A stretch of 64,000 nt of DNA from contig NC_087249.1 in assembly GCF_037042905.1 (NCBI RefSeq), positions 17,546,001 to 17,610,000 of the forward strand. Reading direction: 5' to 3'. A model generated the notes under the pieces. It was not told where the DNA came from and searched no databases. It was given only the letters and a program-made list of their open reading frames with translations. The stretch comes from Lytechinus pictus (taxonomy: Eukaryota). The translations under genes and the position numbers were made by a program. Shown here piece by piece: positions 1 through 64,000 of the stretch (its first letter is position 1; each line of letters starts with the position of its first letter).

Positions 1-150
1 TTTGCAATTTCTCGTCAGCTCTGAAACTAGGTTCACCAATTTTCGACAAAGGCTTCTTAGTTATTCTTTGTCATGTGACAGGCATGTGACAAGATATTTA
101 CTCTGTTCTTGAATCGTCCGTACGTCCCTGAGCGAAAGACCTCTATCGGC

Positions 151-256
151 GAATATATCTACGGACAGTTACGGATATCTATGGACAGTTACGGATATCT
201 ATTGACAGTTACGGATATCTACGGACAGTTACGGATAGCTACGGATTTTTACGGAT
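151..256. repeat. 20-bp tandem repeat (ACGGACAGTTACGGATATCT), ~4.5 units
   Basis: Seen directly. Confidence 0.9.
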
Positions 257-1422
257 GAATATGAAGTGGATGAAAAATACTGTTTTTATATTCACTTCAT
301 ACTGATAACATCAAAGTGGAATTTATACTGCATACCAAAAAAAAATTATGACAAAAGTGTTAGAAAACAAAAATGTGACCTTTTTGTAATGTGATGAACC
401 TTTTAGCGTAATGAAACCATTTTGACATATAAGATTTCCATAATTTAACGTATTTTCATACACTTTGCTAGATTTAGATACTCTGAAAATGTATGACGAA
501 GTTAGTTTCATTCATGCTTTTCCTATTTGATCACAAAGCAAATGGATCTAATTATTTGTTATCATCAATGATGCCTTATGTAAAAATTGTGATGGCAATA
601 AAATTCTTATAAATTGTCTAAAGTCCCAAATATTAAAATAATATAAATGCAGCTACCATAATTATTGCTAGGAAACAACATAAAGTTGGTGTAGGTAGGT
701 GTAATAATTTTGTAAAGGAGAAAATCTTCAAAATGCATTCAAAGTTTCTGAAATAATGCATCTTACTATCAGTAAGGTGTAATATATATATTACATAGTT
801 TTAATTTATAACTTTTAATCATATATATATATATTTATATGTATATACAATTTTTATTTGCAATTAACACCAAATTTTAGATATCAAACGATCAGACTTA
901 CGCAATTTTGTAACTAATAAAAGTACATAAATGACATGCAATAATGAACAGATCTTTGTACTTACGGGACATTTGGTAATATATCGCTCACAATGAAAAG
1001 TGCAATAGAAGGTGAAATTATTTTTTTTAATATATTTATAAAAATATGATCTTTCAAATTTGTAAAACAAAATAAATAAAAAGAGCTGTTGAAAGTTTAA
1101 AAGAGTGGCGGTTTTCAATGTAGTGCCTGTTTATTGTGCCCCCGTTTTGGCACTTCCTATTCCTAACGCTGCTAAGAGTTCGAATATGTACAAAGGGTAA
1201 ATTATGAAGGTGAGGAATAGTAATATTTTGTGCTGCTATCAAACAAATTAAATACCAATGAATAAAATAGATGTTTTTTATGAAATCGTCAAAAAAGATT
1301 GTTGTGAACTGTAAAAAGGATTTATGATTAGATTTACCCCGTGAACAAGCAATAAAAAAAGACTGACCATGACGATAGAGGGGAAGAAGCGGGTGTGAGG
1401 CAGGACAGGTAGTTCCGCCTCC

Positions 1423-1638
1423 CAGGGGCAGATCTAGCTTTTTTCCAAGGAGGTGGCCTCTCCGAGAAATTGGACAAGCAAAAAAGAAAAAGAAAAGAAA
1501 AGAAAAAAGTTCACTATACAATGAAGGTCGTTTAGGGTTGGATCCAAAACGTAGGTCATTACTTTTTTTTTACTTGGCAGACCCAAAAGGCGAGTTTAAA
1601 CTCCCTAACCCCCCCCCCCCCCGGTAGATCTGCCACTG
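1423..1638. mobile_element. hAT-like MITE (CAGGGGCAGATCTA / TAGATCTGCCACTG ends)
   Basis: Inverted termini of the same family; TSD not recognisable. Confidence 0.6.
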
Positions 1639-3067
1639 TATCTTGTGTGTCAAAAGTCCGATTACCGCAGCAGTAAGGAGCAAAAGACGAAGCAGGTGAC
1701 AAAGGGGACAAAAGTGAAGGAGAATTAACAGAAGATCTGTATAATGATGAACCAAGTCGTCTGTGAGAGTTCTTCAACGGATAGTTTCATCGTCAAAAAA
1801 AAAAAAAAAAAATGAGAAGGATTGTTTTAGTATACGAGAAAATATCTTGGAAAAAAGACGGAAATGTATTAGACAAACCTCACGTATGTCATCATAACTA
1901 ATTCTTTATAAATTGCGTATTAACGATTGGTTTCTAACAAGTGGTTTGTGAATCTAAAGAAGCAAATTTTCTTCATCAGACACCGTCAATTAGAGTCACC
2001 CGCTGTCCTTCGAGAGCCCCTAATAAAGGTATCTATTATCATAAACAAAAGAAACGTAGCACAGCAAAACGGGATTGGCGGTGAAATTTGATGATCATAC
2101 TAATCATACTACTAATCATGCTAATTGATTCCCGAATGAATGTATATCTTGCAGGTTTCAACCGCAAGTCATTATAGATTCACTCCCATATGACTTAATC
2201 CATTAATCTTTTCCCGACATTGTCTTATTGATATTTGAGTTTGTAATCACCAAAGGCCTGATTAAGGTCTAATTAAGACCCTTTTATTTGTGAATAGATA
2301 GACTGCTTAATTGTCACGTACCTCCTTTCTCCACCAGAGCTATACGCTCCGAAAGATGTTTTATTTATCTTTTAAAATATATTTATCCAGCTATACTACA
2401 ACATATCGGCATAAAGCTGTTTTTCTTCAATGACCAGATGAAAACAGAGTAAAAATAACTGCAAAAATCATCATAAAAAAATTATCATACACGAAAATGA
2501 ATTCAAAATCTGAGTCAAAAATACATACGCAATGCTTGGTAACATAAACAAATATTTTTACATATGAAAATGATAACATGAATATAATTGAAATGTTTAA
2601 GTTATCAGAACGGAACAGATATAAAATACTAATTGTATAATTTATTCACTGATAAAAAAACTCACTAAAAATGAAAGTAATGAATTAATTAGTGGTGCTG
2701 TGGGAAATATATTGAAAATTGGGTGAAAACATTAACAATAAAGTAATAACGTGTGTCTAAAACAAAAAAATATCAAAGAGTTCGGATCATTACAAATATT
2801 AGCAACGTAATTTCCTAGGGGAATTGTACATTTAAAAAAAATAATAAGTAAGGGTTATAATATACAAAAACTTTGGATTACAAATACTTCCCGGAAATAA
2901 CGGAAGGGTATAGGAACATGGGTAATACCATGAAAAGTAAGGAAAGATGAAAATAGAAATACATTCATAATTATATGTTCATAATAATTGTGTATTACAG
3001 CCAACATGAGGTGAAAATTGACGTAGTATCTTAAGAAATACAAGGATAATATGAAAGAAATCTATAT

Positions 3068-3438
3068 GCATGTCTTCATGAATATTCATTAGGTGGGCTG
3101 ATGATGTCACATCCCCATTTATATTTTTCTTATGTTATCATATGAAATATTGATTGTTTCATTTTTTTCATAAATGATGTAAATGATGTGTCACCAATAA
3201 ATGATGCAATAAGTTGCAGCAATAAATAACTAATACACTTAATCAGTTGTCGATCCTATTGTTTTAGCTCTTGGTAGAAATATTTTGAATAAACCCAATT
3301 TCATATAATAAAATTCAAAATAACAAGTGGGGATATGACATCATCAGTGAACACCTCATGACTATTCATGAAGACATGCCTATATTACGGTTTCACCGGA
3401 TTAATGCGAATTTTTTAAATTCAATAACTTCGTTATTT
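3068..3438 (+). mobile_element. Kolobok-like MITE family A, internal portion (left of the LINE)
   Basis: Collinear with the internal sequence of the copies at 14203 and 21135 (CATGAATATTCATTAGGTGGGCTGATGATGTCA...). Confidence 0.8.
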
Positions 3439-4953
3439 ATACAAAAAATCTGAAAAGTTTGATTAAAAAATTTATACTGAAAAATGTTAATATGAATCCT
3501 CAAATGAAATGGGACATGTGTAAGATAAAAATTAAAGAATACACAATCAAGTATTCGAAACAAAAACAGAAAGAAAATAATGAAACTTTTAAACAATTAC
3601 AATCTGAATTCGATTCAATTAATAGTTATAAGACTGATGAAAACCCATCTAATGAAAATAAAGCTGAATTAGAACGAACAAAAATTCAACTAGACCAATG
3701 GTTAACATATAAATGTAAAGGAGCTTTCATCAGATCCAGACAAAAGTGGATGGAGCATGGTGAAAAATCAACCAAATATTTTTTTGAAAGCGAAAAGAGA
3801 AACGGAAAGAGAAAATGAATTAATTCTATTAAAAATAATGGAAGGGGTATTACAAACCAGGAATCTGTTCTTGGGGAAATATTTCAATATTATAAACGTT
3901 TATACTCTGAAACAAACAATGAAGTTGAATCGTATGATATTGATGACTATTTAGATTCAACTACATGTATATTACCTACGTTAACAGAACAAGAAGCATT
4001 GTCATGCAAAGGTATACTTACTGAGGAAGAATGTCGTAATGCTTTATTTTCTATGAGAAACAATAAGTCGCCAGGTAGTGACGGTTTATCTGTTGAATTT
4101 TTAAAGTATTTTTGGGACGATGTTAAATCCCTTATAATAGCTGGTGTTAATGAAGGTTTTATTCAAAAACAGTTATCAGAAACTCAGAAATTAGCTATAT
4201 TAACTTTGCTGTACAAGAAAGGTGATAAACAATGTCTAGATAATTGGAGACCTATATCATTGCTCAACACTGATTATAAGATTGCAGCAAAAGTATTGTG
4301 TACAAAATTAAGAGGTGTTATAGATAAATTGATTTCTTTTGATCAATCAGGTTATTTAAAACAGCGCTCTGCTATGCAAAATCTACGTTTTGTTAACGAT
4401 ATTATTAAATATTGTGATTATAATAATCACCCAGGCATTTTTCCTTTTCTTGATTTTCGAAAAGCTTTCGATACGGTTACCCATCAGTTTATATTTCAAA
4501 TATACAAACTTAAATTTAAAGAATCTTTTATTACATGGATTAAGGTCCTTTATGCAAATGTTGGAGGGAGTGTCATGAGTAATGGTTGGATTTCGAAAAA
4601 GTTTGAAATAAAAAGAGGAATTAGACAGGGTTGCCCTCTGTCAGCTTTATTGTTTATTCTTGTTGTTGAAATTATGGCATTAAAAATAAAGCAGAATATT
4701 AATATCAGTGGTATCACTGTAGTATCTACTGAAACTGGTATTTCAAAAGAATTTAAGATATCTCAACTTGCAGATGACACTGTTCTCTTTTTAAACAACA
4801 TTCAATCTGCCAACTTATGTCTTGAAGTAAAACTTTTTGGTTTCTTTGCTGGGCCAAAGCCTATATGTGATTAAAACAAATGCTGTCACTATGCAACAAC
4901 AACATGCATTCATTGAAGGTATTAAATGGAATGATGAACCTGTCAAGTACTTA

Positions 4954-5327
4954 TACCTTGGTCACATTTACTCTACGGCGGCCGTATACGGCCAGTCGAA
5001 AACAGCCGTTTTATCAATTTTAATTCAAACCACCTAAATTATACAACGCTGTTTACTATATGAACCTTACAGTAATTGTTTAAACAGTTTAAACAACTGT
5101 TTAAATCTTTAGCAACAAAGTTTAATTTTCAATATCTAATTGTCAATAAATTAAACATGATTGTTTAAACGGTTAAACAAATACTGTAAGGTTCATATAA
5201 TAAACAGCGTTGTATAAAATCTTAAACAGCGTTTTTACTGTGTATGTGTAGTTGGACACAAAAAAATGTTAAAACGGCTGTTTTCGACTCGCCGTACGGC
5301 GGCCGTAGAGCAAATGTGACCAAGGTA
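4954..5327. mobile_element. PIF/Harbinger-type MITE inserted in the LINE RT
   Basis: TIR TACCTTGGTCACATTT(A/G)CTCTACGGC and TTA duplicated at 4951-4953 and 5328-5330. Removing it restores K-Y-L-G-M-Y-L. Confidence 0.88.
5036..5241. mobile_element. Fragment of a second MITE nested in the Harbinger MITE (CACAGTAAAAA-type terminus)
   Basis: Internal inverted repeat 5040-5074 / 5182-5216. Right end TTTTTACTGTG is present; left terminus is not seen. Confidence 0.55.
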
Positions 5328-6856
5328 TTAGGAATGTATCTAACAAGTGATAAAAAAAGAGTCTGAACGACTGAACTGGTTTATGAAACTTCAAAAAGTT
5401 AAATCAATTTTAAGTTTTTGGAAAATGAGAAATTTAACTTACTATGGTAAAGTTTTGATTCTTAAATCATTAGTAATTTCTCAATTTGTTTACGTTGCCT
5501 CTGTATTACCAATCCCCCAGAAACTAGTTGTTGATCTCAATAAACTGATGTATAATTTTTTATGGAATTCAAAACGAGAAAAAGTCAAGAGAGCAGTCTT
5601 GATTAATGATATTATAAGGGGAGGACTGAGAATGATAGATTTGAAATCTAAATTCCAATCCTTACATTTATCATGGTTGAGTAGATTCTTTGAAAATGAT
5701 AATGATGTACCGTGGAAGTTTATGTTTAGATATTGGATTGAAAAAATATGTCCTTTTTTATTACTTTTGAAAACAAATTGTTTCAGTAAAGATATGTTAA
5801 AGTTGTGCGTAAAACAAAAGGTACCCGACTTTTATATAGACTGTCTCATAACTTGGAGTGAACTTAAATATATTCAGTTTCCAGATATTGTAAATGTTAA
5901 AAATCAAGTTTTGTGGTACAATAGTAATATCACACATGATAGAAAACCTTTATTTAAAAAAAAATGGTTTGAAAAAGGCATTATAACGATTAATGACATT
6001 GTAGAAAATGGATGATTTCGGCCAAGAGAACATATTTGTCGAGAGCTTGGCTCAAATTCTTTGTTAATTGACTTTAAGTATTCGAAACTGAAAAATGCGA
6101 TACCAAAAATTTGGATCGAAAGAATTCTAGACATAAGTTATGCAGATAACGATGAAACAAATTCACAATACGGAAGCGACGTATTCGAAATTAGAACGCT
6201 TGATTTTATTAGACTACTATCAATGAAGGCTCGCAATTTCTATAGTTTATTGTGTGAGTTTAAGAAAAGAGAACCGACTGCTTTAACATTCTGGGAAGGT
6301 AAATTGAACCTTGCAATTGATTTTGACTGCATGGAAAGACACATTGAAATTTAAGTTTAAGATATTGAAAAACAATAAAATAAAGCAACTCAACTTCAAA
6401 ACTCTTCATAGGATTTTACCGTTTAGATACAACTTGTGGAGGTGGACAATTGTAACAGACAACTTATGTATTTTCTGTAAAACAACAAAATCTTTTGTTC
6501 ATGTTGTTTTAGAATGCCCAAGCGTAAAGCTTTTCTGGAAACGTATTGTGGATTTGATTAATTTAATGTTTAAAGAAAAAATCATATTAAACGAAAAATT
6601 AGTAATAGTTGGTTTTGATTTCACACATGAAAAAGTAACAGATATAAATACAGTCCTTGTGTAAGCTCAATATGCAATCTATTTGATGTATATGATTAAT
6701 TATTTTCAAGGTAAACCATACAACAGTTATTCTATATGGCATGTGTTTAAATATGACATTCTTTTAAACGACATCTCGGATGTTGTCTCTAAGACCCTGA
6801 ATGTTAATACATGTTAACTTGGCAATTGAATGAATAAAAACCTCTGACACGAGGGA

Positions 6857-6965
6857 AATAAAATTTGTTACTTGTAATCCGATTTTGATCAGATTTTCAG
6901 CATTTTGCTTTGTGAATTTTACTCTATTTATTGAGATATGAATATTCTCAGCCTGGAGCATCCCT
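6857..6965 (+). mobile_element. Kolobok-like MITE family A, right end (right of the LINE)
   Basis: Matches the 3' ~110 bp of family A, including the TIR CAGCCTGG...TCCCT. Confidence 0.8.
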
Positions 6966-6989
6966 TTAGGGTGGAACAACATTTAGTGT

Positions 6990-8075
6990 ATTGTAATTAC
7001 GTGTTCTAACACCATGTCTTTTACAAACCATTTTAATTTTGTTTACATAAGCGAGATGGGGCCATTTTTTGTTCAATAAGTGTCCACTTATATAATCTCC
7101 TTAACGATCTGTTCCCCACTATAATTTATAAACTCAAATTTTCCAGTACATATCGGGCGGCTCGTTTCTGAAGTGTGTAAAGTTTTGAGAGTGCCTTTGA
7201 ACCAATTTCGTTTCCCCAGACTGGTAGTACATAGTCGAAACAGGGTTGAATATTGGATTTGTATAATATATTCGATAGGGTTTTATTTATAGGATTTGTT
7301 GTAATTTACCAAAAGAAAAAAAATCTTATAGGCTAAGCTTTTCGACAATTGAGCAATGTGTGAATTCCATTTAATATTTTCGTCTACTTTGACTCCAAGA
7401 TATCTAACAGTTTTGACTTATTCTACTGGCTTATCATCAATGAATAAGTGAAGCCTATCGGTGGATCTATTTTTGAGCATCATGACTTTTGTTTTATCAA
7501 TATTAAATGTAAGATGATTAGTGTCATAACACTTTTTTATTTTATCTGAAAAAAGGTTTTTTTTTGCATATCAAAATTTATTGTTGTTGTATTTGGACCA
7601 ATATTATTGATAACAACATCATCCGCAAATATGTTAAATGTGCCACTTACACTTTCAGAGATATCTTTAATCATTATTAGAAGCAAATATCGGACCCAGA
7701 ACACTTTCCTGTGGGATCCCAACGGTAACATTTTGGTAGGATGATAATAAACTGTGGCAATATACAGTTTGTTTTTGTTGCAAAGGTAACATTTAAATCA
7801 TTCCAAAGGGATATTATGAATTCCATATTTCTCCATTTTGAAATGAAAAAGATTATGGTCAATTGAATCAAGACATTTTTACGTATCCAAAAAACATACT
7901 CCAAGATCTCCATGTTCGTTAAATAATGCTTCATACCAGTCGTCAACTACCCTATAATTATGTAAACAAGAAACTGTGAATCATTTGGTAAGAAAGCAAA
8001 CTGATCGACGCTAAAAAGGTCGTGATCAAGAAGATAATTAAAAAGTTGTTTTTCACAATCTTTTCAATTAAGCTT
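6990..8075 (-). mobile_element. Highly decayed CR1/L2-group LINE RT fragment
   Basis: Minus-strand peptides LIEKIV, DQFAFL, GSVLGP-like, NIFADD, RYLGV, and YKSNIQPCFDYVLPVWG...LQKRAARY. Confidence 0.8.
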
Positions 8076-9489
8076 TAATAGCTCTATGCTGGTATCATCC
8101 AAAAATCAAATAGCCGACGAGTTGAAAATGTAATTGGGGGTTGTAGCCGGGATGGCTTGCAGTTCGGATGTTACAGTACTCTCAGATTAAAAGAATCTCG
8201 TATATTACAATGTTTTCAATATCGCAAAAATCCACACAAATTTATTATAAGTATATTGATGGACACTGGGTTGATGATGATGATATTCGGTTTAAATAAA
8301 AATCGCATCGAAAATCGACACGCAATCACGTTGATGTTCGAGATTGCATCATACTTGACAACCCGCAAACTTTTCCAAAATTGAATATAGGCCCTCCACT
8401 CTCACGTTTTGAAAACTTTTTTTTTCTCTGAAAACTGAAATAGGATCTACATATTTTAGGTTAATTGTGACAATCTTTTTATAACAACCATGATAAAGGA
8501 AAAAATGCGTCTCGATGCGTACTATACACGATTCACTACCGCAAAATATAACAACCATCTTCATTTGTTACTATTAAATCGTCAATATTATCATTACTGT
8601 TATTCGTACTATCACGCCCGATAATATCACTCTATTATTATAAATATTATTATTATTATAATCATCATTATTATTATCTTCATCATCACCCTTATCACTC
8701 ACTATATATTTCATATCTATTTCCTATTGTCCAATCTCAATTATAACATACATTATATTCATAATCATATTCATCATGTTCATAATAATGACTATGAAAG
8801 ATGATATTGATGATGACGATGATATGCTGGTGATCACCGTTTTATCAGATGATTTATGCAATATAACATGCTTATCGCTACTCGATCATGATGAAAGAAA
8901 TCTTTGAGTAATAGCACAAAAGAAGTCGAGATGGTGGTTTATACGCACTTAGAACACAAAACATTCCCCATTCAACGGGCCGATGGTCTTTTGAAAAAAG
9001 ATTCATCTATTGCAATTACGACAACAATCACGACAGCGGATATGCAGGGAAACTAAAAAGGCATTTTGCTTATACAATCATAGGCCTGTTATATTGGGGC
9101 AATGCCTAAAAAACAGTTCAAGGCCAAGCAATCCTGAAAGGTATAAGTGTTCAATTCTATTGATGGATAAGACTCTAAAATTTGCTTTTGCTCTGTTAGG
9201 CCAGTAAGTATATTACCTAAAATAGATGATAAATATCTAGAAAGAATCTTTCTTCTGTTTTAGAGTATAATCTAATATCGATATCATTCTACATATCGCC
9301 CTGCATCATACGGTTTACTGACGGTTGGTCTAATCATTTGATGGGCTAACAATATTCGGGCTAAACCCACTTAGTTCTTGATATCAAGAATTCAATTCTT
9401 GACATACATTAATGCTCGGTACCAGTGAGGGAATTCGTGCATTACATTTGCGTTAAAAATCAGAATGATTTCTTGCAATACATTAACGC

Positions 9490-9915
9490 TCGAAATCAGA
9501 AATGAATTCTTGATATCAAGAAATGAATTATTGATATCAAGAAATGAATTCTTGATATAAAAAATTGAATTCTTGATATCACGAAATGAATTATTGATAT
9601 CAAGAAATGAATTATTGATATCAAGAAATGAATTATTGATATCAAGAAATGAATTATTGATATCAAGAAATAAATTCTTGATATCAAAAAGTGAATTCTT
9701 GATATTAAGAAATGAATTATTGATATCAAGAAATGAATTATTGATATCAAGAAATGAATTCTTGATATCAAAAAAAGAATTTTTGATATCAAGAATTGAA
9801 TTCTTGATATAAAAAAAATGATTTTATATGTGGTTAATAAATTATCAAGAATTGAATTCTTGATATCAAGAAATGAAGTCTTGATATCAAGAAATCTAAT
9901 TCTGGATATCAGAAA
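9490..9915. repeat. 21-bp minisatellite (GAAATGAATT(C/A)TTGATATCAA)n, probably the subterminal array of a MITE ending at ~9946
   Basis: About 20 units; an inverted unit at 9375-9402; explains ORFs 9496 and 9573. Confidence 0.9.
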
Positions 9916-10964
9916 ATGTGAATAAATGTTCAAACGGCTTGCCATATGCGCGTACCTGTATGCCTCTATCACCACTATCATGACTATGAGCCCCCATAAA
10001 CCCCCATTGCGTGGACCTGTCCTTTGAGAGGTTGAAAGTTATACGAGATGTGAAGAAGTTTTCTTACTGAGACAACCCCCCCCCCAAAAAAAAAAAAAAA
10101 AAAAAAAACAGGAAGTGGTGCACTGGGCGCGCCCCGCTGAATATCGATCGATAACAGCTTGAAAAAGAATGTATAACGAGCTGTCAATAAAAGTACATCA
10201 GGGAAAGGGCTAAATATGTGAACTTAATTAATCTTTCAAATGTAATCCTTCAGTCTTAACGTCACTTCCTAGTGCCCCGAAGCGTGTGGAGGCGAGATCT
10301 CAAAGAAACCAGGAATTCTAGATACTTTGCTTGATCCCTTCCCAATGGAATATTCCTTGCCATGAATTGAAATGGAAACCCGCTCTATTAATAGACCAAA
10401 CAAAATAATTTCTCTCTCCCCCCCCCCCTCCTTTCTACATGTTCTATATCCTTTGTTTTTTTAAATTTCTTTTGTAAAAGTGTCACCATGAAAAGCTCGG
10501 TCGCTTTGCTCCCTCTCTTGAGTTTCTTCGAAAACTTTCACACATCTCATCCCCGCCAGGAAAAGAAATTTCTGCGTTCCGTTATGATTATTGTTGGTAC
10601 ATAAATAGTTCTTTCGGGCACAGTAGGGCAAAAAGAAAATAACCATGATCAGTCGTGTAACATGAGCAAAAAATTAAGAAAGGGAGGCATAATTATATGT
10701 GGCCTTTAAATTCTAAGTCGCAAGAGAGCATTTGTTGTAGATTTTGATCTGATAATCCTCTCTGGTCGTTGTAGTGCCCCCCCCCCCCCCACACACTCAT
10801 ATATGCCCGTATCATGACAAATGATGGAAAAACGTTAGTTCTAATTCTGCTCAGTCTTGATTAAAAACGAGCAGCAATGAAGGCATTGTGTTTTTTCAAT
10901 TACGGGGACTTTTGTTTTTACTATTTTTTTCTTTAAAATACACACTTGCAAACGTTCGTCGAAT

Positions 10965-12206
10965 ATATAATTTAGATGGAATATGAATATTTGAAAACAA
11001 ATATAACGACAATACTTTGGAAAGTCAAAAAGGGGCCTAAGCTTTCGATCCTAGCAGAATCTTCGTCGGAGGCAAAATGACAAACATATAAAGTGGAACA
11101 ACCATAATATAGACCACAAACAAGCTACAGCAACACTAGAAACAAGGAGACAAAAGGGGCATTAGTGAGTAGAGAAGACCAATCAGGTTAGTGAAGGGGA
11201 TGAAAGAAAAGGAGTAGGCAGACACAAAGGGAAGTTAGTGTAAGTAAGGCCAGTAAAAGACCTCAAGCCAAGAGGGATTAAAATAATGAGGCAGGCAACA
11301 TCAAACAGGATCTGGAACAAAACAGTGATAATGGGATGAAAAACAAGAGAATTAGTGAGAGGTGAGTCAAACAGGTTACAAAGAAAGGCTTAATAAACTG
11401 GTGCATAAGAGTGGGGGAAAAAAGGAAAAGAATGGGGAACAACTGATAATGTGCAAAAGACATATAAGTATATATGATAAAGCATTAAACAAACTAAGAG
11501 AAGAAGGTAAGTGTAAATATGTATCTATAAGTGATATGTATATAAATATATCCAAAAAAGAAATGTATATGAAAAAATATAAAATACACATATGGTGAAA
11601 CTGATATTGTAATCCACTAGGTGTGACGGGAAAAAAACATAAGACTATATAGTAGGGAAAAAAAAAGAAAAAAAAAACCTGTAGATGTGAAAAAGAGGAA
11701 GCAGATTGCCTAAAAAGGTAAAAGCAAATATAGAAGAGAGGGGGTGTATTATGAAGAAACCATAGTATACATGAAAATAAGCAAATGTGGTAAATCTAAA
11801 AGAGGTGAGTGGAGAAAAAACAAATATATATATATAATAATTATTATATCGCCTGAATAAGGAAGGAAAAATTGGAGCTGAGCTTGTATGAGATATGGGA
11901 GGAAAGTAGAGTAAGAAACTATAATGTAACTATTCAAAAGAGCTGAGGGGGAAAATTATATGTATATATAAATTGAAAGTGGATAGGAAAGAAAAATCAG
12001 TCGTTCCCCTCTTGGATGTTCAGGCCATGAGGTTGGGTGGTGCGAAGTCGTCTCATCCAGAGCTTCTCCCTGCTAGTACGGACTGAGTCAGGACGGGTAC
12101 CTAAAGATTCGATGCCCTGTAGCATCATGTCAGTGATGGAGTGGTTGGGGAGGTTAAAATGGCGGCCAACTGGAGTGTCCAGCTTTGCTGTGTTGACGGT
12201 GGACAA
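10965..12206 (-). mobile_element. 3' portion of a Penelope-like element: C-terminus of the GIY-YIG endonuclease plus 3' UTR/pLTR
   Basis: PVGRHFNLPNHSITDM....IE....R..REKLWMRRLRTTQPHGLN is the characteristic PLE GIY-YIG C-terminus. A hammerhead-like motif lies at the distal end. Confidence 0.85.
11035..11073 (-). ncRNA. Candidate minimal type I hammerhead ribozyme (variant core) of the Penelope element
   Basis: Minus strand reads GCCU-CCGACGA-A-GAUUCU-GCU-AGGAUC-GAAA-GC-UU-AGGC: stem I GCCU/AGGC, 6-bp stem II, palindromic minimal stem III. Confidence 0.6.
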
Positions 12207-14202
12207 TACTTTGCATATTTTTCGATATGCAGGCGCGCCGGAACTCTTATACTTTCGAGGGGGCGGGCACATATTTTTGTCAGTAGGATCCAGATTTTTT
12301 CCAGGGGGGGGGGGGTAAAAACGTTTTCATCCACATTTTCCCAATTGGCCGCTAAAAGCTGATTTTTGCATTTGTAGGCTTTTTGAGGCCTCAAGGGGGC
12401 AATAACTTGTTATCTGAAGAAACTTGATAGTATCGTATTTTAAGGTCAAGTTTATTTCAACATATCATTATCATGTAATTAGAAGAATCCAATCTTCGGA
12501 ACATGACAAAGACTGTTTCCATGGTGCCAGAAAATGATTTGCATTCAAATGTACAAGGAATGTGTGTGAAGCACCCTGGTGAAGCATGAAGCGGAGAGGA
12601 AAAAGGGCGCTATCCTGTTTATCGAAATGTTTCGGGCGAAAAACTTTGCTGTTTACTGTATTAAACTTAATATGATTTTGGCCCGAAATGATGATTATTT
12701 TGATCGAAACTGAACTGAGTATTGTTTCTACAAAGAACCATACTTTGCCTGAATAATTCAACGCATCGAAAATGAGATTTTGAGCTACGTCTGAGAACAG
12801 TATTCCAATGGATTGCTGGAGTTACTCTTTTTTCACGTATTACAGTCTCTTATAATGTAGACTGATATAAAGCGAACGCGGCTGTCAACGCTCATAATCA
12901 TGGTCATGGCGGCCAACACGCTAACATGAATAAGAGTGATGCCTGGATGGACTTAAATATAAACTCGCTCATCTGCATTTAAGGTTTGATGAACTGGATC
13001 CCGTTCACTTACAACACACTAAAATCGCAGAAATTCAGCTTTAGTGGGTTCCAACGCATTTTACGGTAAGTTACTCAACAATTATTATTGAGCTCATAAC
13101 CACGTATAACTAGATTGGATGTGGAATGTTTTGTGGTTACGTAACAATCATACATAACATGAAAACAATTTTTGATTCATTATTAACATGTTCGGAGTGG
13201 TGTGATTGACGCAAGTTGTAAACTGGAGGCTAAGTTTTTATTGCTAATGAGATACGATTGTTTTTTAAATTAAATTCCAATGTAGCACAATTTTGTTTGA
13301 CTTAAAACCAAATGATTGCTTTGGTGTAATATTTTTCGCGAGTTTGACGCAGCCGAGCGAAATCACTGTCATAACAAACTCAAGGCTAACGTTTTCAGAA
13401 CGTCTCAGCCCTATTCTTACAAATGAGACGATGTATCTCATAAGGCCTAAATAAATAATGCGAATGCGCGAAGCGCAAGCTTAAATTTGTGTACGTTTCA
13501 TGTATTCACACTTGAAAATTTAAAACTCTGATAATTTTTTTTTTCTGTAATCATAAAAAATGCGTACTATATTACAATCAATGTGAGCGCAAAGCAGGAA
13601 GCTTTAATATACCGACTTGAAAACGGACTTGCTAAGGACTGTCTACAAACTAAGATTCATGAAGATGCATATCCCATTAGTCTCAATACTAGCGCGTATG
13701 GTGAGCTGAGTTTTTTTTTCTTTTAATATTCTGCATTTTTTTTGGTGATAATGAGCAGGGTGCGTACCCCAAAAGAAAATAAAGAAAACTTGAATCGCGA
13801 GCGGAGAATTTTTGCATAATGAAAATAGAACAGGATATATTAAGCCCCATATTACCCTCTTAATAGAATATTAGCTCTCCCAACATGCTTGAATGCGAGC
13901 GCGAAGTATTACTTGCCCGAGTTTGTGATAGGGTCCATGCTTTAATGTACATTTTGGCTTTACCATTCTCTATCCAGGAAAATAAGATGCACCTCATAAC
14001 ATAGAATGCGAAATCCACTAGATCATGCTTGTTATTTGTACTTGGAAGCACTTGCTAGAACATTCCCAAGGGAGTGGAGAAAGTGCTTACACTGTGTGCA
14101 TGCAATTCCAGTCAGGTTCTGATGACCAGTGAGATGTAGAAGTTAAATATTTACAAGAATCCAGTTCCAATTTACCATGAATTCTTGTGTTAATATATTT
14201 AA

Positions 14203-14806
14203 AGGGATGGTCCAGGCTGGAGATATTTATATCTCAATATATAAAGTATAATTCACAAGAGCAAAATGCTGAAAATTTGATCAAAATTGGATAGCAAATA
14301 ACGAAGTTATTGAATTTTAATGATTTGCATTATTCGGGTGAAACAGTTCTTGGCATGTCTTCATGAATATTCATTAGGTGGGCTGATGATGTCATATCCC
14401 CACTTGTTCTTTTGTATTTTATTATATGAAATTAGGTTTATTCAAATTTTTCCTACCAAGAACTAAAACAATTGGATTGACAACTGATTAGGTGCATTAG
14501 TTATTTATTGCCGCAACGTATTTCATCATAATAAAGACACATCATTTACACATGTAGGAAAAAATGAATCAATTATGATTTCATGTAATAACATAAGAAA
14601 AAGGAAAGTGGGGATATGACATCATCAGCCCACCTAATGTATATTCATGACGATGTGCACATAACTGTTTTCACAAATCATTTATAAACTTTAAAATTCA
14701 ATAACTTCGTTATTTGTTGTCCGATTTTGATGACATTTTCAGCATTTCGCTCTTTGAATTTTACTCTATTTATTTAGATTAGATATTTCCAGCCTGGGCT
14801 TTCCCT
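14203..14806 (+). mobile_element. Kolobok-like MITE family A, full copy
   Basis: TTAA|AGGGA...CCAGGCTGG ... CCAGCCTGG...TCCCT|TTAA, with long imperfect internal palindromy. Confidence 0.85.
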
Positions 14807-16571
14807 TTAAGAGTGATACATAAATATTCGTAAATGCAAAAGAGCTCATCTGGTCCATAATCACACTCCTCCCAGAGTGAGACGATGGGCGAGTCGTTTT
14901 GGAGACTGAATTATAACTCACTCTGGAGTGATAATGTATCAAAAAACAAACTGTTCACTCCAGAAAGAGCTATTAATGCACTCTCAAAAGATGTTAATCC
15001 CACTCCAAAATGATTGGTCGCTTGTCTCACTCTGAGAGGAGTGTAATTTTGCAACTTAAAAGGAACAATATCATTAAAATTAAATGACACGTCAATTTCC
15101 CCTCTTTAACTTAATTTATGCATTTACACATATTGAAATATTTAGAAAAATATGCAAAGCAGTAATGGAAGACCAATAGAAAAATGGGCGTACGGGGGGG
15201 GGGGGGCTTTTGCCCCCCAAATTTGTCAAGAACAAGAAAAAAGGGAAAGAAAAAGGAAAGGAATAAGGGTGAAGTATGATATTATTTTGTGAATATTTGT
15301 CAAAATCTATCACAAACTTGGATTTTTGTTTTAAAAAAATGTCGAAATTTTTGCTCGCTCGCAACGTCTTATCAATTTTATGCGATACGCCATATCGAGC
15401 CCCCTCAATTTTTTCGGCTCATTGCGTCACTGAATAGAAAGCTATTGAGGCTTGACATTCATACATAAGTTACATCAAGCGGCATTAAAATGGGGGGTCA
15501 TATAATTAGAGACAATATGGCCAAATTATGTGCAGACATGAACCCCGAAAATAAAATTATTTAAAGATAAAAAGAACTAAAATGTGAGCTTGAAATTTGT
15601 TTTGTTACCTGAAAAGATGTGATGTCTCGTCTTTTTAGATCGGTTCAATATCTGAATGACACCCGTTAACTGGACGGAGAAAACACGAATGATATCTCTG
15701 GAGCGTTTCGGGCTCGGACAAGGACGATGGGATTTAAATCGGATCGCATCACAAGAAAATTGATTTAGTTGAAATCGCACTCAGCTAAACTAAGATGATT
15801 TGCACATGCGATAATCATAAGAATGTTCTGCGCATGCGATGATAAGTGCGCATGATGCAATAATCATGAGCATTGCGCATGTCCGTTGGTGGGGCAGATC
15901 AGATGGAATGCCCTTTCCTCCTCAATGGGAAAATAATGACGTCGAATAACCTTTCTGATTGGCGGATGCTTTACTAAGAAGCTATTAGATTTCGTTCAAG
16001 TAGCATAATATTGTGGGTGTATAATTTTCTCATGATTATAATCTGGTCAATAACAAGTGAGACAGATGGTAGGCATATTTTTTTTCTTTTATTCCATTTA
16101 CGCCATATAGCTCTCATTGGTTTTTTTTAAGAATCATCTAAGAATCCTCTTAACATCTAACCCCTCCCCACCCTCTATCAATTCCCGTCATTCTAGCTTA
16201 ACACACATAGTTGCAGCAAGAAACAAAAACAAAAATAAATGAATAGAATAAATGCATGGTCCATTGTTAATGTATTGTAGTGACCAAAGTAATATCTTAA
16301 ATTTCACACTTTGATTTGTTCCTTTTTTACCACCATACGACTATTTCGAGTGGTGAAATTACGTCACAGACCGCGAAACCACATTACTTTTTTGGTCACG
16401 TGGGTCTGGTATCATTCCACCGAGGAAAAATAGTCATCCTCTTTGCTATCATTGTCATATATTGTTATATTGTCGTCGAAAACATTATTAAGGAATAGAA
16501 ATCTACACACATACATAATGTTGTGTGTAAACGTCTCTCCCATGTTTCATCATAGGTGCAGGCCATGTTAC

Positions 16572-16822
16572 AGTGGAAAACACTCCGTCCCTCGGATAGG
16601 ACGTTAAATGGAGGCCCCGTGCAGAGGAGAGTCACCACCTTTGCACGTTACGAACCCACTGCACTATTCGTATAAGAGTAGGGGGAAAACCCGGTGTAGT
16701 GGTCCACCTGCACTCCCCCAATCAGCTATATCGGGAGTAGAGACCTGCGGGTCATAGTGATTCGTTCGCTTTTCGCCTCCCAGGCACAGGTGACGCTAAA
16801 ACAAATAATGATAATAATGATA
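16572..16822 (+). mobile_element. 5'-truncated SINE with a Meta-like domain
   Basis: CCCTCGGATAGGACGTTAAA...TGCACGTTA.GAACCCAC...AAGAGTAGGG, recognised from memory of MetaSINE; (ATA)n-type tail. Confidence 0.65.
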
Positions 16823-17683
16823 TGTATACAAGCATATGTCAATTAACTTTACAGGTATAAAGTATATTCAGTGTAGTATAATATTACATCATGAATTAAT
16901 GCAGAGCTATATCAGGCAAGTCTTTGTAGCTGGGTAGCAACCTTATCCCACTTACAACATTAAACGAAGTCGTCACGACTCGTCACTTTTTTTTTCTTTT
17001 TTCGAAAGCTTGAAAGCTACCTTTTCATATTCGGATATGTGTGGCTGCCGGACAGTGTAGCGGTGGATTTAATTTCCATCAGCGGATACGGTATCCGCCG
17101 GCAGATATCGTTCTTAATGGCAGATATCGTTCATACTTGGAACCATATCTGCCGGGTTTGACGCGGTTTGATGTATGCAGATTTGGGATTTCTCGGGGGA
17201 TCTGGTTCAGTTTGACAACGTGTATTCGTTATTGATTTGGTATGACACCCTCGGCAGCGCATGCGCGACTCTGGCAATATCGGGGGGGGGGTGATTTACG
17301 GCCGCATTTTTGTCAAGGGGCGGATCCGTGCAGCTTCTGACAAGGGGCGCGATGGGGGTGGGGAATTAAAGGTTAAATGTGTTGATATTTCATGTAGTTA
17401 TATAGACCTGTAGATTTGTAACATTTATCAATTTTTCACACCTTCCAGAATTCCAGGGGGCTCTGCCTATGGAGAATGATACATGCAGCACATCCCCCCA
17501 GGAAAATCTTGGGGGTGCTTCAGCAACCCCAGCACCCCCGCTTCTCAGGGACATGGGGATAAAGGAAGTTCCTATAAGTATCTATAGCTGTGAGCAATTT
17601 AGAGCAGAACAATCCAAATAATAATAATAATACTAGTGTACAAAGTAGAAAACATGTAGTCAACCCGATTTTTTTCTTATTAA

Positions 17684-18287
17684 AGGACAAGTCCACCTCC
17701 AACGAAAAGTTGATTTGAATAAAAAGAGAAAATCCAACAAGCATTACACTGAAAATTTCATCAAAATCGGATGTAAAATAAGAAAGTTATGACATTTTAA
17801 AGTTTCGCTTAATTTCACAAAACACTTATATGCACATCCTGGTCGGTATGCAAATGAGGAGACTGATGACGTCATCCACTCACTATTTCTTTTGTATTTT
17901 ATTATATGAATTATGAAATATTCTGATTTTCTCCTAATTGTCAAGTGAACAACGATTAATTCCTCCCTGAACATGTGGAATTATAGCATTGTTTAATATT
18001 ATATAGTTCAGTCAAGTTGGTCCGTATTGTCAAATTTGTAAAAAATGAAATATTGTATAATTCAAACAATAAAAAACAAAAGAAATAGTGAGTGATGGAC
18101 ATCATCGATTGACTCATTTGCATGTCACTGAGTGGTGCATATCACTGTTTTGTGAAAAATAAGCGAAACTTTAAAATGCCATAACTTTCTTATTTTACAT
18201 CCGATATTGATGAAATTTTCAGCGTTATGCTAGTTTGATTTTGCTCTATTTATTCAAATCAACATTTTTCTGGGGTGAACTTGTCCT
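17684..18287 (-). mobile_element. Kolobok-like MITE family B
   Basis: TTAA|AGGACAAGT ... ACTTGTCCT|TTAA; reverse-oriented homologue of the copies at 31128 and 58191. Confidence 0.87.
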
Positions 18288-20952
18288 TTAAAATAGATGG
18301 CAGGTCCTATTATTTTGAAGAAAAGAGGTACCCAATTTAGATTCCTATTAAAACACCTCCCCGCCCCCCTCCGCGCCCTACATCCGTCAAATATCGGCAA
18401 CAAAATTAAATCAATGAGGAAACATAATAAAATATACATTATTTCAAATCCATAGAGCACCCCAAAATAAATTAAACATGGGCAACACTTTGGTGAGTAC
18501 TACCATGGACCTACTAGTAGACCCTATTATTTTTTGGAGGAGGTTATACAGTGCGTATCAAAAAATCGAGACAGATTTGAAGTCTATAAATTTTCAGTTT
18601 CAAATTATGCAGTCTATATTTTGGTGTTAATAGATGCTCTGAACTCTTATCTTTCAAATGCCATTAAAAAAATTAGTTTGTTCATGCTTGAGCGAACACG
18701 GAATGTTTTTGTCTGGGGTTAAAAAGGAAGCTTGCTTGCGCCATGGCGTTATGTTGTATGCCGCCCACTTGCGGCCTAGGTTTTAGAGTTTGCTGTTCTG
18801 TTCATTGGGGTATTCGCCCCTTCCGGCCGGCAGCTTGCGTTGCGTGAGTATGTTGAATAAATGCTTAAAGTAGAAATATATTGAAAATCATAAAAATGAA
18901 GAATTATATATCAAATTAAAGGGGAAAATAAGAAGAATACGATGGGGTACATCATTTATCATGGAGACCGATGAAACTCACTTAATTGATAGTTTAAAGT
19001 TCTCTCTCTGAATGTTTCAAACACGCTCAATTACGTCCGCGAAATTGGGTTTTTTTTATGACGTGTACGAGAGACGTGATTGGCTCTTCCACGTCAAGCT
19101 CCACTTGCATGCAAAACCTGTTGCGAGGGTACGTTTTCTCTACACTCACTGAATACTTCGATCACGAAATGGAAGAAAACCCACAAGTTTATCCATATTT
19201 TGGATTTTCAAATTGATGATTTTGAAGATGAAGAGAATGATGAAGTTTCTAGCTCTAGTGTCGTGGATGGAGGTAAATTAGGGGAATTACGTCTATGATG
19301 ATGAGTCGGACAATTCAACTTGCATGCCGGTCGATTCGCTACCAACTCATGCAGCATATGGAAAACTAGCGGACAGAAGGTCCTCGCTGCACGCGCGCAC
19401 CCTTATAACACGCAGAATTCCCTTGCATTATACCCTTTTTTCACAAACAAATGTGTATCAAGGACAAGCGTTGATTCAGATAGAATTTCCGCCCCCCTGA
19501 AATGAATGGTAACAACTTCTTCTATCAGATGATCATAATTTTTTTTACATTCAATTGGTGGGAAATATGGCACTTTATTACATTAAAATCACTAGAAACC
19601 ATCCATAGTCAGGAATATGTATTGGGATAATGGGTTTGGGGGACATTTTTATAGTACCCGGGTGGATTATATCCGTCGTCACATCGGTGGGTGGTGGTAT
19701 CATGAATTTCCGCCCAGATTACAATAAAGGGCACATTGTAAGGCAAATACTCATGAAAGAACCATGGAGATTGGTTAATAAGGAAATAGGGCACTTTTAT
19801 CATCAAATCAGAGGAGATTTTCTTTGTGATAGTGATGTCCGAAGAGCAAACCTACACTCGTGACGGGTCCATTATGTATACGAGGGGTGCATCCTAGCTT
19901 ACCACTGCATAGCTAAGTCTGAAAATTAAGTTTTGCTTATTTCTTTCATTTTATAATGATGTTTAAATGTTCAAACAACGATAATTCATGAAAATTGACT
20001 CAAAATATTGCGAATCAACGCTGAAACATTATCTGTGTATACATTTTATCCCTCTGTAATGCTATTTCCCCCATAAAGCCGCAATGGAACATTCCGCACC
20101 ACTAGTCATACGATGATCGCGAGGTCTGCAAACGTCGTCTGCTATGTTTTTACATGTCCGTACACTGCATACAAGTTTTCGATATGCTGCAGTGCTAGCT
20201 GCACGTAGGCCTACCGCGGGCCAAAATAAATCCATGAAAATTCCAGCCTGACCAGCCATACAGATCGAGTCTCTTCCCTCTGTCAAGGCTCTAAAGAAGG
20301 AAAATAATGATATAACTGTACTTACAAACAAGTGAATATATCCGAATCTGAAGGCAAATCAACTCAACGAATAGCAGCAGACGATATTCACCGACGATAA
20401 ACTTCACGTGGCCGTGGCTGGGATAAATTGTCACTCGTTCGGTTAGATATAATTTCTACCTCATTATTTTGACAAAATTACGAAACTCGGGGAATTATTC
20501 ATTTATATTAAAATATAGTAACACCTCGTACTATTTTTAAATTACGATAAAACCTTTTTTGAAGCAAAAAGTTGAGGTAAATTAAAATTAGATGTAAAAG
20601 ATCATCCCCAACATGCTAGCTCGTATGTGATTGTATAACAAACCATCCAAAATGCCGATTGAGAGCTGTGCAACACGTGTATCTACTCTCTCAGCCAAGG
20701 CGAGCAAGCAATATGTGTTTGAAGGTTTGTTTACAATCAGGAGACGCGCGTGTAACTTTATCCTAAACTAGGGAGTTTAGGTTTGTGTTTATTATCAATA
20801 ATAAACGGTACATGCACACCGGGCATGCACATCAACTTTATTACTGCCTGATCTGCGCCCTCTGTCGTTCTTCTCTTTCGCCCCTGGTATGAATGAATGG
20901 GTGTGGCATACGTGACCCACCAAAATATGTTCGAAGATATAATACATGTAGA

Positions 20953-21847
20953 CACTGGCGGATCCGGGGGGCACAGCTGGCCCGTGCCCCTCCCCCTTTT
21001 GAGAGGCCCAATCCCAATTAAATTTTGTAATGTAAAAATGCCTTTATAACACAAGTGTGCCCCCCCCCCTTTGAAAGTGAGGACCTTTTTTTTTTTGCTT
21101 GTCAATTTTTTTTTCGTGGACGAAATGTACTTAAAGGGATACTCCGGGCTGAAGATATCTATATCTAAATAAAAAGAGTAAAATTTACAAAGCAAAATGC
21201 TGAAAATTTCATCAAAATTGTATAACAAATATCGAAGTTATTGAATTTTGATATTTAGCAATATTTATGAAAACAGTTATATGCACGTCGTCATGAATAT
21301 TCATTTTGTGGGCTGATGATGTCACATCCCCACTTTCCTTTTTCTTATGTTATTACATGAAATCATAATTGTTTCATTTTTTCATGAATGTTTAAGTGAT
21401 GTGTCTCCATTATGATGAAATAAAATGAAGCAATAAATAACTAATGCTCTTAATCAGTTGTCAATCCAATTGTTTTTAATGCTTGGTAGAAAATTTTTGA
21501 ATAAACCTAATATCATAATTTTTTTTATAATAAAATACAAAAGCACAAGTGGGGATATGACATCATCGGCCCACCTAATGAATATTCATGAGGATATGCC
21601 TAGAACTGTTTCACCGGAATAATGCAAATCTTCAAAATTCAATAATTTTGTTACTTGTTATCCGATTTTTATCAAATTTTCAGTATTTTGCTTTGTGAAT
21701 TTTGCTCTATTTTTTGTTTTGAAATATAAATATCTTCAGCCTGAAGTATCCCTTTAATTTTTGATTGAAAATCTGTTTTTTTTTTGCTTGTCAAATTTTC
21801 CTCGGGAAAATGTGCTCCCCTTTAGAAAAATCCTGGATCCGCCCCTG
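20953..21847. mobile_element. hAT-like MITE (CAGGGGCGGATCC-type ends) interrupted by a family A MITE
   Basis: Ends CACTGGCGGATCC / GGATCCGCCCCTG; 8-bp TSD CATGTAGA / CGTGTAGA. Confidence 0.8.
21135..21753 (+). mobile_element. Kolobok-like MITE family A, full copy nested in a hAT-like MITE
   Basis: TTAA|AGGGATACT ... AGTATCCCT|TTAA. Confidence 0.87.
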
Positions 21848-24800
21848 CGTGTAGACAAATTATGCATTTTACTAGTTAACAAAATCTTGTAAGATAATAA
21901 CAAGGACTTGTCAACCGAATGAGGGGGTGGGGGCAAGGCGAGAAAGCCAATTAGCAGTCAACAAGGGGAAAGTTGGGAAGGTGTAGCCATCTCGCGGGGT
22001 CGAGAAAGACTCACAAACTAACCATATAAGGACAAATCTATTGACAGTATCCCTGAGAACGTGCAAGGGAACGTAGCGGCCACGCTAGAAAATATCAATA
22101 ATTTTTGTTTATTATTATATTTTTTAAAGGGGGGGTTGGAAACGTGAACCCAAAGTACGGTAAATATGGAGGGAAATGGCGTTTAGCCCCACGCCCCATA
22201 ATTGGGCTAAGTGTTACTGTAGGCCCTGTTAAACCGATACCGACATTGAACTGTGGGCTTTTTTATTACTAGTATGCTCCTCTAGAAGATACACAATAAC
22301 GATAAAATGACAAATCTGATTTTATGACTACACACCTCGGTTTTTTTTGTATTCTCGTCACATTAATGTTTTAGCTCTTCGGTTCAAGATACTTTTGAAA
22401 AACACATTAGAGAACTTTTTTTTCTAAATTTTAATTCGCAGGCTTTTTTTTTTCATTAAATTTATGACGAACTCTAAGATGGACAGAAAACCAGCAAACA
22501 ATATTGCACCCATGACACTTTCAAAAATAAAATATAATTAAACAATAACATGAATAATAATGATTGGAATTATATAGAGTCTTTTAAACAGGATACAAAA
22601 TGCTATTTGCGGCATGAATAATTGAGTGAAGATTTAGGGTTATACGGGTGTGTTTTCCTATTCTTTTTGAAGAAGTCAAGTGAGGAAATTTTTCGGGAGT
22701 TGAGGGAGTAATGGACAAAAATCACGCAATAGACAAAACAATCAGCATAAAATGATAACAAAATTTAATGTAAAATATAATCAATCTGATTAATCCGATC
22801 GTGAAACCATCATCATCTTGTTCACTCTCACCTATAAAGGTGCAGGTAAACAGTCAACCATAATTTTTTAGTCATTCATTGTAGTTAATTGCATGTTGCT
22901 ATTCTAGCGACATCCACTTATCGTCTGATAAAAAAGTGATTAGAATTCAATCTTGTTAAAAGCGACGGGTGTTATTATTATAAGATAAAACTCAACTCTC
23001 TTTATATCTACTACTAATTTATGACTTCCTGGTATCAGAATGATATTAAGCTCTTGGCATTGGGTACTAGGTTAAATGTAATGTGTTTACGCCTATTCGG
23101 CGTCTATGGCGTAGACAATAGATTACATGTTACCTTCGATACAGCAACTAACTGCAACAAGCATGACAAGTATTATTTTGAACATATTTTGATCAAATCT
23201 CCAATTTACAAGATGGTTTCATATGAATGGGTCAATAATTACTTGCTTTTCTAATACATGTAAAGCTTCTTACGACTTCGCCTCCGGGAATATTAAATTC
23301 ACGGGATGGAAAATGCGTGTGGGGGGACAAAAAAGTCTCGAGGGGTTGCAACGAGATTCACAAACAAGAAATATAATGATATATTCTGCGTAACCCCAAA
23401 TATAATAATAGTTTCTTAATGTCATTGTTGGAACTTTGTTAAAAAGCAACACCTGCGCACAAATTTGGTGGGTAAATAGGAAAATTACAATTCAACTCTC
23501 AGTTTAATAATTCAAAGATTTTGATTTTATCTCAAAACAGTCATAGCTGTACAAAATATGAGTGAAAATTGCCATGATTATATCATATTATTCATGTATT
23601 GTTGATTAATTAACTTTTTTTACATTTCGTAACAAATAAGCTTTCCATTTTATAAAAGTGATTTTTCATAACAATGGTGTTCTAACAATATAGGACTTCA
23701 TCATAGATAAATATTCGATAAGTCCAATATGCGTAATGTTCTATGGAGATCCAAAAATTATTTTCAATCCATTATTTTTAACAAGATATTTATGTTTGTT
23801 CGCATCTCCATCTGCGCATATTTTACGCCATGTGCGTAAACGTCACAATACGTGAACAGGTGAGTAACCAGCTGCTACTGTTATCAGCTGATTTTTCCAA
23901 GCATCTGCACTATAACAGCAAACCTTGATATGTTATTTTACGAAGCTGTTATCTGTAAATAATATATGGACCAACTTTTAAAACGCCTCTACCTCTTACG
24001 AATACTTTAGTCTGCAGTGCTGCAAAGTATGACGAATATGACCTCGAGTTTGACTAAATGGCCGGGGATGGTGGTGTAGAATTTTCCCTTATGAAGATAC
24101 AAGCCTCTTAGCTCGTTTTTGTGTTTTTAAAGTACATTTGCTCCAACAAAAGTGCTGATATTTTGAAAACAAGCACATGAAGTCCCAATTTTTAATGTTT
24201 ACACCTCCTAAATATACCTTTCTCTACAACCATGCAAAATTCGGTGAGAATGACATGGATTTAAAATAAAGTGCAGCATTTATTGTAACTCTTAAATTTG
24301 TTAAATAATTTTCAATTTTTTTAGATATGTTTTTGTCACCTTTCACACCTTATTTTTAAAATTGAATGTGCAACTACTCTTTAAAGGGCAAACGAATAGC
24401 AATATGAATGAATTTTGTATAATTATGAACTATAATGTAACATTTTGTGACATTTAGATGGAGTTTGACTGATTAATAAACGTTTACACTCAACGTTGTG
24501 ATCTCGTGGGGTTCAAAAACGCAAAATCATTTTAAATGCGTATTTCTCGAGACCTTGCAACTAGGTGACCTTCAAAGCTCGATAGCAAAAAATATCAAGC
24601 ACATGAACCCATGTTAATTTTGGCATATTTGGAATAATTAGGTGCTAAAGTAACTTTGTGCAAAATTTTTTCAAAAATTACATGGATTTCATTTTACCTG
24701 TGGAACGTCCTTAATATACAAAATGATTTTCAGGTGTGCAATCGCCCTATAATTCGCACGTTTTACTTGAGTTATTCTTCCCTCAGACTTATGACCATCT

Positions 24801-25585
24801 TGCGAACTTACTAACTCCGTAAGAGCCATCTATTAAGAACGTAATACATTCTTTACGATCATTGTAAAACTTTTGAAATGCTTCTAGAATTGTCTCTCAT
24901 CCCCATAAAATCTTGCATAGTTCTTACTATGCTCTTATGACGTTCGTACGACTGCCTTACGAAGAGAGGGTTTGAACTGTGTTGAATACATCTTAGACAA
25001 GGCCATCGAATCAAGTGCAAACTTACAAACGGTCTACGAACTGTCTGCGAATGCTACTTTCGTATGGCCTTCTTGAGATAGATCGGTCTAAAAATCGTTC
25101 GTAAGGCCCTCGCAACAGTGATTTCTTAATGACATTTGTGACCGAGCCATAAGTTTACAAAACTTTGTAATCATTATATTAATATTTGTCATCCAAATAA
25201 GATGTCATTTCATTGTTTTTCCCTAAATTTAAATTAAACCACGTGTGAATCTAAGTCCGCCCTCAGAGATTAGTGAAAAAATGAAACAAGAATGCAAAAG
25301 ATATTCTTATGATCTGAGCGCAGCCATCCCCTTCTTAGGAAAGGTCGTCGCATCCTTAAAAAAAATATCGAGCTATCTTTGGTTTTACGTTAACTGTTCG
25401 AATGCTCATCTATATGCATGAACTATACATTATATTTGGCATCAAAGTGAAGAAGGAAAGCTGAATGGTATGATGGTTATTTAAATGAAAGACTATAAAT
25501 CGTTGGACTCCGTTAAAACAATTACTTTACTGTTTAGTAAACAGGACTTTATAAAAACAAAATAAAGAGCGTATTACTTTGTACA

Positions 25586-25591
25586 TTTATT
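25586..25591 (-). promoter_or_regulatory. Candidate poly(A) signal of the Ig-receptor gene
   Basis: AATAAA on the minus strand ~490 nt after the stop codon, followed by a U-rich tract. The DNA is AT-rich, so chance occurrence is possible. Confidence 0.35.
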
Positions 25592-26075
25592 TTCCTATTT
25601 TGAACTTAGAGCGTTAGATTTAAAGTAGTTGAGGCATAAATTTGCCAGTTAATGGTTCTGCCAGTTGTAAAGTTGAGCGTAAGTAAATTCTTGACTCCCG
25701 CTTCTCATCCCTGTTGCATAGATGATAAAATGACCTTTGCTACTACAAAGACGATATCAAGCAACCGTTATAATACTCAAAGATTCTGTGGACATTTACA
25801 CTCCTGTCAACGCTATCGCAAATGGAGTTTATATGTTCCTATTGATTACAGATATATCTACTAGTCCCTAATGCATTATATCTACACAAGAGAGTGCATT
25901 AATTTGAGCAAATGTTATCAAAACGACGTTTCAATTACTAACATTGAACTGAAATATTTCACATAAGTGTAATAAAGAATAAACTAATAAATCATAACAG
26001 CGATATCATGATCTGCACATGAGAACGGGTTTAACCGTAATATGAAGTGAACACTTAAGAAGATTTACATTTTTA

Positions 26076-28565
26076 TCACAGAATCTGTTTCAACCTCGTC
26101 ATCTGATAGTGAGAATTCTGCGTTTCATTCTCCGAATCATTCTCCGGATCAAAGTCTTCGCCATCGTCATCGTCCTCGTCAGATAACAACGAGTCCAAAG
26201 AATTCGCTTCAATAACCTCGTAGGAATCTTCAGGGGAAGCATCGTAACTTTGAGTCGTTCCCTCTGCTTCAGTTTCATACACAGATGTGGTAGATGATTC
26301 GCTATGGTTGTCGGATGACGTAGTCGTCTCTGCTTTGGTCCTATTGGCGAGCTCTTTCTCAACGGGTATGCTCTCGTAATGAGGGTTCTTTGATAACCTT
26401 TCCCTTACCTCTTGGATAATGGACGATTGTATTACATTGACCTTGTCATATCCACCATATCTAAGTGATGCAGAAGGGCCTGTGAAATCTTCAGGATCTG
26501 CATAGAGGGGTGAAGATGATGGTAACGATCGCGACTTGCTAAATGGTACGTCAGGTTTTGTTTTACTCTCCGATTCCCTACTAGGAACGCTTGGTGATTC
26601 TTCCATTTGGGAGGTATCGTCGTATCCGCCATGTGACAATCCTGTGACCTCGGAGTAGGCTGGCACTTTGGAAAAATTGTCAATGTCCACTCGTTCTTTA
26701 GACATTGACATCCACTTCCTGGTCTTGGAAACGGAAGACTTTCCGACTTTTTGAGATATGTATCTCCTCCCTTTCTTGTTGGGTTTTGCATACTGAGGAA
26801 ACATCCCCAAGCCTGTGATCGTCGTATCCAGAGAAGATTTAGATCCATCTGGCACTGCATATGACCCGGGCTCTGATGCTTTTCGATGAAACGGATCCCG
26901 ATTTCCCTCTTTAAAATCAATTCCTACAAAGGCACCTGTTCCTTGAGATGCCCATTTTCGGATTTTCGGCTTCTCTGGTTTGGCATAGACCACAGAGATA
27001 ATATCGGCATCGTTATCACTTCCACACGGAGTCACGCCCTGCGACGCCCACTTCCTAAGATTCATCTCAAGTGGTTTAGCGTAAACGACAAATGGCTCAG
27101 ACTGCTTTCTATCTCGGAAATCCATTTTAGTAATGCTATCTTCGAGTCCATGGTAATGGATCTTTTGATCGGGTAAAGACGAACGTCTTATAGGAGTTTC
27201 GGACGACGTTGTAAGCGGTGGTGATCGTAGAGTTACCTCTGGGATATCCGACGTAGAGGGTACTGATACAGCATATGCGGAGACGTCGTCAGTAGTGTTC
27301 TTGACTTCTTGTTCGTCTGATTCATCCAATACCAACGTGGTTTCCACCAGCTCAACTGACAGTTCAGAGGTATAGTTTGCTTGGAGAAGAGCCACCTTTC
27401 TTCGCCTGCGACGGGCACACACCCCAACCACGGCGAGGATACAGAAGATCATCGTCCCCATGGATGCAACAATAATGATAATCATGTACAAAGTCCGGGC
27501 TTTCATCGAAGAGGCGAAAGTCGGGGTTACGGTATTCGCGTCAGTAGAGTTAGTCAAAGATGTACTAGTGGTATCGGTTGTAGTCTGGAGGGCAGGTAGA
27601 ATACGAAGAACAGACTCAACTGTAATCATAGTACCAGGTAAATCAGATGCGATGCATACTAAAACAGTATTGTTCTCTTGAAGAACGGGGGTAAATTGAA
27701 CGTTCAGGGAATCCACGAAAGATGATCTACCTAGATTCTTTCCATCTTTTGTGATCAAGAGGTCTATGGGATTGAGTCCATGACCGTCGATACTGCAAGA
27801 GAAATTTGCAACATTTCCTTCGTAGACATCATTGATAAGAGGGTCCATTCGAATGCGTGCTATCCGACCGGAAATGACGTCACATGTGGAGTTGATGGAA
27901 ACTGTAGAATTAGCCAGGACAAGACCGCAAGCGAAGCCATAAATGTGCGAAGACACAATTCTGCCAATAATGCGATTCGCAAGGGTAATGTTATGTCCGA
28001 TTGGTGCACCATTCCAAAACAGAGAAGGTCGTGTGTTTGGACCTCCGTTAATCCACGAGCAAACGATGTCGACTTCGCTATCCTGGCCAGGAAGCATTGG
28101 TATCTGGGCAACCGTGCATACTGGGGGTGACAATATCATCTCTGGAGGTCGATGTGACACCCGAACATTAACATAGGCAGAGTTTCCTAATCTTTTATAG
28201 ATATTCATTGAATTTAGGTAGCCGCATTCATACCATCCTGTATTTTCGATTTCTGCATGGATGATTTGCAAATTAAACGAACGAACACCTTCGTCGACCA
28301 GAACGTTATAATTTCGTGGCAGTCCTTCGTTGTTGTAGACATGACCCCCTTCGCTTATAAAGACGTTCTTGCTTGCGTGATACCATAGAATCGTGTTCAC
28401 ACTTTGATCTGTGACGTCACAAATCAGGGTTATCAACTCACCAATACCAACGGTTGCATTTGTTGGTCCTTGTTCTATACGAATGGCTTCTGATGCTTGC
28501 AGATGAGAGAAGATGATGACAGAAAGAACTAAAAGAATGACTTGTGTGTACTTTGAACAAGCCAT
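26076..28565 (-). CDS. Intronless type I transmembrane Ig-superfamily receptor (829 aa): signal peptide, 3 Ig domains, Thr-rich stalk, TM helix, long Tyr-motif cytoplasmic tail
   Basis: 2.49-kb uninterrupted ORF in AT-rich DNA with a hydrophobic N-terminus. V/I-set pattern TLIC..W..LQI..NTGWYEC and two further Cys-paired Ig-like units. TM segment LYMIIIIVASMGTMIFCILAVVGVCA is followed by RRRRRK. Confidence 0.9.
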   Translation of the reverse strand: MACSKYTQVILLVLSVIIFSHLQASEAIRIEQGPTNATVGIGELITLICDVTDQSVNTILWYHASKNVFISEGGHVYNNEGLPRNYNVLVDEGVRSFNLQIIHAEIENTGWYECGYLNSMNIYKRLGNSAYVNVRVSHRPPEMILSPPVCTVAQIPMLPGQDSEVDIVCSWINGGPNTRPSLFWNGAPIGHNITLANRIIGRIVSSHIYGFACGLVLANSTVSINSTCDVISGRIARIRMDPLINDVYEGNVANFSCSIDGHGLNPIDLLITKDGKNLGRSSFVDSLNVQFTPVLQENNTVLVCIASDLPGTMITVESVLRILPALQTTTDTTSTSLTNSTDANTVTPTFASSMKARTLYMIIIIVASMGTMIFCILAVVGVCARRRRRKVALLQANYTSELSVELVETTLVLDESDEQEVKNTTDDVSAYAVSVPSTSDIPEVTLRSPPLTTSSETPIRRSSLPDQKIHYHGLEDSITKMDFRDRKQSEPFVVYAKPLEMNLRKWASQGVTPCGSDNDADIISVVYAKPEKPKIRKWASQGTGAFVGIDFKEGNRDPFHRKASEPGSYAVPDGSKSSLDTTITGLGMFPQYAKPNKKGRRYISQKVGKSSVSKTRKWMSMSKERVDIDNFSKVPAYSEVTGLSHGGYDDTSQMEESPSVPSRESESKTKPDVPFSKSRSLPSSSPLYADPEDFTGPSASLRYGGYDKVNVIQSSIIQEVRERLSKNPHYESIPVEKELANRTKAETTTSSDNHSESSTTSVYETEAEGTTQSYDASPEDSYEVIEANSLDSLLSDEDDDDGEDFDPENDSENETQNSHYQMTRLKQIL

Positions 28566-28611
28566 CGTTGATGAGATGTAGTCCAGGTTTTCTAATAGCT
28601 TCTATGTTCGG

Positions 28612-28645
28612 CTGATTAAGCAACCAAATTAGACAAAATGAATCA
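28612..28645 (-). promoter_or_regulatory. Probable splice acceptor 46 nt upstream of the Ig-receptor ATG, implying a non-coding 5' exon further upstream
   Basis: Minus strand reads TTTTGTCTAATTTGGTTGCTTAATCAG|, i.e. a branch-like CTAAT, a T-rich tract and AG. Confidence 0.45.
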
Positions 28646-30443
28646 TTCTCTAATTGTGTATGCAAATGGTGTTGATCTGAGATTGAACTCGGAATAATAC
28701 CAATAACACTTGTTCCTGCACTTGCTGTATGTGCGAATAGTACACCATTGAACTCGTATTGATACCAGAGTCATCCGCTTGGTTTTAGATTGACTCAATT
28801 CACACAATAGGGCTTCATATGCACTTCCTGTCATGGTCAATCAACGTATAAGTTCTTTGTATAATGAATCATTAAATAAGCGACGGTTGCTTCATTAAAA
28901 GTTTGTTTTGAAGTGATTAACACGATCAAACTGTATGACTTTAAACGTACTGAATAATCCCCTGTCCATATCAAAACTTCAGAGAGTTTTAATTTTGGTG
29001 GTAAGTGTTTAATGCTTCAAAAATATATGAAGAGACGAGATTTGTCCTCCAATTATGGTCGACAATCATGTTAAACAATATTGACACGACCGCTGAACAC
29101 AATTATATTTCGTATAATGGTAGAAAGCCACTTGACAATAAGTAGGACAGCTTCAGTTGAAATGTCTAAATATCGTTTTCAGCTCACATTTCGCCGTTAT
29201 CCGCAAATAAAGAGATGGGTGTCGAGGTAAGGTCCAAACTTATATTCAGATGAAAACTCTCGACTGATATACCGTTTAGAAAAGTAAAGGTGTTGCAAAG
29301 AGCTTTCTCAGAACTGATTTTCTTTCCAACGTACATAAACGCATATTTCGTTCTCAGCGGGAATAGTTGCCGTTGGTTTAGATAACACGAACTTTTTTTG
29401 CAAACGCGGAAATTAATCATTTAAAAGTTTCACATCAAAACTTCTTTTATCGCGAGATCTCGTGTCTGGGGTGTATTGCAACTTGCGTGGGGCCGTTTAC
29501 TTCGCCAAATGGCACTCCGTTTGAATGTTGAACTTGGTAATACATCATGTGGTTTTCATTAACGGAGACAGATTTCCTCCATATCTTTAGATTACATTTC
29601 AGCCCCCCCCCCTTCCTCTCACTAAACAAGAAAAGTACTGTCAAGATAAAGATATGATGGAAATGATATCCAGTTACAAAAGCAAAAATATCCAAACGAA
29701 CATAAAGCTAATGATTTATGGCAACATAAAATGGATAAAAGAGATGTTAAAGTAAGTCCATGTGAATGCAACCCCTACCCCCAACTTTGCCTATTCCTCA
29801 ACGCGCTCCTGGCCATCCTCTGAAGTGCAGGCGATCACGTGTAAGCCTAATTCAGATTGAAGCGGATACATTAAGAATGCACTGCTGGATCGTGACGACG
29901 AGTCCCCGGTAATAACAAAAAAAAGAGAGAAAGAGGTGGAGAGAAACATACAAAAAGAAAGAGGAAGCAAAGAGAAAGACACAGACACAGAGAGCGAGGT
30001 TGTGTACGTGTGTGTGAGAGAGAGATAGGAGGAAAAGGAAAATTGTCTGATTGAAGAGGGAGAAAGGGAAAGAGAACATGGAGAAAGAGAGAGGGGGAGG
30101 GGAGAACGAAGGATAAAGAGGTAGACACAGGGAGAAGACGTCCTGAAGAGTAAAGCGGTCAACATGAGAGAGAAATGTTGCAAATATAGTCAGGGAGGAA
30201 ATGCGGAAATGAGGCATTCATGTAGGAATTTCCTCGGGCATGGCACCGCAAGCCACGAGTACAACTCTTGGCTTTATTCATCGATATTTGGCCACGATTT
30301 CTTTATTTGTAGTTCATAGAGAAACCGAAGCTATATATCTTACGGAAATTATATGTGGGTCAATGCTCTGCAATGTCGTATGTAATCTCAAAAGACGAAG
30401 AGATACTATCTTTCTTGGCAATACCTTCTTTCCCCCATTCTAA

Positions 30444-30541
30444 GGCTATAGTCACACCAATGAAACCGACTCCAGACCGATCAAATCGAATAGCATATCA
30501 TTTGTCGGTTTGGGGTCGGTTACATTGGTGTGACTGCACTA
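30444..30541. mobile_element. 98-bp hairpin MITE (Harbinger-like)
   Basis: ~31-bp arms AGTCACACCAATG.AACCGAC.CCA.ACCGA; flanks TAA / TTA; a decayed relative lies at ~32278-32365. Confidence 0.6.
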
Positions 30542-31127
30542 TTAGTCAAGCTTGTAACTTCACGCTCCTTTCACCCAGGTGCATGCCCAGGCTACATGCC
30601 AGTTGTGTAGGTTTAATATTCCACTAAAAAAATGATGTTATCAGTGCTCGTGACTCTAAATCAGTCATCGATATCTTGCTAGACGAGCTTGAAGTAAAAA
30701 AAGGAAAAAAGTGAAATTAAAAGTTGAAATGTTGAAGGCTAAACTGATATCGCTACCGTCATCTGTATCTTTATAATTCCTTTACGTCTTTTAAAAGACA
30801 CACAGAGCTAAAATCAATCACATACATTTTTAGAACAACCTTGAGAACAACCCAACAGAACAGATGCCGGTCAGATCCTCAATGAATTGAACTTTTTTCT
30901 ATAACATGTTTTAATAATATTTCCTTTTTTACCAGAAATGTGTCAGCTCTGGCGTAGAATACAATTACTGGTCATTATTGCGTAGTTATAAAGTGATAGA
31001 TGCATGAAATTATAGATATACAAAATAGTTGTTGTTTATGACGATCGAATTCTTTGAATTATATCTACTTCACACAAGTGCTCGTTAATGCCCATTTCAT
31101 CTTGGGCTGCCGCCCGATCGTCATTAA

Positions 31128-31736
31128 AGGTCAAGTCTACCCCAGCAAAATGTTGATTTGAATCAATAGAGAAAAATCAAACTAGCATAACACTGAAAAT
31201 TTCATCAAAATCGTATGTAAAATAAGAAAGTTATGCCATTTTAAAGTTTCGCTTATTTTTCACAAAACAGTGATATGCACAACTTAGTGACATGCAAATG
31301 AGTCAGTCGATGAAGTCCATCACTCACTATTTCTTTTGTTTTTTTATTGTTTGAATTATACAATATTTCATTTTTTACTGATTTGACCATAGGGACCGAC
31401 TTGACTTAATCATAATAGTATTAAACAATGCTAATTCCACATGTTCAGGAATGAATTAATCACTGTTTCACTTGACAATGAGGAGAAAATGAGAATATTT
31501 CATATTTCGTATAACAAAATACAAAAGAAATAGTGAGTGGATGACGTCATCAGTCTCCTCATTTGCATACCAACCAGGATGTGCATAATTATAACTGTTT
31601 TGTGAAATTAAGCCAAATTTTAAAATGTCATAACTTTCTTATTTTACATCCGATTTTGATGAAATTTTCAGTGTTATGCTTGTTGGATTTTTCTCTCTTT
31701 ATTCAAATCAATTTTTTGTTTGGTCGGACTTGTCCT
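31128..31736 (+). mobile_element. Kolobok-like MITE family B
   Basis: TTAA|AGGTCAAGTC ... GACTTGTCCT|TTAA. Confidence 0.87.
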
Positions 31737-33120
31737 TTAACCAAGTAATAACATGAAATTGTAAAGAAATGAATGAATCATTCTACTTCTGGTAAATTTG
31801 TCGGAGGATTATTAATTAGTCTCAAGAGATTTGGGGTATAGTTGTCGGTGATGGTTGTGATAATTCAGATTATAGTGTGTCATATTTCATTTTTATTATC
31901 TGGTCACGTCTGATGCGGAAGACTATGGACAGGAGCTGCAAAGCAGTTACTTCGCATCCACCGTGTATAGTCTTCCGCATCAAATGTTTTGTAGACGTTC
32001 CGAGTAACAGCATCCGACTCGTAAAGGCAAAAACAAAAGCTAAAGCCTCCCCCTAAATATTTTTTTGTCAAATTTGCATGCAAGTTTGCTTTATTTCACT
32101 AACAACGACACAGGGAATCGATGACTGTTGGGATGGCTTGATGACATTTCTTAAGTCGGATCTTAATTTAAAAGCTTTTACATACAATTTTTTTGTAATG
32201 TGTCAAATTGTCAGCAGTTGTGTTGCTGCAAGTTTAAACGCCGTCATTGCCAATATGTCACTTGACTATCCTCGCCAAGTCACACGAAGGAAACCGACTC
32301 CAAACCGACAGATAGTATATCGATGGAAATAACGTAATACCTTTGGCTGGTCTGATATCGGTCGTGCCTGTATGTCTGTGTCATAGCTTATGCTTCATTT
32401 TCTCGAATGTGAGGAAGTAATATAAGCTATATGAATGCATAATCTTGCCAGAAGAAATGACGAGCTATCGATTTTACCCATCAAAGGGAGAAGTATTAAA
32501 GTACATACGGAAGTTGTTAAAGTGACGCACCACCAGGCAGGGGCGGTCCAAGGGGGGGGGGGTGAGGGTGCACGTAGCCTGTAAAATTGTAACCAAAAAA
32601 AGAAAAGAGAGAGAGAGAAAGAAAAGAGAAAAGCCCAAATTCCTTTATTTGTTATTAATGACCTTTTTTTTTAAGTTTAGCTTGTCGAATATTGGGACAA
32701 AATAGACCCCTTTCAGAAGAATTCCCGCCTTATGTCACAGATGGGGGAGTTCCTTCGAATTATCTGAAAAGCAAAGCCAAGTAGACGCCAATGTCCCCAT
32801 AATGGCAAAATGGAGGTGCACTTCTCAAAAAGGGAAATTAAGACAGTAGCAATGTTAAGCAGAAGAGGGGGATTTGCCTACTGCCCCCTGCCCTGCATTC
32901 TAGATACTCTACACCCCGGGAAGTATAGTTTCACTGAATAGTATCTATAGGCCTATTCGGAAGTGAACCTTATGTCAGGTGTTGTGATTTGTGTCACCTC
33001 GGGCATGATTGTTGTTGTTTATCTGATGTACTAAAAATGGAATCCTAAAATAGTTTCCACCATCCACATGGTGGCATGAGGGGGTGCGGAGCAGACTCCC
33101 CCCCCAAAAAAAAAAAAAAA

Positions 33121-33121
33121 A

Positions 33122-33157
<36 letters not shown>

Positions 33158-33179
33158 TAATATAATAATAATAATAATT
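33121..33179. repeat. (AAT)n microsatellite
   Basis: Seen directly. Confidence 0.85.
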
Positions 33180-35206
33180 GTATTATGGCAAGGGTTTGTT
33201 CAACATTGCTGAAATGCAAGCAAAATAAGCGCTGTTTACAATATTTTGTTACAAAAACTTTTATACAAGGGAATAATATTTGTCCCGTTTAAAACGCTTA
33301 TCAATCAGCTCTATCGGTTTGCCACCTTGCAAATATATTCAAGAAAGCCTAATACGGGTCAATATCGATAGCTCACATATTTCATATGTCTATTTTATTC
33401 AAAGTAGCGAAACAAAATGAGGAAAAGGAGTAAAAACGGGCGGGGCCGGGGGGGGGGAGAAAAGTCATGAAACTATTATTCAGTGATCAATTACATTTAT
33501 TGACCTCATGTATTCTAAGCAACTGAAATCGTTGCATCTGCTTGACTCACAGCACAATTACCGATGAAAATAACTATTTGTTTCAGGAAATGCTCCCCTG
33601 GTTTATATTTAATTCCCCCGTTATTTGATTGGAAAAGAAAATACCATGTCAAGGCCCTGGAGCCGAGCCTACCGTCCAACAAGACTGCGCGGTCTAGCAC
33701 TTTAGAATTCAGACAATCATGTTTTAATTCAAATGGACAGGTGCAATTTTTCTAATTCTCTCTAATCATTATTATAGGTAAGATTAATAGAAATATAATA
33801 TTTTGGGAGTGTTTTAAGAATTATACAGAGGTAATCATGGTAATGGTAACAGCCAATTGATAACATTTTTGTGATTGAACAAATTCCTTCTAATTAGGTA
33901 AATTAAACCTATCAACTTTTCATTAGTGCATATACAGCTAAAAATTAAAACGATAAGCACTAACTCAAATATTGCGCCCAACAGCCCCCCCCCCTCTTCT
34001 CCTATCTAACCTTATACTCTACCCCTCTCTAATAAACTACGCCCTCTATAAATGGTGTCATGTGTTTTATGGTGGCTACGGGACAGAAAATAGAGACTTA
34101 CAGTCACGTTCTTAATTCTCATGCCCAAAAATACCGATTTTCATGTACATGTATGTTGGGTGTACTCTGGAGTATATTGGGCGACCACAAAGATCTTGAA
34201 CTTTTCAACATAATTGCAGTATTATCACGGGCGTCTATTTGGGATTGCTCCAATATTGGTCGACATCATTAGGGGAGTAAAATTATGATAATTCCTCAGT
34301 GATAACTGTCGAATAGAGACATCTTTTCATCAGGGGCGGGGCCAAGGTAATTTATATTCTTCTTCTTTCTTTCTTTCTTTCTTTTTTTTAACTTTATCCT
34401 CTTCCTTTTTTGTTTGACCCTTTTCTCCTTAAAAAAATGTTTCCCACTGCTTAAAGGGGGAGTGAACTGTGTGTGGTCTCTCATTGACTGTGTGTAATAG
34501 GTCCATGGTGTAATAAATGCAGTCTTAGAGTATACATTTTCAGACTATTAATTCTACAGAGAATAAATTGACCTATAAGTGTATTTTGTATAGAGAAACT
34601 AAAATGATTTGAGAGGAAAAGTAATTGTTTTGCTACTTGGTAACATAATTATTGCGGCATAAATGTAATTAACATGTTATATTTCAAGTGGGTCTATGTT
34701 ACTAGACTACACTAGCATTATGGGTCAGGACACTGGCCAGGTATGAGTAGTTGAGGACTCGAGATGGCGCTATTGGTTCGTATCTGCTAGTGTTCCTGTA
34801 TAGAATACGCATGCGCATGTGACAAACAGCAGTTTGCTGCTATTTTAAAGATTGATTTCTATAGGCCTACACTCTAAAATTCAAGGGGTTAGTTAGGGGT
34901 TAAAAACTAGATTCATGACATTGTAAACAGATAATACAGATTGTCGATTAAGACACGCACACACAAGGTAACTATGGAACGGTTCTGACACATGGACTGT
35001 TTCAAATGTAATTTCTCTCAAGCTCGATTAAAATGTTATAAGAGAGTGACGTCAATTCTTGTTATTTCTTAAACTAACCTCACTAATCACTTTTTAATCC
35101 ACATCACCATTTTCAATCATCAACACCAATGCTACCTGTATCACGATGGAAGAAAGCACTAATTACAGTATACCTAAAAGCTATTGAATAACATTAATAA
35201 AACTAT

Positions 35207-36910
35207 TTATGAGCTTCTCTTATCAAAAGATTTTCCTCCTAACAACGACTCCGATTTCCCAGAAGTACCCATGAAGCTTATTATGTTGTGGAGAGTGTCT
35301 TTCTCAGTAACTGAAGTTAAATCAATAGTCTTTTTCATTCCTAAATCTCTTTGCTCTAGTTACTCAACGATTCTCCAGTGATCAGTTATTCTGATCCTTC
35401 ACACAGTGAGATCAGCAGGCCTCTTGACGTTACTGAGGCAGTTGAGATGGGCTAATTTGTCTCTCATTAAAGTTCCAATAAGTGTCTCAGGCCAGTTCAA
35501 TGATGGAATGGCTCCCTAACAATAAATTATTCTGGTCTTTCGGTGGGTAAAATTACTCTATTAAAGCAACTGAGGAACTGTCCTTAGTACCTTCATCATT
35601 ATGTTTAGAATAGTAGAAGGAGGACCGAGAAGTGGTTTACCAGAAATCAAGCGACTAATCTCATCAAGGATTGGGTTGCTAGGCCATGCATGCTCTTATG
35701 GATTGATTCGGACTTTGTAAAACAACTGAGGCAGTTCAGACTGTCCTCAGTTACTTCTAAGTCTACATTCTAATTGGGATACAGCTTATTCATCCTTCTA
35801 TCTAGCTCTTCCAGAGATGGATTAAGAAGTGATTCTCCTGCAATCAAGCGATCAATCTCATCAAGGGTTGGGTTGCTAGGCCATTCAGGACTCTCACAGA
35901 ATGATTTGGATTTCCTGAAACAACTGAGGCAGTTCAGACTGTCCTTCTCAGTTGCTTCTAAGTCCACACTCCAATTGGGGTACAGCTTCTTCATCTTCTA
36001 TCTAGCTCCTCCAGAGATGGATTAAGAAGTGATTCTCCTGCAATCAAGCGATCAATCTAATCGAGGGTTGGGTTGCTGGGTCATTCGGGACTCTCACAGA
36101 ATGATTCAGATTTCCTGCAAAAACTGAGGCAGTTTAGACTGTCCTTCTCAGTTGCTTCTAAGTCCACTCTCCAATTGGGGTACAGCTTCTTCATCCTTCT
36201 ATCTAGCTCCTCCAGAGATGGATTAAGAAGTGATTCTCCTGCAATCAAGCGATCAATCTCATCAAGGGTTGGGTTGCTGGGCCATTCAGGACTCTCACAG
36301 AATGATTTGGATTTCCTGAAACAACTGAGGCAGTTTAGACTGTCCTCAGTTGTGTCTAAGTCCACACTCCAATTCGGGTACAGCTTCTTCATTCTTCTAT
36401 CTAGCTCCTCCAGAGATGGATTAAGAAGTGATTCTCCTGCAATCAAGCGATCAATCTCATCAAGGGTTGGGTTGCTAGGCCATTCAGGGCCTTTCGACAG
36501 TTATTCTGATGTCATTCCATGGCAGCGCGACTTTCTGAAAAATGCCAAGCAGCTTCCAAACAATGATCGGGATCGCTTGCTCTGTTCCTCATCGTCTTCC
36601 CAGTAATCCGGAATAACCATATCCGGGTACAACTTTATCATCCTGAGGTCAAGTTCCATATCTTCCCAAGATGTCTTCACATCTCCTGACTCATTTGGTT
36701 GGTATGATTTCCGGAAACACTTGAAGATACCCTTTGCACGTTTCATCATTGAGCGGAGAGTGGCCCATGCCTTCCCCCCTTACGGACGCCACCGGAATTG
36801 AACTGCTCAATGCTGCGGTCGACGATTTCCTGGAAGTACTCTTCAGGTAGAAGGTCTAAATCTGTCACAGAAGACGAAAGCGCAGGATCGACTTTTCTTT
36901 CTGCTCTCAT
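35207..36910 (-). pseudogene. Disabled intronless ORF of an unrecognised tandem-repeat protein
   Basis: AAAGATG start at 36910. Frame continues through a G6-run frameshift (36774-36779), stops at 36501, 36081, 36058 and 35770, and a 1-bp deletion near 35995. Diverged repeat copies continue to TAA near 35207. Confidence 0.6.
35640..36490 (-). repeat. Tandem repeat, about 4.3 units of 197-201 bp (WPSNPTLDEIDRLIAGESLLNPSLEELDRRMKKLYPNWSVDLEATEKDSLNCLSCFRKSKSFCESPE)
   Basis: Register marker CATTC/CATGC at 35685, 35882, 36082, 36283 and 36481; units are near-identical. Confidence 0.95.
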
Positions 36911-38074
36911 CTTTAGAATTAGTTCAAAACAGCTAAACATAACTGAATATGAAAGTTCAATATTGCTGAAAAAAATCAGACAAAGCTTGCTTCGAGAGGA
37001 CTCGGGACACAAACTGAGATTTACAAACAAACGCACAAAGATAACGTTTGACCGGGTGACGTAAACAATGACCGCGCATAATATCATACGCATGCGCGTA
37101 GAGTAATCAGCCATCATACCTGAGTTGCAATCAATCGCTACTTGATTTTCTAATTTTTCTACCAATCAACTGCGCGCATTTGGGACTTGCGATTGACTTT
37201 TTTTTATTTGCGTATAAACGCAACTCTTTCTGCAACGGACCCCTGTTTATGTATTGAGAAAAAAGGAATAATTTTTTAGAATGGATATTATGGAAGCATC
37301 CCGGGGGGGGGGGGGGCACTTCCATTGACGAGTGGATACCATGCGCGACCAAGGGGTCTCGAAAAGCACCCTAAACACGTATTTTCCATATACTGAAAAT
37401 GCACTCTTTAATAAGTATTGGCGTGTGAAACCCTACCCTTAACAAGTACTGGAAACAAACCGATACTATTGGCAAGTATTCCCTGAATTGAACTCCTAAA
37501 GAAGTACAGCGATATTTCAATTGTTATGTCACGGACGTCGGTCGTCGGTACCTACATCAGTGGGTTTAGTACAGCCCCACCTCCCACACTTCGCGCAAAT
37601 CGTACTCTAAACACGTAGTGTTGACTCTTGGGGCATCATCCAATAGAACACCCAAAAAAAAAATCCTCATCGAAAGCTACCCCCCCCCCCCCCACCAAAA
37701 AAAAGGCTTGCGAATTACAGAACGCAAAATACTTAGTAAATCTGTTTTTATTCAAAACTCTGGTTGATGATAAAAGATATATTTTACAAATATTTTTTAG
37801 CTTTCATGCCCTTACGTTAATCTGTTGTTCTAGGTACAATATCAATAAACTACATTTATCAAAACCACCAGTTTTTCTCATTTTTTTTTTCATGGAAGTT
37901 GGATCCGAATTTTGAAAACTTATAGGGCCATACGATACAGAGATCCACTCCCACGTCACATTATAATAAGTTATCAAAAGTTACGAAAATTATTGCATCT
38001 GATTAACTCTGAAAAAAAAAATCAGTCCGTGAAAATCACAGGCTATTTGCTTGATGAAACATACCTATGTTTGG

Positions 38075-38332
38075 CAGGGGCGGAACCAGTATATTCCAAG
38101 GGGGTGGGGTTAGTACAGGAAAAATTTGACAAGCAAAAAAAAAAAGTTTTCACTACAAAATGGTCACTTTGTTCCAGGAAATTTTATAGGAAAAAAAGAT
38201 TTAAAAGCAAAAAAGAGCCTCACTTGCATATGCATGACATATTCCCCCCTAAAAAAAAAAAACTTTATTTGTGCCTCTCAAAAAAAGGGGGGGGGGGCAG
38301 GCTGGATGTACCCATACCTGGATCCGCCACTG
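38075..38332. mobile_element. hAT-like MITE (CAGGGGCGGA / GGATCCGCCACTG ends)
   Basis: Same termini as the 20953 element; degenerate 8-bp TSD ATGTTTGG / ATGTGTGA. Confidence 0.65.
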
Positions 38333-38764
38333 ATGTGTGATATGAGACCGTCTCAGACCAAACACTGATAGCAAGACTCACAAAAATTATTAACACAAAC
38401 ACACATTCTTTTATATCATTCATAATGTATTTCATTATCAAATCACAATATATCAATATAAAATCTATCCCATGAAGCATTTTATGCATACAAAATACGA
38501 TAAAAGTGTTACGACTGGCCTGTCACACAATGTTGTCCAATATTGTTTGTAAATTCCTATATGGTTTGATCCTAGTTTGTCTAATAACCATTTGGTCTAA
38601 TTATAATTTAGCCCATTTACCATTTCGTATAAGATCCACTTGGTCTAACATCACTAATTTAGTCTAAACGGCGAAGTGCTTATGAAACAAACTATCACCT
38701 AGTAAGAAAGTTCCAAATAAAAGTGCATGAAGAGAAAAATGGACCATCTGGAGATTAGAACAAA

Positions 38765-39030
38765 TGAGCGTTTTGGCAGAGTGGTCTCCTGACCTTAAAA
38801 CGGAGGGCCGAGGGTTCAAATCCTAATCAAGGTGTAATTTTCTTCAGCACAAAATGTATCCACACTGTGCTGTACTTAACCCAGGTGAGGTTAATGGGTG
38901 CTTGGTAGGATCAATTTTTCTAATGCACCGAGCAACGCTGATAAAGGTGTAGCTTGAGCTGAAGCCCGGGTAATAATAGTTTTTGTATCCTCTGGCAAAA
39001 AGTGCTATGTAAATCCAGATATCATTATTA
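38765..39030 (+). mobile_element. tRNA-derived SINE, same head and core as the 62116 copy but a different tail
   Basis: TGGCAGAGTGG and GGTTCAAATCC boxes; shared core; ends AAAAGTGCTATGTAAATCCAG..ATTATTA. Confidence 0.78.
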
Positions 39031-39206
39031 ATGACAAATTCTTTAGACTAAATGGGTATTAGACCAAGTGAAGTTAAGACCAAACAACAATTAGACCAAA
39101 TTGATACTAGACCTACTGGTACTTTGGTCTTATTGTGTAGACCAAGTGGGTTAAGCCCATGTGTCTTTGGACTATCTGAGAAGCAGACTAATTTCTTGTA
39201 GACCAA

Positions 39207-39597
39207 GGCCGGTATCCGATACTTAAGCCAGGATTTTAAGTGTTTCGCTCAGAATTTTGCTTAAGTAAAATACTTGACCATCTTTTGGTATTCAATTGCA
39301 TTTGTGGCTAAGTATTCTGCTTAAATCTAAGTCAGCCACCTACCTGGCTTAAATTTTGCATGCAGTTTACAAACGTGATACGCACAGTCGTACATTCGGC
39401 AAACAGATAAATACAAACATTGCGCACCATTTGGCTCAAACTTAACGACGTCACAATGGCTATTAGTAAGTATTTTGCTAAAATTTTGCTTGATATAGTA
39501 AAATGCTTGGATGTGATCTGAATACGAGCTTAAGCATTTCAAGTAAAATGCTAAGTAAAATGCTTACAAAATCAATGCTTTTGATTGAATACCAGCC
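39207..39597. mobile_element. PIF/Harbinger-like MITE
   Basis: TIR GGC(C/T)GGTAT(C/T)C; 3-bp TSD CAA; internal CTTAAG/GCTAAGTA repeats. Confidence 0.7.
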
Positions 39598-39829
39598 CAA
39601 CTTCTGCCCAAGTGATTAGAAACCAAACAAAGGTATGCACTGGTTTCTCAGATGGTTTCTATGGAAGGCAGAGTTTGACTATGGTGTGACAGGGGCCTTA
39701 TGAAATCCATAAAAGTAAAATTGGCCACGACACATAGTATTCTCAAAGAAATCAGTAATTGGTCATTACAGGGGGATCCAACCTTGGTACGAAAAAAATA
39801 AAACATGTACTTATTTGCCACATCACAAA

Positions 39830-40460
39830 CATGACAGGGTGCCTCATTTTTCTCTCTCTGAAAAGGAGTGATCATGTTCACTCTTGACACGTTTTTAAGA
39901 GTGAACATGAACTTTTAGCTGGAGGGAATTGCAAGTACAGGGTGACTCAATATTACTCTTTCTAAAAAGAAATGACAATTTTCTTTCTTAACCCTTTTCA
40001 GGACACAATTTATGGTATAAAAAAATACTGTAGTTAATAAAAACTTCAGTGACTCTTGGCTGGATAGAGATGCCAATACAGGGTGCCTCAATGTTACCCT
40101 CTCTATCTCTGAAAAGGACTGATCATGTTCACTCTTAAACGTGTTTCTGAACCCAATTTATGATAATTACTCAACATTGTAGTTCATCAAATCTAGCCTC
40201 AATGAACAAGCTCAAAGACTTTTAACTGGAGGAAATGGCCAGGAGAGGGTGTCTCAATTTTACTGACTCTAAAAAGGAAATTCTGGACCCAATTTATGGC
40301 AGCTAATATTCATCCATAACTGGCATCAGTGAAATGACCTCTGGCCCCCAGGCTTCTGGCTGGATGGAATCGCCTCAATTTCTAAATTTTTGTCTCATTT
40401 TTTTAAAGGTGTAAACATGCTCACTCTATTTTTAATTCTAAATGAATTTCTCTAGAGTGG
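39830..40460. repeat. Degenerate tandem repeat (ACAGGGTGCCTCA...TCTGAAAAGGA.TGATCATGTTCACTCT)
   Basis: Motif recurs at ~39834, 39937, 40078, 40285 and 40373. Confidence 0.6.
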
Positions 40461-41437
40461 CAGTGTTTATATCATTATTATATCAGTTATTCGAAGAGCA
40501 TTGGGAAGGATCACTCAAAGAAGGATTGAAATTTCAATCTACATTCACTCCAAAGTCTCTCTAATTTGTATCCTTAAAAGTGACAGTGTCATTTTTCCCA
40601 TATCTTTTTGTTTTAATACATTAACAAATACATACATGTACAATCATGGGTATTAAGGCCACAAATAGAGTTGGAATCCTTACAAACAGTCAAACTAATT
40701 TGTAATAATAACAATGCTTTGTCACTGTGTTGCCCCTATGAATAATCATAGTACATTAATGGTGCATTACTAATCAAGTCTCTTTTATTACATCTTTATT
40801 TAATCAATGGATGTTCTCAAAAGATAGCTCAACACTTTAAATATTTTTTTTTTTCCATCCATATGTACAGTACATGTTTTCCGAGAAATATATGAATAAA
40901 TCATTCCTGAGAACCAAATTTGTCTTGACATAAATCCTTAACCATCAAGATTGAAAATGGCATGATTTTACTGAAAATTATAAATTTTTATTCAATAGAG
41001 ATTTGTAGCTATTACAAATGCTTTTAATGTCTCACACACCAAAAAAAAATAATTTCTATCTTGTTCAATGAGAACACAGTTTTCAAAGACAGTCTTGGTC
41101 AACCTAATAAATCGGAATAAACTATATGCTGTAATTATAGAAATGGTCCACTTGATACTTCTTCTTTTTTTTAAACAAAATTAATGGACATCTTCAAGAT
41201 CAAGCATTCAACCATTTTCTCCAATACACTCTAAATTGCAATATTCATGCTTGAAACCACAATACATTCTTTGTCGATTAAACATCAATTACAAATATAT
41301 TATTATAAACCACATTTACATTTATATTTCAAAATTCCTTTAATACACAAGGACCACATTTACAATGTATCTGGGGTCTGCTGCAAAAAGTGTTGTCTTC
41401 AAACACAATTTAAAAAAAAATCAGTCACAAGTTCTCA

Positions 41438-42186
41438 ATTCTCGCTACCCCAAATACATGTAGGAACAAAAATCTCATAATGCGCGAGACAAGATAATTT
41501 TCTCTCCGTCGGGTCGTCATCACCACTTCCGGTTCAAAGTAATGCTCGCGCGAGGTTCGCGATACTGAGTTTCCACCACGCTGAAATCGATGCCAATCAG
41601 CGTAATATGTACAGATTATAATACTTTTTATTTAATTTTGTTCAGTTTTGATTCCATTTGAATTATAAATAAAAATGAAAAATATATTTCACGTGAAAAT
41701 AATTTTTATTCATGTTTTTATCTGGTTATAAAAAAGTCCAAAAAATGAATATCTTACAATATTTTGCATTTAGCGACCGGCCTGACATCACGATCGTATT
41801 TGACTAGACGCTAAATATAAACAGCATTCATTCCGTTCAATTTTTCGTCGACCACAAAATGGATAAAAAAATCAGTTTTGGAACTTAAAAAAATCTTAAC
41901 TGACAGAGGAATACCGTGCAATGGAAAGCGTCGGGCAGAATTAGTGACTTTAGCAGAAAAGGCCGTTAAACTGTATCGTGAAAGAGAGGGTTGTGATCAC
42001 GAACTTTCCGAGCGAAAGCGACGTTGTGTTGTTGTGCATGACGGCACTGTTGATCTGAATGGCAAAACAGTGCATTGGACTTCCGAACAGGAAGTTGTAA
42101 TACCGAAAAGCTATCCCATAATGCAATGCACGTTACAGGGATTTGTCCCGGATCTCGGCGAAATCGCTATTTGGGGTAGCGAGAAT
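41438..42186 (+). mobile_element. 749-bp TIR element carrying the N-terminus of a SAP-like domain ORF
   Basis: Perfect 19-bp TIR ATTCTCGCTACCCCAAATA. ORF from ATG 41859 (one extra A in an A run) reads MDKKSVLELKKILTDRGIPCNGKRRAELVTLA. Confidence 0.72.
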
Positions 42187-43199
42187 ACATGCTTCTGATT
42201 GGTTGAAAAGCTAGTTGTGTTCAACTCTTTTGATTTGTGATTGATTGCCACTCTTTCTGCAACCGGTCCAAGATCAGCGGACCCTTTGGAAATCTGAGCA
42301 TGAAAACGGAGGAGTTCCTACTGATTCAGTTTAATCGTTACATTAAGATTGACCTCATTTATGTGTGCCTAGGAGAAGAATTAAGACCACTCTTAGGAGA
42401 GGTGTTGCAAGAAAATATTTGCAATTGATTTCAAATTTCTCTTGCCACTGATAGATCTATTTTCATATTTTTGGAAACCAGTGTACACTCCTTGTTGCCA
42501 GAAGCACAAGATCATCAATTAATTAGCACTCAGTCGTAAGAAATACGATTGATTTAGAGACCCCAAATAGATTTGCAACTGATTATAAATTTCTTGCAAG
42601 GCCCCATCAGTGTCGCTACTGATCTGATTTGGTTGTTTCTTTTTATCAAAAAGTCAAAAGACACTGTGTTGGAATGATAAGAACAAACCATGATACAGTC
42701 TATTGTTTCATAATATCTCTCATCAATCACATTTAACATGTACTATTGTATTCCTGCAAACCTGATTTGTCATGAGAAAAATTTGCCATAGAATTTCACA
42801 CATTTTTTTGGTTGATAAAAAGCTTTAAACAGACCCCTAGTTACATGTATCACATCATGTGTGAATGCAGGGCCGATCTCAGGGAACATCTTGTCAGCTA
42901 TTTTGAAAGACAACCATTATTAAAGCTGTTCAAAATCAAGCTTCTGATTGTCTGAAGGCAACTCTGCCACTGAAAATCAACAACAAATTGTTTTTAAGAA
43001 ATGCGGCTAATGCCACATGACATATGAGAAAGTATGGTGCATTTCAGGGAACAACTTGTGCTTGTGATTTTTACTGACTAGTGTTATATGCTGACAAAAC
43101 CAATGCATATGGTTGGGGGAAAATTTGTATCTAAAAATGACTGACGAGAAATTTTATGAAGCAGGCCTACGTAATAATTATGGCATGTGAGAGTTGGGT

Positions 43200-43295
43200 T
43201 TATAGCTTGCCCTTCACGAAGCTCTGGAACAACGGAAGAAGCTTTTGGAGAAGCATGATCTGACCTTTAATCTTGATCTTGCCGGACAAGAACGC
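43200..43295 (-). CDS. HSD17B4: HSD17B4 last coding exon: AFLSGKIKIKGQIMLLQKLLPLFQSFVKGKL*
   Basis: AF..G..K..G.IML.QKL SCP2 C-terminus with PTS1-like -GKL. The 14 exons sum to 1496 nt in one continuous frame. Confidence 0.94.
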   Translation of the reverse strand, partial: AFLSGKIKIKGQIMLLQKLLPLFQSFVKGKL

Positions 43296-44144
43296 CTGAA
43301 TCAAGAAGCGTGAAAGAAATGGACAGTGACAGATAAATAAAACAAAAGTGTAAGGAGACAGAAAAAAAAAAAGACAAATTAATTGACAGAAGTGACAATA
43401 CATAGGATAAAGTATCTAGAAACGCCACCTAGAGCTACATGTACATGTAAAGATAGGTAAAATATAGTACATGTTTGTATCTACAACTACATACATGTTC
43501 ATGTACATGGTGCAAATGATAAATGCCATATATCATTTATCTTTAAATAATATGACATAACAATAATGCCATTTGAAATATGTTTGATGGTTTTTGGTTG
43601 AGCTTCATGCCTATACCACTGATAAAGAATGCGATGGATTCACTGAAAATGACAAAATTACGCTAGACTCTCAGTCAATGTGGACAATTTTAAGTCACAC
43701 AAGAGATTGTTAAAAATTCCTGTAGCTTATAAGCAACAATGAAACAAAGCAGTCAGATGCAGATTGAGGAGTCAACAAAGTCTTTGAAATAATTAGAGGA
43801 TTTTAATCTAGCATTCATCAATTTTGAAAAATTTTGATTTTTTTTTTTTTTTACTCCAATCCAAATCTTACTTAGAAAAAGAGATTACTGCTGAACAAAT
43901 TCATACAAATTAAGGAGTATATATCATTCCTTGTACTAGGAATCTTATGCAGGTCAGAACTGGACATCAAATGGTATGTCATTTAGGGTCAAGTTAGTTT
44001 AAAAAATGTCTGTCATCAATTCAGTCTGAGAAACCACACCCCCTCCCCCTTCCATTCCCACCTCCCCTTCCCCCCTCCCTTTCACCCCTTCCCCATCCCT
44101 CCCCTTCCTCCCTCCCTAGTCATTGATGCTTTTTATCAACATAC

Positions 44145-44272
44145 CGTCTGTGGTTGAAGTGCTCCAGAAGCTAGGGCCACAAAGTCGTCATCAGATACAG
44201 TAACGGTAGCATTGGCCTTGCCAGACTTTGGTTCTCCTTGGTAGACTGCACCCGTGCCCTTCAGATCAAAGG
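44145..44272 (-). CDS. HSD17B4: HSD17B4 exon, SCP2: TFDLKGTGAVYQGEPKSGKANATVTVSDDDFVALASGALQPQT
   Basis: 128 nt; DLK..G.VYQG and SD.DF.....G.L.PQ SCP2 motifs. Confidence 0.93.
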
Positions 44273-45383
44273 CTTAAAAAATGTAAAATAACAATCGGAA
44301 TAAACTGATTTGAATTGTTATCATTCTTCCTGTGTAAGACTTTCAACCAAGAACAGGAATTACATGTACAACTACATGTAACTCTCTCTTTGCAACATTT
44401 CCCTAAATAATTGGTTCACTTGCCTATGGAAGTTGTGGTAGAGATGGAAATAATCATCACAAGCTATTAATTTCTCGGTCCATTGCAAAAAGACTTCTTT
44501 TAATAACAAAATGCACACTTTTGATAACAAATTCACCATCAGCCAATCAGATTGAAGGATTTCAGTAGCTTTTAACTTGTACTGCAAATTTGTTATTATA
44601 ACACGCGTTATGAAATGGGAACCTGATCATAATATGCAGAAATATTATTTAAAAATCTGGTCCGCTGTAAAGGATGGCTCTTCCAGAGCCCTAATATTAA
44701 ACATAGAACAAACAGCTGATAGCGTCTGGCTAAAAATTTGGGTGCAGTCCCACACATTCCTATCTGTGTGTAGTGTAGTGCATGTGACCTTCAGCAGAAT
44801 TGAGTCAATCTATTTTGGTGATTCCAATGCCTTTTTACAGCAAACACCAGCTATTTGGGGACATTTCTAAACAACCTTTCAAGATCTCTTTCAGAAAAAT
44901 TCCTCCAAAATGATCATTCACAACTGCAACTGAATGTTACATGTACCTTCATAGATATATGCCATTTGTGGTAACTGTCCTAAAATGGGTTCAATCCGAA
45001 TTCAATAAATTGACCGAATTCAATAAATTGACGGTTGCATGTATAAATAAAACTAATTGCCAGAATGATTCTGGTAGATGCTTTATTGCTGAGAAATTGA
45101 TAAACTATGGTATTCCAACCGATGTCAGGCTTTGCAAGCAATCAAAATACACTGTCCCACATGTGTTTACACTGTACCTGTGTTGGGAGATTTTCAGTGT
45201 GATCATATTCAGCGAAGATTTCATAATTTAACAGAGAAATACTATATGTGACTGAACAAATTCTAGATCTTAGCTGGTATGGTGACAAATAACCTTGATA
45301 GTAAAAGACTTTCTCATGAAATCACAATCGCTTGCTGCAACTACATATTAAGTACTGTCACTTTCAAAATTATAACGACTTAC

Positions 45384-45525
45384 TCCACACGGCAGCGACC
45401 TTTCCGTTGGATGTGATGTTGAACTGGATGACACCGTTGACCTTCTTAACGAGGTCAGGAGAGCTGCTGACGATCTCATTGGCTGCAGAGAGAACCATCT
45501 CGGACTTCAGACCGGGCGAGGGAGG
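45384..45525 (-). CDS. HSD17B4: HSD17B4 exon, start of SCP2 domain: PPSPGLKSEMVLSAANEIVSSSPDLVKKVNGVIQFNITSNGKVAAVW
   Basis: 142 nt; LVKKVN.V..F.IT..G.....W SCP2 pattern. Confidence 0.92.
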
Positions 45526-46122
45526 CTGGAAACAAGTTGGAGAATGACATATCACCTTGCGATTAAATCTGTAAAGTTTTTTAACGCCGCTGGGCCTCAG
45601 CCAATTTGAATAGCGTTATCTTAAGTCCTAACTCATTCCTGCATCCTTACCAAGTCTTAGGATATGTTCACTATAAAAATGACTGATTTACTTCAAATCT
45701 AACACTCATATTACAATTTGACAATAAATTTGCTTTTAATTTTCTTCTAGGCATTCCTCTTCTCCAATAGAGATCAATGACCATCAACAAGAATTAAAAA
45801 TGTATTACTGATTGTTGAATGAGATGGTCAACGTATCAAAAACCATCTTAATTACATAGGCCTACAGCAGGAAATTCCCGATGCTTAAGTTTACAACCCA
45901 GTTCTGACATTTTTTTATTAAACTGATTGGTTGAGACCAAGCACATAATCCAGGGACATACTTTGCCAGGTGGGAACTTAAATTCAAGTACATGACCAGT
46001 GATTACCAGTAGTACCAGATGCATTAATACAGACTATGCAGCTCTAGAAGCCAAAAGAAATGCATATGTATCAACATCACAACTTCTTTCTTTAATCAAT
46101 CATCATCCACATGCATCCTTAC

Positions 46123-46209
46123 CTGATTTCCTGCAGCATTTGTCAGCTCAGCTCCACCATGCAGATCCACGTAAGCTCCGGATATACACACAGCTCCAGT
46201 CTCGGCAAC
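46123..46209 (-). CDS. HSD17B4: HSD17B4 exon: VAETGAVCISGAYVDLHGGAELTNAAGNQ
   Basis: 87 nt; V.ETG...IS.AYVDL at the end of hydratase-2. Confidence 0.92.
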
Positions 46210-46836
46210 CTGATAAACAAAACAACAAACAGAACTTTAAGTCGCTGTAAACTTCTTGAGGACCCTACTCGGCACCGTTTTTTCAACAATTCTCAGATTT
46301 CAGCATAGACAAAAAAATGCAGAATGCTGTTGTGAATGATACTGAGCACGATTTCTACTCAGTATCTTTTCCTTGTTACAACGATCAAAGAGATAATTAA
46401 CTGAACAAGGAAAAATTCTTTATCCCCGAAAAAGGTAGTGCTTAACCCTAAAAAGACTTGGGGGCCGATTCATCAAAAAATGTTGACCGCGTCACTCGCT
46501 GACTTTTTACTTTCAAGCCTTGCGCGACTTTTGAGACCAAAATTGCGACCCCCGAATACACGGTTCCGAAATTACGCAAGTGCATGCAGACCCCAAATTG
46601 CAAAAAAAGCGTCATGTACAAAGCCAATGCAATTTTTTAGCCCAAAGTCATAAATGTATCATTATTTTTCCTTTTACTGATTAAAATGAATTAATTTCAT
46701 CTTGTTTATGGTCAAAATAAAGTAACTGACAATTTCCATTGAAAAAACAAAAAGTCGAAAAACAAAGAAATACATAAGAAATTTAGAAAACAATAACAGG
46801 CATAAGAAAATATATATGATGTTGTGTTTTTTTTTA

Positions 46837-48473
46837 AGTTGAATTAAGAAGGGGGTGAGTTTCCATAAATATGGGTTCCACACACAATATATAGTATATA
46901 TCAGTGGTTCAAACAGATAGCATGTCACAAAAATCCTCTGCCTTCTCGATATTTTGCTTTGAAAGTGTATGAAATTAGCCTCCTGTCAGAGCCCGAGAGA
47001 CGAGTGTACTGAAAAATCACTCTGAGTGTGACGTCACGGATGGGAATTTAGTATAAGAGGCACCCGGATGTAATACAGAAATGCTATGCAGAGAGAGAAA
47101 GATGATTTTACAATTTTTTTGCAAAGCAACTCAAATCAAACAAATAGGAATCATATGTACAAATCTTTACTTTCCCTGTATAAAAAATAGTATGAATAAC
47201 TATCATGAACTCTTAAATCATGATGTAAGATTGCAAACAGTGAGTTATTGAATGATATTTTCACTATTTCTCATTTATTTTATCACGATGTTCCATCAAG
47301 TGAGTAGCTGGAAAGTAGAGCCATCGGCTAGCTCAGCTCAGCGCGCGCTGCACGCCTATACAATACTAGAACACACAACACCCAGGCACTGAGTGTACTG
47401 TAGTGGTCAGGTATGTCGACCCGCAGTTCATGACCATGCAGCGATCCCCTGACCCCCTGACGTCTTTTTCTTCTTTCCTTTTGTCTTGACTCCACTTTTA
47501 TATCCTCTCGATCATTTCCACTCATAGCTCATTCCACAGAACAATCTTGAATCAAACTTACTATTCTTCTCGGCCTTCAGAGTTGTTTTCTATATTTAAT
47601 TACGCTAGAGGTCACCGTCACACATACAAACGCAATTCGTAAGTGAGTTCAAGACAGCAAGAAAGGTATGCGGTACGCATACAGTAGCTCGACAGCTAGC
47701 TGCGCCGGAGCGGGCGGCCGGTCGGCACAGAGCAATTCCGCAACCAACTGTTTTTTGCAAGAGCCGCGTCACACGAGGATAAATATGTCATAATAACACG
47801 TCTGCTACGTTATCGACTGGTGAGAAGATCTCGTTCAAATTTCATATTATTCGCCTTGAAATTATTCCTTCAGGGTCTATGGTATCATTCTGAGGGAATT
47901 TACATATTTGAATTAATAGTACGGCCATAAATATACTTTTAATCATTTCCTCTTTGCAAGTTCTCTGGCTCGCAGATACAACTTCAACTGCAGTTTATTC
48001 CATAATGACTTGTTTCGCCACGGACACAGTCCCGAACGAAAACAAGGCATTATAATATTCTAAATTCGCTACAAAGAAGAAAAGTTTAACAATGTAGGGA
48101 CATATTATTGACTATATGACTTTGAATAATATTACTTCCTTTCAATATCGTTCACATAAAATCAATAGCGATGAAATGAAGTTTTGACACAAAAGTAAAT
48201 ATGAAGGCGTACGTGCATAGTACACAATACGCCAGTGCCTTGTTTACTACACCGGGACCGAATACCCCCCGTGACGTCACAGTCAGAGAACACCCGTCTC
48301 GGTAGGCATTGCAGGAGCGAACTCAGGGAAAATGGGTAGGGATAAATCGTTCAAATTCACTATTTTGAAGAAAAAAAATTGGGTGGTCGAATCACCTCTT
48401 AGTGTTTGGGGGGTTGTAAGGTTGCTATTAATGTAAATATCTCAATATTTGGACTTGTCTTCTTAATTCAACT
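46837..48473. mobile_element. 1.64-kb non-autonomous TTAA-targeting (Kolobok-like) DNA transposon in an HSD17B4 intron
   Basis: 15-bp TIR AGTTGAATTAAGAAG, flanks TTTA / TTAA, and mirrored subterminal GTGACGTCAC at ~47028 and ~48271. Confidence 0.72.
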
Positions 48474-48637
48474 TTAAAGTTCATTTGATCAGATCCCTGT
48501 GTTGAGTATACTTGTCAACCAATCTCTCACAATGCAAACCATGGAGTGATTTCACAATGAGGGCCCATGTATTATTAAGAAACACACACACACTTGAGAG
48601 AACAATGTACACCAACTCCGGGACGGAAATGACATAC

Positions 48638-48724
48638 CTTACTCTGGAAATGGATTCTGCTACCTTCCTGCCACATATCGGTCTGTATGGTCTGACCAGG
48701 GAGAACGGGCTTAGAGAAACGAAC
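48638..48724 (-). CDS. HSD17B4: HSD17B4 exon: [29 protein letters not shown]
   Basis: 87 nt; RF.KPV.PGQT.QT.MW.EG.RIHFQ.K motif. Confidence 0.95.
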
Positions 48725-49370
48725 CTGATATCATTGATGAGAGGGGGAGGAGGAGGGGGGAGAGAAAGGAGAAGGGAAAGATTGGGACAAGGGGAAAGGG
48801 GGAAAAAGAGGGGGAGGAAGAAAACAAAGAGAGAGTGTGTAGAAGACAGGAAAATGTAAGACAGGAGGTGCAAGATACAAAGACATAGAGAAAAAGGCAA
48901 GGCAGACGGTGCAAGGGCAACATTGGGAGATTAAGACGGAGGGGAGAAGGTGAGGAGAGACAGACAAAAGAAAAAGAAAAATTAGATGGAAAATAATGTA
49001 ATAAAATAATCTCAACAACTTAACCTTATTCTTCTCATTTTACAGACAATCGTTGAATAATCTGACCAGAAATATTTACTTTATAGTAATAATTGAGTAC
49101 AATTAGATTGAATATTACATATTCAAAGACTATACAGTCCATCAACAAAAAAAAGAATTTCATCCAGTTATCATAACTTAATCACAGATACAATAGACAA
49201 ATGACACATCATTGTAAAGCTTAGAATCTCCTCTGTCACCTAGTATAACTTGTATGATTCTTCATTCCCCCGTGAGTATAAATACTTCGAAAAAATGATA
49301 CCAAAATGTCAGTTGACGGGCGGTATCTGAATTTCAAAAAGAAAATGCAGTATGCGGGAGACAAGGCATA

Positions 49371-52292
49371 TAGTCTGGTCTGTTAGCGGAATTATGTGGA
49401 CACGGTGGACAAAAGCATGATTTTTTCTCCAGACCTTTGTTTATGTATGAGAATTAAAAATGGGGTATGCTCCAAAAAATCTGGCTGCAGGAACAGTGAA
49501 AAAATGGGTGAAAATGTCAGAATTTATGAGTTTAGATTGGTCTGATATATAGACTAGCGCTAGTGCAAAACTCAATTGCAGTGCATTATTTTGCATTGGT
49601 TTAGTTCTTGAATTCAGACCCTTTTTGAACAGATATTCTGTTTGTCCTCATCTCAATGCACTAAATATCTGAATGCAGATGCTAAACAAGCCGAAGGGTG
49701 GCGGTGGAGGGGGTTGAATGTTGGTGTGTATGTACATATTTTGGTCTTGGGGTAAAGATGTGCAAGACACATTTTTTTGCATGTGTTGGAAATTGTGTTG
49801 CCATGGTAACAGTGTATTATGGCAAAAATAAGGTACAAATCTTGCAGTTAGAACTATACTCCCTCTGTTGTCACCCGATTCTCATGAAATTTGGCACACA
49901 CATTGGTCTTGAGGTGAAGATGTCTAAGACACATTTTGTGTGTCTTTCAAAAATCTTGTTACCATGGTAACAACATATTATTTGGTGAAAATTGGGGAAA
50001 AAATTACAATTCAAACTGCTTCATCAGTTTTAAATCAATTCTCATGAAATTTGACACACACATTGGTATTAGAGTAAAGATGTACAAGGCACTTTCTGTA
50101 TGTGTTTCATAAATTGTGTTGCCATGGTAACAACATATTATATGGCAAAATTTAGGTAAAAACCTTGCAATTTGAACAACTTCATCAGTTTTGAACCATT
50201 TCTCATGAAATTTGGCTCATACATTTGCTTTGAGGTAAAGATGTGCAAGAACCATTTTATGTGTGCATTTGTCAGAGTATATTGCCATGGTAACCACATA
50301 TGATAGCCAGAAATGCAGGAAAACTCATTGTGGATCAAACAACTTCCCCTTTTTTTAGTCAGTGCTCATAAAAGTTGGAAGAAATATTCATCTTTGGGTA
50401 AAGATTCATATTAAATTCTAAACTGCATTAAAACATATGAGTGTGGGGGTATTAATCACCTTCAGTAATATTTATAGGTTTTGGGGGAGGAGCGGGATTG
50501 GTCCTTAAAATCTGACCTCAAAATAAAGGTTAAAGGCGGTGTCCATTAACACTCTTGAAATAAGCATCCCCTCAAGGGCATAGGCTGGGGGGTACACTGA
50601 GTGAATGTGAAACCTTCCGCTCTGGCAAAGGAGTTCCAACACTGGCAAGCAAAACAAAATGTGTACCCCTTCTACTTTCAACGGCTGATTTTCCAAACCT
50701 TAGTTCCACCTTCCCAAGATGTGCACCCCTCCCCATACCACTTCTATCTCCCTATGCTCAATCAGTCTACGCCTTTGCCCCTCAGGGGTCTTTGTATTTT
50801 AAAGCGAGACATTACTCCCTTTTTTTTTTTGGGGGGGGGGTCTTTAGAAAATTACCTCATAAAAGTAAAAGTTAAAGGATTATGACTAAGAACTTAACCC
50901 CCCCCCCCCCGCAAACAAATGGGGCTGATATATTTTTTGAGCAGAAAAATGCCCCCCCCCCCCCCATTAAAAGGTAAGAAGATTCATTTGCACTTCAGAG
51001 TTCAGACCATTCATTTGATGTTTAATGCATTCTGCTTTGGTAAAAAATTGTTTACAGTAGCCAATTAATCATTGTTTATTTATATTCTCATACTCAGTCT
51101 TTTATTCATATTCCATTCCTACTCTTTCTCTTTAACTATATCACATCACTCTTGATTTTGAGCTTCACCATACCATCTTATGTTTCCTCTCTCCTTTTTT
51201 TACCCTCTCTTCTCTCCAAGTATATTTTTTCTGACATATTATAAAGTGAACCTTTAATCATGCAACTAATTATAGAAATATATATATGTATATACAAAAA
51301 TCTCTGCACTTGTTTTAGAAATTCACTTGCAAATCCATGACTCAATAGCATACCATATCAAAAATATGCATATGTGCACAATAATTTTTTGCCTTCAATT
51401 TTATTTCATTTAATTTTTTCAGTATAATTGTCAAAAAATGAATATTATGTTTCAGTAGCAAAATTGTTGGATGCAAGATCTGACTGTCACAAAAAATGCA
51501 AATAATTTTGCATTGGAGTAAGGACGAACGTATTCACTGTTCATTGAGCAAATGATGACTTTTATTTCTCGACATATATTCTAGTCATATCCCTTTCAGA
51601 TGGTGGTAACTGCAGGAATGGGAAAACTCAGTGATATAACTAAAATTTTCACAGAGGATTTTCGGAAAACAACTAAATCCATTTTTTTTCAAGCAACAGT
51701 TATTCCATTCTGAATGCTGCAACTATGAATTTGATGCACCTTTACCGAAATATAATATCATGACAGCCATTTCTTCAATTCTTTAAACTAGACATTAAAT
51801 ATAGCTAATAGTATTATTTAGGACAGAGTGTAGCCAAAATAGAGTTTAGAAGATTATGAAGAAATTAATAAATGTCATGGTATTATATTTCAGTGTAGGT
51901 GTAAGCATTCAAAATGGAATAATTGTTGCTAGATAATAATGAATTAAAATAGCAAAAAAAAATGTACTTAGAGAGGGAGAAAAAGAGGGGGGGGGAACAA
52001 AACAAGAAGGTATGGTAAAGCTCTAAAGTGCAAAAAGTGATGTAAGAAAGTCAGAGTAAACACTGAAATGAACAAAGACTGAGTAGAAGGAGATAAATAA
52101 AACTTTGATTAATTGGGCACCGGAAATGATCTTTTATCAAACCAGAATGTTTTAGGCTTTAAATTAATACGCTGAAGTGTAAAGGATTTTTCTTCCCCCC
52201 TTTTTTTTTTTTTGGGGGGGGGGTCAGTTCCTAGTTGTAATTATTTCCTTTTACTCTTTATGTGGCAATTTTCTAAAGGCCCCCCCCCCCCC

Positions 52293-52324
<32 letters not shown>

Positions 52325-54121
52325 AAGGGGTGCTTTCTTTAAGAGTGTTTAAGTTCCTAATGGCCATGTCCTTTAACCTTCTATATGTTTATGTTGTCAG
52401 TTTTTAAGGACCTCCTCCGCCCCCCCCCAAAAAAAAGAACCTATAAATATTATTGAAGGTGATTAATACCATGAATACCCTGCGCTATTTTATGATGTTA
52501 AAGGGGAATCCAAACCAAATAAACACTTGTTTTTATGAGGAAAAGAAAAAATCAGACAATAGGTCAAAGTTTGAACAATATCGGACAAACCATAATAAAG
52601 TTGTGAATATATAAAAGTTGTAAACATTGGTAATCACTATATACCCATGAAGACTTCAAATTGGCCGCACATGTGATGTCATAATGATGTAAGGGAAGGA
52701 CCACTCTTCCATGTACAGAAATAATTAATTGACTAAAATGTCTTTTTCAAAAGTTTTACTTCAAATTGTATCTTTCTTTCATGAGGACATAAAGCATTAT
52801 ACTAACAGGTTTATATTACGGCCCCAATGAAATTTAGGAGAAAACCAAAAATCAAAGTACAAGGCCAATGGGAAAGTTGTCCTTGCGGCCTCACCCCTTG
52901 TCATAATTTACTTACCCATTATCAATTTGAAATCTACATACTAGTAGCCTTAGGGATCTTAATTTTAAAGCAGCCATAACTTTATTTTGCTTGTCCGATT
53001 GCTTTCAAACTTTCACCATTCTTATTTTTCTCCTTTTCCACACAACATTTTATGACCAAGGCTGGATTCCCCTTTAACACTGAATGTGAATCTTTACCCA
53101 AAATGAATATTTGTGTAAACTTTTCTGAGTAGATTGATCCACAATTGATGAGTTTTCCCTGCATTTCTGGCTATATGTGGTTATGAAGGCAATGCACTCT
53201 CTGACAAATGAAAAAAAAAAGGTTCTTGCACACCTTTATCTCAAGGCCAATGTGTGAGCCATATCATGCATGAGAATTGGTTTGAAACTGATGAAGTAGT
53301 TCAAATTGCAAGGTTTTTACCTAAATTTTGCCATATAATATGTTGTTACCATGGCAACACAATTTCTGAAACAATCACAAAAAGTGCATGCCTTGTACAT
53401 CTTTACTTTAATACCAATGTGTGTGCCAAATTTCATGAGAATTGATTTAAAACTGATGAAGCAGTTTGAATTGTAAGGTTTTTTCCCCAATTTTCACCAA
53501 ATGTTATGTTGTTACCATGGCAACAAAATTTCCGAAAGACACACAAAATGTGTCTTAGACATCTTCACCTCAAGACCAATGTGTGTGCCAAATTTCATGA
53601 GAATCGGATGAAAACAGAGGAAGTAGTTCTAACTGCAAGATTTGTAACCTTATTTTGCCATAATACACTGTTACCATGGCAACACAATTTCCAACACATG
53701 CAAAAAAATGTGTCTTGCACATCTTTACACCAAGACCAAAATATGTACATACACACCAACATTCAACCCCCTCCACCGCCACCCTTCGGCTTGTTTAGCA
53801 TCTGCATTCAGATATTTAGTGCATTGAGATGTGAGGACAAACAGAATATCTGTTCAAAAAGGGTCTGAATTCAAGAACTAAACCAATGCAAAATAATGCA
53901 CTGCTATTGAGTTTTACACTAGCGCTAGTCTATATATCAGACCAATCTAAACTCATAAATTCTGACATTTTCACCCATTTTTTCTATGTTCCTGCAGCCA
54001 GATTTTTTGGAGCATACCCCATTTTTAATTCTTATACATAAACAAAGGTCTGGAGAGAAAATCATGCTTTTGTCCACTGTGTCCACAAGTAGGGTGTTTT
54101 TGACGCTAACAGACCGGACTA
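49371..54121. mobile_element. 4.75-kb foldback non-autonomous DNA transposon with ~1.85-kb inverted arms (Academ-like termini)
   Basis: Ends TAGTC(T/C)GGTCTGTTAGCG ... CGCTAACAGACCGGACTA with a 3-bp TSD ATA. Arms span 49371-~51235 and ~51950-54121; the right arm also contains the family C MITE. Confidence 0.85.
52502..53073. mobile_element. Kolobok-like MITE family C, inserted in the right arm of the foldback
   Basis: TTAA|AGGGGAATCCA ... TGGATTCCCCT|TTAA; no counterpart in the left arm. Confidence 0.85.
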
Positions 54122-54446
54122 ATATCTGTGATTGTCTTTATGTGAACCTGATTAGAACAATGGCCCAAATTTTACAAAGTGGTTTTCACCTTTGGTTTGG
54201 AACCATGACTTTTGTACATTTCATGGATTGATATAAAGAAAAAATCAAATGACAATTGCATGCTTTTGTTACACAGTAATAATTCATACTTTAAATGTTG
54301 CATCATTGATTGATAAGGTCACTGTTTATGTTAATCAAAGCATGATTTCTGACCAGAGATTCTAACCAAAATTTGTGAATTTTTAGCCAATGTGTTTATA
54401 TCAACCACATGAAATACTTCCAATATGTAGCCAATTTCTTTTTTAC

Positions 54447-54553
54447 CTTGATTGATTTAAACTTGGTCACATCATTATTGGCATACTGCTTCAAGACATG
54501 CCTACAGGCAAAGCCGAATGAGCAGAGTCCATGAAGAATCGGCTGCTTGAATC
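54447..54553 (-). CDS. HSD17B4: HSD17B4 exon: [36 protein letters not shown]
   Basis: 107 nt; GF..PILHGLC.FGF motif. Confidence 0.95.
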
Positions 54554-55360
54554 CTGAAATTGATTATAAGAACACATTATAATTCATATTCTCAGAGATG
54601 AAAAAAGCAAATCATTTTAAATATCCATATCTTACAAACGTATTTTCAGTGATACTTCGTGAATAAAATTGAATTTGGTCACCTTTCATGGTTATTATTA
54701 TTCTCATTACAGATCTTCCATACTCTTATTCTAATTTTTGCTGAATGCATCTACAAGAACTCAGACAGATAAGGTTTCTACCTATTTTATTTATTTCTTT
54801 TTTATGGGGGGGATTCAACAGCTAAGAAGTGGTTTTCTATCACACAGAACAAAAATAAGGAACAAATTGGAAACCTATCCTTTTTCATTCAGGCATTATA
54901 ATTGTAAATTTTACCATTTTCAAAAGATTGTGGGTTGATTCTTTCATACATTATGTTTTCATTTTATATAAAAATGAATTCAAAGTATGAATAAATAATA
55001 TTTGTAATAGATTAAACCTAGCCTGAATATGAGTTTATATAGTCATTTCTTTCATATGCAGGGTAACCGATTCAAAAGGCCAGGCTTAAGTGTTTTACAA
55101 ATTTTACTACCATTAGAAAAACGGTTGTAAAAAAACCCTTTCCAAAAATTACTGAAATCTAAAATTTCACATCTTTACACCCATGAAATGCCTATCTATT
55201 TCCCATATTTTAATTCATTCTGATTCAGTTGGAAAATAACAAGAAAATTAATATTCCTCTCTTTATTGACTGTGAAATGTTTTTTATTATACTTTATATC
55301 ACACTTGCTTTTCCTACATGAATGTCTTCATGAAAAACTACATTATTGTGCATATTGTCA

Positions 55361-55543
<183 letters not shown>

Positions 55544-55906
55544 TCAAATGGTACATTATTAATGGTAAATCAAGATTTTCATTTCATTTAATAGAATTCT
55601 TGTATTTAACATTTTGTTGATACATGTAAGCTGTGAAAACTTCTTATCACAAAATCTAAAATATTTGGGTGCAGCTCACAAAAGTGGGCAAAATGGCAAT
55701 ATGAACAAATGGTATTAGTAGATGAACTATATATAGACAATGTAGGATAAGACCGTGCAGGATGAGACAAGCTGGTGTCCACCAAATGGCAATTTAACAC
55801 AAGAATGACTATATTAAAGCATCATAGGGATAGGACTATAACAGTTTTGTATAATCTTTACATTCACACATCAAGAGTGTAATATGCAGCATGAGATAGG
55901 ATATAC

Positions 55907-56013
55907 CTTGAGGTGAGGAGAGGATCGTTTTCCTCCAAAACCTCCGGCTCCAACTAGAAAAACCACGTTCTGATTGACGACGACCAGCTCACCGTTATCA
56001 TCGTAGGAGTTCA
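55907..56013 (-). CDS. HSD17B4: HSD17B4 exon: VNSYDDNGELVVVNQNVVFLVGAGGFGGKRSSPHLK
   Basis: 107 nt; NQ...FLVG.GGFGGKR motif. Confidence 0.93.
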
Positions 56014-56454
56014 CTGAAAAGAAAAGAGTAACAGACGGTGTACCCGAGTTTTACTGCACTTATTGCACAGATGGAATACACTTATTTACTTATTTGTCTT
56101 TTTTTTATCACTTTTTACGTCATCAAACATTTATGCAGCCTTGCAAAATAACTTTTTTAATTTACAACAGCTGCATTTCAGATTCCTCAAACCACAAAAA
56201 TCACAATAACATTTCAAAAATGCTGTATGTTAAAGACCTACATGTAATAATTTCGATAATGAACATGAACATGGGTTAAAGAATTTACTGTTATAACACG
56301 AATCGTTCTAACCCTACTAGTCTGGGATATTTTAGTCTTTTAAGTCTGCGGTCGGGGGTAAAAAATCCTGACTGTGGATGACCTTTCAAAGAGATGTTCT
56401 TAGTATGGTGTACCTGTACATCATCATTAGCATGGTAGTCCATTGAATACATAC

Positions 56455-56578
56455 CATTTGTGATGATGAGGGCGCCAGACTTCTTGTCCACGATGTCCAC
56501 CACCATCGGTTTGTTGGTGAGTTTCATGGACGCACTCAATGGTTTCTTGAGTTCTAAATATTGCTCACCATGGAGGAT
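56455..56578 (-). CDS. HSD17B4: HSD17B4 exon: ILHGEQYLELKKPLSASMKLTNKPMVVDIVDKKSGALIITN
   Basis: 124 nt; LHGEQYLEL.KPL and D..DK.SG motifs. Confidence 0.93.
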
Positions 56579-57112
56579 CTACACCAGGGTATAGAGTGAT
56601 GGGAAAGGGGAGATAAAAAGGGAACTTTCAACACAGTACAGACGGTTCAAGAACAGAGAGAATGCATTGTCAGAAGCCCGTCTTGACAAAAAACAACCAA
56701 GGAGTGTTTGTGGAAAAAATTGGTGAATCAACACAGCAGTATAGTCCTTGGACAAAACAACATATTTGCAAGTTTTCGTCAGCTCTGAAACTTGGGACGA
56801 AACTGCAGTTAACATTGACCAATTTTCAACAAAGACATCCCAGCTGTTCTTTATCATTTGACAGGCATTTTCAATACATTTACTGTGTTCTTGAATCATC
56901 CGTATGTTGAAGAGCGAAAACTCCCTATTGAAGCATCAAACACATCCCCCTAAGATGATTATCCATTGTTCCATTAACCCTGTTGAAAACGGAATTCTCT
57001 AATTCAAAAATACTTTCTTGTTAGGGACCTATCAGTTTCTGTAGGCAACAGCTTTATAGAGCCTGTCTAAGGCTTTCTTGGTAAATGGCCAGTAATGTGA
57101 ATGATACTCCAG

Positions 57113-57539
57113 CAGGGTGCTACATAAGCACTTGCCTGACTGCCCAGGGCAAGTAAAGTTAGAGTCGGGCAAGTGTTTTGAAGTAAAGACCAAAACAACT
57201 TGCCCGAATTGGGCAAGCAAAATTCTCACAGTAGAATGACCAAAATTAGGGTCTATATGATATGATATTGACCCTAATTTTGGTCATGGCAGGTAAGATA
57301 AAATCACTTTGGAAAAAGAAATGCAATAACAAGGTAGATCAGTTCATGTCAAAAGAGAGAAAAAGGTCAATTCTTTATAAAACCGCAAAACTTTCTTTTG
57401 AAGAGGTAAAACTTTTTTTTTCAAGGATTTTTTCAGGCAAGTGAAATAGAATTTTGGGCAAGTACATGTATATTCCAACTATTTCAAAATTTACTTGCCC
57501 GACCGGGCAATTGCCTCTAAAAAGTTATGTAGCACCCTG
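57113..57539. mobile_element. hAT-like MITE with a 6-bp TSD
   Basis: TIR CAGGGTGCTACATAA; CTCCAG duplicated at 57107-57112 and 57540-57545; internal TTGCCC/GGGCAAG repeats. Confidence 0.8.
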
Positions 57540-57828
57540 CTCCAGTATCATTAAAGTATCATCTAAACTTTAAATCTTACATACATGTGTATGTAATAAC
57601 TGGTGAATCCTTTTTTTATCAGTCGCTGATTCTTTGTGAAAATCTAGTTTATAGAATACTTAAGATACCTAGCACCCCCTCAGAATAATTTCTTTCATCT
57701 TTCTTTATAATGGACTTTTGAGCATGTTTCTTATAAATTTAGTGAATACATATTACAAAGATACAGAAAAATTATATTCTGGAATTTTCAGCATGCTTGA
57801 GAAACTTAACAATAAGACAACCATTTAC

Positions 57829-57983
57829 CCTTGTCACATCGATGGTCTGTAATCCTGGGACGGAGGTTAGGTTTGATAGTCCAGCAAATGCTGGGATTAC
57901 TCCAAATGTAGGCAGTACACAGAAATCTTCGTTCAACTCAAACAGGAACTTAAGGTAGTCTGGCTGGGTGGTTGATACACCAA
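57829..57983 (-). CDS. HSD17B4: HSD17B4 exon: VGVSTTQPDYLKFLFELNEDFCVLPTFGVIPAFAGLSNLTSVPGLQTIDVTR
   Basis: 155 nt; LKF..E...DF..LPTFGVI motif. Confidence 0.93.
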
Positions 57984-58190
57984 CTACAATGTAGGAAAAA
58001 TAAAGAATGTTGAGTTTATTGTTGATCATTGTGGTAGTATATCAAAATAGCTGATGACATAGCTTATGAACTAATATTAATGTTGAGTTTACAATGCATT
58101 GATGGTTAAGACATAGATGGAAACAACTTCAAGATTTTAATTAATCTGCTTTTATTACTCCTTAAACTGGCAACAACCATATGTTTTTAA

Positions 58191-58789
58191 AGGTCAAGTC
58201 CATCCCAGAAAAATAAAGATTCGAATAAGAGAAAAATCAAACTAGCATAACGCTGAAAATTTCATCAACATTGGATATTAAATAAGAAAGTTATGACCTT
58301 TTAAAGTTTTGTATATTTTTCACAAAACAGTGATACGCACAACTCAGTGACATGCAAATTAGACAGTCGATGATGTCCCTCACTCACTATTTCTTTTGTT
58401 TTTTATTGTTTGAATTATACAATATTTCATTTGTTACAGATTTGACAATAAGGACCAACTTGACTGAACCATATAATATTAAACAATGCTAATTCCACAC
58501 GTTCAGAGAAAATTAGTCTTTGTTTCACTTGACAATGGGGAGAAAATTAGAATATTTCATATTTCACATAATAAAATACAAAAGAAATAGTGAGTGGATG
58601 ATGTCATCAGTCTCCTCATTTGCATACCGACCAGGATGTGCATATAACTATTTTGTGAAATTAAGCGAAACTTTAAAATCTCATAACTTGTTTATTTTAC
58701 ATCCGATTTTGATGAAATTTTCAGTGTTATGTTTGTCGGATTTTTCTCTTTTTATTCAAATCAACTTTTTATTGGGGTGGACATGTCCT
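58191..58789 (+). mobile_element. Kolobok-like MITE family B (in an HSD17B4 intron)
   Basis: TTAA|AGGTCAAGTC ... GACATGTCCT|TTAA. Confidence 0.87.
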
Positions 58790-59270
58790 TTAATGAGTGA
58801 TAAAGAAAAAATCATGATTCAAATTAATCTGATCTCACTCCTCAAATTGGCAATAATTATATTTTAAATGAGTGATAAAAAATGTAACACATAGAGGTAA
58901 AATACTTCATGATTAAACACACAGAGGTAAAATAATTCATGATTGAAATGAATCTGATCTCACTCATCAAATTGGCAACAATTACTACAAGTATTTTCAA
59001 ATGAGTGATATATAACACACAGATGTAAAAAAAACTTCGTGATTCAAAGTAATTTGATTTCACTCCTTAAATTGGTAACAATTGTATTTTCCAATGAGTA
59101 ATATGGAACTTCGAGATTTAAATCAATCTTCTTTTATTCCTTAAATTGGCAAGAACTACTGTATATTATTTTAATGAGTGACATGTAATTTAACCTTTAG
59201 AGAAATACAACTTTACAATTCAAATTAATCTGCTCTCACTCTGCAAATTGGCAATGATTGCAATGTTTTT
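58790..59270. repeat. Degenerate ~70-100-bp tandem repeat (AATGAGTGA...AATCTGATCTCACTCCT.AAATTGGCAA)
   Basis: At least 5 units, with another unit at 58125-58190, so the family B MITE inserted into the array. Confidence 0.7.
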
Positions 59271-59887
59271 ACCCTCTTTCATAGTTTGAAAAAATAGAAC
59301 AAATTAATGTAAAAAATACAAGTAGTTTCAGCTGAGAAGCATTCACATTTACATGTATATCATAACATGCATGTTATATGATGTAAGTCTGAATGAACAA
59401 ACATGTCAAAATTTCATTTCAAAGTACCCATTTGCATCTTCAAACGTATTTCATTGTTGTCATTGCTTTGATAATAACAGAACAGAGATTTGATTTGTTG
59501 GTCTTACATACAAGCAGCACATTCACATAACATGTACTATATTCCACTAATTTACATTGGTCTGATAATGACATTGATCTTACATGCTTGATCAATGTAA
59601 TATCAGGCACCACATTTTATACTCAAGTTTTAATACAATATGTATTCAGTTATCAAGCACCATTGAGGATGAAAATTTATGGAATATGAATAACATGACA
59701 AATTAGGGAGCTGCTGGCATGTGACATTAAGAACTTTAATCTTTGAAAAATCATAATTCTACTATTCTTTGATAGATTTTGGTCAAAGTTGCATTAATAC
59801 TGTTTGTTATTAAAAGCTTTCTGCTTTTATAATAACCAACTTCACTTCAGGGTGGACTCCCCCTTTAAAACCACAATATGAACTTAC

Positions 59888-59966
59888 CTCCAAGGGCATA
59901 GAGAATGACATCTCTGGATGTGTATTCAAAATCCAGAGACTGCATCTCGAACCCAATCGCTTTTGA
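59888..59966 (-). CDS. HSD17B4: HSD17B4 exon, start of hydratase-2: SKAIGFEMQSLDFEYTSRDVILYALG
   Basis: 79 nt; YT..D.ILYALG motif of hydratase-2; GTAAGT donor. Confidence 0.92.
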
Positions 59967-60157
59967 CTGTGGAGGAATTCATACAGTGATAGTTTTTAAA
60001 ATATAGATTACTTTTCAAGATTTAGGTCACCACATCGGTTAAAATGAGTTAATTCTCTATTAGTAGTTGATTGAAACATTGATCACTGGAATTCATACTT
60101 ACAAATTCATATAAATGTACAGACCATTCAACCATCCATCCATTCACTTATCATCGA

Positions 60158-60633
60158 GTGGGTGTTTCATAAAGCTGTTACAACTGATAAGTTACAACTG
60201 ATTTTACAAGTGGCTGGTGACCCTTTCTCGTGCCACACAGTATATCCTTATGTAGCTGCCTTAGGTCCTAAGAACAGGGTTCCCACAGAAATTTGAAAAC
60301 AGGATTCCATGACTTTTCTATGACTAAATTGCTGCTTTTCATGACTTCCCGTGACATCCCGGGAGTTATGAAGAAATTGGGATGTTACAAAACTGGAAAA
60401 AATGGAAATCATGAACACCAATTGTAATAGATTATGAGAGTTGTGAGACAAGACAAACTGGAAAGCTGCCATGACTTTTCACAAATTTTCCAAATTCCCT
60501 GACTTTTCCCTGACTTTCCATGACCACAAATTTTTCCAGGATTTTCCACGACTGTGCGAACCCTGTCAGAATATATGCTAGTCGCTCGTTAAGTTCGGAC
60601 AGAATTTTACAAACAGCTTTATGAAACACCCAC
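60158..60633. mobile_element. MITE with a 22-bp TIR GTGGGTGTTTCATAAAGCTGTT
   Basis: Perfect inverted termini. Confidence 0.75.
60275..60565. mobile_element. hAT-like MITE nested in another MITE
   Basis: TIR CAGGGTTC(C/G)CACAG; flanks TAAGAA / TCAGAA; internal TTCCATGAC repeats. Confidence 0.75.
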
Positions 60634-60644
60634 CGGATATGTTT

Positions 60645-60805
60645 TCATCGACCCCGGAGAGGTAAATGGGTGCCTGGCCTGGCAGGAATTTATTCCTTGA
60701 AACTTTTGAGTGCGTAAAAGTAGCTCAACTAAAGCCAGGGTAATTATACTGCGTTTATTTCATATCACTTAGAGACTTCTGATGAATAGGTATTAGGTGC
60801 TTCAT
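60645..60805 (+). mobile_element. 3' fragment of the same SINE superfamily
   Basis: CGACCCCGGAGAGGTAAATGGGTGCCTGG...AGCCAGGGTAAT. Confidence 0.6.
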
Positions 60806-60829
60806 GTATATAGGCAAATATAATTTTTA

Positions 60830-61070
60830 CTAATCCATCCATCCATCTATCCATCCATCAATTCAGTTATCTATCTATCTACCAATCTATCTGACCATCT
60901 ATTACCCTGTTCTATCCATTCATTAACTCATCTCTCATTCCACTCATTCATCAATCCATCAATGTATCCATCTGACCATCAACCTATCCATTCAACCATT
61001 CATTTTTTCTATCTCTCAAACAATTCATCTATCTATCAATCCATGTAGTTCATGTCATCCCACCATCCTT
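60830..61070. repeat. Degenerate (CCAT/CTAT)n microsatellite
   Basis: Seen directly. Confidence 0.8.
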
Positions 61071-61521
61071 ACATTTGACAGTATGAAGAAGAAAAAGAGT
61101 TACTCTTTCATATGAGCTACATGCAATTTTCAAAATTTTTAATTTTTGGAGAACAAATTATTCTGACGTACCTTGGCAAAAGAAAGCAAGTTACAAAAGT
61201 ATCATTTGTTGTAAATGAGCAATGTATGTTCGTCATTTACATAGGCATCAATGCAATTTAACAGCATATTTTCTTCAATATCTTTCCACAGAACAATTAT
61301 TTCCTCCCCAAATTTTGCTTGAACGTGCAACATACAAAGGGTGTTTTAGGATCAACAATAACTCAAATTTGACTGATGTGTCACTTGCTCCCTTTTGCCA
61401 AAGTTGGACAGTATTGTTTTAGCTATTAACACAGGTCCTTCACTTGCGACTTATTGGTTTTAAGGTGGTTGGTCACATTTGGGAAACCTGTTCACCATAC
61501 AAACAAGGTACCGGTACCTAC

Positions 61522-61637
61522 CGGATTGAACCCACCATCATCATCACCATCTCCACCTGTATCACTACTGGAGCTAGCTGGGGATTCCTCATCAGAAGAT
61601 CCTGCATTGAAACTCTCCAACATTAACATCGTGGAGT
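61522..61637 (-). CDS. HSD17B4: HSD17B4 exon, interdomain linker: DSTMLMLESFNAGSSDEESPASSSSDTGGDGDDDGGFNP
   Basis: 116-nt open exon with canonical splice sites. Phase 1-0 bridges the flanking exons; low-complexity linker at the expected position. Confidence 0.8.
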
Positions 61638-62115
61638 CTGAAAAATAACCAAACAAAATGGACTCATATCAAAGCTCATATTCTGAACATTTAATTTATT
61701 TAAATCAAACTCAGGGGGAATGTTTCATGAAAGGACTTGTCTGATATTTTACCCAAAAAGTTCTGTTTTATCTCATAGTTGCCATAGGAACCATGCTTCT
61801 AAGCCAATCAAAATCAAGGAAAGTTTTCAGATCTGACATCTTGTCAGACAAAAATGTTTTGCTTGCATTTATTTCTGCGTTCAAAAACACAATACAAAAA
61901 TATTTACAATTACAATATACAAAATAATTCACAATATAAACAATGTAGTCATATTACATGATAAATACAAATAAGGGTGTGAGTATAAAATGTTGATGAG
62001 ATCTCTCTGGTCTAAATTTATGGTTTAACTCTCAATAGCTAAGCAAGACACAAACAGTACATAATCCATAACAATACAGGGTTCCATTTATCAACTCATT
62101 TGACATTCAAATCAT

Positions 62116-62409
62116 GGGTGCGTTGTGGTCTAGTGGTTCTGACTCTCGCCTTTCAACAGAGGGTCATGGGTTCGAATCCTAGCTATGGCGTGTTTTCCTT
62201 CAGCAAGAAATTTATCCACACTGTGCTGCACTCAACCCAGGTGATGTAAATGGGTACCAGCAGGAAATAATTCCTCAAAAAGCTGTGTGCACCTGAATCG
62301 GTAGCCTAGCTTAGCTGGGTAATGATAATAGCAGGGCCCGCTGGGAGAACAGTTTTCGGAACTAAAGTGGCTACCCTGGGTAAATATACCGTTATTATTA
62401 TTATTATTA
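62116..62409 (+). mobile_element. tRNA-derived SINE with CORE-like central domain and (TTA)n tail
   Basis: A box TGGTCTAGTGG, B box GGTTCGAATCC, central CAGCAAG...CCCAGGTGA.GTAAATGGGTACC, LINE-like 3' end. Confidence 0.85.
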
Positions 62410-62791
62410 GTCATTACTGTCAATCAAGAATAACTGTTAATAATTTTCTTTTCCATCAAAAGCAGAAAGAAAGAACAAAATAAACGTACCAATCATACCA
62501 TTTGAAGCAACTTTTAAAATTTTTGGCTTCCTGTAATTTTAGCACAGATTTTAATGGATGTTATACTGGACATCAGGATACTGGTCTCAAGTGATATTCC
62601 TTTCGAGCAACATGCATTTGTAATTCAAAGGCTTGGTCCCTCTGCACTTACGGATGTAGAGAGGATGTAAAACGGAAAAGAATCTTGCCATCCATTCCAG
62701 GGCTCTTTTGTGCATTTTGGGGGCAAAATCGCCCAAGCCCCCGTTTTTTTTTTTGTTGTTGCTCGTCATATTAAAAGGGCCTTGTTCTTAC

Positions 62792-62857
62792 CTTGCGAGC
62801 TTGATGGATAAGTGACCTTCCCATCAAAATTACAGATCTCTTCCCAGTTGTCACGAA
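62792..62857 (-). CDS. HSD17B4: HSD17B4 exon: VRDNWEEICNFDGKVTYPSSSQ
   Basis: AG/GT-bounded 66-nt exon. Resembles VKANWKKICDF of MFE-2; phases are consistent. Confidence 0.9.
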
Positions 62858-63334
62858 CTAAAATAGAAAAAAGGAAAAAAAAAAGATAAAAGACGATTAG
62901 ATCTAAAGATAATTAATAGATAGAGAAATGCTGTCTTCGAAAGTTTACAAAACAATGCCTGGTCAAAGCAAAGTTAAAATCTTAAAAGGAATGATGAATT
63001 TGACATGTGCATGTACGTTTACTTGAATTTGGATGAAAACTCTGTAAATTGAATTTTTTCAGCCTACCAAAATAGCAAATAGTATACAAAGTGAAATAAT
63101 AAAAAAACATTCACTATATTGTAAGTCAACTTTAGCAGAAGTTACATGTATATATTAATTAATCATATGAAATCTCTTGCACACTGATAAATATGAACTA
63201 ATGTATTTTTTACAACATTTTACTTCAAAATTCAGAATGTACAAAATCACCACTACAAATTAATTTACATGTAGCAAATCTTGTATGAGAAAAAAACAGA
63301 CAAAGTGAAATAAAAATTCATTTGGAACACTGAC

Positions 63335-63400
63335 CCTGTTCAATTGTATATGGCTGATTAGGCTTCAGACAATTAGCACCTGCTGTCCTCTGCCATCGTA
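63335..63400 (-). CDS. HSD17B4: HSD17B4 internal exon (end of dehydrogenase domain): xRWQRTAGANCLKPNQPYTIEQ
   Basis: AG/GT-bounded 66-nt exon, phase 1-1. Resembles LRWERTLG...KNHPMTPE of MFE-2 and joins the next exon in frame. Confidence 0.88.
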
Positions 63401-64000
63401 CTGTGTCAAAATAGAGAAAATAGATGGAATTCTGAATTTAAAAAATAAATCAATGAGAAAAATGTGGAAATAATGTAGACTTGAACAACAGACAGCATCA
63501 CAATTACATCAACTTCAGAAGATTTATGTCTCTACTGATTTAAGGATACGATACAAAAAAAACATATACATAAATTTATATTTATTCTGTGACATAAAGC
63601 CTGTGACATCTTATTCTTTTCTTTTACCTTGTTAATGCCAGCCTCATGTCAGATTCTATTTAAGGATATTTTTTTTTACTTCCTTGCCCTACTGAGAGGG
63701 CTAGTACATGCATTGGGATTAACCCTACCAGGGGATAGAAAATTGATGGAGGGGATTAAAACTGTTGTAGGAATTTGGGGTTTTGTTCTATTAGCCAAAA
63801 CACAATATACCAGTATCACTTTTTACATTGCAATGTTAAAACCTGGAAAGTCGATGCCAAAAAATGTGATATCCCTATTAGGGCAAGGGTTTTATTCTCC
63901 TTTATTCCTTCCTTCTTTCTTTTCTTATCTTCTTTCTTTTTTACTATGTTTCTTTATTTCTTCCTTTCTATCTTTCTTTTTCCTTCCTTTCATGCTTTGT

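What the first reader, a model, noticed from the sequence alone, without database searches (positions are those of the whole stretch)
35207..36910. Unrecognised tandem-repeat protein gene, recently expanded and then disabled
Seen: a Kozak-like ATG followed by a reading frame built from one motif at different ages. Diverged N-terminal units (KCFRKS, ELDLRMIKLYP, CLAFFRKS) are followed by four near-identical 66-67-aa units, then decayed C-terminal units (LEQRDLGMKK...TEKDTL). The 198/201-bp unit difference is one whole codon, consistent with coding history. Each unit has two acidic amphipathic helices (PTLDEIDRLI, PSLEELDRRM) and a CLSCFRKS motif resembling a palmitoylation or membrane anchor. 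Most stops are private to single units, so they post-date the expansion. I do not recognise the family; it may be an orphan gene family or transposon cargo.
Basis: partly seen in the sequence, partly recalled or inferred. Interest (0 to 1): 0.72.

Follow-up and report, generated by a model that had tools for sequence, protein, structure and literature searches.

The report
Dead copy of urchin repeat-protein gene
This stretch is a broken duplicate of a sea-urchin-only, intron-free gene for a protein built of 66-67-residue repeats. An intact 743-codon copy lies 145 kb away, so the family is real but this copy is an ordinary pseudogene.

Summary
A unique N-terminal region is followed by four near-identical units of 198, 201, 200 and 197 bp, then by decayed units. 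The copy carries seven or more disabling lesions, each private to one unit.

Two corrections:
- The copied block runs on to 37118 and includes about 180 bp of promoter-like sequence.

The genome holds only one other copy. It lies about 145 kb away on the same chromosome in inverted orientation. It is one open frame of 743 codons with ten units, all of 198 or 201 bp.

Against contigs from a related species, dN/dS is 0.20-0.32 (p = 2e-10), with most differences at third codon positions. This refutes the non-coding satellite reading.

Homology between the two copies stops at the gene's edges, and no terminal repeats bound it. Transposon cargo is therefore unsupported. A 240-bp tract is 98.8% identical to the intact gene, against 78-87% next to it, which points to recent gene conversion.

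The protein has no informative relative. A Pfam DinI hit and a diatom RING-repeat resemblance were both rejected. Its function is unknown; a cytosolic helical-repeat scaffold is my guess.

The scan holds no follow-up on this family elsewhere.

The parts
36941..37118 (-). Duplicated upstream block, read as promoter plus 5' UTR. It holds an NRF1/P3A2-like CGCGCATGCG at 37098-37089, CATTGTTTACGTCA with a CRE-like half-site at 37070-37057, and a 51-bp block at 37022-36972 that is identical to the paralogue and contains an initiator-like CTCAGTTTG.
   Evidence: Homology to the intact paralogue starts at 37118. The same block is conserved in contigs of another species, where homology starts about 22 bp further in. 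The promoter function is inferred, not shown.
36489..36940 (-). Unique N-terminal coding region of the pseudogene, with the conserved ATG at 36940-36938. It is broken by a +2 change at the G6 run 36779-36774, giving TGA at 36748-36746, and by TAA at 36503-36501 where the paralogue has TCA. It contains one ancient diverged unit.
   Evidence: Against the paralogue, dN/dS is about 0.9-1.2, from only 23 differences.
36525..36764 (-). Tract that is 98.8% (237/240) identical to the intact paralogue, flanked by sequence at 78-87% identity. Read as a recent gene-conversion tract.
   Evidence: Identity profile in 60-bp steps. Synonymous divergence is 0.02 here against 0.125 further upstream. Conversion is inferred from this pattern.
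36291..36488 (-). Repeat unit 1, 198 bp, frame intact. It is 96% identical to unit 3 of the paralogue.
36090..36290 (-). Repeat unit 2, 201 bp, frame intact.
35890..36089 (-). Repeat unit 3, 200 bp. Broken by TGA at 36083-36081, TAG at 36059-36057 and a 1-base deletion between 35995 and 35994.
35693..35889 (-). Repeat unit 4, 197 bp, more diverged at 89% identity. Broken by TAG at 35772-35770 and by 1 base missing at its 3' end.
35480..35692 (-). Decayed unit 5. It shares the ISGKPLL variant with the decayed last unit of the paralogue, so it was present before the two copies separated.
   Evidence: Identity to the paralogue's tail is only about 60-70%.
35207..35479 (-). Older decayed tail with a recognisable unit remnant (LEQRDLGMKK...TEKDTL). 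It has no convincing DNA match in the paralogue's tail.

Best explanation
Window 35207-37118 (minus strand) is a non-processed, duplicated pseudogene. Its parent family is a lineage-restricted, intron-free sea-urchin gene. The working copy lies about 145 kb away in inverted orientation, at G000:C5:17726619-17728850. It encodes a 743-residue, 87-kDa, acidic, hydrophilic protein without a signal peptide or membrane span. That protein has a 150-residue unique head followed by ten units of 66-67 residues.

Shown:
- The duplication carried only the gene and about 180 bp of upstream sequence.
- After the copies separated, both arrays changed their unit numbers. Most units of the intact array (4-10) share changes found in no window unit, and some are 97.5-100% identical to each other.
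- The window copy then gained at least seven frame-breaking lesions.

Inferred:
- A 240-bp piece of the window copy was recently overwritten from the intact gene by gene conversion.
- The window copy now makes no full-length protein. At most it serves as a partner for conversion and unequal exchange.
- The protein is probably a cytosolic, largely helical or partly disordered multivalent scaffold. Each unit offers the same short motifs: an acidic dileucine-like EIDRLI, a PSLEELD helix, and a cysteine next to a basic FRKSKS patch. Unit number is adjustable by unequal crossing-over. I hold this functional guess at about 0.2.
For: - Only two loci exist in the 812-Mb assembly. This holds for a protein search, a DNA search and a search with the unique head alone.
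- The paralogue is one 743-codon frame. All ten of its units are 198 or 201 bp long.
- The window copy is 88.8% identical to it over 1,491 bp. It carries a +2 change, two 1-base deletions and four nonsense changes.
- Protein-level constraint across species: against contig L023, dN/dS is 0.32 for residues 1-84 and 0.20 for residues 91-175. Pooled pS is 0.50 against pN 0.18, Fisher p = 1.8e-10. Differences by codon position are 36, 23 and 66, p = 9e-6.
- Among units, variable columns by codon position are 14, 16 and 29, p = 0.03.
- The upstream block is conserved between the two copies and across species.
- Flanks are unrelated beyond 37118 and beyond about 35480.
- Conversion tract: 237/240 identical against 78-87% next to it.
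- Protein properties: pI 5.0, GRAVY -0.77, no hydrophobic span. The structure model shows helices only.
- A Bindin gene in the assembly fits an echinoid genome.
Against:
- The intact copy itself ends at a TAA inside unit 9, with one further in-frame unit behind it. It may be mildly truncated.
- Several of its units are 97.5-100% identical. Part of its long open frame is therefore inherited from recent unit copying rather than kept open by selection.
- Every related contig from the other species (L023-L026) also carries frameshifts. No intact copy has been seen outside this genome.
- dN/dS between the window copy and the paralogue rests on only 23 differences.
- The structure model is unreliable, with pLDDT 37.
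Confidence: 0.85

Rival explanations
1. Neither copy encodes a protein. The units form a local minisatellite whose unit happens to lack stops in one frame, so amplification created a long accidental open frame.
For: Recently copied units (some 97.5-100% identical) extend an open frame without selection. Among paralogue units alone the codon-position bias is not significant: 10, 11 and 18, p = 0.23. No expression data are available. Copies in the related species are frameshifted.
Against: - The non-repeated 150-codon head is open too. It shows dN/dS of 0.20-0.32 with a strong third-position excess across species, p = 2e-10.
- All unit-length differences in the intact copy are whole codons.
- About 5% of random substitutions in the unit would create a stop. 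The diverged units 1-6 nonetheless have none.
- The window copy, at similar divergence, has seven lesions.
Confidence: 0.06
2. The gene is cargo of, or itself part of, a mobile element that copied it to a second site.
For: The copied block is compact, about 1.6 kb plus repeats, with sharp homology edges. The 5' edge lies within about 22 bp of where cross-species homology starts. High-copy SINE- or MITE-like elements lie close by, at 37303-37696 and 34451-34788.
Against: There are only two copies in 812 Mb. No inverted or direct terminal repeats bound the block. No transposase, reverse transcriptase or poly(A) tail is present. The nearby repeats are separate elements that are absent at the paralogue's edges.
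Confidence: 0.04
3. The window copy is still used, either as a short N-terminal peptide (64 codons up to the TGA at 36748) or as a regulatory or antisense RNA acting on the intact gene.
For: It keeps the conserved promoter-like block, including a 51-bp stretch identical to the paralogue. The first 52 codons are open.
Against: Over those codons, dN/dS against the paralogue is about 0.9. The upstream block is only 70-78% identical outside the 51-bp core. There is no transcript evidence.
Confidence: 0.05

Closest known systems
Duplicated (non-processed) pseudogenes that exchange sequence with a functional paralogue by gene conversion
   Same: It copies the gene plus upstream non-coding sequence. 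It carries multiple frame-breaking lesions and shows relaxed constraint. One tract of near identity to the working copy sits inside older divergence.
   Different: The parent is an uncharacterised, intron-free tandem-repeat gene. Both arrays also changed unit number after the duplication.
SpTransformer (Sp185/333) genes of sea urchins (PMC5103432, PMC5491942; abstracts seen)
   Same: Both are small echinoid-restricted genes whose coding sequence is built of repeats, and both diversify quickly. Only the abstracts were read, so the comparison goes no further than that.
   Different: No sequence similarity was found in the exhaustive protein search. This gene has no leader peptide and one open frame, against two exons in SpTransformer. 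Its units are acidic and Cys/Lys-containing. There are two loci rather than a cluster of about 50.
Diatom RING-finger proteins with repeats of the GDRSHPNL..LD....SYPGW type (uncharacterised; for example Seminavis and Thalassiosira 'hypothetical protein')
   Same: A motif of about 30 residues, P.L..LD, then YP.W..D and A.E, aligns with the units of this genome. hhalign gives probability 89%, and a profile of the diatom repeats scores 10-21 bits against at most 5.9 for shuffled units.
   Different: This protein has no RING domain. The older forms of the unit (the ancient unit in the N-terminal region and the units of the related species) carry six or seven extra residues between YP and W and score 2.6 bits or less. 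The resemblance therefore arose late, by chance or convergence. The organisms are also very distant.

Membership tests
Duplicated non-processed pseudogene | Homology to a functional paralogue that extends into non-coding flank | tested here: met
   88.8% identity over 1,491 bp, including about 180 bp upstream of the ATG.
Duplicated non-processed pseudogene | Frame-breaking lesions that are absent from the paralogue | tested here: met
   One +2 change, two 1-base deletions and four nonsense codons. The paralogue is open over 743 codons.
Duplicated non-processed pseudogene | Not expressed as a full-length protein | not testable with these tools
Processed pseudogene (retrocopy) | Lacks the parent's promoter, ends in poly(A), and is flanked by target-site duplications | tested here: not met
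   The upstream block was copied. There is no poly(A) at the 3' edge and no flanking repeats. Loss of introns is uninformative because the parent has none.
Satellite or minisatellite DNA | Non-coding arrays without codon-position bias, usually at many loci | tested here: not met
   Two loci only. There is a third-position excess and dN/dS of 0.2-0.3 across species.
Transposable element cargo | Terminal repeats or target-site duplications, multiple dispersed copies, and element-encoded enzymes | tested here: not met
DinI-like family (Pfam PF06183) | A domain-level match across the 63-position model | tested here: not met
   The whole-protein score of 100.6 bits is a sum over repeats. No single stretch passes, and the best covers only model positions 10-38. 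DinI is also a bacterial SOS protein, from established knowledge.
Diatom RING repeat proteins | C-terminal C3HC4 RING domain, and a repeat motif present in the ancestral units | tested here: not met
   Pfam finds no RING domain in this protein, though it does in the diatom proteins. Ancestral-type units do not match the diatom repeat profile.
SpTransformer / Sp185-333 | Sequence similarity, leader peptide, two-exon structure | tested here: not met
   No such hit among 1.84 billion representatives. There is no hydrophobic leader and the gene is a single open frame.

The most novel reading that the evidence does not exclude
The intact paralogue defines a previously undescribed, echinoid-restricted protein family that evolves by gene birth-and-death and by rapid change of unit number. 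Independent duplicates exist in a second species. The family could serve a fast-evolving role such as reproduction or defence, with the pseudogene acting as a reservoir for gene conversion.
Probability: 0.15. Interest if true: 0.5.

Novelty: new member of a known kind. Interest (0 to 1): 0.27.

Why it matters
For genome annotation, the window locus should be marked as a pseudogene, and the locus at C5:17726619-17728850 as the likely working gene. The pair gives a small, clean example of three processes in a genetic model urchin: unit-number change in a coding repeat, decay of a duplicate, and gene conversion between inverted copies 145 kb apart. The protein family has no described relatives, so its role is open. 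Nothing here bears on a long-standing question.

Tried and rejected
- **Family and structure libraries.** Pfam, NCBIfam, PDB sequence and ESM Atlas searches gave nothing real. The DinI hit is an artefact of summing over repeats.
- **Word-indexed search with the 743-residue protein.** No hit.
- **Exhaustive search of representatives.** It returned two short true relatives, a set of diatom RING proteins, and one unrelated repetitive protein (P0002). I followed the diatom resemblance through and rejected it as convergence.
- **Paper searches.** Searches for the run accessions and for similar urchin genes found nothing on this family.
- **Structure prediction.** AlphaFold2 from a single sequence gave pLDDT 37. 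That is too poor for a fold search, so none was run. I did not use the second fold job, because the available alignment would be shallow and nearly identical.
- **Rfam over 30000-42000.** No match.
- **Wider segmental duplication.** Rejected, because the flanks do not match.

Full report
**What is there.** Read on the minus strand, window 36940-35207 has three parts.
- A unique region of about 150 codons comes first.
- Tandem units follow, beginning at 36488, 36290, 36089, 35889 and 35692. Their lengths are 198, 201, 200 and 197 bp.
- The array then fades into a decayed fifth unit and an older remnant.

Tandem Repeats Finder reports period 200, 4.2 copies and 91% matches. Units 1-3 are about 95% identical to each other. 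Unit 4 is 89% identical to them.

**An intact paralogue exists.** Protein and DNA searches of the window's own 812-Mb assembly find exactly one other locus. A search with the unique head alone finds the same two loci. The second locus is on the same chromosome, about 145 kb away and in inverted orientation. There, L020:6619-8850 (G000:C5:17726619-17728850) is a single open frame of 743 codons. It holds the same head and ten full units, every one of them 198 or 201 bp long. The frame ends at a TAA inside unit 9. One more in-frame unit and a decayed unit with a 17-bp deletion follow it.

**The window copy is broken.** Aligned with the paralogue, it shows these lesions:
- a +2 change at the G6 run 36779-36774, which leads to TGA at 36748-36746;
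- TAA at 36503-36501, where the paralogue has TCA;
- TGA at 36083-36081 and TAG at 36059-36057 in unit 3;
- a 1-base deletion between 35995 and 35994;
- TAG at 35772-35770 in unit 4;
- one base missing at the end of unit 4.

Each lesion is private to one unit or to the head, so they came after the units were copied. The start codon shared by both copies and by another species is at 36940, not 36910.

**It is, or was, protein-coding.** The exhaustive search of 1.84 billion representative proteins returned only two true relatives. They are short ORFs from Logan assemblies of runs SRR28370573, SRR28370583 and SRR28370587. Their contigs (L023-L026) are about 70-72% identical in DNA to the paralogue.

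Against L023:
- dN/dS is 0.32 over residues 1-84 and 0.20 over residues 91-175.
- Pooled pS is 0.50 against pN 0.18 (Fisher p = 1.8e-10).
- Differences at codon positions 1, 2 and 3 number 36, 23 and 66 (p = 9e-6).

Among all 14 full units of the two copies in this genome, variable columns number 14, 16 and 29 by codon position (p = 0.03). Pairwise dN/dS among the paralogue's ten units is mostly 0.2-0.8. Between the window copy and the paralogue, dN/dS is about 0.9-1.2. That fits one unconstrained lineage, although it rests on only 23 differences.

One caution applies. All four related-species contigs also carry frameshifts. No intact copy has yet been seen outside this genome.

**Extent and mode of the duplication.** Homology between the two loci runs from 37118 to about 35480, and the flanks are unrelated. 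The upstream 180 bp is shared. It contains:
- CGCGCATGCG at 37098-37089;
- CATTGTTTACGTCA at 37070-37057;
- a 51-bp block at 37022-36972 that is identical in the paralogue and well conserved in the other species.

I read this block as promoter plus 5' UTR, which is an inference. No terminal inverted or direct repeats bound the block, and no poly(A) ends it. That argues against a transposon and against a retrocopy.

**Gene conversion.** Identity to the paralogue is 78-87% from 37118 to 36765. It then jumps to 237/240 from 36764 to 36525. Synonymous divergence there is 0.02, against 0.125 upstream. Gene conversion from the intact copy is the simplest account.

**History of the units.** Window units 1-3 group with paralogue unit 3. 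Paralogue units 4-10 share later changes such as NQT and YEN, and include units that are 97.5-100% identical. Both arrays therefore changed unit number after the duplication.

**The protein.** It is 87 kDa, with pI 5.0 and GRAVY -0.77. It has no signal peptide and no hydrophobic span. AlphaFold2 on residues 1-350 gives only helices, at pLDDT 37. This is weak support for three helices per unit and says nothing about a fold.

Each unit carries three motifs:
- an EIDRLI string that fits the acidic-dileucine pattern;
- a PSLEELD helix;
- a CLSCFRKSKS patch.

Two of the three cysteines are replaced by tyrosine in paralogue units 4-9. That weakens a metal-binding or disulphide role. One cysteine next to a basic patch remains. 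My functional guess is a cytosolic multivalent scaffold that may be S-acylated. It is inference only.

**Comparison with known families.**
- Pfam's DinI score is a sum over repeats with no passing domain.
- The other hits are diatom RING proteins with a GDRSHPNL..LD....SYPGW repeat. hhalign gives 89% probability over 36 columns. A profile of the diatom repeat scores this genome's derived units at 10-21 bits, against at most 5.9 for shuffles. It scores the ancient unit in the head and the related species' units at 2.6 bits or less. Those older units have extra residues between YP and W. The likeness arose late and is not homology.
- SpTransformer genes of urchins are a loose analogue in their mode of evolution only.

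**Organism.** Earlier notes of this scan call the genome a sea urchin, Lytechinus pictus. I checked only that the assembly holds a Bindin gene, at 237 bits and with no match in the control genomes. That fits an echinoid. The species name is untested here.

**Limits.** Expression, strand and the raw-read check of the lesions are therefore open, and read laying was not used. Absence of annotated orthologues there is weak evidence.

**Verdict.** The window holds an ordinary duplicated pseudogene of a real but undescribed lineage-restricted repeat-protein gene. Interest is modest.

Noticed in passing
window 37303-37696: An element of about 335-390 bp bounded by G14 and C14 inverted runs. The first look found thousands of candidate copies in the genome, and those scored are about 90% identical. 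It sits 185 bp upstream of the pseudogene's copied block. It looks like a young MITE or SINE.
   Followed up: partly
window 34451-34788: A second high-copy repeat family of about 338 bp, at about 85% identity. The first look found thousands of candidates.
   Followed up: no
window 49741-50264 and 53240-53739: Two arrays with a period of about 160 bp and about 3 copies each. Their consensus units look like reverse complements of one another, lying about 3 kb apart. This could be a foldback-type or other inverted-repeat element.
   Followed up: no
window 9498-9915: A 21-bp tandem repeat of about 20 copies, overlapping a 161-codon minus-strand ORF at 9496-9981.
   Followed up: no
L023, L024, L025, L026 (Logan contigs of SRR28370573, SRR28370583, SRR28370587): A related species holds at least three loci of the same family, and all carry frameshifts. 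Two of them differ by dS of only 0.04. Their units keep six or seven residues between YP and W that this genome's expanded units have lost.
   Followed up: partly
P0003, P0005-P0008 and P0011-P0126 (diatom proteins): A large diatom family (188 hits) of proteins of about 430 residues. They have 50-60-residue repeats of the GDRSHPNL..LD....SYPGW type and a C-terminal C3HC4 RING domain. The repeat has no Pfam model, and the sources name the proteins only as hypothetical.
   Followed up: partly
L020:8848-8850: The intact paralogue's frame ends at a TAA inside unit 9, where other units have TCA. A further in-frame unit lies behind it. The working protein may be a recent truncation of a longer one.
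   Followed up: partly
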